Shown piece after piece: positions 1 to 44,242 of a stretch of DNA of 44,242 bases. Source of the stretch: Alphaproteobacteria bacterium (GTDB lineage Bacteria > Pseudomonadota > Alphaproteobacteria > Rs-D84). Each line of letters opens with the position of its first letter. Position 1 is the first letter of the stretch. The notes below the pieces were generated by a model that searched no databases, had not been told where the DNA came from, and worked only from the letters and a program-made list of their open reading frames with translations. The stretch covers positions 1-44,242 of the forward strand of contig JBKSMY010000027.1 of assembly GCA_046882065.1 (NCBI GenBank), read 5' to 3'. Both the position numbers and the translations under genes were made by a program.

Positions 1-654
1 TATGGATGCGCCTTCCAGGTGCTGGACCAGATGCATTGCAGCAACATTATCGGATTCCATCCAGTCTAAAATTCGCCCCATCATAGATTCTATGTATTTG
101 GCACTAAGATGTTTGTTTCGGCGAAATTTATTTTCGTTTATCAGGTGGGTTATATCGCGCACCAATCTCGACAGAATTTGTTCTTGTTCAACCCCCAGGA
201 CTGAATTTTGACTGTTTCGGTATAGCAATGTGTCCAGATCATTATGATATTCATGCAGTTTGTTCAAAATATTTGGTGTTAATTTCAGACGTTTTGAAAT
301 TTCCGGCGTGCGCCAAATCAGCATTCGATTCAGGTTTTCAGTTGTTAATTTGCTGCGTACACTCATTGACTCTCGCAACAGTTCGATAATATTCAACATC
401 AGCACATTTAATTTGTCTGTCATGCTGTTAATCATTGTTTGCTTCATTTGATTTGCGATACGCGAATTTGTGTAATCGTACAACAGGAAAACCAACGGAA
501 TAGACAGCAAAGATGCCGAAACGTTAATCGTTAAATCACGCAGGTTTTCGTTTGGTGCATTATCTATTGCGCCAGTGTATAAAATGATGCCACCCGCAAT
601 TGACATTAAATAGGGCAGGGATTTCAAAAAGAATGTACGCAAATTTATCTTCAT
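1..654 (-). CDS. Hypothetical membrane protein, runs off the window edge
   Basis: Not in the ORF track. Manual translation from ATG at 654 is open to position 1 (MKINLRTFFLKSLPYLMSIAGGIILY...), with two N-terminal hydrophobic segments. Confidence 0.75.
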   Translation of the reverse strand, partial: MKINLRTFFLKSLPYLMSIAGGIILYTGAIDNAPNENLRDLTINVSASLLSIPLVFLLYDYTNSRIANQMKQTMINSMTDKLNVLMLNIIELLRESMSVRSKLTTENLNRMLIWRTPEISKRLKLTPNILNKLHEYHNDLDTLLYRNSQNSVLGVEQEQILSRLVRDITHLINENKFRRNKHLSAKYIESMMGRILDWMESDNVAAMHLVQHLEGASI

Positions 655-706
655 ACCCACATACTACACCATCTGTGTGAAATTGGATACAGGAACAATT
701 GCCAGT

Positions 707-1948
707 CTATATCACATCATCGTGGGCATGACGCAAAGTTTTCGCAACGCGTGCAACAGATGCGTTTTTTATTTCACATCTGTCACGAATAAACAATACA
801 GCCCACAATCCGATTGCCACCAAAATCGCCCCCAGTATCAATATACTGTATCGCCAACTGCCCAGCGTTCCGCCCAGTCCAATCAGCAGGCATGTGAATA
901 CATAGACTATATTATCGCCTATGCTGTACAAAGACAAGATTACTGCGCGATATGCCTGGGGCAAGAAATCCTGAAAGCGCGAATACATTAACACATATAA
1001 AGCCGCAAACAATACATACGATGCACCCAACAGCCACAACCCTGATACCGAATAGAATATAGCGAATAAAACATAGCCCAACCCCGCGACACAAATTGTT
1101 GAATACAACATCCAGTCAGGGATTTTTTTGAATCTGTACGCAAACGTCTGTCCCAATACAGTACAGCCCAGGATAAAGAACTGAACCAATCCAACAAATG
1201 CGATTGGCAATCCGATTTCGACGCCAATCGGACTCAGATAATCGTCCAGATAACATATGTTGCTGACCAACAAGGTCAAAACCATCATCAGGAAAATGCA
1301 CGGGGTGCGTACACAAATTCGGGTTCCAGTTTTAAACAAAGTTAAAAAGTGTGTCTTGCGCACATGTTTTCGTTTGGTGTTTTGATGCGCCCGTGGTTTT
1401 ATCCGCCACAGGAAAAATACCGACATTCCCAATATTGCGACAGAAATATAGGTAACCCATTCATACCCCAAAAACATTAACAGTGACCCAAAAGCAGACA
1501 ATGCGCCACCTGCTGCAACGACGTTGGATCGGACACCCAACACGCGCGCATAAATATCGTGGTGTCGTCTTGCGCGCAGTTCATCGTACAACATGCCTTC
1601 GAATGCGACGTTCCAAAACGCTGATTGTACGCCCCATAAAAACATGCCCGTTGCGAACCCTAAAAAGTTAGGATATACCAGCCATAATATAAACGCCACA
1701 GCCTTTAAGCCCTGGGCGAAAATCATAGCATGTTTTTGTCCCAGTTTATTTGTCATCCATGTGACGGGGATTTGCGTCATAAAAGTCCCAACGGACAGAA
1801 TGATAAACATAGAAGATAATTGTAAATCAGATATCCCATGCGCCTGCATAAAAATTGCATAGACCGGCGATAAAAACATCAACTTATTTAAAAACGAAAA
1901 CGCATAAATATTCGATAAAAATTTGCGCAAAGATGATTTCTTTTTCAT
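707..1948 (-). CDS. MFS transporter
   Basis: 413 aa, about 12 hydrophobic segments; paralogous to the neighbouring gene. Confidence 0.85.
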   Translation of the reverse strand: MKKKSSLRKFLSNIYAFSFLNKLMFLSPVYAIFMQAHGISDLQLSSMFIILSVGTFMTQIPVTWMTNKLGQKHAMIFAQGLKAVAFILWLVYPNFLGFATGMFLWGVQSAFWNVAFEGMLYDELRARRHHDIYARVLGVRSNVVAAGGALSAFGSLLMFLGYEWVTYISVAILGMSVFFLWRIKPRAHQNTKRKHVRKTHFLTLFKTGTRICVRTPCIFLMMVLTLLVSNICYLDDYLSPIGVEIGLPIAFVGLVQFFILGCTVLGQTFAYRFKKIPDWMLYSTICVAGLGYVLFAIFYSVSGLWLLGASYVLFAALYVLMYSRFQDFLPQAYRAVILSLYSIGDNIVYVFTCLLIGLGGTLGSWRYSILILGAILVAIGLWAVLFIRDRCEIKNASVARVAKTLRHAHDDVI

Positions 1949-2005
1949 AATCCCATACCTGTTTGTGGGATTATAATCATTAACAGAAAAAAATCATAGT
2001 ATAAA

Positions 2006-3184
2006 TTACGCTGTTGGCAATTTATTTACACCACATCGTCCACGCATGAACAAAACAGCCCACAGTCCCAACGCAATCATCGCGCCGCCCAGAATAATGA
2101 TGCTGAAACGCCAACTGCCCAGCGTTGCCCCCAGCCCAACTATACTGCACACAATCATGTACAAGGCATAGTTTATTGTCGTGTAAAATGACAGCACCAG
2201 CGACCGATGACGTGGTGGTGTCATGTGCTGGAACTGGGAATACAGTAATGTATAAATCCCATAAAACAGCATATACGCAACGCCCATAATCCACAATGCG
2301 CCTGCATTGTAAACGGCGCCAAATCCAATAAATGCGACCCCCACTAAACTAATCAGCATATACAAAAAAATTCTGGATATATTGGCGAATTTATACGCAA
2401 AGCGTTGCCCGATTGTTGCGCACCCCAACAGGAACAGCGAAATAATCCCTACATATTCAGTTGGGATTCCGACCTGCAGCCCAATTGGGCTTAAAAAGTC
2501 ATCCAGATACGGAATATTTATCACCATCAATGTCAGCATCATTACCGACATCAAACACGGCGTGTTCAGGCAAACCTTGATTCCCATGCGAATTAATTTT
2601 CGCATTGAAACCATTTTGACCTGCTGGGTGGCAGTTAGTGTCGGACGATACGGCACCGCCAACAAACAAATCATAGAAATCAATATCGCTGCGACCGATG
2701 CCCACGTCACCCAATCGTACCCCATAAACATCAGCAACGAACCAAACGCGGACAGTGCGGTTCCAACTGATTCATATGTTGCCTTGCGTCCCAAGATTTG
2801 TGAATATTTGCGTCGCGCCCCATACGCAGACACGGAATCATACACCAGTCCTTCGAACGCGACGCTGCGAAATCCGGCCTGAACGCCCCATAAAAACATC
2901 CCAATTGCAAACCCTGGGTAATTTGGCGCACCCAGCCACAGCAGTATCGCAAAAGCCTTTAAAATTTGCCCAACCATCATAGACCAACGTTGTCCCAACC
3001 GATTTGTGATATATGTGATTGGCGCTTGCCCTAAAATAGTACCTATGGCAGAAATTATAAACATAGTGGACAGTTGCAAATCGGTTAAACCGTTTGCCTG
3101 CATAAAAATTGCATAGACGGGTGTCAGCAATAAAAACTTATTAAAAAACGAAAACCCGTACAGCGAAATCAGCAATCTTTTCAT
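2006..3184 (-). CDS. MFS transporter (tandem paralogue)
   Basis: 392 aa. Shares PVYAIFMQA, DLQLS, LSAFGSLLMF, YLDDxLSPIG and TLGSWR with 707..1948. Confidence 0.85.
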   Translation of the reverse strand: MKRLLISLYGFSFFNKFLLLTPVYAIFMQANGLTDLQLSTMFIISAIGTILGQAPITYITNRLGQRWSMMVGQILKAFAILLWLGAPNYPGFAIGMFLWGVQAGFRSVAFEGLVYDSVSAYGARRKYSQILGRKATYESVGTALSAFGSLLMFMGYDWVTWASVAAILISMICLLAVPYRPTLTATQQVKMVSMRKLIRMGIKVCLNTPCLMSVMMLTLMVINIPYLDDFLSPIGLQVGIPTEYVGIISLFLLGCATIGQRFAYKFANISRIFLYMLISLVGVAFIGFGAVYNAGALWIMGVAYMLFYGIYTLLYSQFQHMTPPRHRSLVLSFYTTINYALYMIVCSIVGLGATLGSWRFSIIILGGAMIALGLWAVLFMRGRCGVNKLPTA

Positions 3185-3297
3185 AAGCCGTCCTTTCCAA
3201 GAAAAATATAATCAAATTCCACAAAAAAGTACAGAAAATATTGAAAATTTGTCAAATATACACTATAATAAACAAGATAGATAAAGGTGCGATTGAT

Positions 3298-5694
3298 ATG
3301 GCTAATATGAAAGATTTTTTGACTGCTTATTACAACAGGCTGATATTTCGTGAAATGTCGCACGAGCAATTTGTGCAATTTTGTGGCTATATCAAAGATA
3401 AAAAGGCAACCGACAACCAGAAAATCTGGGCGGAAGAATTATTAAAAAAAGACCCCGTAACAGGTGAGTTTGAAACCGTACCTGGAACAAATATTTACGT
3501 AAGAAAGGATTTGCCCGAACCGCAAGACCCAGCGGACGAAATGTACCTGGGGGCAGACGATAAAGAATGGAAAAAGCTGTTCAAAGCATTTCAGACCGCC
3601 TTTCAGTCAATGGATGGTGCCAAGAAAAGCTTTAAGTATAACGATAAGGCCACGAAATTCCTGGAACGGTATTTTGGTTCTCATGATAGCGGCGGAATAA
3701 CGATACAGCATCTGTTCCAGTACACTAAAGCAACCGTTGCAGGCAAGCAAAAAATTGGTCCAGCCCCCGCGGGGTCAAATATTGTCACATTACATGGTTT
3801 TTTGACCAAGTATAAAAATCGTTTGGAACTGCAGTTGAAAAACTGGGGATTGTTAACAGACGATTTTTCATATGATGATTTGTTGGGTGGAATTGCATCG
3901 GAAAAATATAACAAAAACCCAAAATTCAGAAAGAATCTGGAAAAAGTTGCCCAGGTTATTGACGGTTATATCGCAGGCGACACAACCATGCAACAACGTC
4001 TGGGGATTACAAATCCATCGGAAATCCCAGATTGCAGTGATACGTCCACATGGTTTGACGATGACAATATCTCGGTATTTCGTCTGGAACAATTCAAACA
4101 CGAATACAGAACACTGCTGGACACCCTTCGTCACGAATCCAAAATACGCGAGGTTTTTGAGCAATATGACGACGGTAAAATTTCTGGCCCGTTGAACAAG
4201 GCGATACAGAATCAGTCATACGACGACCCCAAAAGCGATGATTATGTCCTGCCAAAGCGCGAAGATACTCTGACCTTGCCGGAACGCTTGTCTGAATGGT
4301 GGGGCGATACATATTCCGATTGCCTGGAAAAATACGCCAAACTAAAGGGCGACGAACTATTCTTTTCTTTGGAAGCCAAGGCGATATGTAAACACTTGCG
4401 CAAAGATTTAAAAAAGACGGACGGGTTGGACGGTGTATTGAAAAACATTGGCGCCGCCAAAGACAAACTGCAATCCGCACGTGATTTCAAGGCAAAAAAG
4501 CATCTTGAATGGTTTGACAAGACGCTGAACGCATTGAAAAACGACCCAAAATTATCCAAGGTCTGGGCCGGTGCTTTGAAAAATGGCACGCATATGCAGG
4601 CGTTGGTCAAAGAAATCATGATACGCGCAATCAAAGAAGGCAAAAAGGACGAAGCCAAGACCGCGTTGGAACTGATTTCCGTATTACATTACGACTATAC
4701 CACCAGCAAGATTATGGATGCCCTGGGCAAAGAAAAACTAAGCATCTTTTCTGATGGAAAATTGTCTTGGAATAAAAACGAGGGTATGAAATTCGTTACA
4801 ACTGCGCTAGACAAAAGTATTAAAACCGCATTTATGGGTATCGGATACGGTATCACCATGATTGGCAACGCAATCAATTTATCGGGCAGCAAGATTAAAC
4901 AATATTCTGATAAAAGTGGAAATTTCGCGGCCGAACACAACGCCTATTTAGACAAACAGGCCGCCGACAAGGTGGCGCTTGAAAGCTTGCTGACCAGTGA
5001 ACGCGCACAACAAGCCACAACCCAAGCCACCGTTGATGGAATACGACGTGGGCGAACATACGATGTCGCAAAAACAGATATCGAAGCAGAACTTGGAACC
5101 CTGGACGGGGATGTCGCCACAACCCAGGCGGCATTACAGCAACAGATACAAGACTTTACCAATGTTGTGGTTGACGATGCTACGGGAACGCCCCGTATAA
5201 CAGACCGCGATGATATCAATGCAATAAGTGCTTTTTTAAACGAAGTAAATTCAGATTTGGCCGGCGCCACTACGATTGCTGTTCCTGTGCTGAATACACC
5301 AACTGTGACGGTTGGCCCAACAACATATGACCTGGATCATATGATGCGTCGGATATTGTTGCGTCGTCGCGTTTTGGCGGCCAGAACATCTAGCCGTGAT
5401 TCAAAACAATCAGAATTGGATGACCTGGTAAATGGTACCGAATTATTGACGCAGTTAAATGACCAGATAACCAGACACGCCGACGAAGTGCGCAATTGGG
5501 ATGCCAATCATGTTGATGATTTGGAAGAATTGGTTAAATACTGGAATATGTTGGAAACAGGGCGAAACACCAAAACCGGGCCTATGTACAATTGGTTCAG
5601 AAATCTTAGTGCGAAAAACGCACAAAAGCGTTTTAATGGCCAGGTAAGCACCCTAATTGCTGGCTATAACAGTTCGCATTCTATCGCCGCCTAA
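3298..5694 (+). CDS. Large hypothetical protein with C-terminal coiled-coil
   Basis: Long ORF; start placed at ATG 3298 after AAAGGT; no recognisable motif. Confidence 0.8.
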   Translation: MANMKDFLTAYYNRLIFREMSHEQFVQFCGYIKDKKATDNQKIWAEELLKKDPVTGEFETVPGTNIYVRKDLPEPQDPADEMYLGADDKEWKKLFKAFQTAFQSMDGAKKSFKYNDKATKFLERYFGSHDSGGITIQHLFQYTKATVAGKQKIGPAPAGSNIVTLHGFLTKYKNRLELQLKNWGLLTDDFSYDDLLGGIASEKYNKNPKFRKNLEKVAQVIDGYIAGDTTMQQRLGITNPSEIPDCSDTSTWFDDDNISVFRLEQFKHEYRTLLDTLRHESKIREVFEQYDDGKISGPLNKAIQNQSYDDPKSDDYVLPKREDTLTLPERLSEWWGDTYSDCLEKYAKLKGDELFFSLEAKAICKHLRKDLKKTDGLDGVLKNIGAAKDKLQSARDFKAKKHLEWFDKTLNALKNDPKLSKVWAGALKNGTHMQALVKEIMIRAIKEGKKDEAKTALELISVLHYDYTTSKIMDALGKEKLSIFSDGKLSWNKNEGMKFVTTALDKSIKTAFMGIGYGITMIGNAINLSGSKIKQYSDKSGNFAAEHNAYLDKQAADKVALESLLTSERAQQATTQATVDGIRRGRTYDVAKTDIEAELGTLDGDVATTQAALQQQIQDFTNVVVDDATGTPRITDRDDINAISAFLNEVNSDLAGATTIAVPVLNTPTVTVGPTTYDLDHMMRRILLRRRVLAARTSSRDSKQSELDDLVNGTELLTQLNDQITRHADEVRNWDANHVDDLEELVKYWNMLETGRNTKTGPMYNWFRNLSAKNAQKRFNGQVSTLIAGYNSSHSIAA

Positions 5695-5722
5695 GATGCT
5701 GGGCCGTTGTGCGCTAAATCTG

Positions 5723-5750
5723 TTGACAATTGGATGCCGTGTGTAATAAT
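5723..5750 (+). promoter_or_regulatory. Putative sigma70 promoter
   Basis: TTGACA at 5723 with TAATAAT about 16 nt downstream. Confidence 0.45.
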
Positions 5751-5768
5751 CCCCAAAAGGGGTTGATT

Positions 5769-6500
5769 ATGACTACTATTCGCATTCCTTATGCGGTTGG
5801 CAATCTTGGCACTTTCGTCTTCAAAGAGATTTCTTATTCCGAATATGTAAAATATTCCCAGGCGATATCGAAATTACAGAATATCTATCAACAAAAATAT
5901 TCGGGCGAAGTAAACGTTAGTGCCGAACTTGTCCGTTTGCGAAATGATTTGCGAAAAAAACACATACAAACGGAACCTTTGTATGTTGTCGCGAAACAAC
6001 GCCTGGAAGATTTTAAAAAACGGCATCGTTCTATTCTTATCAAGGGCGAGTTGCTAGAAGAGGCAGAAGGCCATGAAAAACTTTCTTGGGTTTTTTCTTT
6101 CTCGTCCAAGGAAGCTGACCTTGCCAGACATTATGAAAAGTACAAGCATATATACGAACAACTGCGTGTATTACGGGGGGAGGTGCACAAATTGGAACCA
6201 TACTCCAAAGAATTTATAAATGAAACCATGTCCCAAGAAGAAAGCAAAGCTAGATACTCGCTAGAATATCGCAATGAAATAAATCTTGAACGCTGGCACA
6301 AACAAAGGGACGAGGATATACGGGATGTAAATCGCATACTTGCCCCAGTCAGGATGTACAGCACGCTTATCCAGAATCTGACGGTCATTGCAAATGGCAC
6401 GATATGCGATGTGTCATGCACTGCCTTGCCGATGTATGGTGGCCGACAACAAACTGTTCGACAAACGCTGATAAATCGTACAGCGCAAATTATACGCTAA
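5769..6500 (+). CDS. Hypothetical helical protein
   Basis: ATG 5769 after AAGGGG; charged, helical composition. Confidence 0.7.
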   Translation: MTTIRIPYAVGNLGTFVFKEISYSEYVKYSQAISKLQNIYQQKYSGEVNVSAELVRLRNDLRKKHIQTEPLYVVAKQRLEDFKKRHRSILIKGELLEEAEGHEKLSWVFSFSSKEADLARHYEKYKHIYEQLRVLRGEVHKLEPYSKEFINETMSQEESKARYSLEYRNEINLERWHKQRDEDIRDVNRILAPVRMYSTLIQNLTVIANGTICDVSCTALPMYGGRQQTVRQTLINRTAQIIR

Positions 6501-6503
6501 TAC

Positions 6504-6532
6504 TTGATTTTTTCATCAATTTATGCTATAAT
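6504..6532 (+). promoter_or_regulatory. Sigma70 promoter with extended -10
   Basis: TTGATT-17 nt-TATAAT, with TG upstream of the -10 (TGCTATAAT). Confidence 0.65.
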
Positions 6533-6540
6533 ACAAACAT

Positions 6541-6601
6541 GCGTCATCGGAAACGGTGGCGTTTGTTTTTTATTTGCCCGCCCAACGGTGGGCGTTTTTT
6601 T
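6541..6601 (+). terminator. Two tandem hairpin plus T-tract elements
   Basis: GCGTCATCG-GAAA-CGGTGGCGT then T-rich; CGCCCA-ACGG-TGGGCG then T7. Confidence 0.6.
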
Positions 6602-6629
6602 ATTTTCATGAAAATCAAAAGGATTATAA

Positions 6630-7196
6630 ATGACTCGTGTACTTCAAATAAGACGCGGAACCACCGCACAAAACAACGATTTTACCGGATTGCCCGGCGA
6701 AATCACAATGGACACAGACGCAAAAACATTGCGTATTCATGACGGTGAAACATTGGGCGGATTTGCCTTGCAACGTGCAGATGTGGCGGCCCCTGGCGCA
6801 TTTGATATAACAACAGTCCCTGATGAGTTTTGGTCGGAAATAGTTGGCAAATATGCGCCCGCGCCATTTTCAATTGTTGAATCAAAACTGTGTCCAATGA
6901 ACAGCAACACCGCATATCTGAATTGTGTATTCGGTGGCGACAAAATGCCACACTTTGTTCGTGTTGCGTTGGTATGTAAAAACGACGAAGCGGGCTATGT
7001 CGCCGGCGATGAAGTCTGGGCATTTGGCATTGGCGAATGGTCAAATATGCAACCGAATTGTTTTATCGATAAAAATGGTCTGAATGTCCGCCTGATGGTG
7101 AATGCAGGTCGGTACTGGACGCATCGTCGCGATACAGGTGCGCCTGTGGAATTGACCGACGAAAACTGGAACATTTTATTCCGAGTTTATTATTGA
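6630..7196 (+). CDS. Phage tail-fibre-like protein with Mtd N-terminal-type domain
   Basis: N-terminus LQIRRGTTAQNNDFTGLPGEITMDTDAKTLRIHDG..GG matches the Mtd_N pattern as I recall it. Confidence 0.7.
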   Translation: MTRVLQIRRGTTAQNNDFTGLPGEITMDTDAKTLRIHDGETLGGFALQRADVAAPGAFDITTVPDEFWSEIVGKYAPAPFSIVESKLCPMNSNTAYLNCVFGGDKMPHFVRVALVCKNDEAGYVAGDEVWAFGIGEWSNMQPNCFIDKNGLNVRLMVNAGRYWTHRRDTGAPVELTDENWNILFRVYY

Positions 7197-7251
7197 AAAC
7201 CGTCTGAAAGATTGCTATGCTGACCGCCGAAGAAGAAAAAAAGGATTCTAC

Positions 7252-8493
7252 ATGTACATACTTGCACTGAATTGTGGTTCTTCGTCCCTGAAGTATCAGG
7301 TCTTTGACGCGGACAGCAAAACCGCCATTGTTGGTGGAAACGTTGAAAAAATCGGTTTGCCAGATTCTTTTGTCACCCAGAAATATCCAGATGGCACAAA
7401 ACAAAAGAAAGAATGCAGCATGCAAAACCATAACGAAGCATTAAACGTTGTTATGTTTATGCTGCGTGAAGCGTCTGTTGACATGAACGAGATTAAGGGT
7501 GTCGGCCACCGTGTTGTATTGGGCGGCGAAAAATTTGCGTCATCCGTTGAAATCAACGACGAAGTTATCAAGACGATTGATGAATTGTCCCAGATTGCCC
7601 CATTGCACAATCCAGCAGCATTGGTTGGTATTGTTGCGGCGCAACAGTTGTTGCCAAACGCGACCCAGGTTGCGGTATTTGATACTGCGTTCCACCAGAC
7701 TATGCCAGATTATGCATATCGCTATGCTGTACCTCGTGCATGGTATTCTGAATTGGGCGTTCGTCGCTATGGATTCCACGGAACCAGCCACCTGTATGTT
7801 TCCAAGGTTGCAGCAAAATTATTGGGTAAACCCGCGAACGAATGTAATCTGATTACATTACATATTGGTTCTGGTGCATCTGCAACTGCAATCCGCAACG
7901 GTGTATCTGTTGACACGTCTTTGGGCATGACACCATTGGCGGGTCTGACAATGGGTACGCGCCCAGGCGACTTGGATCCAGGTGTTGTCTTGTATGTAAT
8001 GCAGCGTTTGGGTCTGACACCTGATCAGATGCAGAAACACTTGAACAAAGATTCTGGTTTGATGGGTATCACAGAATGCTTTGCTGACCGTCGCGACGTC
8101 GAAGGCAACAAGGACACAAACGACCTGTGCCGTCTGGCGATAGAGATGGAAGCGCACAATGTTAAAAAATACATTGGTGCATTTATGGCGGAATTGGGTC
8201 ATGTTGACGCGTTGGTATTCACAGCGGGCGTTGGTGAAAACGACGACTATCTGCGTGAAAAGTTCTGTTCTGGTCTGGAAGAATTGGGTATCAAACTGGA
8301 CAAAGAAAAGAACGCCGCAGCATTGGCTCGCAAGGGTGTTGACAGTGCCGTTATCAGCACAGAAGACAGCCGTATTAAAATCTTGATGGTTGCCACAAAC
8401 GAAGAATTGGTAATTGTCGAAGATACATTGGCAATTATGAACGGAACATACAATCCAAATCATTTGGAAATGGATTACAGTTTCGCAAAATAA
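7252..8493 (+). CDS. ackA: Acetate kinase
   Basis: LNCGSSSLKYQ, GHRVV, APLHNP, VFDTAFHQT, RRYGFHGTSH, FTAGVGEN, TNEE. Confidence 0.97.
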   Translation: MYILALNCGSSSLKYQVFDADSKTAIVGGNVEKIGLPDSFVTQKYPDGTKQKKECSMQNHNEALNVVMFMLREASVDMNEIKGVGHRVVLGGEKFASSVEINDEVIKTIDELSQIAPLHNPAALVGIVAAQQLLPNATQVAVFDTAFHQTMPDYAYRYAVPRAWYSELGVRRYGFHGTSHLYVSKVAAKLLGKPANECNLITLHIGSGASATAIRNGVSVDTSLGMTPLAGLTMGTRPGDLDPGVVLYVMQRLGLTPDQMQKHLNKDSGLMGITECFADRRDVEGNKDTNDLCRLAIEMEAHNVKKYIGAFMAELGHVDALVFTAGVGENDDYLREKFCSGLEELGIKLDKEKNAAALARKGVDSAVISTEDSRIKILMVATNEELVIVEDTLAIMNGTYNPNHLEMDYSFAK

Positions 8494-8504
8494 TCAAACC
8501 AAAT

Positions 8505-8534
8505 AAAAATCCCGCCATTTGGCGGGTTTTTTTT
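8505..8534. terminator. Bidirectional intrinsic terminator
   Basis: AAAAAT-CCCGCC-ATTT-GGCGGG-T8 between convergent ackA and dcd. Confidence 0.85.
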
Positions 8535-9270
8535 ATTTTTGTTTTTCTTTCAAGAATGTATCAATCGGAATAATCGCCGCCGCCGTTGGACCACGTTGGC
8601 CATTATAGTGGCTGTGTGGATTCATGTCATATGGCATACGTTCACCTTCGAATTGTTCGTAATAAATCTGACCGATGCGCATATATGGATAAACGACAGT
8701 TGGATACAGTACGCGAATTTCCAGCGTCCATTCCCCACAGAACCCATCGTCGCCACGTCCCGCGGTGTGATGGTTTAATATAAAATTGCGTCCAACGCTA
8801 GATTTTCCGTCAATATACGGGAACAGGTTGCGCGTTTCTGTGTATTCAACAGTAGCCCCCAGGTAACCGACATCCGGTGATAAAATCAGTCCCCGTTCTG
8901 GGATTTTTATATCAATCGTTTCATGGTGTGTCGGGTTTGTTGGGTCAATCAGATATCGTGGATTGCGAATATCATATTTTTCTGGGTTCGCCAAAAAATC
9001 ACGATAATAATACGGCCCCAGTTTGCTTAAAGAATCCCTTTCACGGCATTCGAACCAATCCTTCATGCTGTGCATGCCTGTGCTGCCTTTGTATTCGATT
9101 GCGGGTTTCATGCCCTTTGGAATAGTATGCTTATACACGCGCAGTGTATCCGCCAAATGTAAATCATAACTGTTCGACCCCAGGCATCGCATATCAAATG
9201 GTTCTATAACAATATCTGGATTTTCTTTTTCCTGCATACGGCGCAGGATTTCGGGACCGGTCAATTGCAT
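8533..9270 (-). CDS. dcd: dCTP deaminase with internal insertion
   Basis: IVIEPF, NSYDLHL, GKSSVGR, AGxGDxGFCGEWTLEI, MRIGQI, YNGQ. Confidence 0.9.
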   Translation of the reverse strand: MQLTGPEILRRMQEKENPDIVIEPFDMRCLGSNSYDLHLADTLRVYKHTIPKGMKPAIEYKGSTGMHSMKDWFECRERDSLSKLGPYYYRDFLANPEKYDIRNPRYLIDPTNPTHHETIDIKIPERGLILSPDVGYLGATVEYTETRNLFPYIDGKSSVGRNFILNHHTAGRGDDGFCGEWTLEIRVLYPTVVYPYMRIGQIYYEQFEGERMPYDMNPHSHYNGQRGPTAAAIIPIDTFLKEKQK

Positions 9271-9381
9271 TTTTTATCCTTTTTACGTTTGCCCCACCTA
9301 CACGAATTGTTTTTAGCACAACCGCGCACATTTTTTCAAGATTTTATTTACTTTTACAAATGGTGTGCTATGGTTTTTATC

Positions 9382-10278
9382 ATGACAGAAAAAACATATT
9401 CCGGCTTTGTTGCCATTATCGGCCCGACGAACGCGGGCAAAAGCACTTTGTTAAATCAAATCATGGGACGCAAGGTGTCCATTGTTTCGCACAAGGTTCA
9501 GACCACGCGTACACGTTTGCGTGCCGTCAAAATGGTTGGCGAAAAGCAGTTGATTTTCGTTGATACCCCTGGCGTGTTTAAGCCGTCGCGCAGACTGGAT
9601 CGTGCAATGGTCGCTGCTGCTATGGATGCTGTGTCCGACGCGGATGCGGTGTTGTTATTGGTTGATGCGCAAAAGGGCATTACCGAAACAATTCGTGCGC
9701 TGGCTGAAAAGATTAAGGACAGAAAAAACATCTTTGTCGCATTGAACAAGGTTGACGCGATTGCGAAACTAGAATTACTGCCAATGGTTGCAGAATTGAA
9801 TGAACTTGCGCCTTGGTCTGAAATATTTATGATTTCCGCATTGAAAAATGATGGTGTTGAAAAAATGTTGACTGCGCTGGCGGATGTTATGCCAGAAAGC
9901 CCATATTTATTTGACACGGTTGATGCACCCGATGTTCCTGATGAACTGTACCTGGCGGAATTGACGCGCGAAAAGATTTACAAATATATTCACCAAGAAT
10001 TGCCATATCATATCAACGTCGTAACCGAACGCGTTGATGTAGACGCGGACGGCGTTCTGGACATTTATCAAAAAATTGCGGTCCGCAACGAAGGACACAA
10101 AAAGATTGTTGTCGGTCGCGGTGGTGCCCAGTTAAAACAGATTGGTACAGCGGCGCGCCATGATATCCAAGACCAATGGGGCGTAAATGCCCGTCTGCAT
10201 CTGTTTGTGCGTGTTGAGCCTGATTGGGAAGACAAGGCTGAAAACTACATTGACCAAGGTTTGGAATTCAAGAAATAA
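9382..10278 (+). CDS. era: GTPase Era
   Basis: SGFVAIIGPTNAGKST, KVQTTR, DTPG, NKVD, C-terminal KH domain. Confidence 0.96.
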   Translation: MTEKTYSGFVAIIGPTNAGKSTLLNQIMGRKVSIVSHKVQTTRTRLRAVKMVGEKQLIFVDTPGVFKPSRRLDRAMVAAAMDAVSDADAVLLLVDAQKGITETIRALAEKIKDRKNIFVALNKVDAIAKLELLPMVAELNELAPWSEIFMISALKNDGVEKMLTALADVMPESPYLFDTVDAPDVPDELYLAELTREKIYKYIHQELPYHINVVTERVDVDADGVLDIYQKIAVRNEGHKKIVVGRGGAQLKQIGTAARHDIQDQWGVNARLHLFVRVEPDWEDKAENYIDQGLEFKK

Positions 10279-10282
10279 AAAC

Positions 10283-11320
10283 ATGCTGACTACATCTGAT
10301 TTTGATTTTGAATTGCCGGGCGAATTGATTGCGTCGCGCCCATTGCCGCAACGTGATGCGTCGCGTATGCTGGTTGTGTCTGGGGACAAAGTTCATGATA
10401 AGCATATTCGTGATTTTTTGGATTGTCTGCGTCCGGGCGACGTTGTTGTGTTTAATAATTCGCGTGTTATTCCGGCGCGCTTTATGGCGGACGGCAAACA
10501 TGAAATAACATTGCATACATCGGTTGACGATAAGACCTGGTGGGGGCTGTGCAAGAAATTCAATAAAATTCCAGACGGTACAATTTTAACATTGGATAAC
10601 GGCGCGCAAATTCGTGTCTTGGCGCATGATGACGACAGTGGTCTGAAACTGGAATTTTTGTGCGACAATGTTTTTGACACATTGAATGCGGTTGGCAAAA
10701 TGCCATTACCCCCGTATATGAAACGCGACGCCGAAGAATTTGATCGTGAACGTTACCAAACGGTATATTCGTCGCCCCTGGGGTCGATGGCGGCACCGAC
10801 GGCGGGGTTACATTTTACGCCGGAATTATTGGATGAAATTCGCACTCGTGGTGCAGACATTGTAAACATAACGTTGCACGTTGGGGCGGGCACATGGTTG
10901 CCGGTCAAGGTTGAAGACCTGTCCCAGCATAAAATGCACAGCGAATGGGGCTGTATTACAGGCGAACAGGCAGAAAAAATCAATAATGCCACGCGCGTAA
11001 TTGCGGTTGGTACAACGTCTCTGCGATTATTGGAAAGTGCGGCGGCGTGCAACGATGCGCCAAGCATTTACAAACGTGTTCCTCCATTTTGTGCCACCAC
11101 AGATATATTCATCACGCCGGGCTATGAATTTCGCGTGGTAGATGTTTTGTTAACAAACTTTCATTTGCCAAAATCGACATTGTTCATGCTGGTTTCGGCA
11201 TTTGCGGGCCTAGATAATATGAAGTCTGCATATTCGCACGCCGTCGCTGAAAAATATCGTTTTTTCAGTTATGGCGATTGTTGTTTGCTTTTCAAAAAGG
11301 ATGTATCCGATGAAGTATAA
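10283..11320 (+). CDS. queA: SAM:tRNA ribosyltransferase-isomerase
   Basis: DFDFELP, PLPPY, RYQTVY, AAPTAGLHF, LHVGAGT, TNFHLPKSTL, YRFFSYGD. Confidence 0.97.
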   Translation: MLTTSDFDFELPGELIASRPLPQRDASRMLVVSGDKVHDKHIRDFLDCLRPGDVVVFNNSRVIPARFMADGKHEITLHTSVDDKTWWGLCKKFNKIPDGTILTLDNGAQIRVLAHDDDSGLKLEFLCDNVFDTLNAVGKMPLPPYMKRDAEEFDRERYQTVYSSPLGSMAAPTAGLHFTPELLDEIRTRGADIVNITLHVGAGTWLPVKVEDLSQHKMHSEWGCITGEQAEKINNATRVIAVGTTSLRLLESAAACNDAPSIYKRVPPFCATTDIFITPGYEFRVVDVLLTNFHLPKSTLFMLVSAFAGLDNMKSAYSHAVAEKYRFFSYGDCCLLFKKDVSDEV

Positions 11321-12632
11321 TCCGACGTTGCACAAACTATCAAATGGCGTTACGGTAATTTTGGACCCGATGGATACAGAAACAACCAATGTTGCGGTCA
11401 GTTTCAAAACGGGCTCGCTGGACGAGACGCCAAAGGAATACGGCCTTACGCACTTTTGTGAACACATGTTGTGTAACGGAACCGCGCGTTTTCCAACGCG
11501 CAAGGCTATGGTGGATTACATAAGTGAAAACGCAGGTATAATTAATGCATTTACATCCCGCCAGGAATTAAGGTTGCATGGTCGTATCTTAGGCGACAAT
11601 GTGGCTGCTTTAATTGACGTTTTGGCAGACCAACTGCAAAATTCCTTGTTCTTGCCAGAAAAAATAGATTTAGAACGTATCGTTATATTGGATGAATTGT
11701 TCCGTTCCAAGGACAGCAATAAAAAAGCAGACTTTATGTCGCGCACTTTGTTTAAGTCGCCATTGTATTCATTCCAGACACTTGGAACTGAACAAAATAT
11801 AAGGTCGTTCACGCGCGACCAAATGCTGGATTGGCTATCAAAGCGTTTGTCTGCCAAGAATTGTACCATTGCAATTTCGGGCAAAATTAAGAATCCAAAT
11901 GCTATATTGCAACAGTTGGAAAATAAATTTGCGTTTTTGCCAACGCATGATGTCAAAAATGCCAATAAACCGAATTACACCCCCGCAATTGCGCACCATT
12001 CGTCCAACCGCAAAAAAAATGTTAGTATATTTGTTGCGATTCCAAAACGTTTCAAAATAGATGATAGTCAGCGTTTTAAACGTAGTGCCGAACGTCGTTT
12101 CAAAGCTTATTTACAAGAAGAATTATACGATGAAATACGTCAAAAGCACGGCTTGGTATATGGCATATCGGTAGGCGTCCTAGGGGGGGGTCATGGTTTG
12201 CATTATATTGAAACCGAATGTGCGCCGTCAAATGTTGGGCAGGTTGTGGGACTAATCGCGCAAACGTGCAAGCGTGTATATGAATCAGGCCATCCAGATG
12301 ATGAATGGTTGCGTCGTTTTACGGTCAGCCTGCAACTGGGGGATGCTGACTGGCTTGATAGTCCGTCATCGCGATTGGACACGTTGGTGTCACACTATGC
12401 AAAAAATGGTAGTCTGTATGACTTTTTTGGTGTCGTAAAATTGTCAGACAGCATCACGTCCGCAGATGTTCAGAAATATTCGCGCGGTTTCTTTGATGTG
12501 CCAATTTCGATTATAACCGAGGGCCCCAATTACGATGCGGACCTGGGCGCGATATGGAAACAGAATTTTCAAAATTCTAACTTAACAACCAATCTGATTA
12601 ACAACATTAAAACACAAACCAAGGAGAGGTAA
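11310..12632 (+). CDS. M16 family zinc peptidase
   Basis: LSNG, inverted zinc motif HFCEH, NAFT, EIRQKHGLVY. Confidence 0.9.
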   Translation: MKYNPTLHKLSNGVTVILDPMDTETTNVAVSFKTGSLDETPKEYGLTHFCEHMLCNGTARFPTRKAMVDYISENAGIINAFTSRQELRLHGRILGDNVAALIDVLADQLQNSLFLPEKIDLERIVILDELFRSKDSNKKADFMSRTLFKSPLYSFQTLGTEQNIRSFTRDQMLDWLSKRLSAKNCTIAISGKIKNPNAILQQLENKFAFLPTHDVKNANKPNYTPAIAHHSSNRKKNVSIFVAIPKRFKIDDSQRFKRSAERRFKAYLQEELYDEIRQKHGLVYGISVGVLGGGHGLHYIETECAPSNVGQVVGLIAQTCKRVYESGHPDDEWLRRFTVSLQLGDADWLDSPSSRLDTLVSHYAKNGSLYDFFGVVKLSDSITSADVQKYSRGFFDVPISIITEGPNYDADLGAIWKQNFQNSNLTTNLINNIKTQTKER

Positions 12633-12635
12633 ACT

Positions 12636-13040
12636 ATGGCTGCATGGCTTCGCATATTGGCAAATCCAAAGGTGTTAAAACGTTTCTTGGGAACCAAGGC
12701 TGGGAAAAAGGCGACGTTGAAATACGGCAGTATGCTGTTAAATTCCAAGATGGCGCAAAATGCCATTGGTAAATTCATCAATCGTAATGGCGAAACGATG
12801 AAGAATAACAAGGCATACAAACAGCAATTAAAAGATTATGCACGTCTGCAAAAACGTGTTGAAAAACTGGAAGGTCAATTGGACAACGCTCGCGATAATG
12901 GCGAAAAAATGTCTGAATTGACATTTACATTGGGGCGCAATGTTGTCGAAATGCAGCGACTGCTGGCGCAGATGCAGGCTCAGTATCAGCAGCAGATGCA
13001 ACAAATGCAAATTGCAATGGCGAATGCACGCGCCCGATAA
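12636..13040 (+). CDS. Hypothetical coiled-coil protein
   Basis: Strong SD (GGAGAGG); basic N-terminus, Q-rich tail. Confidence 0.7.
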   Translation: MAAWLRILANPKVLKRFLGTKAGKKATLKYGSMLLNSKMAQNAIGKFINRNGETMKNNKAYKQQLKDYARLQKRVEKLEGQLDNARDNGEKMSELTFTLGRNVVEMQRLLAQMQAQYQQQMQQMQIAMANARAR

Positions 13041-13051
13041 AGGGATGGTAA

Positions 13052-14519
<1,468 letters not shown>

Positions 14520-14579
14520 ATCGTTGCAAATTGTTTGTATATTCGTCTAAACTCCTTGCATAAAGTAAAGGAGTTTTTT

Positions 14580-15611
14580 ATGGCCAAACAAAAAAAGCAA
14601 ATCGAAGTTATCGATATGGGGGGCGCAAAAACCGTGGCAAAGAAAAAGTCGCTGGTCCGTGGTGTAAAGACATTTATAACGGTATTTACGGTGATTTGGT
14701 TTGCGCTGTTAATTTGGTTTCCATTGTATGTAAAAAACACATATTCCCAGCCAATTAAAAAATCGATTGTTGTGTCAATGTTCTTTGATTTGCAACGTGG
14801 TATTGTGAAACAGTACGAAGCGTTGCTGGACGGTGTTGCAGATTCAATCAATTTGGAAAAGCCGATTGCCGTTGCGCTGGACAAGGTAAAGATGGCGGAA
14901 AACGCCGTTGACAAAGTTGGCGACGCAACCGCTGCGGCGCGTGAAAAAACCGCCCAGGCAAACGAAGCAACCGCGGACGCGCGCGAAAAAACATCAGGTG
15001 TCAAGAAATTGACAGGCTTTGCGAAAATGTTCGGCGCAAAAACTGATGGTATTGACAATGCGGTTGCCCAGGTGGACAAAGGACTGGACAAGGCAGACAA
15101 CGCAATAGACAAGGCTAATACTGTAATCGCCAAGGTTGATGATACTGCCGCGCGTGTTAATGCCCAGTTGGATAAAATTAAAACGGATTTAACGCGTATT
15201 GCCCAGACCGAAGTTGACACTATGTTGGATACGGCGATTAAATCTGCGCTGGACAAACAGTCTGGCGGATTGGGAACGACCTTGTTAACAAATTATGGTA
15301 TCAAGCATGTGTATCCATGGCGTCCGTCATCTTGGCCTGTTGCGACCAAAATCTATGATGATTTATCAAAGTCTGACATTACAACAATCACAGTTATCAC
15401 CAACACGGTTGATACATATTTTGGTTATGTTGCGTGGGGGCTGGTGATTGCGGCATGGGCATTGGGTATATACTTGTGGCATTTGGTCTTTGGCAAGGTC
15501 AAGGCGATAATAAAACCGTTCAATGTATGCCCGCGCTGTGGTCATACCTATGCGGACAAGCGTACCGCGCTGGGTCTGCTAAAGGTATTCCAACCCTGGA
15601 CATGGTTTTAA
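14580..15611 (+). CDS. Membrane protein with two TM helices and a long helical repeat domain
   Basis: SD AAGGAG; TM segments near both ends; A/D/K-rich heptads; C-terminal CPRCG. Confidence 0.8.
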   Translation: MAKQKKQIEVIDMGGAKTVAKKKSLVRGVKTFITVFTVIWFALLIWFPLYVKNTYSQPIKKSIVVSMFFDLQRGIVKQYEALLDGVADSINLEKPIAVALDKVKMAENAVDKVGDATAAAREKTAQANEATADAREKTSGVKKLTGFAKMFGAKTDGIDNAVAQVDKGLDKADNAIDKANTVIAKVDDTAARVNAQLDKIKTDLTRIAQTEVDTMLDTAIKSALDKQSGGLGTTLLTNYGIKHVYPWRPSSWPVATKIYDDLSKSDITTITVITNTVDTYFGYVAWGLVIAAWALGIYLWHLVFGKVKAIIKPFNVCPRCGHTYADKRTALGLLKVFQPWTWF

Positions 15612-15633
15612 TGATTGTTTTTATATTAGCAAT

Positions 15634-15658
15634 AAAAATCCCCCGTTTGGGGGATTTT
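15634..15658. terminator. Intrinsic terminator
   Basis: AAAAATCCCCC-GTTT-GGGGGATTTT. Confidence 0.8.
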
Positions 15659-15726
15659 GTTTGTAAGATTGCTTGCGCGGCTTGTCAGAAAATGATATAA
15701 TAAACCCAAAGAAATATGGGAAAGGC

Positions 15727-16842
15727 ATGAAAAAGATAAGAGTTTCTGCCGTGTTTGCTGGTATTCTGTTGGGGACGCCATTGGTGGCTGGTGCTGCATA
15801 TCCTGCGTATCCGACGTATCAGGCGACCGGCGCAAATGGCCAGATGATGTATCTGCCGTCTGCAAACAGTCGTGTTGTTTCAACGAATGGTTATAATGGC
15901 TATATGCCAACGGGGTACAGTTCTGTTGCTGCAGCCCAGCCTTCGCGTGTGACGGGTGCGTTGCCCCGTGTTGGTTCGTCCCAGACAACGGCGGGCCGTC
16001 AATATTACCAGCCTGCGGATTACGACCGTCTGGCGGACAGCGGGCTGTACGTTGGTTTGTCTGTTGGGTACACGGCGTCGCTTATGGGCTCGATGAAGGC
16101 GGATTACATCGGTGAAGAAAAATCCTTTGCGGTTCCTGGTGCTTTTGTTGCTGCGGATTTTGCTTCAGACAGCGTAATTCCATTACAGATTTCTGTTGGT
16201 GCGGCATTAAATAACGATGTTCGTGTTGATTTTTCGTACCTGCGTTATTCTAATATCAGTTATCCGCGCACTGTTCAAACGGATGATGGTGCCGGCGATT
16301 ATGTCGAGGCTCAGGTTGACGGTGGTGCAATCACGGCAAATGCAACAATGTTGAACATTTATTATAACATAGACTCGTTCACAGGGTATTTGGCGGGTGG
16401 TTCATTGCGACCATATGTTGGTGCCGGGGTTGGTATTTCGCTAAATACAATTGCGGACTATGTTGTGTATGACAATAATTTTTATTCGGTTAATGATCCG
16501 CAAAACACGCCAGCAGGGATAATAACGGGTATTTCTGATATTTATGCGTATCATAATGGTGGCACAAATGAACAGTTGGCCTTTATGTTAGAGGGTGGAC
16601 TTACCACAGAATTAGAAGGCGGAATAAAAATGGACTTCTTTGTTCGTTATGCCAATCTGGGCCGGGTCAAGACATCGGGCAGTATCGTCTTAAGCCAGAT
16701 TGAATGGCTAAGTGACGGCAGCGGCACCCCAAATGGTGAACAGCCGGCACAATATGATAGTGTTTTGCATTATACAAATTGGTACGAGAGTGGTCGCCTG
16801 GGCATGGTTGATTTAGGGCTTCGCCTGCGATTACAGTTCTAA
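15727..16842 (+). CDS. Outer-membrane beta-barrel protein (Opa/OmpA-like barrel)
   Basis: Signal peptide, GLYVGLSVGY, RPYVGAGVG, C-terminal LGLRLRLQF. Confidence 0.8.
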   Translation: MKKIRVSAVFAGILLGTPLVAGAAYPAYPTYQATGANGQMMYLPSANSRVVSTNGYNGYMPTGYSSVAAAQPSRVTGALPRVGSSQTTAGRQYYQPADYDRLADSGLYVGLSVGYTASLMGSMKADYIGEEKSFAVPGAFVAADFASDSVIPLQISVGAALNNDVRVDFSYLRYSNISYPRTVQTDDGAGDYVEAQVDGGAITANATMLNIYYNIDSFTGYLAGGSLRPYVGAGVGISLNTIADYVVYDNNFYSVNDPQNTPAGIITGISDIYAYHNGGTNEQLAFMLEGGLTTELEGGIKMDFFVRYANLGRVKTSGSIVLSQIEWLSDGSGTPNGEQPAQYDSVLHYTNWYESGRLGMVDLGLRLRLQF

Positions 16843-16907
16843 TTGGTAAAAAAATCTACCGGGCGCATGCCCGGTCGCATTGATTTAGTGGTAACGGGGG
16901 GATTACT

Positions 16908-18614
16908 ATGCGGACAAATTCAATTCTTTATTATTCATTATTGACGGCATTGTTGCCAACTGTGGCCACAGCCGGTATTCGTGTGGGGAATTTGTCTCGT
17001 AACAATGCCCAGAACTATCAACAGTTGAATGAAACACGATATGGGGGCCAGACTGGCACCATGGCCGCTTCAACTACGGTATCAAATACGGCCCAGGCCG
17101 CTAACGTCGATACAACGAATGGGCCGGCTGGCATGGAAAAATGTTCCATGATTTATAACGATGGTGAATTTGTCTGGGCGCGCCCCACATTGGGCCAGGG
17201 AACGGGTGGCGCCCCAACATGCACGGCGGTTGTTGAAATGCGCGCAATTGGTGCTGGACCAAACGGATCTGATGCGATTTTGGCGCGTGCGAATTTGGCG
17301 GCGGGTGATGCAGTCGAATGCAACATTTCCCAATTTGACGAGGCTACATATCTGCCTGCGGCGGGCGAAATTGAATTTCCTGCAGACACCGAACCTACAA
17401 TTGATGATGTTAAAAGGGTCATGAACGCTGAGCAAAAGCAAAATGCCGGACTGAAAATCGCGGCTGGTGCTATTCTTGGTGGCTTGGGTGGCAATATGGC
17501 GGGCAAGGCTGAACCAGGCAGCGATGGATTACTGGGCGGTGGCAAGGCCAAAACCAACAGTACAATTATCGGCGCGTTGGGCGGCGCGGCATTGATGGCT
17601 GGCAACGCTTATACGGGCAAAATTGCGGGTGACACTATTTTATCAACCGGCGTTAATGCGGCGGCTGGCGCGGTTGTTGGCAATATTGTTGCGACGGGCG
17701 ACCCTGTCCTGCGGATTGAGGCCTGTACCGTCGACGGTCAAGACAAGAAATGTCTGTGGGGTTATGTCGAAGAACATGGTGCGGTTGACGGAACGCCTTA
17801 CATTTCCGCCAAGAACCCAAGCGATTTCAAGGTATGTAAAACAGATGACAACGGCAAAGAAGAGTGTGTGTACAAGGAACTGAATATTACAAAAGCAGTA
17901 ATCGCAGGTGCATATACTACGGTAGAAGTAGTCAAAGGTAAAGATGGTAAGCCCGAAAAAGATGAAAGTGACAACGACAAAACGACATATAAATTTATAC
18001 AATCAAATCGTTCTACTGGTGGGGCTATAGATATAGAAACCATTTTTGCCACGGATCAATTCGATGGTGCATCTGAAAAATTCTGCTATCGTGATGGTAA
18101 AATGGATTCTGGCTGGACAGGGTGTGACGATCGTTGGGTTAAATTGGATGGTATTGTTAATGTTGTCACCAAGCGTGCTGCTGCCATGGTTGTAGGTGTC
18201 GAAGACAAGGCCATGGGCTGGAAAAAATCTGATTGGTCCGATTTTAAAACAAAATACGGTAAGAAGGAAGTTGTCGGTCGTACCGGACGTGGCGTTGCAT
18301 CAAACCTGGACAATACGACAACCACGAAACACTTAAATGATGTCAACTTTACCCCGGTATATCAAAATGCCGAAGACGGTGGTATAATTGATTTGTCGAA
18401 CAAGGCGCGCATGAAGGGAACACTGACTGGTGCCGGTGTTGGTGGTGGTATGGGCGCATTTGCGGGTTATCAAGGCGCGCAACAAGAAGTCGAGGACCGT
18501 TGGGTCTCTGCCGTGCGCGAGTACAAAGATTCCTTGCAAAAAATATATTGTGCAACGGGTAATCGATTCTTATCGCACTACAATGATACGGTGATTATAC
18601 CAAGCATGGAATAA
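16908..18614 (+). CDS. Secreted hypothetical protein with glycine-zipper segments
   Basis: Signal peptide (ATA-G), repeated GxxxG stretches, multiple Cys. Confidence 0.75.
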   Translation: MRTNSILYYSLLTALLPTVATAGIRVGNLSRNNAQNYQQLNETRYGGQTGTMAASTTVSNTAQAANVDTTNGPAGMEKCSMIYNDGEFVWARPTLGQGTGGAPTCTAVVEMRAIGAGPNGSDAILARANLAAGDAVECNISQFDEATYLPAAGEIEFPADTEPTIDDVKRVMNAEQKQNAGLKIAAGAILGGLGGNMAGKAEPGSDGLLGGGKAKTNSTIIGALGGAALMAGNAYTGKIAGDTILSTGVNAAAGAVVGNIVATGDPVLRIEACTVDGQDKKCLWGYVEEHGAVDGTPYISAKNPSDFKVCKTDDNGKEECVYKELNITKAVIAGAYTTVEVVKGKDGKPEKDESDNDKTTYKFIQSNRSTGGAIDIETIFATDQFDGASEKFCYRDGKMDSGWTGCDDRWVKLDGIVNVVTKRAAAMVVGVEDKAMGWKKSDWSDFKTKYGKKEVVGRTGRGVASNLDNTTTTKHLNDVNFTPVYQNAEDGGIIDLSNKARMKGTLTGAGVGGGMGAFAGYQGAQQEVEDRWVSAVREYKDSLQKIYCATGNRFLSHYNDTVIIPSME

Positions 18615-18615
18615 T

Positions 18616-18644
18616 AAAAAAAACCGCCGTTTGGCGGTTTTTTT
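18616..18644. terminator. Bidirectional intrinsic terminator
   Basis: A8-CCGCC-GTTT-GGCGG-T7 between convergent genes. Confidence 0.85.
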
Positions 18645-18659
18645 GTTTTGTGGCTGTTT

Positions 18660-19661
18660 TTACTTAATCAACTTACCCATTGCAACAGCGGTGTCGTTCA
18701 TGCGGTTTGAAAAGCCCCATTCATTGTCATACCATGCCGTCACATGTGCCAATTTTTCGCCCAGAACCTTGGTTTGACCCGCGTCAAAAATGGAACTGTG
18801 TGCATCATGTGTAAAGTCAATTGATACTAATGGCAATTCATTGTATCCAAATGTTTTTGATTGTGCTGCGCGCATTGCGTCGTTAATCTCGTCGGCTGTT
18901 GCGTCGCGTTCCAGGTTTACAACTAATTCCACAACGGAAACGTCTGGTGTTGGTACGCGAATTGCCATTCCGTCTAATTTTCCGGCCAATTCTGGCAATA
19001 CCAGGCCGATTGCCTTGGCTGCGCCCGTGCTGGTTGGAATCATAGACAGGTTTGCTGCGCGTGCGCGGCGGAAATCCTTGTGATTTTTATCCAGCAACTG
19101 TTGATCGCCGGTATAGGCATGTACGGTTGTCATCCAGCCTGATACAACACCGAATTTATCATTCAGAACCTTGACCACCGGTGCCAGACAGTTTGTTGTA
19201 CAGGATGCATTTGAAACAATCAAATCGTCCGATGTTAATGTGTCTTGGTTCACACCAAACACGATTGTTTTGTCCGCCCCTGCCGATGGTGCAGATACTA
19301 ATACACGTTTCGCCCCCGCTTCCAGGTGTACACGCGCTTTGTCTGCTGCGGTAAAGATACCTGTGCATTCCATAACGACATCAATATCTAATTCGCCCCA
19401 TGGCAATTTTGCAGGATCGCGTTCTGCGATACATTTAATACGCTGATTGCCAACAACGATGTATTCGCCGTCCAGTTGTACATCCATTGGCAAATTACCG
19501 TGTACAGAATCATACTTTAACAGATATGCGTTCTGTTCCGCCGGCGCCAGGTCATTAACCGCTACAAATTCAATATCATCACGTCCCGATTCCAACGCAG
19601 CACGCAATACCAAACGACCAATGCGCCCGAAACCGTTAATAGCAACTCTTAATTTAGACAT
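18660..19661 (-). CDS. gap: Glyceraldehyde-3-phosphate dehydrogenase type I
   Basis: AINGFGRIGR, SNASCTTNCLAP, WYDNEWGFS. Confidence 0.98.
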   Translation of the reverse strand: MSKLRVAINGFGRIGRLVLRAALESGRDDIEFVAVNDLAPAEQNAYLLKYDSVHGNLPMDVQLDGEYIVVGNQRIKCIAERDPAKLPWGELDIDVVMECTGIFTAADKARVHLEAGAKRVLVSAPSAGADKTIVFGVNQDTLTSDDLIVSNASCTTNCLAPVVKVLNDKFGVVSGWMTTVHAYTGDQQLLDKNHKDFRRARAANLSMIPTSTGAAKAIGLVLPELAGKLDGMAIRVPTPDVSVVELVVNLERDATADEINDAMRAAQSKTFGYNELPLVSIDFTHDAHSSIFDAGQTKVLGEKLAHVTAWYDNEWGFSNRMNDTAVAMGKLIK

Positions 19662-19769
19662 AATTATTTCCTTTCGTTTATTTAATTGGACGGACCTATG
19701 ATAGCCTTCGTGGGACAAAAATACAATATTTTATTTACATTTGGGACATCTTGACTATAATCGGCATAA

Positions 19770-20663
19770 ATGAATACTAATGCGTACATTATCACAGGGC
19801 CAACTGCATCGGGCAAATCAGATTTTGCCCATGAATTGGCGCGTCAAACGAACGGCGTAATTATAAATTGCGACAGTGTGCAAATCTATCGCGGAATAGA
19901 AGCCATCGCCGCCAGTCCCTTTGCCGGCCGCGACAGTTTTGATGAAATAGATGGTGTCCCATATCGTTTGTTTTCTATATTACCATTAACAGAACAAATA
20001 TCTGTATCTGACTATCTGCGTCTGGCGCGCACCGCATATGACGATGCGATTTCCGCAGGGCGCACACCGATATTTGTTGGCGGCACGGGTTATTACATAA
20101 ATGCGTTAATAAACGGTATTTCGCCAATGCCGGACGTTTCTGACGAAAATCGTATGCGCGCCCGCGAATTGGTTGCGCGTGATATTGACGCGGCGCGGGC
20201 ATTATTGCCGGCTGATTTTTCCGCCACCGACCCCCAGCGTGTTGCCCGCGCAGTCGAAGTGTTTTTTGAAACCGGTCGTCACATCACAGATTTTCAGAAC
20301 ATGCCGCGTGTTGGTGCGGTTGTTCCAAACGCGAAACGCGTCTTGGTCAATCCGGATTCTGCTGTTTTGCGGGAACGTATCGCCGCGCGGATTCCGTTAA
20401 TGTTGTCGTCTGGCGCCCTGGCCGAGGCACAATCTGTCATTGATTCTGGGTGGGATGAAAACCGTGCGATTGGCGCATCTCAGTTATGTAGATTCATCCG
20501 TGGTGAAATATCAGAATCTGAATGTGTTGAAAATTGGATAACGCGCACCAATCAGTATGCCAAGCGTCAGCGTACCTGGTTCCGTACCCAGTACAACCCA
20601 GATATAACAATTGATCATTGTCCTACGACGGACGATGTTGCAATTTTATTAGACAACCGCTAG
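19770..20663 (+). CDS. miaA: tRNA dimethylallyltransferase
   Basis: GPTASGKS, DSVQIY, VGGTGYY, YAKRQRTWF. Confidence 0.95.
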   Translation: MNTNAYIITGPTASGKSDFAHELARQTNGVIINCDSVQIYRGIEAIAASPFAGRDSFDEIDGVPYRLFSILPLTEQISVSDYLRLARTAYDDAISAGRTPIFVGGTGYYINALINGISPMPDVSDENRMRARELVARDIDAARALLPADFSATDPQRVARAVEVFFETGRHITDFQNMPRVGAVVPNAKRVLVNPDSAVLRERIAARIPLMLSSGALAEAQSVIDSGWDENRAIGASQLCRFIRGEISESECVENWITRTNQYAKRQRTWFRTQYNPDITIDHCPTTDDVAILLDNR

Positions 20664-20693
20664 AATACTTGAAAAGTAAAAGGAGAAAAACAC

Positions 20694-21233
20694 ATGTGGA
20701 CCACAATCGCAGTTATCGCAGTTTTATTATTATATTTTATTGCCGTTTACAACGGTCTGGTTGCGCGTCGTAATCAGGCACGCGAAGCCTGGGCAACGGT
20801 TGATACGCAGTTAAAGCGTCGCTATGATTTAATACCAAACCTGGTTGAAACAGTTCGTGGTGCGGCGAAACATGAATCAGAAACATTGTCGGCGGTGACG
20901 GCGGCACGCAATGCGGCGATGGCGGCCAATGGTCCAACATCTGCGGATGCGCAAAATAAACTGACCCAGACATTAAAAAGTCTGTTTGCAGTTGCGGAAT
21001 CATACCCAGATTTAAAGGCGAATCAGAACTTTTTGGAACTGCAACGTGAATTGACTGATACGGAAACCAAGATTCAGGCATCGCGTCAGTTTTATAATAC
21101 AGTTGTCATGGCATTGAACACCCAGATTGAACAGTTTCCATCGAATATAGTTGCGCGCATGTTTGGGATTATGCCTGAAAAGATGTTTGAAATAGATGAA
21201 ACTGAACGGGTTGCACCCCAGGTTAGGTTTTAA
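20694..21233 (+). CDS. lemA: LemA family protein
   Basis: N-terminal TM, QLKRRYDLIPNLVETV, ESYPDLKANQNF, FPSN. Confidence 0.95.
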   Translation: MWTTIAVIAVLLLYFIAVYNGLVARRNQAREAWATVDTQLKRRYDLIPNLVETVRGAAKHESETLSAVTAARNAAMAANGPTSADAQNKLTQTLKSLFAVAESYPDLKANQNFLELQRELTDTETKIQASRQFYNTVVMALNTQIEQFPSNIVARMFGIMPEKMFEIDETERVAPQVRF

Positions 21234-21235
21234 TA

Positions 21236-22060
21236 ATGCCCCAGGACTTTACACTTCATACGCACAGCATTGGTTTCGACGGTCGCAACACGGTCGCCGA
21301 AATGGTTGCCCGCGCAGATGAATTGGGGTTTGGCGCGATTGGTATTTCTAATCATTTTATCTTGCATCCCGAAATTGAACGTGCGCGATTTTATTCGTTC
21401 TCGGTCGCGCGCGGATACCAGAATATTTATAACGCATCCTTGGATGCGATTATGAACCTGTTTTTGCCACACTATGATAATTTGGCACAAATTGCGGACG
21501 CGTCAAACGTGCGTGTCCTGCGCGGGATAGAGGTTGATTTTTTTGACGCCGCCATCTGGCAACGTGATTTTGAACGTGCGATAAAGATACTGCGTCCTGA
21601 TTATATTATTGGCGCGTGTCATTTTATTGAATACGACGGAATACTGTGTAATGTGCACGATATGGCGAACGCGGATGAATTTGCGCGCGACGAAATGTTA
21701 AAACTGTATTGGGCCAAGGTTCAGTCTGCCGCCACATCTGGTCTTTTTACATGGATGGCGCACCTGGATTTACCGAAAAAGGTTGGACTGGGGCAGGACG
21801 ATAAATGGGCGGAACTGGAACAGAAAACAATTGAAACCATATCGCAACATAATATGGCGATTGAAATCAATACGGGGCTGGAATCAGAACCATATCCATC
21901 AAAACGCATACTGGACCATATGGCACAATACAATGTTCCGGTTTTGCTTTCAGATGATGCGCACGCCGCGGACCAAATTGGTCGTCGCTTTGACGTGGCG
22001 ACGGGGTTGTGTTCTGATTGTGGAATAACAAATTTCTATATCCCCGATTGTGTAAAATAG
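21236..22060 (+). CDS. PHP-domain phosphoesterase (HisJ/HisK-like)
   Basis: HTHS, GIEVD, GACH, AHLD, EINT, SDDAH. Confidence 0.85.
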   Translation: MPQDFTLHTHSIGFDGRNTVAEMVARADELGFGAIGISNHFILHPEIERARFYSFSVARGYQNIYNASLDAIMNLFLPHYDNLAQIADASNVRVLRGIEVDFFDAAIWQRDFERAIKILRPDYIIGACHFIEYDGILCNVHDMANADEFARDEMLKLYWAKVQSAATSGLFTWMAHLDLPKKVGLGQDDKWAELEQKTIETISQHNMAIEINTGLESEPYPSKRILDHMAQYNVPVLLSDDAHAADQIGRRFDVATGLCSDCGITNFYIPDCVK

Positions 22061-22063
22061 ACA

Positions 22064-23338
22064 ATGCTTGAAACCGTGAAACCAATCTTGAATGCAACGC
22101 AGTTATCCGCATTTAATGCGATTGAACGCACGAACTCTAATTTGCTGATATTGGGGCCTGCGGGAACTGGTAAATCTACATTTGTAAATTATCTGAAAAG
22201 CGCATCAAAAAAGCGTATTGTCTGTGCGTGTCCAACGGCGGTATCGGCCTTGAACGTTGGCGGTCAGACGATACATTCACTGTTCCAGATTCAGCCACGC
22301 GATTTTATTATGCCCGAGTTTTTGAAATTAAAGGCAAAGCCACGCAATATTCTGAATGCAACAGATGTTTTGATTATTGATGAAATTTCGATGGTTGCGC
22401 CTGATTTACTGGACGCGATTGACATCCTGGCGCGTTGGGCGCGTCGCAATAACGAACCGTTTGGTGGCATCCAGGTTGTTGCCATTGGTGATTTGTATCA
22501 ATTACCACCTGTAATCACGCGCGAAGCGACGCAGTATTATGAAACAGAATATGGACATCCGAACGCATACTTTTTTGACAGCAATGTTTACAAGCGCGCG
22601 AATTTTATAAAATATAACTTTGATTTTGTTTATCGCCAAAGTGATTTGCCATTGTTGGAAAATCTGGTGCAGTTGCGTAATAACAATACAGACAGTCTGG
22701 AATATTTTAACGCGTGCCGTATTGATGATGACGCACGTCGTGCTAACGCGGTATTGATTACGCCATTTCGTGCGGTTGCAGAACGCATAAACGCAACGCG
22801 TCTGGCCCAGATAAATGAAACACCGGTTGTTTATAATGGTGTATTGACTGGCAATTTTGCAGAACGTGATGTTCCTGCGCCACTTGCGTTGGAATTAAAG
22901 GTTGGCGCATTGGTTATATTTGTGAAAAATGGCGACAAATGGCATAACGGCTCGATGGGGCTGGTGCGCAGTCTAACCGCCCGCGAAATCATTGTTCAGT
23001 TATTATCAGATTCACGCGAATTAGTTGCGGTAAAACCAGAAAAATGGGCCAAGATAGAATATTCGCGTGATGAAAACGAACGTCTGGTTGAAAACGAGGT
23101 TGGCGCATATAAACAGTTCCCATTAACACTTGGCTATGCCATGACAATTCATCGCGCCCAGGGCAAAACCTTGGATGCGGTTGTGGTTGATATATCGCGT
23201 GGGGCGTTTGCCCATGGCCAGGTGTATGTGGCATTATCGCGCACCCGTCGCAGTTCCGATATGCACGTTGCCGCACCCCTGCGTCCGCGTGATGTTATAT
23301 TTGATTCGCGTGTTTTGGAATTTGTTTCTAACGACTAA
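22064..23338 (+). CDS. PIF1/RecD-like SF1B DNA helicase
   Basis: GPAGTGKS, IIDEISM, GDLYQLPPV, QFPLxLGYAMTIHRAQGKT, YVALSR. Confidence 0.9.
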   Translation: MLETVKPILNATQLSAFNAIERTNSNLLILGPAGTGKSTFVNYLKSASKKRIVCACPTAVSALNVGGQTIHSLFQIQPRDFIMPEFLKLKAKPRNILNATDVLIIDEISMVAPDLLDAIDILARWARRNNEPFGGIQVVAIGDLYQLPPVITREATQYYETEYGHPNAYFFDSNVYKRANFIKYNFDFVYRQSDLPLLENLVQLRNNNTDSLEYFNACRIDDDARRANAVLITPFRAVAERINATRLAQINETPVVYNGVLTGNFAERDVPAPLALELKVGALVIFVKNGDKWHNGSMGLVRSLTAREIIVQLLSDSRELVAVKPEKWAKIEYSRDENERLVENEVGAYKQFPLTLGYAMTIHRAQGKTLDAVVVDISRGAFAHGQVYVALSRTRRSSDMHVAAPLRPRDVIFDSRVLEFVSND

Positions 23339-23751
23339 ATTTGCTGAAAATTTCGCGCCCGTTAACGCGCATTTGTGCAATGTCTATGTTATCCCCAGAT
23401 ACTAATTGTTCTGCGGTTGGCAATGTCGGATTGTTAACAGAATTGATTGCGTTGTTAATTGCGTTTTGTTCTGCCCCAAAGATGACCTGGCCATTTGGTG
23501 TTAAATCGGTTCCAACCCCCTTGTATCCAATACTAAAGCCATGTTCAGAACCGTTTATTTTGAATTATGTTTGCTAAATGTTCGATATACCCGAATGCCT
23601 TATCTTCGGTTGTGGTCAATGCCCCACCAAGAACCGCCAATGCCGGTTTATTTAGATCAATTTTGTCTGCATATAAAAAACGTCGCCCGTTGCCTGTGGG
23701 GGTTGGGCTTTGTTTAATAATGTGCGCGCTGCTGCCGACATAGTTCATCAT
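23328..23751 (-). pseudogene. Frameshifted remnant of a hypothetical gene
   Basis: 68-aa ORF stops at 23545. A second frame (KINGSEHGFSIGY...FSKFSR*) is open from about 23561 to TAG at 23328 without a start codon at its 5' end. Confidence 0.6.
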
Positions 23752-24134
23752 ATATCTTTCCTCATCATAATGGCGTCCACGCCATCATAGTACCTAGGTC
23801 TGCGACCGACATCGACGAATCCGCATTGTTCGTACAGGGCGCGGGCAGCGGTGTTATCTTCCGCCACCTCTAAAAATATATGCTTAACACCTTGTTTTTT
23901 CAGGTCTGCTTCCATCACTCCAATCAGTGCAATCCCAATGCCCGTACGCCGCGCATCAGGATGTACACCGATTGTAATAATTTCTGCTTCGTCACACACG
24001 GCGCGATATACAATAAAGCCATTTTGACTAGCGATTATTTCGCACCCAGATTTTTTTAAATCGGCAAACTGGTCTGCGTCCCACGGTTTATGTGGGAAAC
24101 AAAGTTTATGAAGATTTGCCAGATTGTCTAACAC
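23748..24134 (-). CDS. rimI: RimI-like GNAT acetyltransferase
   Basis: DEAEIITIGV, RRTGIG, FLEVAEDN, RPRYY; close to tsaB. Confidence 0.85.
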   Translation of the reverse strand: MLDNLANLHKLCFPHKPWDADQFADLKKSGCEIIASQNGFIVYRAVCDEAEIITIGVHPDARRTGIGIALIGVMEADLKKQGVKHIFLEVAEDNTAARALYEQCGFVDVGRRPRYYDGVDAIMMRKDI

Positions 24135-24153
24135 GCCATTTCACCATTTTTGT

Positions 24154-24525
24154 TTAGCGCTTGTGAATAAACGCAGGGTTTTTCCATTCTTGCCTTAACT
24201 GTGTTTTTGCAATTTGTTCTGCGAATCTTGATTCCAGTACACTGAAAAATCTTTTTGCGTACTTGTCTGTGTCGCGTGCCGATGAAACAGATTTTTGTGT
24301 TTTTGTATCTGACTTGACCATTACTTTCAAGATATATTTGCGTATATTGTTTGACACCTTGTTCTTCATCGCATATGCAGATATGCAAACATCTTTGCTG
24401 TCGATATAATAGCAATGCACAACAGTATTTGTGCCGTTACCAGAACTGGATGTATATTTAACCTTTGCGTGTTCGATCGCATTGTTAATTGCGTCTTTGC
24501 TTCGTGTAAAAAATTCATTTGTCAT
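24154..24525 (-). CDS. Hypothetical protein
   Basis: 123-aa ORF filling the gap between tsaB and rimI. Confidence 0.6.
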   Translation of the reverse strand: MTNEFFTRSKDAINNAIEHAKVKYTSSSGNGTNTVVHCYYIDSKDVCISAYAMKNKVSNNIRKYILKVMVKSDTKTQKSVSSARDTDKYAKRFFSVLESRFAEQIAKTQLRQEWKNPAFIHKR

Positions 24526-24527
24526 GT

Positions 24528-25073
24528 TCAGTTGTCCTTTTTATTTTGTTCTGCATAACTGGGACGCATATACATAGGCACCACTGGTGCGCTTTCACCT
24601 GTGGCAACTTTCTGTTCTACTATTTTTACCCCCAGCCTTAAATCGAATGGTCTGTGTCCAACGGTACGCGGCCATTCCATTTGCTTGGTTTCAATCTGTT
24701 CTATTTCCATTGTTTGCGGTTCTAAACCGTTTGCGGCGACAAAGAAATCCCCACGACCGGAATCGATTGCAACGAATGCATCTGGCGTTGCGGCCAAATA
24801 CAAATCAAAAGCGCTTATTCCAACAACAGGTATGTTCAATCCCATCGCAATTCCTTTGGCGTATGCAATCCCCAGTCGAATTCCTGTAAAACTGCCTGGG
24901 CCTACAACTACACCAATCGCTGATATGTCGCGCCATGATGCACCACATTCAGCAATAAACTTTTCGCATTCTTGGGGCAATGCAATTGACTGTTTTTCAA
25001 CCACAACAGACTTGTATTCATTTCCCAATACAAATTCCAGGTTTGCCCCCGATGTATTAATTACCAGAATCAT
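24528..25073 (-). CDS. tsaB: t6A biosynthesis protein TsaB
   Basis: MILVINTS, GPGSFTGIRLG, PMYMR; SD AAGGAG. Confidence 0.92.
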   Translation of the reverse strand: MILVINTSGANLEFVLGNEYKSVVVEKQSIALPQECEKFIAECGASWRDISAIGVVVGPGSFTGIRLGIAYAKGIAMGLNIPVVGISAFDLYLAATPDAFVAIDSGRGDFFVAANGLEPQTMEIEQIETKQMEWPRTVGHRPFDLRLGVKIVEQKVATGESAPVVPMYMRPSYAEQNKKDN

Positions 25074-25098
25074 TTTTGATTCTCCTTTATTCCCTGCA

Positions 25099-25221
25099 TC
25101 AGTTCCCACATATACCGTGCAATCGTACCACTTTTTTAAATTCCTGAATCTGTTTATGACCATCCCCGATTACCACCGGTTCTACTGCCTGACCATTCAA
25201 GATGATTGTATTGTTCGTCAT
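25099..25221 (-). CDS. Putative 40-aa small protein coupled to the lon-like stop
   Basis: ATGA overlap with the lon-like TGA; MTNNTIILNGQAVEPVVIGDGHKQIQEFKKVVRLHGICGN*. Confidence 0.4.
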   Translation of the reverse strand: MTNNTIILNGQAVEPVVIGDGHKQIQEFKKVVRLHGICGN

Positions 25222-26981
25222 ACGCGCACCCCGAAACCGATTTTCTTTGAAAATCCTGCGGACTTTCGTGACGCCAATAGTTCATCGATTTTTTCAGGTG
25301 TAAATTCTGTCTTGGTATCAATACAGTCATTTTCCAACAAGGACCGACGCAAAATAGCGGTAATTTCACGCTGTGCCTGACGTACCCCTTGTTCGGACGT
25401 ATAGTTCTGAATCAGGTGTCTAATTGCATCGTCGCTGATAACGATATCATCCGTATTCCAGCCCGTATCACGCGCAGCACGACCGATTAAATGTTCGCGT
25501 GTAATTTTGACCTTGTCATCCATTGAATAGCCTGGAATTTCGATAATTTCCATACGATCTTTCAGGGCGTTTGACATATTCAAACTGTTTGCTGTCGCAA
25601 TAAACATCACGTTCGACAGGTCAAAGTCAACTTCCAAATAATGATCCCGGAATGTCTTGTTCTGTTCTGGGTCTAAAATTTCCAGCAATGCAGATTCTGG
25701 ATCGCCACGCCAATCACGTCCCATTTTATCGATTTCATCCAGAACAATAACAGGATTATTTGTTTTGCAACGTTTCAACGCATCCATAATGCGCCCCGTC
25801 TGTGCGCCAATATATGTCTTGCGATGACCGCGGAAATGCGCTTCGTCTGAAATTCCGCCCAGGGAAATTCGCTGATATTTGCGCCCCAAGGCCGTTGCGA
25901 TAGATTTGCCCAACGAAGTTTTGCCCACACCTGGTGCACCGACAAAGCACAAAATCGAACCCTGATTTGATTTTGTCTTTTTCATTACGGCGATGTGTTC
26001 CAGAATACGTTCTTTGACTGCGTCCATACCTGAATGTTCGCTGTCTAAAACTTCGCGCGCATGTTTCAAGTCAATTTCTGCCTCATCAGACTTGCCCCAT
26101 GGCATCGCCAACAGTTCGTCCAGATATGTTTTCAACAATCCGCCTTCATTAGACATTGGCGACATAGAACGCATGCGTTTCCATTCCGCCATGGCTTTTT
26201 CCTTGGCTTCTGCCGGCATACTGGATTTCAAAATCTTTTTGCGAATGTTTGCGGTGTCCACCTCTGCGTCATCTTCGCCCATTTCTTTTTGCAGGGCGCG
26301 CATCTTTTCTTGTAATATTGCTTCGCGCCGCCCGTTTTCCATTTGTTGGTGAATACGTTTATTGATTGATTCTTCTATCTTTGCGGTTTCAACCATCAGT
26401 TTTACCGCCTCTAACAGAATATTTAATTTTTCGGCCCAACTGGTTGCACTCAGCACCTTTACAGCAACATCTGTTTCGATATCTGCGGTCTGAATCACAG
26501 CGTCCACAAAAGCGGGCAGGGGGTAATTTTCAATCACATTGCGCAGTTTTTCCATTTTGAACTTGCGCGTGGACAATGCCAATGTCTGCATATTGTCCGC
26601 CAGAATATCGCGCAGAACAATTGTTTGTTCTGCGTTCATATCGTCTGCAACGTCAATCTTTTCCGGTGTTCCTGTGAATATGCCGTCGTTAATTTCAATG
26701 TCTTTGATTGCCACCGCGTCTGTTGTACGCACCAACAGGTGAATTGCCCCATCTGGCATAGACAGCACCTGAACCACGTCGCCAATTGTTCCAACGGTAT
26801 AGATATCATCGATACTGGATGGGTATGCCCAACTGTGCTGCGACACCAGAATCAACTGCTGATGTCCTGCATTTGCAGCGGCCTTGATACAATTAACAGA
26901 CATGTGATTATCGACCAACACCGGCACAGTCAGCCCCGGTGAAACGACCAAATCACGAAATGGCAAAATATAGTTCTTCAT
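25218..26981 (-). CDS. Lon-family AAA+ ATPase lacking the protease domain
   Basis: LON N-domain (LPFRDLVV), Walker A GAPGVGKTS, Walker B IVLDEIDK, DHYLEVDFDLSNVMFIATAN, DRMEII. No PKDGPSAG catalytic motif. Confidence 0.9.
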   Translation of the reverse strand: MKNYILPFRDLVVSPGLTVPVLVDNHMSVNCIKAAANAGHQQLILVSQHSWAYPSSIDDIYTVGTIGDVVQVLSMPDGAIHLLVRTTDAVAIKDIEINDGIFTGTPEKIDVADDMNAEQTIVLRDILADNMQTLALSTRKFKMEKLRNVIENYPLPAFVDAVIQTADIETDVAVKVLSATSWAEKLNILLEAVKLMVETAKIEESINKRIHQQMENGRREAILQEKMRALQKEMGEDDAEVDTANIRKKILKSSMPAEAKEKAMAEWKRMRSMSPMSNEGGLLKTYLDELLAMPWGKSDEAEIDLKHAREVLDSEHSGMDAVKERILEHIAVMKKTKSNQGSILCFVGAPGVGKTSLGKSIATALGRKYQRISLGGISDEAHFRGHRKTYIGAQTGRIMDALKRCKTNNPVIVLDEIDKMGRDWRGDPESALLEILDPEQNKTFRDHYLEVDFDLSNVMFIATANSLNMSNALKDRMEIIEIPGYSMDDKVKITREHLIGRAARDTGWNTDDIVISDDAIRHLIQNYTSEQGVRQAQREITAILRRSLLENDCIDTKTEFTPEKIDELLASRKSAGFSKKIGFGVRV

Positions 26982-27033
26982 AGCCCAATAAATATAATAC
27001 ATTTTATTTGCATTTCAAGATGAATAAAAATGC

Positions 27034-27062
27034 TTGATTTTTCGAACAAAACCGTATAAACT
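27034..27062 (+). promoter_or_regulatory. Putative rpsD promoter
   Basis: TTGATT-17 nt-TAAACT. Confidence 0.5.
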
Positions 27063-27178
27063 ACGGCTCGCTGGGTAATCAGAACTGATTAAACGATGGT
27101 GCTTTTTGGTCCCATCTGCGATAAGGATTCTGTTCTAATACCGCCCGGCACCGTAAAAACCAAAAAAAGGATAAAAAA

Positions 27179-27811
27179 ATGGCAAGAGCAGGCGCAAAGC
27201 GCAGCACACGCAAGCTGAAGATTGGACGCTCACTGGGTGTCAATCTGTGGGGTCAGGCAAAATCCCCATTTAACAAACGTAAATACAAACCGGGTCAGCA
27301 TGGTCCAACATCTCGTGGCGGCAACTCATCTGATTATGCAAAACAGATGCGCGCAAAACAGACGTTAAAGGGCTACTATGGCAACATCGGTGAAAAGAAG
27401 TTCCGCAAATACTTTATCGAAGCCGACAATATGAAGGGTGACACACCTGAAAATTTGATTGGCTTGTTGGAACGTCGTTTGGATGCGGTTGTATATCGTG
27501 CAAAATTGGCGCCAACTGTATTCTCTTCACGTCAGTTAATCAGCCACGGCCACATCAATGTTAATGGCAAACGCGTTAAGATTGCATCATACCAGGTTAA
27601 ACCAGGCGATGTTATCACAGTCAGCGAAAAAGCCAAACAGATGCCATTGGTCGTATTGGCGTTGGAATCTGCTGAACGCAACTTTGCGGACTATGTATCT
27701 GTTGACAGTGCAAACTTCACAGCGACATTTGTACGCGTACCTGCGTTCGAAGACGTACCATATCCGGTTCAGATGTTCCCAGAATTGGTCGTCGAATTCT
27801 ATTCTCGTTAA
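27179..27811 (+). CDS. rpsD: 30S ribosomal protein S4
   Basis: [35 protein letters not shown]. Confidence 0.98.
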
Positions 27812-27830
27812 TCTTAACGAACATAGAAAC

Positions 27831-27857
27831 AAAAATCCCGCCCTCGGCGGGATTTTT
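27831..27857. terminator. Bidirectional intrinsic terminator
   Basis: AAAAATCCCGCC-CTC-GGCGGGATTTTT. Confidence 0.85.
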
Positions 27858-27914
27858 AATTATAAAAACGCCCCAGTTTTTTGGGGCGCTGACATGAAAC
27901 TTTTTGCCGTCTAT

Positions 27915-28130
27915 TTAACGGTCATTACGCGATACAGGACGATCGATAAACATCCAGATTAACCATATCAATGCCGCAATACCGATAATCGCATAGACGA
28001 TATTACTGGCCAAGGTTGCAGGTCCAAACAAAAATGCAACCAAATCAAAACCAAAGATACCGACCAGCCCCCAGTTCAAGGCGCCGATAAATGTCAATGG
28101 TATAAGAACATAGTTTGTAAGTCCTCTCAT
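27915..28130 (-). CDS. DUF378-family small membrane protein
   Basis: IGALNWGLVGIFGFDLVAFLFG signature. Confidence 0.85.
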   Translation of the reverse strand: MRGLTNYVLIPLTFIGALNWGLVGIFGFDLVAFLFGPATLASNIVYAIIGIAALIWLIWMFIDRPVSRNDR

Positions 28131-28271
28131 CTATTTTTTCTCCTTTTCAAGGTTTTACATATGTCTTATAAATAAGACACTGATATTATAACCCTTTTAT
28201 TTTGTGCGTGCAATCGCAATACAGCACTTAGGAAAAGGTACCTACCTATGAAATCTGTCTTATTACGGGAA

Positions 28272-29567
28272 CTAATTGCCGTTTAATATGTCGCCGGCTT
28301 TGATATATTCGGGGGAATTTTTTTTCAGTTTCTTTTGTGCGCGTTTGGCATAGGATTTGGCTTCGGCGTCTTTCCCGATCATCTTGTTATATTCTGCCAA
28401 CGCCCATGCGTTTCGACCTGTATCTGTATCTCCGTATGCCCGCGCCAACACCCAATACGCAAGGGGGGCAGGTTCTGACAAAATTGCGCGCTTACACATT
28501 TCAATTGCGCGCGCGTTATCGCCCGGTTTATTTCGTTCGCTTAACACTAATGCCAATGCGGTCTGAATCTGTGGCGCGTTCCCCGTCAATTCTAACGATT
28601 TTTCGTATGCGCTAACGCTGTCGTCATAGTGTCCAAATTGATATTCAATATCCCCCAGTAATTCATAGAAATATGGATTGTTTGGATTTCTTGATATCAA
28701 TGTACTGGTTCCCACACGCGCCCCATCCAGATTGCCACCACGCATGTTCGCAATTGCCCGCGCATAAATCGCTGCATCAGATTTATCGTGGCTTGGGTAT
28801 TTTTCGCGAACTTGTTGCGCTGTGTCCAGATAACCGACCAGTTTTGCACGCACCAGTTCATATTCCGCCACATCTGCGGTTTTCCATTTTTTATCATCGC
28901 CAATTTGCGCAATTTGTTCGCGCACATTGTTTAATCGTTCGGTGGTCAGCGGGTGATTTATGCGATTTGGATTTATGCGTGATTCAAGTACGCCTGTCAA
29001 ATCATGCATTTGTTCCAGAACAGTAACAAACCCATTTGGATTCTGCTTTGCTTGCACCATTAAATCCACGCCCATATTGTCTGCGATACGTTCTTCATCG
29101 CGTGTGAATGCCAACATAGATTGTTGTGCAACCCCGGACGAGCCTGCCAAAACCCCAGCCCCCAGCGTCGGATTGCCCCCCGCTACCATCAGCCCAACCC
29201 CCAACGCCTGAATCAACATAGTGCGTTTCATTTCCGCATTCATACGATCTGACATCTGGGCCATGTGCCCACCAAGTGTATGTCCCAATTCGTGTGCAAT
29301 TACTGCCTGCAATGCGTTTGGTGTTTTTATCTGTTTTAATAGACCGGTATAAACATAAATATCTTCGCCACCCATAACGAACGCGTTAAAGTCTTCGTCA
29401 TTGACAATATGTATCTTCATTCGTCCATCTGGAATATTGGCAGCGCGCGCAAGTGGCGCAACCAATTCACCAATCACACGTTCTGTTTCTGTGTCGTTTA
29501 TTAGCGATGCCCCCATTGATGGTATGGCGACAATCAGCGATAATAAAAATACAAAAATCTTACGCAC
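28272..29567 (-). CDS. M48 metalloprotease with TPR repeats (BepA/YfgC-like)
   Basis: Signal peptide, FNAF, AHELGH, EERIAD, HP motif, TPR-like C-terminus. GTG start overlaps the recG stop. Confidence 0.88.
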   Translation of the reverse strand: MRKIFVFLLSLIVAIPSMGASLINDTETERVIGELVAPLARAANIPDGRMKIHIVNDEDFNAFVMGGEDIYVYTGLLKQIKTPNALQAVIAHELGHTLGGHMAQMSDRMNAEMKRTMLIQALGVGLMVAGGNPTLGAGVLAGSSGVAQQSMLAFTRDEERIADNMGVDLMVQAKQNPNGFVTVLEQMHDLTGVLESRINPNRINHPLTTERLNNVREQIAQIGDDKKWKTADVAEYELVRAKLVGYLDTAQQVREKYPSHDKSDAAIYARAIANMRGGNLDGARVGTSTLISRNPNNPYFYELLGDIEYQFGHYDDSVSAYEKSLELTGNAPQIQTALALVLSERNKPGDNARAIEMCKRAILSEPAPLAYWVLARAYGDTDTGRNAWALAEYNKMIGKDAEAKSYAKRAQKKLKKNSPEYIKAGDILNGN

Positions 29568-31614
29568 CCAATACCACCCCACGGTCAAAGAAGTACATTA
29601 AATCGCGTACCCACGAATCTATATCATTATCACGCGCGGCGGTCGAAGCCAACTTGAATAAATCCCGATGTTCACGATAATCCACAAAATAGTATCGCAT
29701 CCAGCCGCTTTGTCGTGTGCCCAATAATTCACCAACGCCACGCATCATTAAATCTTGTTCTGCGATAACAAATCCGTCATCAGTTTCGCATAACACGTCC
29801 AGTCGCTTTAATCCGTCATCTGATACGTTTCGTCCAAATACCAATACACAGTACGACTGCGTGTTGCCGCGTCCAACGCGCCCGCGCAACTGGTGTAATG
29901 CTGCCAAACCAAACCGTTCTGCGTTTTCGATTACAATAATAGAAGCCTGTGGAACATCAATTCCAACCTCGATAACAGTTGTTGCAACCAATATCGGCAT
30001 ATCGGAATCTTTTGCTGCAAATTCCGCCATAACTGCGTCGCGTTCTTTCTTGTCCATTTTACCATGAACCAATCCTGCGTTTGGAAAGTATTCAGACAGC
30101 ATTTTATGCCGTTCTTCGGCGGCGGTCATCGCGTTGTCGTTTTCTGATTCTTCGACCAGCGGACAAACCCAGAACACCTTGGCACCTGCATTGACTTGCA
30201 TATCAATACGTTCCAACAAATCCATAATTCGGCCACATGATAATTTGGTTGTTTTAATCGGCTTTCGTCCGGCGGGCTTTTCGTTGATAATTGACACATC
30301 CATATCGCCATAGATTGTCATGGACAACGTTCGTGGAATTGGTGTTGCAGACAGCGCCAACAAATCTGTGTTTGTTCCTTTGTTGCGCAATGCTTCGCGT
30401 TGGGCGACGCCAAATCTGTGCTGTTCATCAATTATAACCAGTCCCAAATCTTTGTATTCAACGTCTGCGGAAAACAGCGCATGCGTCCCCACAACCACAC
30501 GCGTGCGCCCCGACCGCAGCGACACTAACTTTTCTCGACGTGCCACCCCTTTGTCGCGCCCGGTCAGAATATCGCAGACAATTCCGATTTTATCACACAA
30601 AGGCTTTAATTTCGCAAAGTGTTGTTGTGCCAAAGTATCTGTTGGGGCTAATATGGCGGTCTGGCCGCCCATTTCTGCCATTCGCACGGCGGCGGCCAAT
30701 GCAACAATGGTTTTTCCGCTGCCTACGTCCCCTTGGACTAATCGCATCATCGGCACGTCGCGTGTCATATCATAAAAGATTTCATCACATGTGCGCTTTT
30801 GCGCGCCTGTCATCTCAAAAGGCAGCGTTGCCCAAAACTTGTCCATTAAATCGTATTTTTTTGCCCGTGCGTTTCGACGATTTCGTACATCCATGCGATT
30901 ACGTCTGCTGATAACAATTGCCGCCTGATGTGCCAACAGTTCACAGTACGCCAACTTTGCCATATACGTTGCGTTCGGTGCTAAATCTGCATCAGACTTT
31001 GGGAAATGCACATGTTCCAACGCATCAAAAAATTCCAACACGCGTTCATCGCTTTCGCCACGCAGTTTGTCGGGCAGGGCGGCAAAAATCTGGTCGCGAA
31101 TATTTGCGAATACTTTTTGTGTCAGTCCTTCACCTGCGGGATAAATTGCCTGGGCGGATGGAATTTTGGCTGCGTTTTGTAGTTCTTCGATAAAGTCTGG
31201 ATGGTTAATTGTTGGCTTTGTTGTCTTTTCCAGTTTTCCCGACACCATGCGCCATGTACCCACCGGCATTTTGTTCAGCCAATAATCCAGATATTTCGCA
31301 TTAAAGAACTGGATAATAACAGTATTTCCTAATTTGTCATTACATGTAATCTGGGTTGGACTGCGGCGGCCGCGAAATGCGCGTCCTGTTCGATGAGATT
31401 TTATCATCAGCGGAACAGTAATCGTGTCGCCTGGATTTGCGTCCAGCACATTTTCTGTTATTCCGCGTGCGCGCACATAAGACGGGCGATGACGCAGAAA
31501 ATCCAGTACACGTCGTCCGCCCAAAACTTCATCCAGTCTTGTGGCCAATGCAGGACCCACCCCGCGAATAAATTGCAGGTCAGTATTTAAAAAATCTACT
31601 ATCTCACGTCTCAT
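29560..31614 (-). CDS. recG: ATP-dependent DNA helicase RecG
   Basis: QGDVGSGKT, IIDEQHRFGV, SATPIPRTL, LHQLRGRVGRG. Confidence 0.97.
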   Translation of the reverse strand: MRREIVDFLNTDLQFIRGVGPALATRLDEVLGGRRVLDFLRHRPSYVRARGITENVLDANPGDTITVPLMIKSHRTGRAFRGRRSPTQITCNDKLGNTVIIQFFNAKYLDYWLNKMPVGTWRMVSGKLEKTTKPTINHPDFIEELQNAAKIPSAQAIYPAGEGLTQKVFANIRDQIFAALPDKLRGESDERVLEFFDALEHVHFPKSDADLAPNATYMAKLAYCELLAHQAAIVISRRNRMDVRNRRNARAKKYDLMDKFWATLPFEMTGAQKRTCDEIFYDMTRDVPMMRLVQGDVGSGKTIVALAAAVRMAEMGGQTAILAPTDTLAQQHFAKLKPLCDKIGIVCDILTGRDKGVARREKLVSLRSGRTRVVVGTHALFSADVEYKDLGLVIIDEQHRFGVAQREALRNKGTNTDLLALSATPIPRTLSMTIYGDMDVSIINEKPAGRKPIKTTKLSCGRIMDLLERIDMQVNAGAKVFWVCPLVEESENDNAMTAAEERHKMLSEYFPNAGLVHGKMDKKERDAVMAEFAAKDSDMPILVATTVIEVGIDVPQASIIVIENAERFGLAALHQLRGRVGRGNTQSYCVLVFGRNVSDDGLKRLDVLCETDDGFVIAEQDLMMRGVGELLGTRQSGWMRYYFVDYREHRDLFKLASTAARDNDIDSWVRDLMYFFDRGVVLGA

Positions 31615-31704
31615 CACATATAAATTTAGTGAAAAATGCGCAAATATTCAACCGTAAAAAGAAAAGTTGAATTGTTGTAAAAAACTGCTAAAATCACCAT
31701 CCGT

Positions 31705-32029
31705 CAGATGATCTGGGCATGGCTGGCCAGAAATGGTCAGAGGAAAGTCCGGACTGCTTGGGACAGCGTACCGGCTAATATACCGGGCGGGGCGACCCGA
31801 CGATTAGAGCAACAGTGACGTAAACGATTAAATTCGAGTGAAACGGGCAATCTCTGCGCGCAGCAACTTCAAATAGGCTCCCTATATGTGTCCCACATTG
31901 GGGGCGGGTAGAAGGCTTGACATATCGCAGTAATGCAATATGCAGATTAATCATGCCCACTACCGCGGGGCGGTATGTAAACTATACTGCCCCGATGGCA
32001 GAACAGAATCCGGCTTATATGTTCATCTG
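31705..32029 (+). ncRNA. rnpB: RNase P RNA
   Basis: GAGGAAAGTCCGGAC and ACAGAATCCGGCTTA cores; P1 CAGATGA/TCATCTG; P2 TGGGCATG/CATGCCCA. Confidence 0.95.
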
Positions 32030-32033
32030 CACC

Positions 32034-32061
32034 ATGCGCCTGCGGGCGCATGTTTTTTTTT
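32034..32061 (+). terminator. rnpB terminator
   Basis: ATGCGCC-TGCG-GGCGCAT followed by a T-run. Confidence 0.8.
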
Positions 32062-32124
32062 CTAATACATAAACTAATTTTTTATGATAAAATAAATCTG
32101 ATAATACAAGCAGGGAGAGAATAC

Positions 32125-33054
32125 ATGAAAATATCAATCATTGGCATTGGTTCTGTGGGTGCGGCGGTTGCGACCGCGGTTGCAAACACGGGGCTTGCGC
32201 ATGAAATAGTGTTGTTTGATCGCGATGGTATTCGCGCGCGTGCCGCTGCCGAAGATTTAGGACATGCTGCTGCTTTCTCGTATGATATTAAAATAACCGC
32301 GGTCAGCAACTATCGTGCAATTCGTGGTTCTGAAATTGTAATAATTGCCGCCGGTGCGAATCAAAAACCGGGACAAACGCGAACAGATTTATTACATGCG
32401 AATGCGGCTGTAATATCTGACATTGTTCCGCGCGTTATGGCGAACGTGGACGCCAAGAATGTGAAATTGATAATTGTCACCAATCCGTTGGATGTGATGG
32501 TAATGCTTGCCCAGAAAATATCAAAATTGCCGGTGTCGCGCGTCATTGGTACAGGGACGATGCTGGATTCTGCGCGCCTGCGTACAATTCTGTCGCGCCA
32601 GTTGTCTGTATCAACCCAGTCTATCAACGCATACGTCCTGGGCGAACATGGCGACAGCAGCATGATTGTCTGGTCATCTGCCTGTGTTGGGGGAATTGAT
32701 TTAAATTCATTTTGCCGCCAGACAAAAATCAGTCTGCCGCAGACTACGCGCAGAACGATTGAACATCGCGTTCATAACGCGGCCTATGAAATAATCCAGG
32801 GACGTGGCGCAACATGGGACGGCATCGCTGGTGCGGTGGCGGATTTGGTGCGCTGTATTACAAACGACGAACGCAGAATTTTAACTGTGTCCACCGTTGA
32901 CGGCCAGGGCGATAAATCACTATCTATGTCTCTGCCACGCATTGTGGGGCGGGACGGTGTTGTTGCGACCTTGACTCCTAAAATGGATTCGACTGAATCC
33001 GCCGCGCTTCGTCGCAGCGCGCGTATAATTCGCAAGAATTTCGATTTGTTATAA
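32125..33054 (+). CDS. ldh: L-lactate dehydrogenase
   Basis: GIGSVG, GANQKPGQTR (Gln at the specificity position), TNPLD, LDSAR, GEHGDS. Confidence 0.9.
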   Translation: MKISIIGIGSVGAAVATAVANTGLAHEIVLFDRDGIRARAAAEDLGHAAAFSYDIKITAVSNYRAIRGSEIVIIAAGANQKPGQTRTDLLHANAAVISDIVPRVMANVDAKNVKLIIVTNPLDVMVMLAQKISKLPVSRVIGTGTMLDSARLRTILSRQLSVSTQSINAYVLGEHGDSSMIVWSSACVGGIDLNSFCRQTKISLPQTTRRTIEHRVHNAAYEIIQGRGATWDGIAGAVADLVRCITNDERRILTVSTVDGQGDKSLSMSLPRIVGRDGVVATLTPKMDSTESAALRRSARIIRKNFDLL

Positions 33055-33058
33055 AAAG

Positions 33059-33080
33059 AAACCGCCAATTGGCGGTTTTT
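33059..33080. terminator. Bidirectional intrinsic terminator
   Basis: AAACCGCC-AATT-GGCGGTTTTT. Confidence 0.8.
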
Positions 33081-33083
33081 AAT

Positions 33084-33266
33084 TTACTGCATATCTGGTG
33101 CGATTGCGCCAACAGGACAAATTGCAGCACACGTCCCGCATGAAATACATTTGCTTGGGTCGATTACGCACTTGCCGTCTGCGCCTGTTGAAATTGCTGC
33201 AACAGGACACACACCCATACATGTATGACAACCGATACATTTGCTTGGATCAATTTTATAAGCCAT
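33084..33266 (-). CDS. 2[4Fe-4S] ferredoxin
   Basis: Two CxxCxxCxxxCP motifs; SD GGAG. Confidence 0.93.
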   Translation of the reverse strand: MAYKIDPSKCIGCHTCMGVCPVAAISTGADGKCVIDPSKCISCGTCAAICPVGAIAPDMQ

Positions 33267-33294
33267 TTTATTTTCTCCTTGCTTTATTTGATGC

Positions 33295-34014
33295 TTATTC
33301 ACGATTAAACAAACTTAACAAATACTGGAACATTGCAATAAATGAAATGTACAGATGCAACGCCCCCAGAACCGCCAATTGATTTTTCTGGTTATCGTCT
33401 CCAATAACGGCATAGGCGCGTTTCAGGTTCTGCATATCGTATGCTGTGAACAATGCGAATACCAGAACACCAATAAAGCAAACGATTGTGCCAAATGCGC
33501 CACCCATCATTGCTGGCCATATAAACGACAATACGCCAACCAAGATTAAACCAATCATACCCATGGTCAGGAAAACGCCTAAAAACGACAGGTCTTTTAC
33601 TGTCTTGTATCCAAACAACGCCATGCACGCGAACATCAGCGCGGCCACAATAAATGCCATCAATATAGATGCCGGATTAACAGCCAGCGCAACTGCAATC
33701 AACGGTGTCATTGTAATCCCAATCAATGCTGCGTACACCGCTAACAATAATGCAGCGGTTGCAGGTTTCATGCTGAATACGCGAACCTGGGCCCATATTG
33801 ACAATGCCAATCCGCCAAACAGCAGAACATAGTACAGCCCTGACATACCACCCGTATGGAAATTAAACAAGTACTGTAATCCGCCACCCCAAATAGTCAT
33901 ATATGCGGCAATTGCGGTCACCCCAACGGCGCCAAACATCAACGCAAAAATACGTTTCAGATACAAATCAATCCCACTGGCTCTTTGGTTTGTGGATATA
34001 TTTCTTTTTGTCAT
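33295..34014 (-). CDS. Bax inhibitor-1/YccA family membrane protein
   Basis: About 7 TM; FGYKTVKDLS, TAYDMQ, GALHLYISF. Confidence 0.9.
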   Translation of the reverse strand: MTKRNISTNQRASGIDLYLKRIFALMFGAVGVTAIAAYMTIWGGGLQYLFNFHTGGMSGLYYVLLFGGLALSIWAQVRVFSMKPATAALLLAVYAALIGITMTPLIAVALAVNPASILMAFIVAALMFACMALFGYKTVKDLSFLGVFLTMGMIGLILVGVLSFIWPAMMGGAFGTIVCFIGVLVFALFTAYDMQNLKRAYAVIGDDNQKNQLAVLGALHLYISFIAMFQYLLSLFNRE

Positions 34015-34090
34015 TTGATAATTCTCCTTGTTATTTACGAAATATATAATACAATGCCCACACAAATTCAAGACTAAAAGGTAATGTACA

Positions 34091-34348
34091 ATGGGATTTC
34101 TTTATAGTGCTATAAATCAGATGCTTGCTTCGCAACGTGCAAACTATCGTGAATTAAAACAAGGTGACGAATGTTTAGCAGGGCGTTATATGCGCACAGA
34201 AACCCTTAACGGATTGGCTTTGCGTTCCGAACAGATTAAGTCAGAAATCGCTGCCGAAGAGGCACGCGCAAAACCTGATATGGCGCGTCTGATGCGTTTG
34301 CGCAAAATTGAAAAACTGCTTGCGAACACATTGGCCAGATGTCGTTAG
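34091..34348 (+). CDS. Hypothetical small protein
   Basis: 85-aa ORF with SD AAGG. Confidence 0.55.
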   Translation: MGFLYSAINQMLASQRANYRELKQGDECLAGRYMRTETLNGLALRSEQIKSEIAAEEARAKPDMARLMRLRKIEKLLANTLARCR

Positions 34349-34372
34349 AACTGATATAACAAGGGGGGACAC

Positions 34373-35170
34373 ATGGCAATTACAGTCAATCCGATTTCAC
34401 CAGTTGCGTTTTCTTTGCTGGGAATGGATATTCGCTGGTATGCATTGGCATACGTTGCGGCATTTGTTGTTGGGTATTGTGTGTTTGTGCGCTTGATGCG
34501 TCGCAACAACAGCGGCCTGTTTCTTGATAAAAAACAGATGGACGATTTGCTGACAGCGATAATATTGGGTGTTATCATAGGTGGTCGATTAGGTTATGTT
34601 CTGTTTTACGATTTAGGCTACTTCTTGGCGCATCCCCTGGAAATTTTTGCGGTTTGGCATGGCGGGATGAGTTTTCATGGCGGTCTGATTGGCGTGATTG
34701 CTGCAACGTTTTTATTCGCGCGTCGTCGGAAAATTAACGCATGGAAAATTCTGGATTTGTTGGCGGTTGTTGCGCCAATTGGGTTGTTCTTTGGTCGTAT
34801 TGCAAACTTTATAAATCGCGAGGTTATGGGGCGTCCTACTGATGTGCCTTGGGCGGTTGTGTTCAATGGCGACACCACAATTCCGCGCCACCCCAGCCCA
34901 TTGTACGAGGCCGCAACCGAAGGCATACTATTATTCGTTATAATGTACTGTCTGTATCGATACACAAATTTGCGCAACAAACCGGGTGCGCTAGGCGGAA
35001 TTATGGGTATGGGCTATGCGTCATTTCGCATGTTTTGTGAATTGTTCCGCGCCCCAGATGCCCAGATTGGTTTCTTGACTTCCTGGGGACTGACAATGGG
35101 TCAGTTGTTATCGCTGTTTATGTTTTTTGCAGGTTTTGTAATTTTTATATTTGCAATACGCAAAAAATAA
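34373..35170 (+). CDS. lgt: Prolipoprotein diacylglyceryl transferase
   Basis: IRWYALAY, GGRLGYVLFY, GGMSFHGG, GRIANFIN, RHPS. Confidence 0.97.
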   Translation: MAITVNPISPVAFSLLGMDIRWYALAYVAAFVVGYCVFVRLMRRNNSGLFLDKKQMDDLLTAIILGVIIGGRLGYVLFYDLGYFLAHPLEIFAVWHGGMSFHGGLIGVIAATFLFARRRKINAWKILDLLAVVAPIGLFFGRIANFINREVMGRPTDVPWAVVFNGDTTIPRHPSPLYEAATEGILLFVIMYCLYRYTNLRNKPGALGGIMGMGYASFRMFCELFRAPDAQIGFLTSWGLTMGQLLSLFMFFAGFVIFIFAIRKK

Positions 35171-35220
35171 TGTACAATGTGCGCCGTTGACCGAACAGAG
35201 CAAGGCGGACACCACGAAGC

Positions 35221-35348
35221 GCGGTCGAATGCGGCGGTCTTGCATACGAGTAAGCGAGACAAGCAAAGCGTGGTCGAGTGCTAACGAGTGGTGAGCAGTA
35301 CCGACAGGTACGGTCAGCGAACAAAACCGTAGGTTGAAAGATCCGCGG
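35221..35348 (+). pseudogene. Partial tRNA-Ser-like copy interrupted in the anticodon loop
   Basis: 35221-35242 is identical to tRNA 35374-35395. After 80 nt the match resumes with AAAACCGT (35323-35330). No T-arm or acceptor 3' end. Confidence 0.55.
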
Positions 35349-35359
35349 AAAAAAGTTTA

Positions 35360-35449
35360 GGATGGTTGGCAGAGCGGTCGAATGCGGCGGTCTTGAAAAC
35401 CGTTGTGGGGGCAACCCCACCGGGGGTTCGAATCCCTCACCATCCGCCA
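35360..35449 (+). tRNA. tRNA-Ser (TGA)
   Basis: Acceptor GGATGGT/ACCATCC, anticodon loop CTTGAAA, long variable arm GTGGGG-GCAA-CCCCAC, GTTCGAATC, encoded CCA. Confidence 0.97.
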
Positions 35450-35450
35450 C

Positions 35451-35484
35451 AAAAAACATATGCCCCAAGTGGGCATATTTTTTT
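35451..35484 (+). terminator. tRNA terminator
   Basis: ATATGCCC-CAAGT-GGGCATAT followed by a T-run. Confidence 0.75.
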
Positions 35485-35554
35485 GTATTGCGGTGGTTGG
35501 ATAAGAACCCCCGAAGAAGCGACATTGTCGCGCGGGGTTCAAGCCGCAGGCAAT

Positions 35555-35581
35555 AAAAATCCCGCCGTTCGGCGGGATTTT
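35555..35581. terminator. Intrinsic terminator
   Basis: AAAAATCCCGCC-GTTC-GGCGGGATTTT. Confidence 0.8.
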
Positions 35582-35588
35582 AAATTAT

Positions 35589-36116
35589 TTATTCTGCAAC
35601 TTCTGGTGCCGGTGCTGGCATTTCTGGTGCTTCTTCTGGGCGTGGGCCGTGTTTCATTTGTTTGCGCGCCGCCTTGAATTCTTCGCGCGAAACACAACCG
35701 TTTGCATCAGTATCCATCATTGGAACCATTTCTGCTAATTTTGGGCATTTTACAACCAAACAACCATTTTCAAATTCTGGTCGTGGACCCATTTTGCCAC
35801 GTTTGCCATTGCAGCACATTTTTGCCGATGCAAAGCCCAATGCGAAAATGATTAAAACCAAAATTAACTTTTTCAGGAAACGACCAAACGTGCATTTCTT
35901 TTTTGCGCATGCGCATTCGCCACCACATGCACATCCTTTGTCACAGCCGCATGGTAATTTTTCAACGACTGGTGCCGCTACAACTTTCTTTGTTTCTGTA
36001 GTTTTTTTTGCAGGTGCTTTTTTCGCTACAGTTTTTTTAGTTGTCGCTGGTTTAGAAACTGTCTTTTTTGCAACGGCTTTTTTTGCTGTTGTTTTTTTTG
36101 TTGTTTTTTCTGCCAT
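35589..36116 (-). CDS. Membrane protein with K/A/T-rich N-terminus, Cys cluster and EF-hand-like motif
   Basis: KKT/AKK repeats, CGCDKGCACGGECAC, one TM, DTDANGCVSREEF. Confidence 0.8.
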   Translation of the reverse strand: MAEKTTKKTTAKKAVAKKTVSKPATTKKTVAKKAPAKKTTETKKVVAAPVVEKLPCGCDKGCACGGECACAKKKCTFGRFLKKLILVLIIFALGFASAKMCCNGKRGKMGPRPEFENGCLVVKCPKLAEMVPMMDTDANGCVSREEFKAARKQMKHGPRPEEAPEMPAPAPEVAE

Positions 36117-36190
36117 TTGTCCTTCCTTTATTTGTTTGACGATTTGATTGTATTCAAATAAAAAAACGATGTAAAGAAAAATTTTTTATT

Positions 36191-36212
36191 AAAAACCCCG
36201 CAATTGCGGGGT
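36191..36212 (-). terminator. Intrinsic terminator
   Basis: AAAAACCCCGC-AATT-GCGGGGT after 36217..36447. Confidence 0.7.
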
Positions 36213-36216
36213 AGAA

Positions 36217-36447
36217 TTACTTTTTCTTGCCAGCGGTTTTCTTTGTACTTGCTGTCTTTTTTGCTGGTGACGCCTTGTATTCTTTATACAGTGCCATAAA
36301 GCAAGTATATGCCAACAGTGCTGATACCGCAGTAATCAAGCCTGCAATCAGACCGTCAGAAAATACTGCGAACAACAAAATTGCAGCAACCAAGACAACG
36401 GTATAACCCAAATTCTTAGACAGTACATTTAACAATTTTTCAAACAT
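36217..36447 (-). CDS. Small two-TM protein with basic tail
   Basis: 76 aa; SD AGGGG. Confidence 0.7.
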   Translation of the reverse strand: MFEKLLNVLSKNLGYTVVLVAAILLFAVFSDGLIAGLITAVSALLAYTCFMALYKEYKASPAKKTASTKKTAGKKK

Positions 36448-36586
36448 TGATTTCCCCCTTGTGATTTTGTTTGGACGACAACACTATACAAATGTTTTTA
36501 AAAATTTTCCATGAAAAAATACCACCCATTTCTGGGTGGCATTAAACAAGGGAGATATGAACAAACTAACTTTTGTAATTTATGGC

Positions 36587-37351
36587 TTACAAAACCACAT
36601 GTCCGCCCAGACGCGCTGTCTTTGGGATTGGGCCAAAAGACGAACGTGGACTGACATAAATGTTGCCTGTGATGACAAAGTCGCCACAGAATTGCAACAT
36701 ATTCACATCGCGCAGGAACAGGTTCCCATTGATACGAATGTCGCATGGCAAAGTATATTTGCGCATATTCTGCAAATATAAATTACCGTTAACTTGTGAG
36801 CCGTTTTTCAGCATTGTGCCTGCACCACGACTGTCGATAATAACATCACCCATAAACTTATTTTGGTGTTTTGCGGTCTGTTGTCTTGCGACTTTGGCTT
36901 CTGTACGATTTACAGGTGTGACATTAACAGATGGCGCTTCTTTTTTATTTGTCTGTGCGTTAACCTTGATTGGTAACACCGGACGCGGTCTAACGTTGCG
37001 TGGCGCAGATGCGTCTGTCACCACCACCTGTTCAGGTGTATTTTGTGCTTTTGCAACAATAACCACTTGCTTACGGCATCCAACAACGTCGATAATCAGC
37101 ATAGAAAACAATACAATAATCGCAACCAGCAATGCCAGGTTTACCATTGCAACCAAATTGATACCGCATAACCAGTTCCAAAAACGTTTACACAATTTGG
37201 CAATCATACGAAATGGCCAGCAAATAATATTCCACACGCGTGCCCAAAAGCCTTTGCGCTTGGTATTTTTGCGCGCAGTCTTGCCTTTGTTGCTTTTTTT
37301 ATTTGCCTTGACGCGACGCGCGGCGAATTTCATTTTCAATTTATCAAACAT
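36587..37351 (-). CDS. Membrane-anchored hypothetical protein with beta-helix-like C-terminus
   Basis: Basic N-terminus, TM, repeats VNGNLYL / INGNLFL / ITGNIYV. Confidence 0.75.
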   Translation of the reverse strand: MFDKLKMKFAARRVKANKKSNKGKTARKNTKRKGFWARVWNIICWPFRMIAKLCKRFWNWLCGINLVAMVNLALLVAIIVLFSMLIIDVVGCRKQVVIVAKAQNTPEQVVVTDASAPRNVRPRPVLPIKVNAQTNKKEAPSVNVTPVNRTEAKVARQQTAKHQNKFMGDVIIDSRGAGTMLKNGSQVNGNLYLQNMRKYTLPCDIRINGNLFLRDVNMLQFCGDFVITGNIYVSPRSSFGPIPKTARLGGHVVL

Positions 37352-37483
37352 CTATTGCCCCCTTGGCTGATTTCTAATTTCTTACCCCAAAAATAGTATT
37401 TGTCAATACGTTTGTCAAGTGTTTTTGTCAAATTTTTTATTTTTTTGACCTTTTGCGCGATATAATGTATTATATAAGTCTGG

Positions 37484-38206
37484 ATGAGAAAGGCTATATC
37501 ACTATCTTTATTATTGGCTGCTTGCGCGCCCGCGTGGCATGCGCCATCTGACTTTATATATGCGCCAATTACGTCTGGGAAATACACACTTGCGACATAC
37601 CAGCATTTATCGGATACCACATCTCCAATTCACATTTATATCGAAGGCGACGGTAATTCCTTTAATGCGCGCGGTGTGCCGACATCTGATCCGACCCCCC
37701 GTGGAACATTGGTTCGCGATATGGCAACGCGCGACAAATCGCCAAATGTTGTTTACTTGGGGCGTCCATGCCAGTATATTATGTCACCCGCATGTACCAG
37801 GACCGATTGGACAGACGGGCGTTTCTCTGCCGATGTTATTGATTCCATGGCGCGCGCTATCAAGACTGTTGCGCAAACACGGCCGATTGTTTTGATTGGG
37901 TATTCCGGCGGCGCAATGGTATCTGGAATCGTCATAAACCAGAATCCAGATATGAATGTTGTACAATGGGTAACGATTGCTGGGGTGCTAAATCATACCG
38001 ATTGGACGCGTTTTTTTGGCGACAAACCATTATCAAAGTCACTTAATATGACCGTTTTGCCGGATGTGCCCCAGACGCACTATGTTGTATCTGGCGATCG
38101 TGTTGTTCCAAATGCATTATCAAGCAAATGGATTGGTTCGAAAAAAGTGGTTAAAGTCCCAAACGCCACACATGACAGAATCCCAGAAATAACATTAAGT
38201 TTTTAA
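37484..38206 (+). CDS. Alpha/beta-hydrolase-fold lipoprotein
   Basis: Lipobox LAAC, IYIEGDG, RPCQY, nucleophile elbow GYSGG, C-terminal D and H. Confidence 0.85.
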   Translation: MRKAISLSLLLAACAPAWHAPSDFIYAPITSGKYTLATYQHLSDTTSPIHIYIEGDGNSFNARGVPTSDPTPRGTLVRDMATRDKSPNVVYLGRPCQYIMSPACTRTDWTDGRFSADVIDSMARAIKTVAQTRPIVLIGYSGGAMVSGIVINQNPDMNVVQWVTIAGVLNHTDWTRFFGDKPLSKSLNMTVLPDVPQTHYVVSGDRVVPNALSSKWIGSKKVVKVPNATHDRIPEITLSF

Positions 38207-38211
38207 TCCTG

Positions 38212-38242
38212 TTGACAAATCGGCGTTTTTGTATTATATATT
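38212..38242 (+). promoter_or_regulatory. Putative sigma70 promoter
   Basis: TTGACA followed by TATTATATATT at suitable spacing. Confidence 0.5.
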
Positions 38243-38299
38243 AGCCTGTGCCCGGTTAAAGGTTATGGATATATAACAAAAAATGGGACAGGGGCAAAT

Positions 38300-39169
38300 A
38301 TGGCAAAAACAGAAAAACAATTATCTTTCGGGCTGATGGATATCCCAATGTCCTGCAGTTTATTCATGGAACCCGCATTAAAGCGGCACAAGCACTATAT
38401 TGCGCCAATGTCATCATTTGTAAAAGAATATGTTCATGAATGGAATGTGGCATTATTAGATGTTATGAACATGTCATCTATGAAGAAGCATCTGGGCGCA
38501 GTAGGACAGAAAATCATTGGCGGCTCGATACGCAACACCAAATATCTATCACGTTGTGTTGAACGTGCAGAAAATATTCCAATGCACTCATTACATTATG
38601 CGTTGCGTTTTTCGGAAAGTGCCCGCTTTTTATCAGATAAAATATCAACTGGCGTGACCCACAGTTTTGTTGATCTAGGCGCGGGTTTGTCGCCATTGGC
38701 GGCCGCCATCCAGACTGAACACAACATGACTGGTGCCTATATTATTGACGTTCCTGTAATTATGGAAGCGTATATTCGCACCGCAGAATTAGTTGGTGGG
38801 CGTATTCCCATGCCAATCACATGGGATGATGCCAAAGAAATGTCATCGTCGCGCACTATAGATACGGTTGTTGCGATGGGCGTGTTGCACTATATGCCCA
38901 AGAACGAGCAAATAGAACGCATGCAATTTATCAATCAGCACATTCCAAACTTTATGTTGGAAATCAAATATAATAACAGCGGCACAGTCGAAGAAAGTTC
39001 ATTTGATTTGAGCCAACTGCAGTCTTTAAGTCTGCTGGTAAGAAGTACTCATACCCTAGAAACAGCGGTTATTCAAAATTCATTACGCTATTTATCGCGT
39101 TTTATTCATGCGATGCCTAATCGTCGTGATTTTCTGGAAAACAGTCGTTCGTTATTTCTTTCTCGATAA
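38300..39169 (+). CDS. Class I SAM-dependent methyltransferase-like protein
   Basis: FVDLGAGL motif I, IIDVP, VVAMGVLHYM. Confidence 0.6.
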   Translation: MAKTEKQLSFGLMDIPMSCSLFMEPALKRHKHYIAPMSSFVKEYVHEWNVALLDVMNMSSMKKHLGAVGQKIIGGSIRNTKYLSRCVERAENIPMHSLHYALRFSESARFLSDKISTGVTHSFVDLGAGLSPLAAAIQTEHNMTGAYIIDVPVIMEAYIRTAELVGGRIPMPITWDDAKEMSSSRTIDTVVAMGVLHYMPKNEQIERMQFINQHIPNFMLEIKYNNSGTVEESSFDLSQLQSLSLLVRSTHTLETAVIQNSLRYLSRFIHAMPNRRDFLENSRSLFLSR

Positions 39170-39184
39170 AAATGGGGGGCAGTT

Positions 39185-39790
39185 ATGGCATATTCATACG
39201 AAGAAATAGTATCAATTTTAAAATATGCGCGTGATAATGGCACGATTGCAGCAGCCCAGCATTTTGGTGTTGCGTCATCTACGGTTGTGCGCTGGAACAA
39301 TAAATATAAAATTTATGAAACCCAGGTCATGCGTACTTTTTCAGTCGAACAAAAAATCGAAATGTTGCAATATGCGAACCAGCATGGATTAACGAATGCC
39401 ATGAATCATTACAGCATAGACGTTGCCACATTACAGTCGTGGAATAAAAAACTGCATGTATATAAACAGCATGGCCAAAAACACGCTGCAACGACAAATA
39501 AATTACCGGAACGCAAATCCGAAGAATTTAAACGGCTTGTATTAGAATGTGCGCGTGACAATGGACCATCCAAAGCGGCCCGCATGTACAATGTCGCTGC
39601 ATCAACTATTCGTCTGTGGAACAAAGAACTTAATGTATATCCTACGCGCGCGCATCGTACATTCACACCGGGACAGCGCGCAGAAATAATTGCGTACGCA
39701 AACGAACATGGTATCGCCACCGCAGCACATAAATTTAATGTAGTGGGCTTTCAAATCCAGAACTGGATTGATGATCAGCATTGTTTATAA
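39185..39790 (+). CDS. Protein of four tandem transposase-like HTH repeats
   Basis: Four ~50-aa units of the form (Y/F)SxExK...A..NG...AA..(F/Y)xV...T...W. Confidence 0.8.
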   Translation: MAYSYEEIVSILKYARDNGTIAAAQHFGVASSTVVRWNNKYKIYETQVMRTFSVEQKIEMLQYANQHGLTNAMNHYSIDVATLQSWNKKLHVYKQHGQKHAATTNKLPERKSEEFKRLVLECARDNGPSKAARMYNVAASTIRLWNKELNVYPTRAHRTFTPGQRAEIIAYANEHGIATAAHKFNVVGFQIQNWIDDQHCL

Positions 39791-41305
39791 CTTAACACCG
39801 TATTTGCCACGATTTATCGGGCGATATGATAACGCTTCGGCCAAATCGTTCATCTCGATATTTGTTGAGCCACGCAAATCAGCGATTGTTCGCGCCAATC
39901 GTTTAATACGGTTATAACCACGGGCAGACATTCCCATCTTTTCCGCCGCAGTATTCAAGAAAGTCGTTAATTCTGGCGATAATGCGGCAAACTGTTCCAG
40001 CGCGGGTCCGTCCAAATGCGCGTTAACACAACCTTGGCGTGCGATTTGTCGATTGCGTGCGGCAACCACGCGCGCACGAACTGTTGCGCTGGATTCTCGT
40101 GGGGTTGTGTCTGCAGTCATTTCCCATGGTTTAACTGCGTCCACGTCAACATGTAAATCAATACGGTCCAGCAACGGTCCAGAAATCTTGTTTTGATATG
40201 CTTCGGCGCATCGTGGTGCGCGTGAACAGGACATTGCTGCGTTTCCTAAATGCCCACACGGACATGGATTCATGGCGGCAATCAATTGAAAGCGCGCAGG
40301 ATAAGTCGCATTGCGCCTTGCGCGCGATATTAAAATACGGCCAGATTCCATTGGCTGGCGCAGAATTTCCAGCGTCGCACGATTAAATTCCGGCAATTCG
40401 TCCAAAAACAATACGCCGTTGTGCGCCAAAGATATTTCACCCGGTCTTGCGTCCGACCCACCGCCCGCCAACGCGACGGGGCTGGATGTATGATGCACGC
40501 TGCGAAATGGGCGTGTTGATAACAAACCGCGCGTCCCCAGTTCGCCTGCGATTGAATATATCGTAGATGTTTCTAAAATTTCCTGTGCGGTCATTTCGGG
40601 CATGATTGTTGGCAATCGTGATGCCAGCATGGTCTTACCCGACCCGGGCGGCCCAACCATCAGCATTGCGTGCCCACCGGCCGCCGCAATTTCCAATGCG
40701 CGTTTTGCAGCAGCCTGACCATGAACGTCCGCCATGTCCAGCGTGGAATTATTTTCGCCTGTGGGCGTGGTTAGTTCTGGTACGGGTAAAATCTGGGTTC
40801 CTTTGAAATGGTTGATTAACTGCACCACATGAAACGGTGCCAGAATATTTTCATGTCCTGCCCATCTTGCCTGTGCGCCCTGGTCCCCAGGACAGATTAT
40901 CCCCAATCCGCGCGAATTTGCCCACACCGACGCAGGCAGAACCGCATCAGTCTTGACGATTGCGCCGTTTAAGCCGACTTCGCCCAGAATCACATATTTT
41001 TCCAGTTCGTTTTCTGGCAACACGCCAATCGCGCATAAAATTCCACACAAAATAGGCAAATCAAAATGTGAACCGCTTTTTTCAACGTCTGCCGGCGATA
41101 AATTTACGGTCAACCGCTTTGGCGGCAACGACAGATTCAGCGACGACAACACATTTCGAATACGTTCTGCAGATTCTTTAACCGCACGATCTGCCAATCC
41201 AATGATGTTAAATTCAGGTTTTGACAATCCGGACGACAACTGAACCTGAACATCAATCGGTGTTGCGTCCATTCCATTAAATATAATTGAATTCAAAGAT
41301 ATCAT
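39785..41305 (-). CDS. comM: YifB/ComM Mg-chelatase-like AAA ATPase
   Basis: NLSPADVEKSGSHFDLPI, GPPGSGKT, PGEISLAHNGVLFLDELPEF, AMNPCPCG. Confidence 0.93.
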   Translation of the reverse strand: MISLNSIIFNGMDATPIDVQVQLSSGLSKPEFNIIGLADRAVKESAERIRNVLSSLNLSLPPKRLTVNLSPADVEKSGSHFDLPILCGILCAIGVLPENELEKYVILGEVGLNGAIVKTDAVLPASVWANSRGLGIICPGDQGAQARWAGHENILAPFHVVQLINHFKGTQILPVPELTTPTGENNSTLDMADVHGQAAAKRALEIAAAGGHAMLMVGPPGSGKTMLASRLPTIMPEMTAQEILETSTIYSIAGELGTRGLLSTRPFRSVHHTSSPVALAGGGSDARPGEISLAHNGVLFLDELPEFNRATLEILRQPMESGRILISRARRNATYPARFQLIAAMNPCPCGHLGNAAMSCSRAPRCAEAYQNKISGPLLDRIDLHVDVDAVKPWEMTADTTPRESSATVRARVVAARNRQIARQGCVNAHLDGPALEQFAALSPELTTFLNTAAEKMGMSARGYNRIKRLARTIADLRGSTNIEMNDLAEALSYRPINRGKYGVKL

Positions 41306-41377
41306 GTGTTTCATATTATAACTTGAATTAACTTTGCGCAAGTTTTAATATACCTCATAATAACAAAAGGATTTTAT

Positions 41378-42256
41378 ATGCCCGCCAAGAACAAAAATGT
41401 TGCTCGTGAATGGTTTAACACAATTTTTTATGGGGCGCTGATTGCCATCATTTTTCGCAGTTTTCTGCTGGAACCATTTAACATTCCGTCTGGATCTATG
41501 ATACCAACATTGCACGTTGGCGACCATATCTTTGTTGAAAAGTGGGCATACGGTTATTCGCGCTATTCGTTCCCATTTGGATCTTGGAAAATGTGGGATG
41601 GTCGTTTCTGGGCGACCGAGCCTGAAATCGGTGATGTCATCGTGTTCCGCAACCCGATTAACGAACAGCAGGATTATGTAAAACGTCTGATTGGCAAACC
41701 CGGCGACAAGATTCAGATGATTGACGGTCGTCTGCACATTAACGGAACGATGATTCCACGCGAAAATCCACGTCCTTATATTGTTGCTATGTTGCCTAAA
41801 TCTATGCGTTCTGTTGGGTATTATCGCGATAACATGTCGATTAAGGGAAATAAGATTTGGGTTAACAACGAACCTGCAGACTTTAATTACACGATTGAGT
41901 ACAAACCAGATGATTTCTGTCACATGTACAACGGTGCATGCGGTGTATTTAATGCGACCGAATATACTGAAACCTTACCAAACGGCGTGTCGCACAGCAT
42001 AATTGAAATGGCTGACAATGCATACTTTGATAACACAGAATTGTTTACGGTTCCTGAAAATCATTACTTTTTTATGGGTGACAACCGCGACAACAGTGGC
42101 GACAGCCGTGGTGATGTTGGCTTTGTTCCGCGTGATAATGTCCTGGGCAGCGTTTGGTTTGTATGGTATTCGCACAATTATTACTCACCAATGTTGGCCA
42201 TATGGAATTGGGGAAACAAGATGCGTTGGAACAGATTTGGTATGGGGATAAATTAA
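41378..42256 (+). CDS. lepB: Signal peptidase I
   Basis: IPSGSMIPTL, YVKRLIG, GDNRDNSGDSR. Confidence 0.96.
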   Translation: MPAKNKNVAREWFNTIFYGALIAIIFRSFLLEPFNIPSGSMIPTLHVGDHIFVEKWAYGYSRYSFPFGSWKMWDGRFWATEPEIGDVIVFRNPINEQQDYVKRLIGKPGDKIQMIDGRLHINGTMIPRENPRPYIVAMLPKSMRSVGYYRDNMSIKGNKIWVNNEPADFNYTIEYKPDDFCHMYNGACGVFNATEYTETLPNGVSHSIIEMADNAYFDNTELFTVPENHYFFMGDNRDNSGDSRGDVGFVPRDNVLGSVWFVWYSHNYYSPMLAIWNWGNKMRWNRFGMGIN

Positions 42257-42257
42257 A

Positions 42258-42905
42258 ATGCAAGAACTAGGTTACGAATTTAAGAACAAATCATTGTTGG
42301 ATCTTGCGCTGACGCAAAGTGGTGTTAATTCCATCCATAACAATGAACGATTGGAATTTATTGGTGATCGCGTGCTGGGATTGTCCGTGGCGGATTTGTT
42401 GATGGATATGTATCCATCTGAAACCGAAGGCGAACTGGCGCGTCGTCATGCACAATTGGTGTCTACGGACACATTGGGTACATTGGCGCACGAAATGGGA
42501 ATTGATAAGCGTGTACGTCATGGGCATATGACTGCGGGTCGCACAAAGCACATGCTTGCCAACACGATGGAGGCTATATTTGGTGCTATCTATATTGATG
42601 GCGGGTTCGAAGCCGCCCGTACGGTAATTATAAACCTGTGGCGCGATTTGGCGTCGCGTGATATTATCGCGCCCAAGGATCCGAAAACTGCACTCCAAGA
42701 ATTAGTTCAACAGACGTCCAAGGGTCAATTACCTGTTTACGAGTATGGGGCTGGTACGGGTGCATCGCACAATCCGGTATTTCACGCCCGTGTCAGCGCC
42801 CTGGGGCAAACCGCAACCGCATCTGGTGATTCTAAAAAGGCGGCCAGCACTGCTGCTGCTGCAGAATTACTGAAAATGCTTGCAAAATCAGATAATGCGA
42901 ATTAA
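42258..42905 (+). CDS. rnc: Ribonuclease III
   Basis: NERLEFIGDRVL, EAIFGAIYIDGG, dsRBD DPKTALQE. Confidence 0.95.
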   Translation: MQELGYEFKNKSLLDLALTQSGVNSIHNNERLEFIGDRVLGLSVADLLMDMYPSETEGELARRHAQLVSTDTLGTLAHEMGIDKRVRHGHMTAGRTKHMLANTMEAIFGAIYIDGGFEAARTVIINLWRDLASRDIIAPKDPKTALQELVQQTSKGQLPVYEYGAGTGASHNPVFHARVSALGQTATASGDSKKAASTAAAAELLKMLAKSDNAN

Positions 42906-42938
42906 AATCAACGCAACAAAAAGATATAAGGGTAAAAA

Positions 42939-43259
42939 ATGTTTTCGATTTTATTGGTTTTGTTAATTATCGTCGCAGTTATGATGATTGGTTTAATTTT
43001 ATTACAAAAGTCCGAAGGTTCTGGCATGTCTGGTTCATCTGCGGCATCAATGTTTGGTGGTGCGTTGACTGGTGCAGCGGCTGGTAATTTTCTGACCCGT
43101 GCGACGGCATGGTTGGCGACAATTTTCTTTGTATTATGTGCGGCATTGGCATTGGTTGCGTCTAAATCAGATATGGCGGCGCCACAAAGTGATTTGCGCA
43201 ACGAAATCGTACATCAGGAAAGCGCGCCACAACCTGCGCCCGCCCCAATCACAGAATAA
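42939..43259 (+). CDS. secG: Preprotein translocase SecG
   Basis: ILLQKSEG, NFLTRATAWLATIFF. Confidence 0.92.
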   Translation: MFSILLVLLIIVAVMMIGLILLQKSEGSGMSGSSAASMFGGALTGAAAGNFLTRATAWLATIFFVLCAALALVASKSDMAAPQSDLRNEIVHQESAPQPAPAPITE

Positions 43260-43264
43260 AAATC

Positions 43265-43287
43265 AATCCCGCCAATCGGCGGGATTT

Positions 43288-43289
<2 letters not shown>
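43265..43289. terminator. Bidirectional intrinsic terminator
   Basis: AATCCCGCC-AATC-GGCGGGATTTTT. Confidence 0.8.
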
Positions 43290-44241
<952 letters not shown>

Positions 44242-44242
44242 C

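Follow-up and report, generated by a model that had tools for sequence, protein, structure and literature searches.

A protease-less Lon with a ClpX-like C-terminal IGF tail, a candidate unfoldase for ClpP in gut Alphaproteobacteria

Lon is the textbook AAA+ protease, with motor and peptidase fused in one chain, and to our knowledge the partners of ClpP are thought to be confined to the Clp/Hsp100 families. According to the abstract of a review (PMC9569914), every Lon has both an ATPase domain and a protease domain. The window analysed in this study, a 44,242-nt stretch of DNA on contig C27 of an alphaproteobacterial genome (876 kb, 93.7 % complete, 45 contigs), encodes a Lon that ends shortly after its AAA+ module.

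Architecture and locus of the truncated Lon

The gene, referred to here as lon-deltaP, its parts and its neighbours are as follows.

25218..26981, minus strand: lon-deltaP CDS, a protease-less LonA of 587 aa plus TGA stop (25218–25220); translation, Pfam, NCBIfam
26403..26969, minus strand: Lon N-terminal substrate-binding domain, residues 5–193; Pfam PF02190 LON_substr_bdg, E 8.1e-21
25542..25952, minus strand: AAA+ alpha/beta module, residues 344–480; Pfam PF00004, E 6.2e-22
25338..25466, minus strand: Lon lid (small alpha subdomain), residues 506–548, with invariant R534; Pfam PF22667, E 3.8e-12
25221..25262, minus strand: flexible C-terminal tail SAGFSKKIGFGVRV, residues 574–587; translation, AF2 pLDDT <50 for 573–587
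25233..25241, minus strand: IGF tripeptide, residues 581–583, candidate ClpP-docking motif; translation, conservation
25074..25217, no strand: lon-deltaP/tsaB intergenic spacer, 144 nt, too short for a protease domain
24528..25073, minus strand: tsaB, TsaD/Kae1-family fold, downstream neighbour; Pfam PF00814
23748..24134, minus strand: rimI-like GNAT acetyltransferase in the conserved lon-tsaB-GNAT neighbourhood; Pfam PF00583

The translated ORF of 587 aa ended in SAGFSKKIGFGVRV, followed directly by TGA. An in-frame ATG upstream at 27002 would give an alternative product of 594 aa; the 587-aa form is the likelier product because orthologue alignments begin at the MK.YILP start. Pfam recovered the N-domain, AAA module and lid without Lon_C (PF05362), so that the Ser-Lys protease domain expected of a LonA was absent from the protein and the reading of the ORF in an earlier note, as a 587-aa Lon lacking its protease domain, was borne out. 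The protein matched only Lon models in NCBIfam, scoring 543.5 bits against 'lon' (TIGR00763), below the cut-off of 608.05, and covering profile positions 2–563 of 795. Its closest solved relative was 6u5z_A, a 784-aa Lon protease (query 5–548 versus chain 13–556, E 3e-129). The name given to the orthologues by NCBI is 'AAA family ATPase'.

Residues K354, D415, E416, Y390, N465, R476 and R534 were invariant in 39/39 orthologues and aligned on Lon 6u5z; we take K354 to belong to Walker A, D415/E416 to Walker B and Y390 to the pore loop. By Pfam and alignment, the sensor residues, arginine finger, pore-loop tyrosine, Walker A/B motifs and Lon lid of a LonA AAA+ module were all found, which upholds the Lon N-domain and intact Walker A/B described previously (Pfam; invariant K354, D415 and E416). 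At the sequence level, the ATPase and translocation motor of Lon-deltaP is fully intact.

The start of tsaB is most plausibly ATG 25073, with an AAGGAG box ahead of it, which leaves a spacer of 144 nt; if tsaB begins at the first in-frame ATG (25163), the spacer is 54 nt. A spacer of 54–144 nt therefore has no space for a domain of ~200 aa. Profile searches for Lon_C in any frame were negative in the source genome (0/1) and in 0/101 genus genomes was Lon_C found. This genome-wide absence and the 144-nt spacer rule out a separate protease gene and a hidden frameshift, the latter as the earlier note had maintained. The only conserved neighbours of lon-deltaP were tsaB and the GNAT gene, both of which are likewise found beside the full-length lon of sister genera. 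Many ORFs in the source genome had no assigned family, and in one genome (L050) a Peptidase_S51 gene was located downstream of lon-deltaP.

Fixation of the truncated form and origin of its tail

The truncated Lon was fixed in 15/18 sampled genera of the alphaproteobacterial family, with orthologues in 146/151 family genomes (frames of 585–647 aa, identity down to 54 %). Lon_C was detected in 5/151 family genomes, distributed over g13 (1/1), g14 (3/4) and g22 (1/1), and in none from the 15 other genera. The Lon_C matches in 2/199 genus genomes were not housekeeping Lon; they represented BREX BrxL, adjoining PglZ. These apart, the genus had no full-length lon and no separate Lon_C, and clpP and clpX were present, in favour of the earlier reading. 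The earlier note had counted a full-length Lon at this locus in close relatives as evidence against its reading. The lon-tsaB-GNAT locus of sister genera does hold a full-length lon. This does not refute the reading, because these genera fall outside the monophyletic truncated clade in the tree; their placement, with the shared locus, shows that the truncation happened in situ.

For the two pairs with unsaturated synonymous sites, dN/dS was 0.033 and 0.046; beyond the closest pairs synonymous sites were saturated (median pS 0.73 over 253 pairs, with dS computable for 160). The stop position was constant to within a few codons among orthologues. We conclude that lon-deltaP is under strong purifying selection and is not decaying.

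Conservation extended to the end of the protein. I581, G582 and F583 were invariant columns in 39/39 aligned orthologues with identity down to 48 %, and the motif [KR][KR]IGF was present in 39/39 diverse orthologues and, as KKIGF, in 121/121 near homologues. The truncation point and terminal IGF, whose conservation the earlier note had proposed to test, thus proved conserved in both sets (39/39, 121/121), with dN/dS of 0.03–0.05. The codons of the tripeptide varied, with three for Ile, four for Gly and two for Phe, such that all synonymous codons occurred; an amino acid sequence that is constant while its codons vary indicates that the tail is selected as protein. The linker before IGF and the 3–9 residues after it were variable among orthologues and the final residues were not conserved. 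A C-terminal degron or an HbYX motif was ruled out on these grounds, as neither the last residues nor the distance to the end is conserved.

In the AF2 model the last helix spans residues 562–573 and is followed by the disordered tail, with the motif ~8 residues past the helix. According to the alignment, the tail exits the small AAA+ subdomain at the point from which full-length Lon continues into its protease ring. The IG of IGF aligned with the (V/I)G found in full-length relatives at the start of protease-domain strand beta1, and the protein stops ~7 residues into this strand. Compared with those relatives, V/I is changed to F, basic residues have been gained and the linker is 4 aa shorter. 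As judged by this alignment, the tail is a re-shaped remnant of strand beta1, the first of the protease domain, which is otherwise lost. The earlier proposal that the protease domain was replaced by a flexible IGF tail is accordingly retained with respect to flexibility (pLDDT <50) and not with respect to replacement.

ClpX-like motif, ClpP and a second truncated clade

The consensus for docking on ClpP is a hydrophobic-Gly-Phe/Leu tripeptide in a flexible, surface-exposed element. Lon-deltaP possesses such a tripeptide, an invariant IGF at pLDDT <50, carried on a tail and not a loop. From the Ile onward, 5/7 residues were identical between the ClpX loop of the same genome (GIGFGAHV) and the Lon tail (KIGFGVRV). 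The ClpX loop read IGFGAx(V/I) in 27/27 cases taken from genomes of truncated-Lon genera, and the Lon tails read IGFG(V/A/I/L)x(V/I/A/L) in most species. The Lon-deltaP tail thus mimics the cognate ClpX docking loop. Part of the resemblance pre-existed, because the IG of the motif was inherited from the protease domain. For the ClpX family model (TIGR00382), the sole match above the cut-off in the source genome was the true clpX and not lon-deltaP.

The source genome encodes clpP at C14:6828–7367 and an adjoining clpX at C14:7428–8624. ClpP was found in 149/151 family genomes and ClpX, adjoining clpP, in 96/101 genus genomes, so ClpP is not orphaned and does not need a new partner. Profile searches of the source genome found no HslV, no proteasome and no second ClpP, and for HslU returned ClpX cross-matches only. 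HslV was therefore rejected as a partner of Lon-deltaP, none having been found in the genome, and ClpA was rejected because the sole Hsp100 is a ClpB that lacks both an N-domain and an IG[FL] motif. This leaves ClpP as the one free chambered peptidase identified in the genome. In one genome (G129; 1/3 matching genomes in its genus), lon-deltaP was directly upstream of clpP. An operon link was rejected, this being the only such case; the two genes lie on different contigs (C27 and C14) in the source genome and are unlinked in most genomes.

A second truncated clade, represented by five protein clusters that lack genomic context, groups with Bacteroidales Lon. Its members (P0175 and P0272–P0275, 615–627 aa) have no Lon_C and end in (R/H)VGFS plus 3–4 aa. 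In a Lon tree built without the tail, both truncated clades were monophyletic (SH-aLRT 100 each) and each nested among full-length Lons of the lineage to which it belongs, namely the alphaproteobacterial family (100, 96) and the Bacteroidales (100, 98). In ClpX of the Bacteroidales the loops were HVVGFTT, HTVGYAT and HVVGYST, that is, VGF(T) or VGY(S/A). With a VGFS tail alongside VGF/VGY loops in the Bacteroidales, each Lon tail thus matches the ClpX motif of its own lineage. On this phylogenetic and motif evidence, the second clade was truncated independently and converged on the same design. Genome and metagenome contig scans for this clade gave full-length-type matches of 57–59 % identity at best, and an ESM Atlas search for clusters without Lon_C returned only clusters of 348–532 aa at 0.86–0.93, which are probably fragments.

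As had been suggested in the earlier note, the tail was modelled with ClpP. The co-fold of three ClpP subunits with Lon residues 553–587 gave an ipSAE of 0.56 (runs 0.55–0.58) against 0.00 for the best of three controls, with at least 68 % of contacts in common between runs and partner pLDDT of at least 44. The mark applied is passed by 116/157 solved complexes and 2/215 mismatched pairs; scores that reach it at or below 0.60 comprise 18 of the 157 solved complexes and both passing mismatches, which places 0.56 in the weak band. The pass came without a list of contacts and may simply reflect likeness to the ClpX–ClpP structures already solved, so that the co-fold lends docking weak support.

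Competing readings and comparison with known systems

Taking these lines together, we consider it somewhat probable that Lon-deltaP is a Lon-derived unfoldase that docks on ClpP. The indirect grounds for this are a tail that copies the ClpX loop of its own lineage, a second clade that converged on the design, the failure to find a further chambered peptidase, and a weak in silico pass. Lon-deltaP hexamers would form without the P domain, up to six tails would plug the hydrophobic sites between ClpP subunits in a ClpX-like manner, and Lon-type clients would be threaded into the ClpP chamber. In genomes of ~0.9 Mb, ClpP would then be a single peptidase shared by two unfoldases, ClpX and Lon-deltaP. 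This partly supports the hybrid Lon-ATPase/ClpP machine put forward in the earlier note (conserved truncation, IGF, presence of clpP and clpX), with a remnant in place of its 'replaced' tail. We regard as evenly balanced the broader proposal that a new class of ClpP partner has arisen from Lon in nature on two or more independent occasions, one of them in a gut alphaproteobacterial family and another in a lineage of the Bacteroidales. In each, a cut in the first P-domain strand would have been followed by re-shaping of the stump into the ClpX motif of the lineage, and the Lon repertoire would be degraded in the ClpP chamber.

A rather unlikely alternative is that the protein is a stand-alone unfoldase or chaperone, acting in remodelling, disaggregation or a DNA-linked role, with the tail serving ring assembly, autoregulation or an adaptor. 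Lon has chaperone-like activity independent of proteolysis, motor and N-domain are intact here, ClpXP is already complete in these genomes, the co-fold support is weak and lon-deltaP and clpP are mostly unlinked. However, a stand-alone role leaves unexplained both the 5/7-residue match to the ClpX docking loop and the parallel match of the Bacteroidales VGFS tail, and, once the P domain is lost, no partner within the protein is known for the remnant strand. The motif and co-fold evidence would also suit a regulator that binds ClpP to compete with ClpX or to gate the chamber without delivering substrate, and since ClpX is present competition for the same site is possible; an invariant pore-loop tyrosine, Walker motifs, arginine finger and N-domain would nevertheless be costly for a mere plug, and dN/dS is low across the whole gene; we regard this role as improbable.

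Partnership with another, unrecognised peptidase elsewhere in the genome is very improbable. Incompleteness of the assembly and the ORFs without a family would leave room for one, as would the Peptidase_S51 gene of L050, but searches yielded neither HslV nor Lon_C nor a second ClpP, the motif is of the ClpP-docking type and the conserved neighbours are those that also accompany full-length lon. The reduced genomes (~0.9 Mb) and the loss of Lon proteolysis could suggest a decaying remnant or an assembly artefact. This reading is barely credible and in our view refuted, given an architecture shared by 15 genera and seen in over 140 independent assemblies, the invariant catalytic ATPase residues, the conserved stop position and the dN/dS values.

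If docking of Lon-deltaP on ClpP is correct, AAA+ motors and peptidase chambers can re-pair in evolution, and ClpP would gain in Lon-deltaP a fourth kind of unfoldase, one with the substrate logic of Lon. Sharing of a chamber could streamline proteostasis in genomes of this size. Because a second clade converged on it, the tail motif becomes a predictive signature with which other phyla can be searched, and the two-protein system is small enough for direct in vitro testing. Targeted literature searches, of limited coverage, turned up only general reviews of ClpXP and of Lon, none of which described a protease-less Lon with an IGF motif.

Among known systems, LonA protease (endopeptidase La, MEROPS S16) is homologous to Lon-deltaP over the N-domain, AAA+ module and lid, and in sister genera occupies the same locus; it differs in having the whole proteolytic domain with its Ser-Lys dyad. 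ClpX, ClpA and ClpC share with Lon-deltaP a flexible IGF-type element, with the same tripeptide and flanks, IGFG(A/V)x(V/I). In ClpX this motif is in a long internal loop of the large AAA+ domain anchored at both ends, whereas in Lon-deltaP it is C-terminal, 3–9 residues from the end; substrate recognition would involve a Lon N-domain rather than the zinc-binding domain of ClpX, and there is no homology to ClpX beyond the AAA+ fold. HslU and the proteasomal ATPases (PAN/Rpt/Mpa) dock by C-terminal tails whose motifs keep a constant spacing from the terminal carboxylate. As proposed for Lon-deltaP, these tails project from the exit face of the AAA+ ring and dock on a peptidase ring; unlike HslU/HbYX tails, that of Lon-deltaP has a variable IGF-to-end distance and variable terminal residues, and its genome yielded neither HslV nor proteasome. 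A similar design principle underlies BAP, reportedly an engineered ClpB that carries the ClpA docking loop and feeds ClpP, in which likewise a non-ClpP unfoldase is given an IG(F/L) element. BAP is a laboratory construct made from a disaggregase, whereas the conversion proposed for Lon-deltaP appears to have been natural, to have occurred twice and to have started from a protease.

The truncated lon gene and its locus

The gene lon-deltaP encodes a 587-aa LonA in which Pfam assigns the following domains, and a Pfam search of the protein gave no match to Lon_C (PF05362), the profile of the Lon protease (P) domain.

Features of lon-deltaP
26981 to 25218, - strand: lon-deltaP ORF, 587 codons, C-terminal end ...SAGFSKKIGFGVRV, then TGA
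Residues 5-193 of lon-deltaP: Lon substrate-binding N-domain (Pfam)
Residues 344-480 of lon-deltaP: AAA module (Pfam)
Residues 506-548 of lon-deltaP: Lon lid (Pfam)

Against the NCBI 'lon' equivalog model the protein scored 543.5 bits, below the cut-off of 608.05 bits, and matched model positions 2-563 of 795 only; its public orthologues carry the name 'AAA family ATPase [Alphaproteobacteria bacterium]'. The closest solved structure was 6u5z, a Lon protease of 784 residues, with an alignment covering residues 5-548. The start of tsaB is most likely at 25073, preceded by an AAGGAG box, which gives a spacer of 144 nt, in agreement with the estimate of about 145 nt in the earlier note. A full-length lon or separate Lon_C gene elsewhere, which that note had raised, was not found: no frame of the 876-kb source genome (45 contigs, 93.7% complete; the window is contig C27) matched Lon_C. 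Near-identical DNA occurred in runs from as many as 13 studies whose labels are animal gut, faeces or manure metagenomes, and the source may be among these studies.

Three further genes of the window were observed. A 123-aa ORF (24154-24525, - strand) lies between tsaB and a GNAT gene, which abut without it at the loci of g14, a genus keeping full-length lon. A PIF1/RecD-like helicase of 424 aa (22064-23338, + strand; PF05970, E 2.6e-23) is encoded in this roughly 0.9-Mb genome. About 1.3 kb upstream of lon-deltaP, the gene for an M48 peptidase fused to TPR repeats (28272-29588, - strand), which resembles a BepA-type envelope protease, is probably unrelated to lon-deltaP.

Fixation and origin of the truncated form

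Within the genus, Lon_C was found in 0/101 genomes (76 of them high quality) and in 2/199 of a larger later sample. Both matches were BrxL of the BREX defence system, adjoining PglZ, and were ruled out as housekeeping Lon; in the 199 genomes no other gene with Lon_C was seen. In the BREX loci (genome G279, contig C3, 994-3045, locus L266; and genome G284, contig C18), PglZ precedes the BrxL Lon-like protease and a WYL protein is encoded close by.

Across the family (151 genomes, 18 genera), Lon_C was present in five genomes, confined to genera g13 (1/1), g14 (3/4) and g22 (1/1), and it was present in all 20 genomes sampled from the five other families of the order. Orthologues of lon-deltaP were found in 146/151 family genomes, the remaining five being 61-92% complete. 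Contig-end pieces aside, orthologue frames in the 15 genera without Lon_C are 585-647 aa with identity down to 54%, and those of g22 and g14 are 769-808 aa with 46-50% identity. Synonymous sites were mostly saturated across the 253 pairs of 23 genus sequences, and dN/dS is quoted only for the two least diverged pairs (0.033 and 0.046). Among 39 aligned truncated orthologues (48-96% identity), K354, D415/E416, Y390, N465, R476 and R534 were all invariant; these are the Walker A, Walker B, pore-loop, sensor-1, Arg-finger and sensor-2 residues, respectively. The protease-less gene is fixed and under selection rather than decaying, and an origin as a decaying gene or an artefact is highly improbable.

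A maximum-likelihood tree was built from the N-domain and AAA region; sequences were cut at residue 550, which excludes any effect of the tail on the tree. It comprised 15 of the 39 truncated and four full-length family sequences, eight of nine full-length sequences from the order (locus L032 left out), five truncated and ten hand-picked full-length Bacteroidales proteins, and a further 25 representatives. The truncated proteins of the alphaproteobacterial family formed one clade (SH-aLRT 100) inside the family's Lon (100), sister to g14 (96), in which tsaB and the GNAT gene come directly after full-length lon, the gene order seen in the window. Within the family, lon truncation occurred in situ and once.

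The C-terminal tail and its Bacteroidales counterpart

The motif [KR][KR]IGF was present in 39/39 diverse orthologues and 121/121 near homologues. The next residue is G, S, H, Q, N, R or T, with 2-8 more after it. In the last 40 residues of the 39-sequence alignment, I581, G582 and F583 were the sole invariant columns, and they are encoded by all three Ile, all four Gly and both Phe codons, indicating that selection acts on the protein. Conservation of both the truncation and the terminal IGF, which the earlier note had proposed as a test, was thus borne out by frame lengths, motif and dN/dS.

In an L-INS-i alignment with full-length relatives, K-K-I-G falls on D-x-(V/I)-G, with which the first P-domain strand opens ((V/I)G(V/I)(V/I)(N/T)GLAW...), and the linker before the motif is four residues shorter in truncated Lon. 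A passage of PMC9569914 describes a beta1-beta2 hairpin as opening all Lon P domains. By this alignment the tail is what is left, in remodelled form, of the protease domain, rather than newly inserted sequence. An AlphaFold2 model (mean pLDDT 81.1, pTM 0.53) places the last helix at 562-573, with 573-587 below pLDDT 50. The proposal that the protease domain had been replaced by a flexible IGF tail therefore holds for the disorder and the motif, and gives way to a remodelled stump as regards replacement.

A second truncated group was found through P0175, a 615-aa protein from the representative search with only 38% identity to the lon-deltaP product. Used as query, it returned P0272-P0275 (626-627 aa, 61-66% identical to P0175). 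All five lack Lon_C and come from Logan assemblies only, with no locus; the Lons closest to them are full-length ones of Bacteroidales/Muribaculaceae, at <=57% identity. In the tree these five group together (100) within Bacteroidales Lon (100, 98), well away from the alphaproteobacterial truncated proteins. Lon was therefore truncated twice at the same place, in the alphaproteobacterial family and in Bacteroidales. The C-termini of the five read ...RR(T/V)FG(R/H)VGFS plus 3-4 residues, against ...EFPGVVTGLAW... in full-length relatives. Three changes are common to both truncated clades: the residue following Gly became Phe, a basic residue was gained ahead of the motif, and a small one comes after it. 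Two other Lon-like representatives, P0243 (577 aa) and P0194 (587 aa), end just past the lid without an hGF tail and may be contig-end fragments or further protease-less forms.

Predicted docking on ClpP

The clpP and clpX genes, whose presence the earlier note had left to be checked, are adjacent on contig C14 of the source genome. Its ClpX carries ...ERCGIGFGAHVESK..., to which the Lon tail IGFGVRV is identical at 5/7 residues from Ile onward; in some species truncated Lon has IGFGVHV. ClpX loops were readable at 29/30 family loci, with IGFGAx(V/I) in 27/27 genomes from truncated-Lon genera (loci L072-L099; clpX adjoining clpP), as against VGFGSTI and MGFGASV in the two sampled full-length-Lon genera (loci L070, L071), a difference that may reflect phylogeny or co-adaptation. 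The loops in three Bacteroidales genomes were HVVGFTT, HTVGYAT and HVVGYST. Each truncated Lon thus resembles the ClpX motif of its own lineage, IGFG in the alphaproteobacterial clade and VGF(S/T) in the Bacteroidales clade.

The source genome has ClpP and a membrane FtsH-like frame; HslV, HslU, Lon_C and ClpA were not found there. Its sole Hsp100 is a ClpB outside the window (contig C22, 5037-7241, - strand), without any IG[FL] motif and, as the match to the ClpB model begins at model position 146, without the N-terminal domain. ClpP was present in 149/151 family genomes. ClpP is the sole candidate found for a chamber to which Lon-deltaP might pass substrates, and another peptidase as partner is a distant prospect. 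In genome G129 (locus L051, contig C60), lon-deltaP (1632-3425) is followed on the same strand by clpP (3692-4270) after 266 nt; this genus is the most divergent truncated one, and its two other matching genomes lack the adjacency.

Three copies of ClpP (31-sequence alignment) were co-folded with Lon residues 553-587 (39-sequence alignment), a set-up differing from the calibration in its custom alignments and three copies, and gave an ipSAE of 0.56 (runs 0.55, 0.56 and 0.58; best of three controls 0.00), with >=68% contact agreement between runs and partner pLDDT >=44. The mark was reached by 116/157 solved complexes and 2/215 mismatched pairs; only 18 of the 157 solved complexes, and both passing mismatches, did so with scores <=0.60. 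The co-fold gives weak support to the predicted docking, and since solved ClpX-ClpP complexes exist, the pass may only reflect likeness to them.

The most economical explanation, which we hold to be somewhat better than an even chance, is that the lon-deltaP product is a Lon-derived unfoldase that would dock on ClpP through its ClpX-like tail motif. This reading draws on a motif that is invariant, matches the cognate ClpX loop and arose convergently in a second phylum, on a translocation motor that is intact, and on no other chamber having been found. The main rival, to which we give perhaps one chance in four, is a protein that acts alone as unfoldase or chaperone; it would fit a genome with complete ClpXP but accounts neither for the motif nor for its convergence. 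That the protein binds ClpP as a regulator is unlikely.

A targeted full-text literature search, of incomplete coverage, found no account of a Lon that lacks the protease domain and bears a ClpP-docking motif. The P domain is part of the definition of Lon proteases, and the lon-deltaP product, lacking it, falls outside that definition; nor is it a Clp ATPase by sequence. With docking as predicted, it is rated a hybrid in which a Lon motor would be joined to the docking principle of Clp ATPases.
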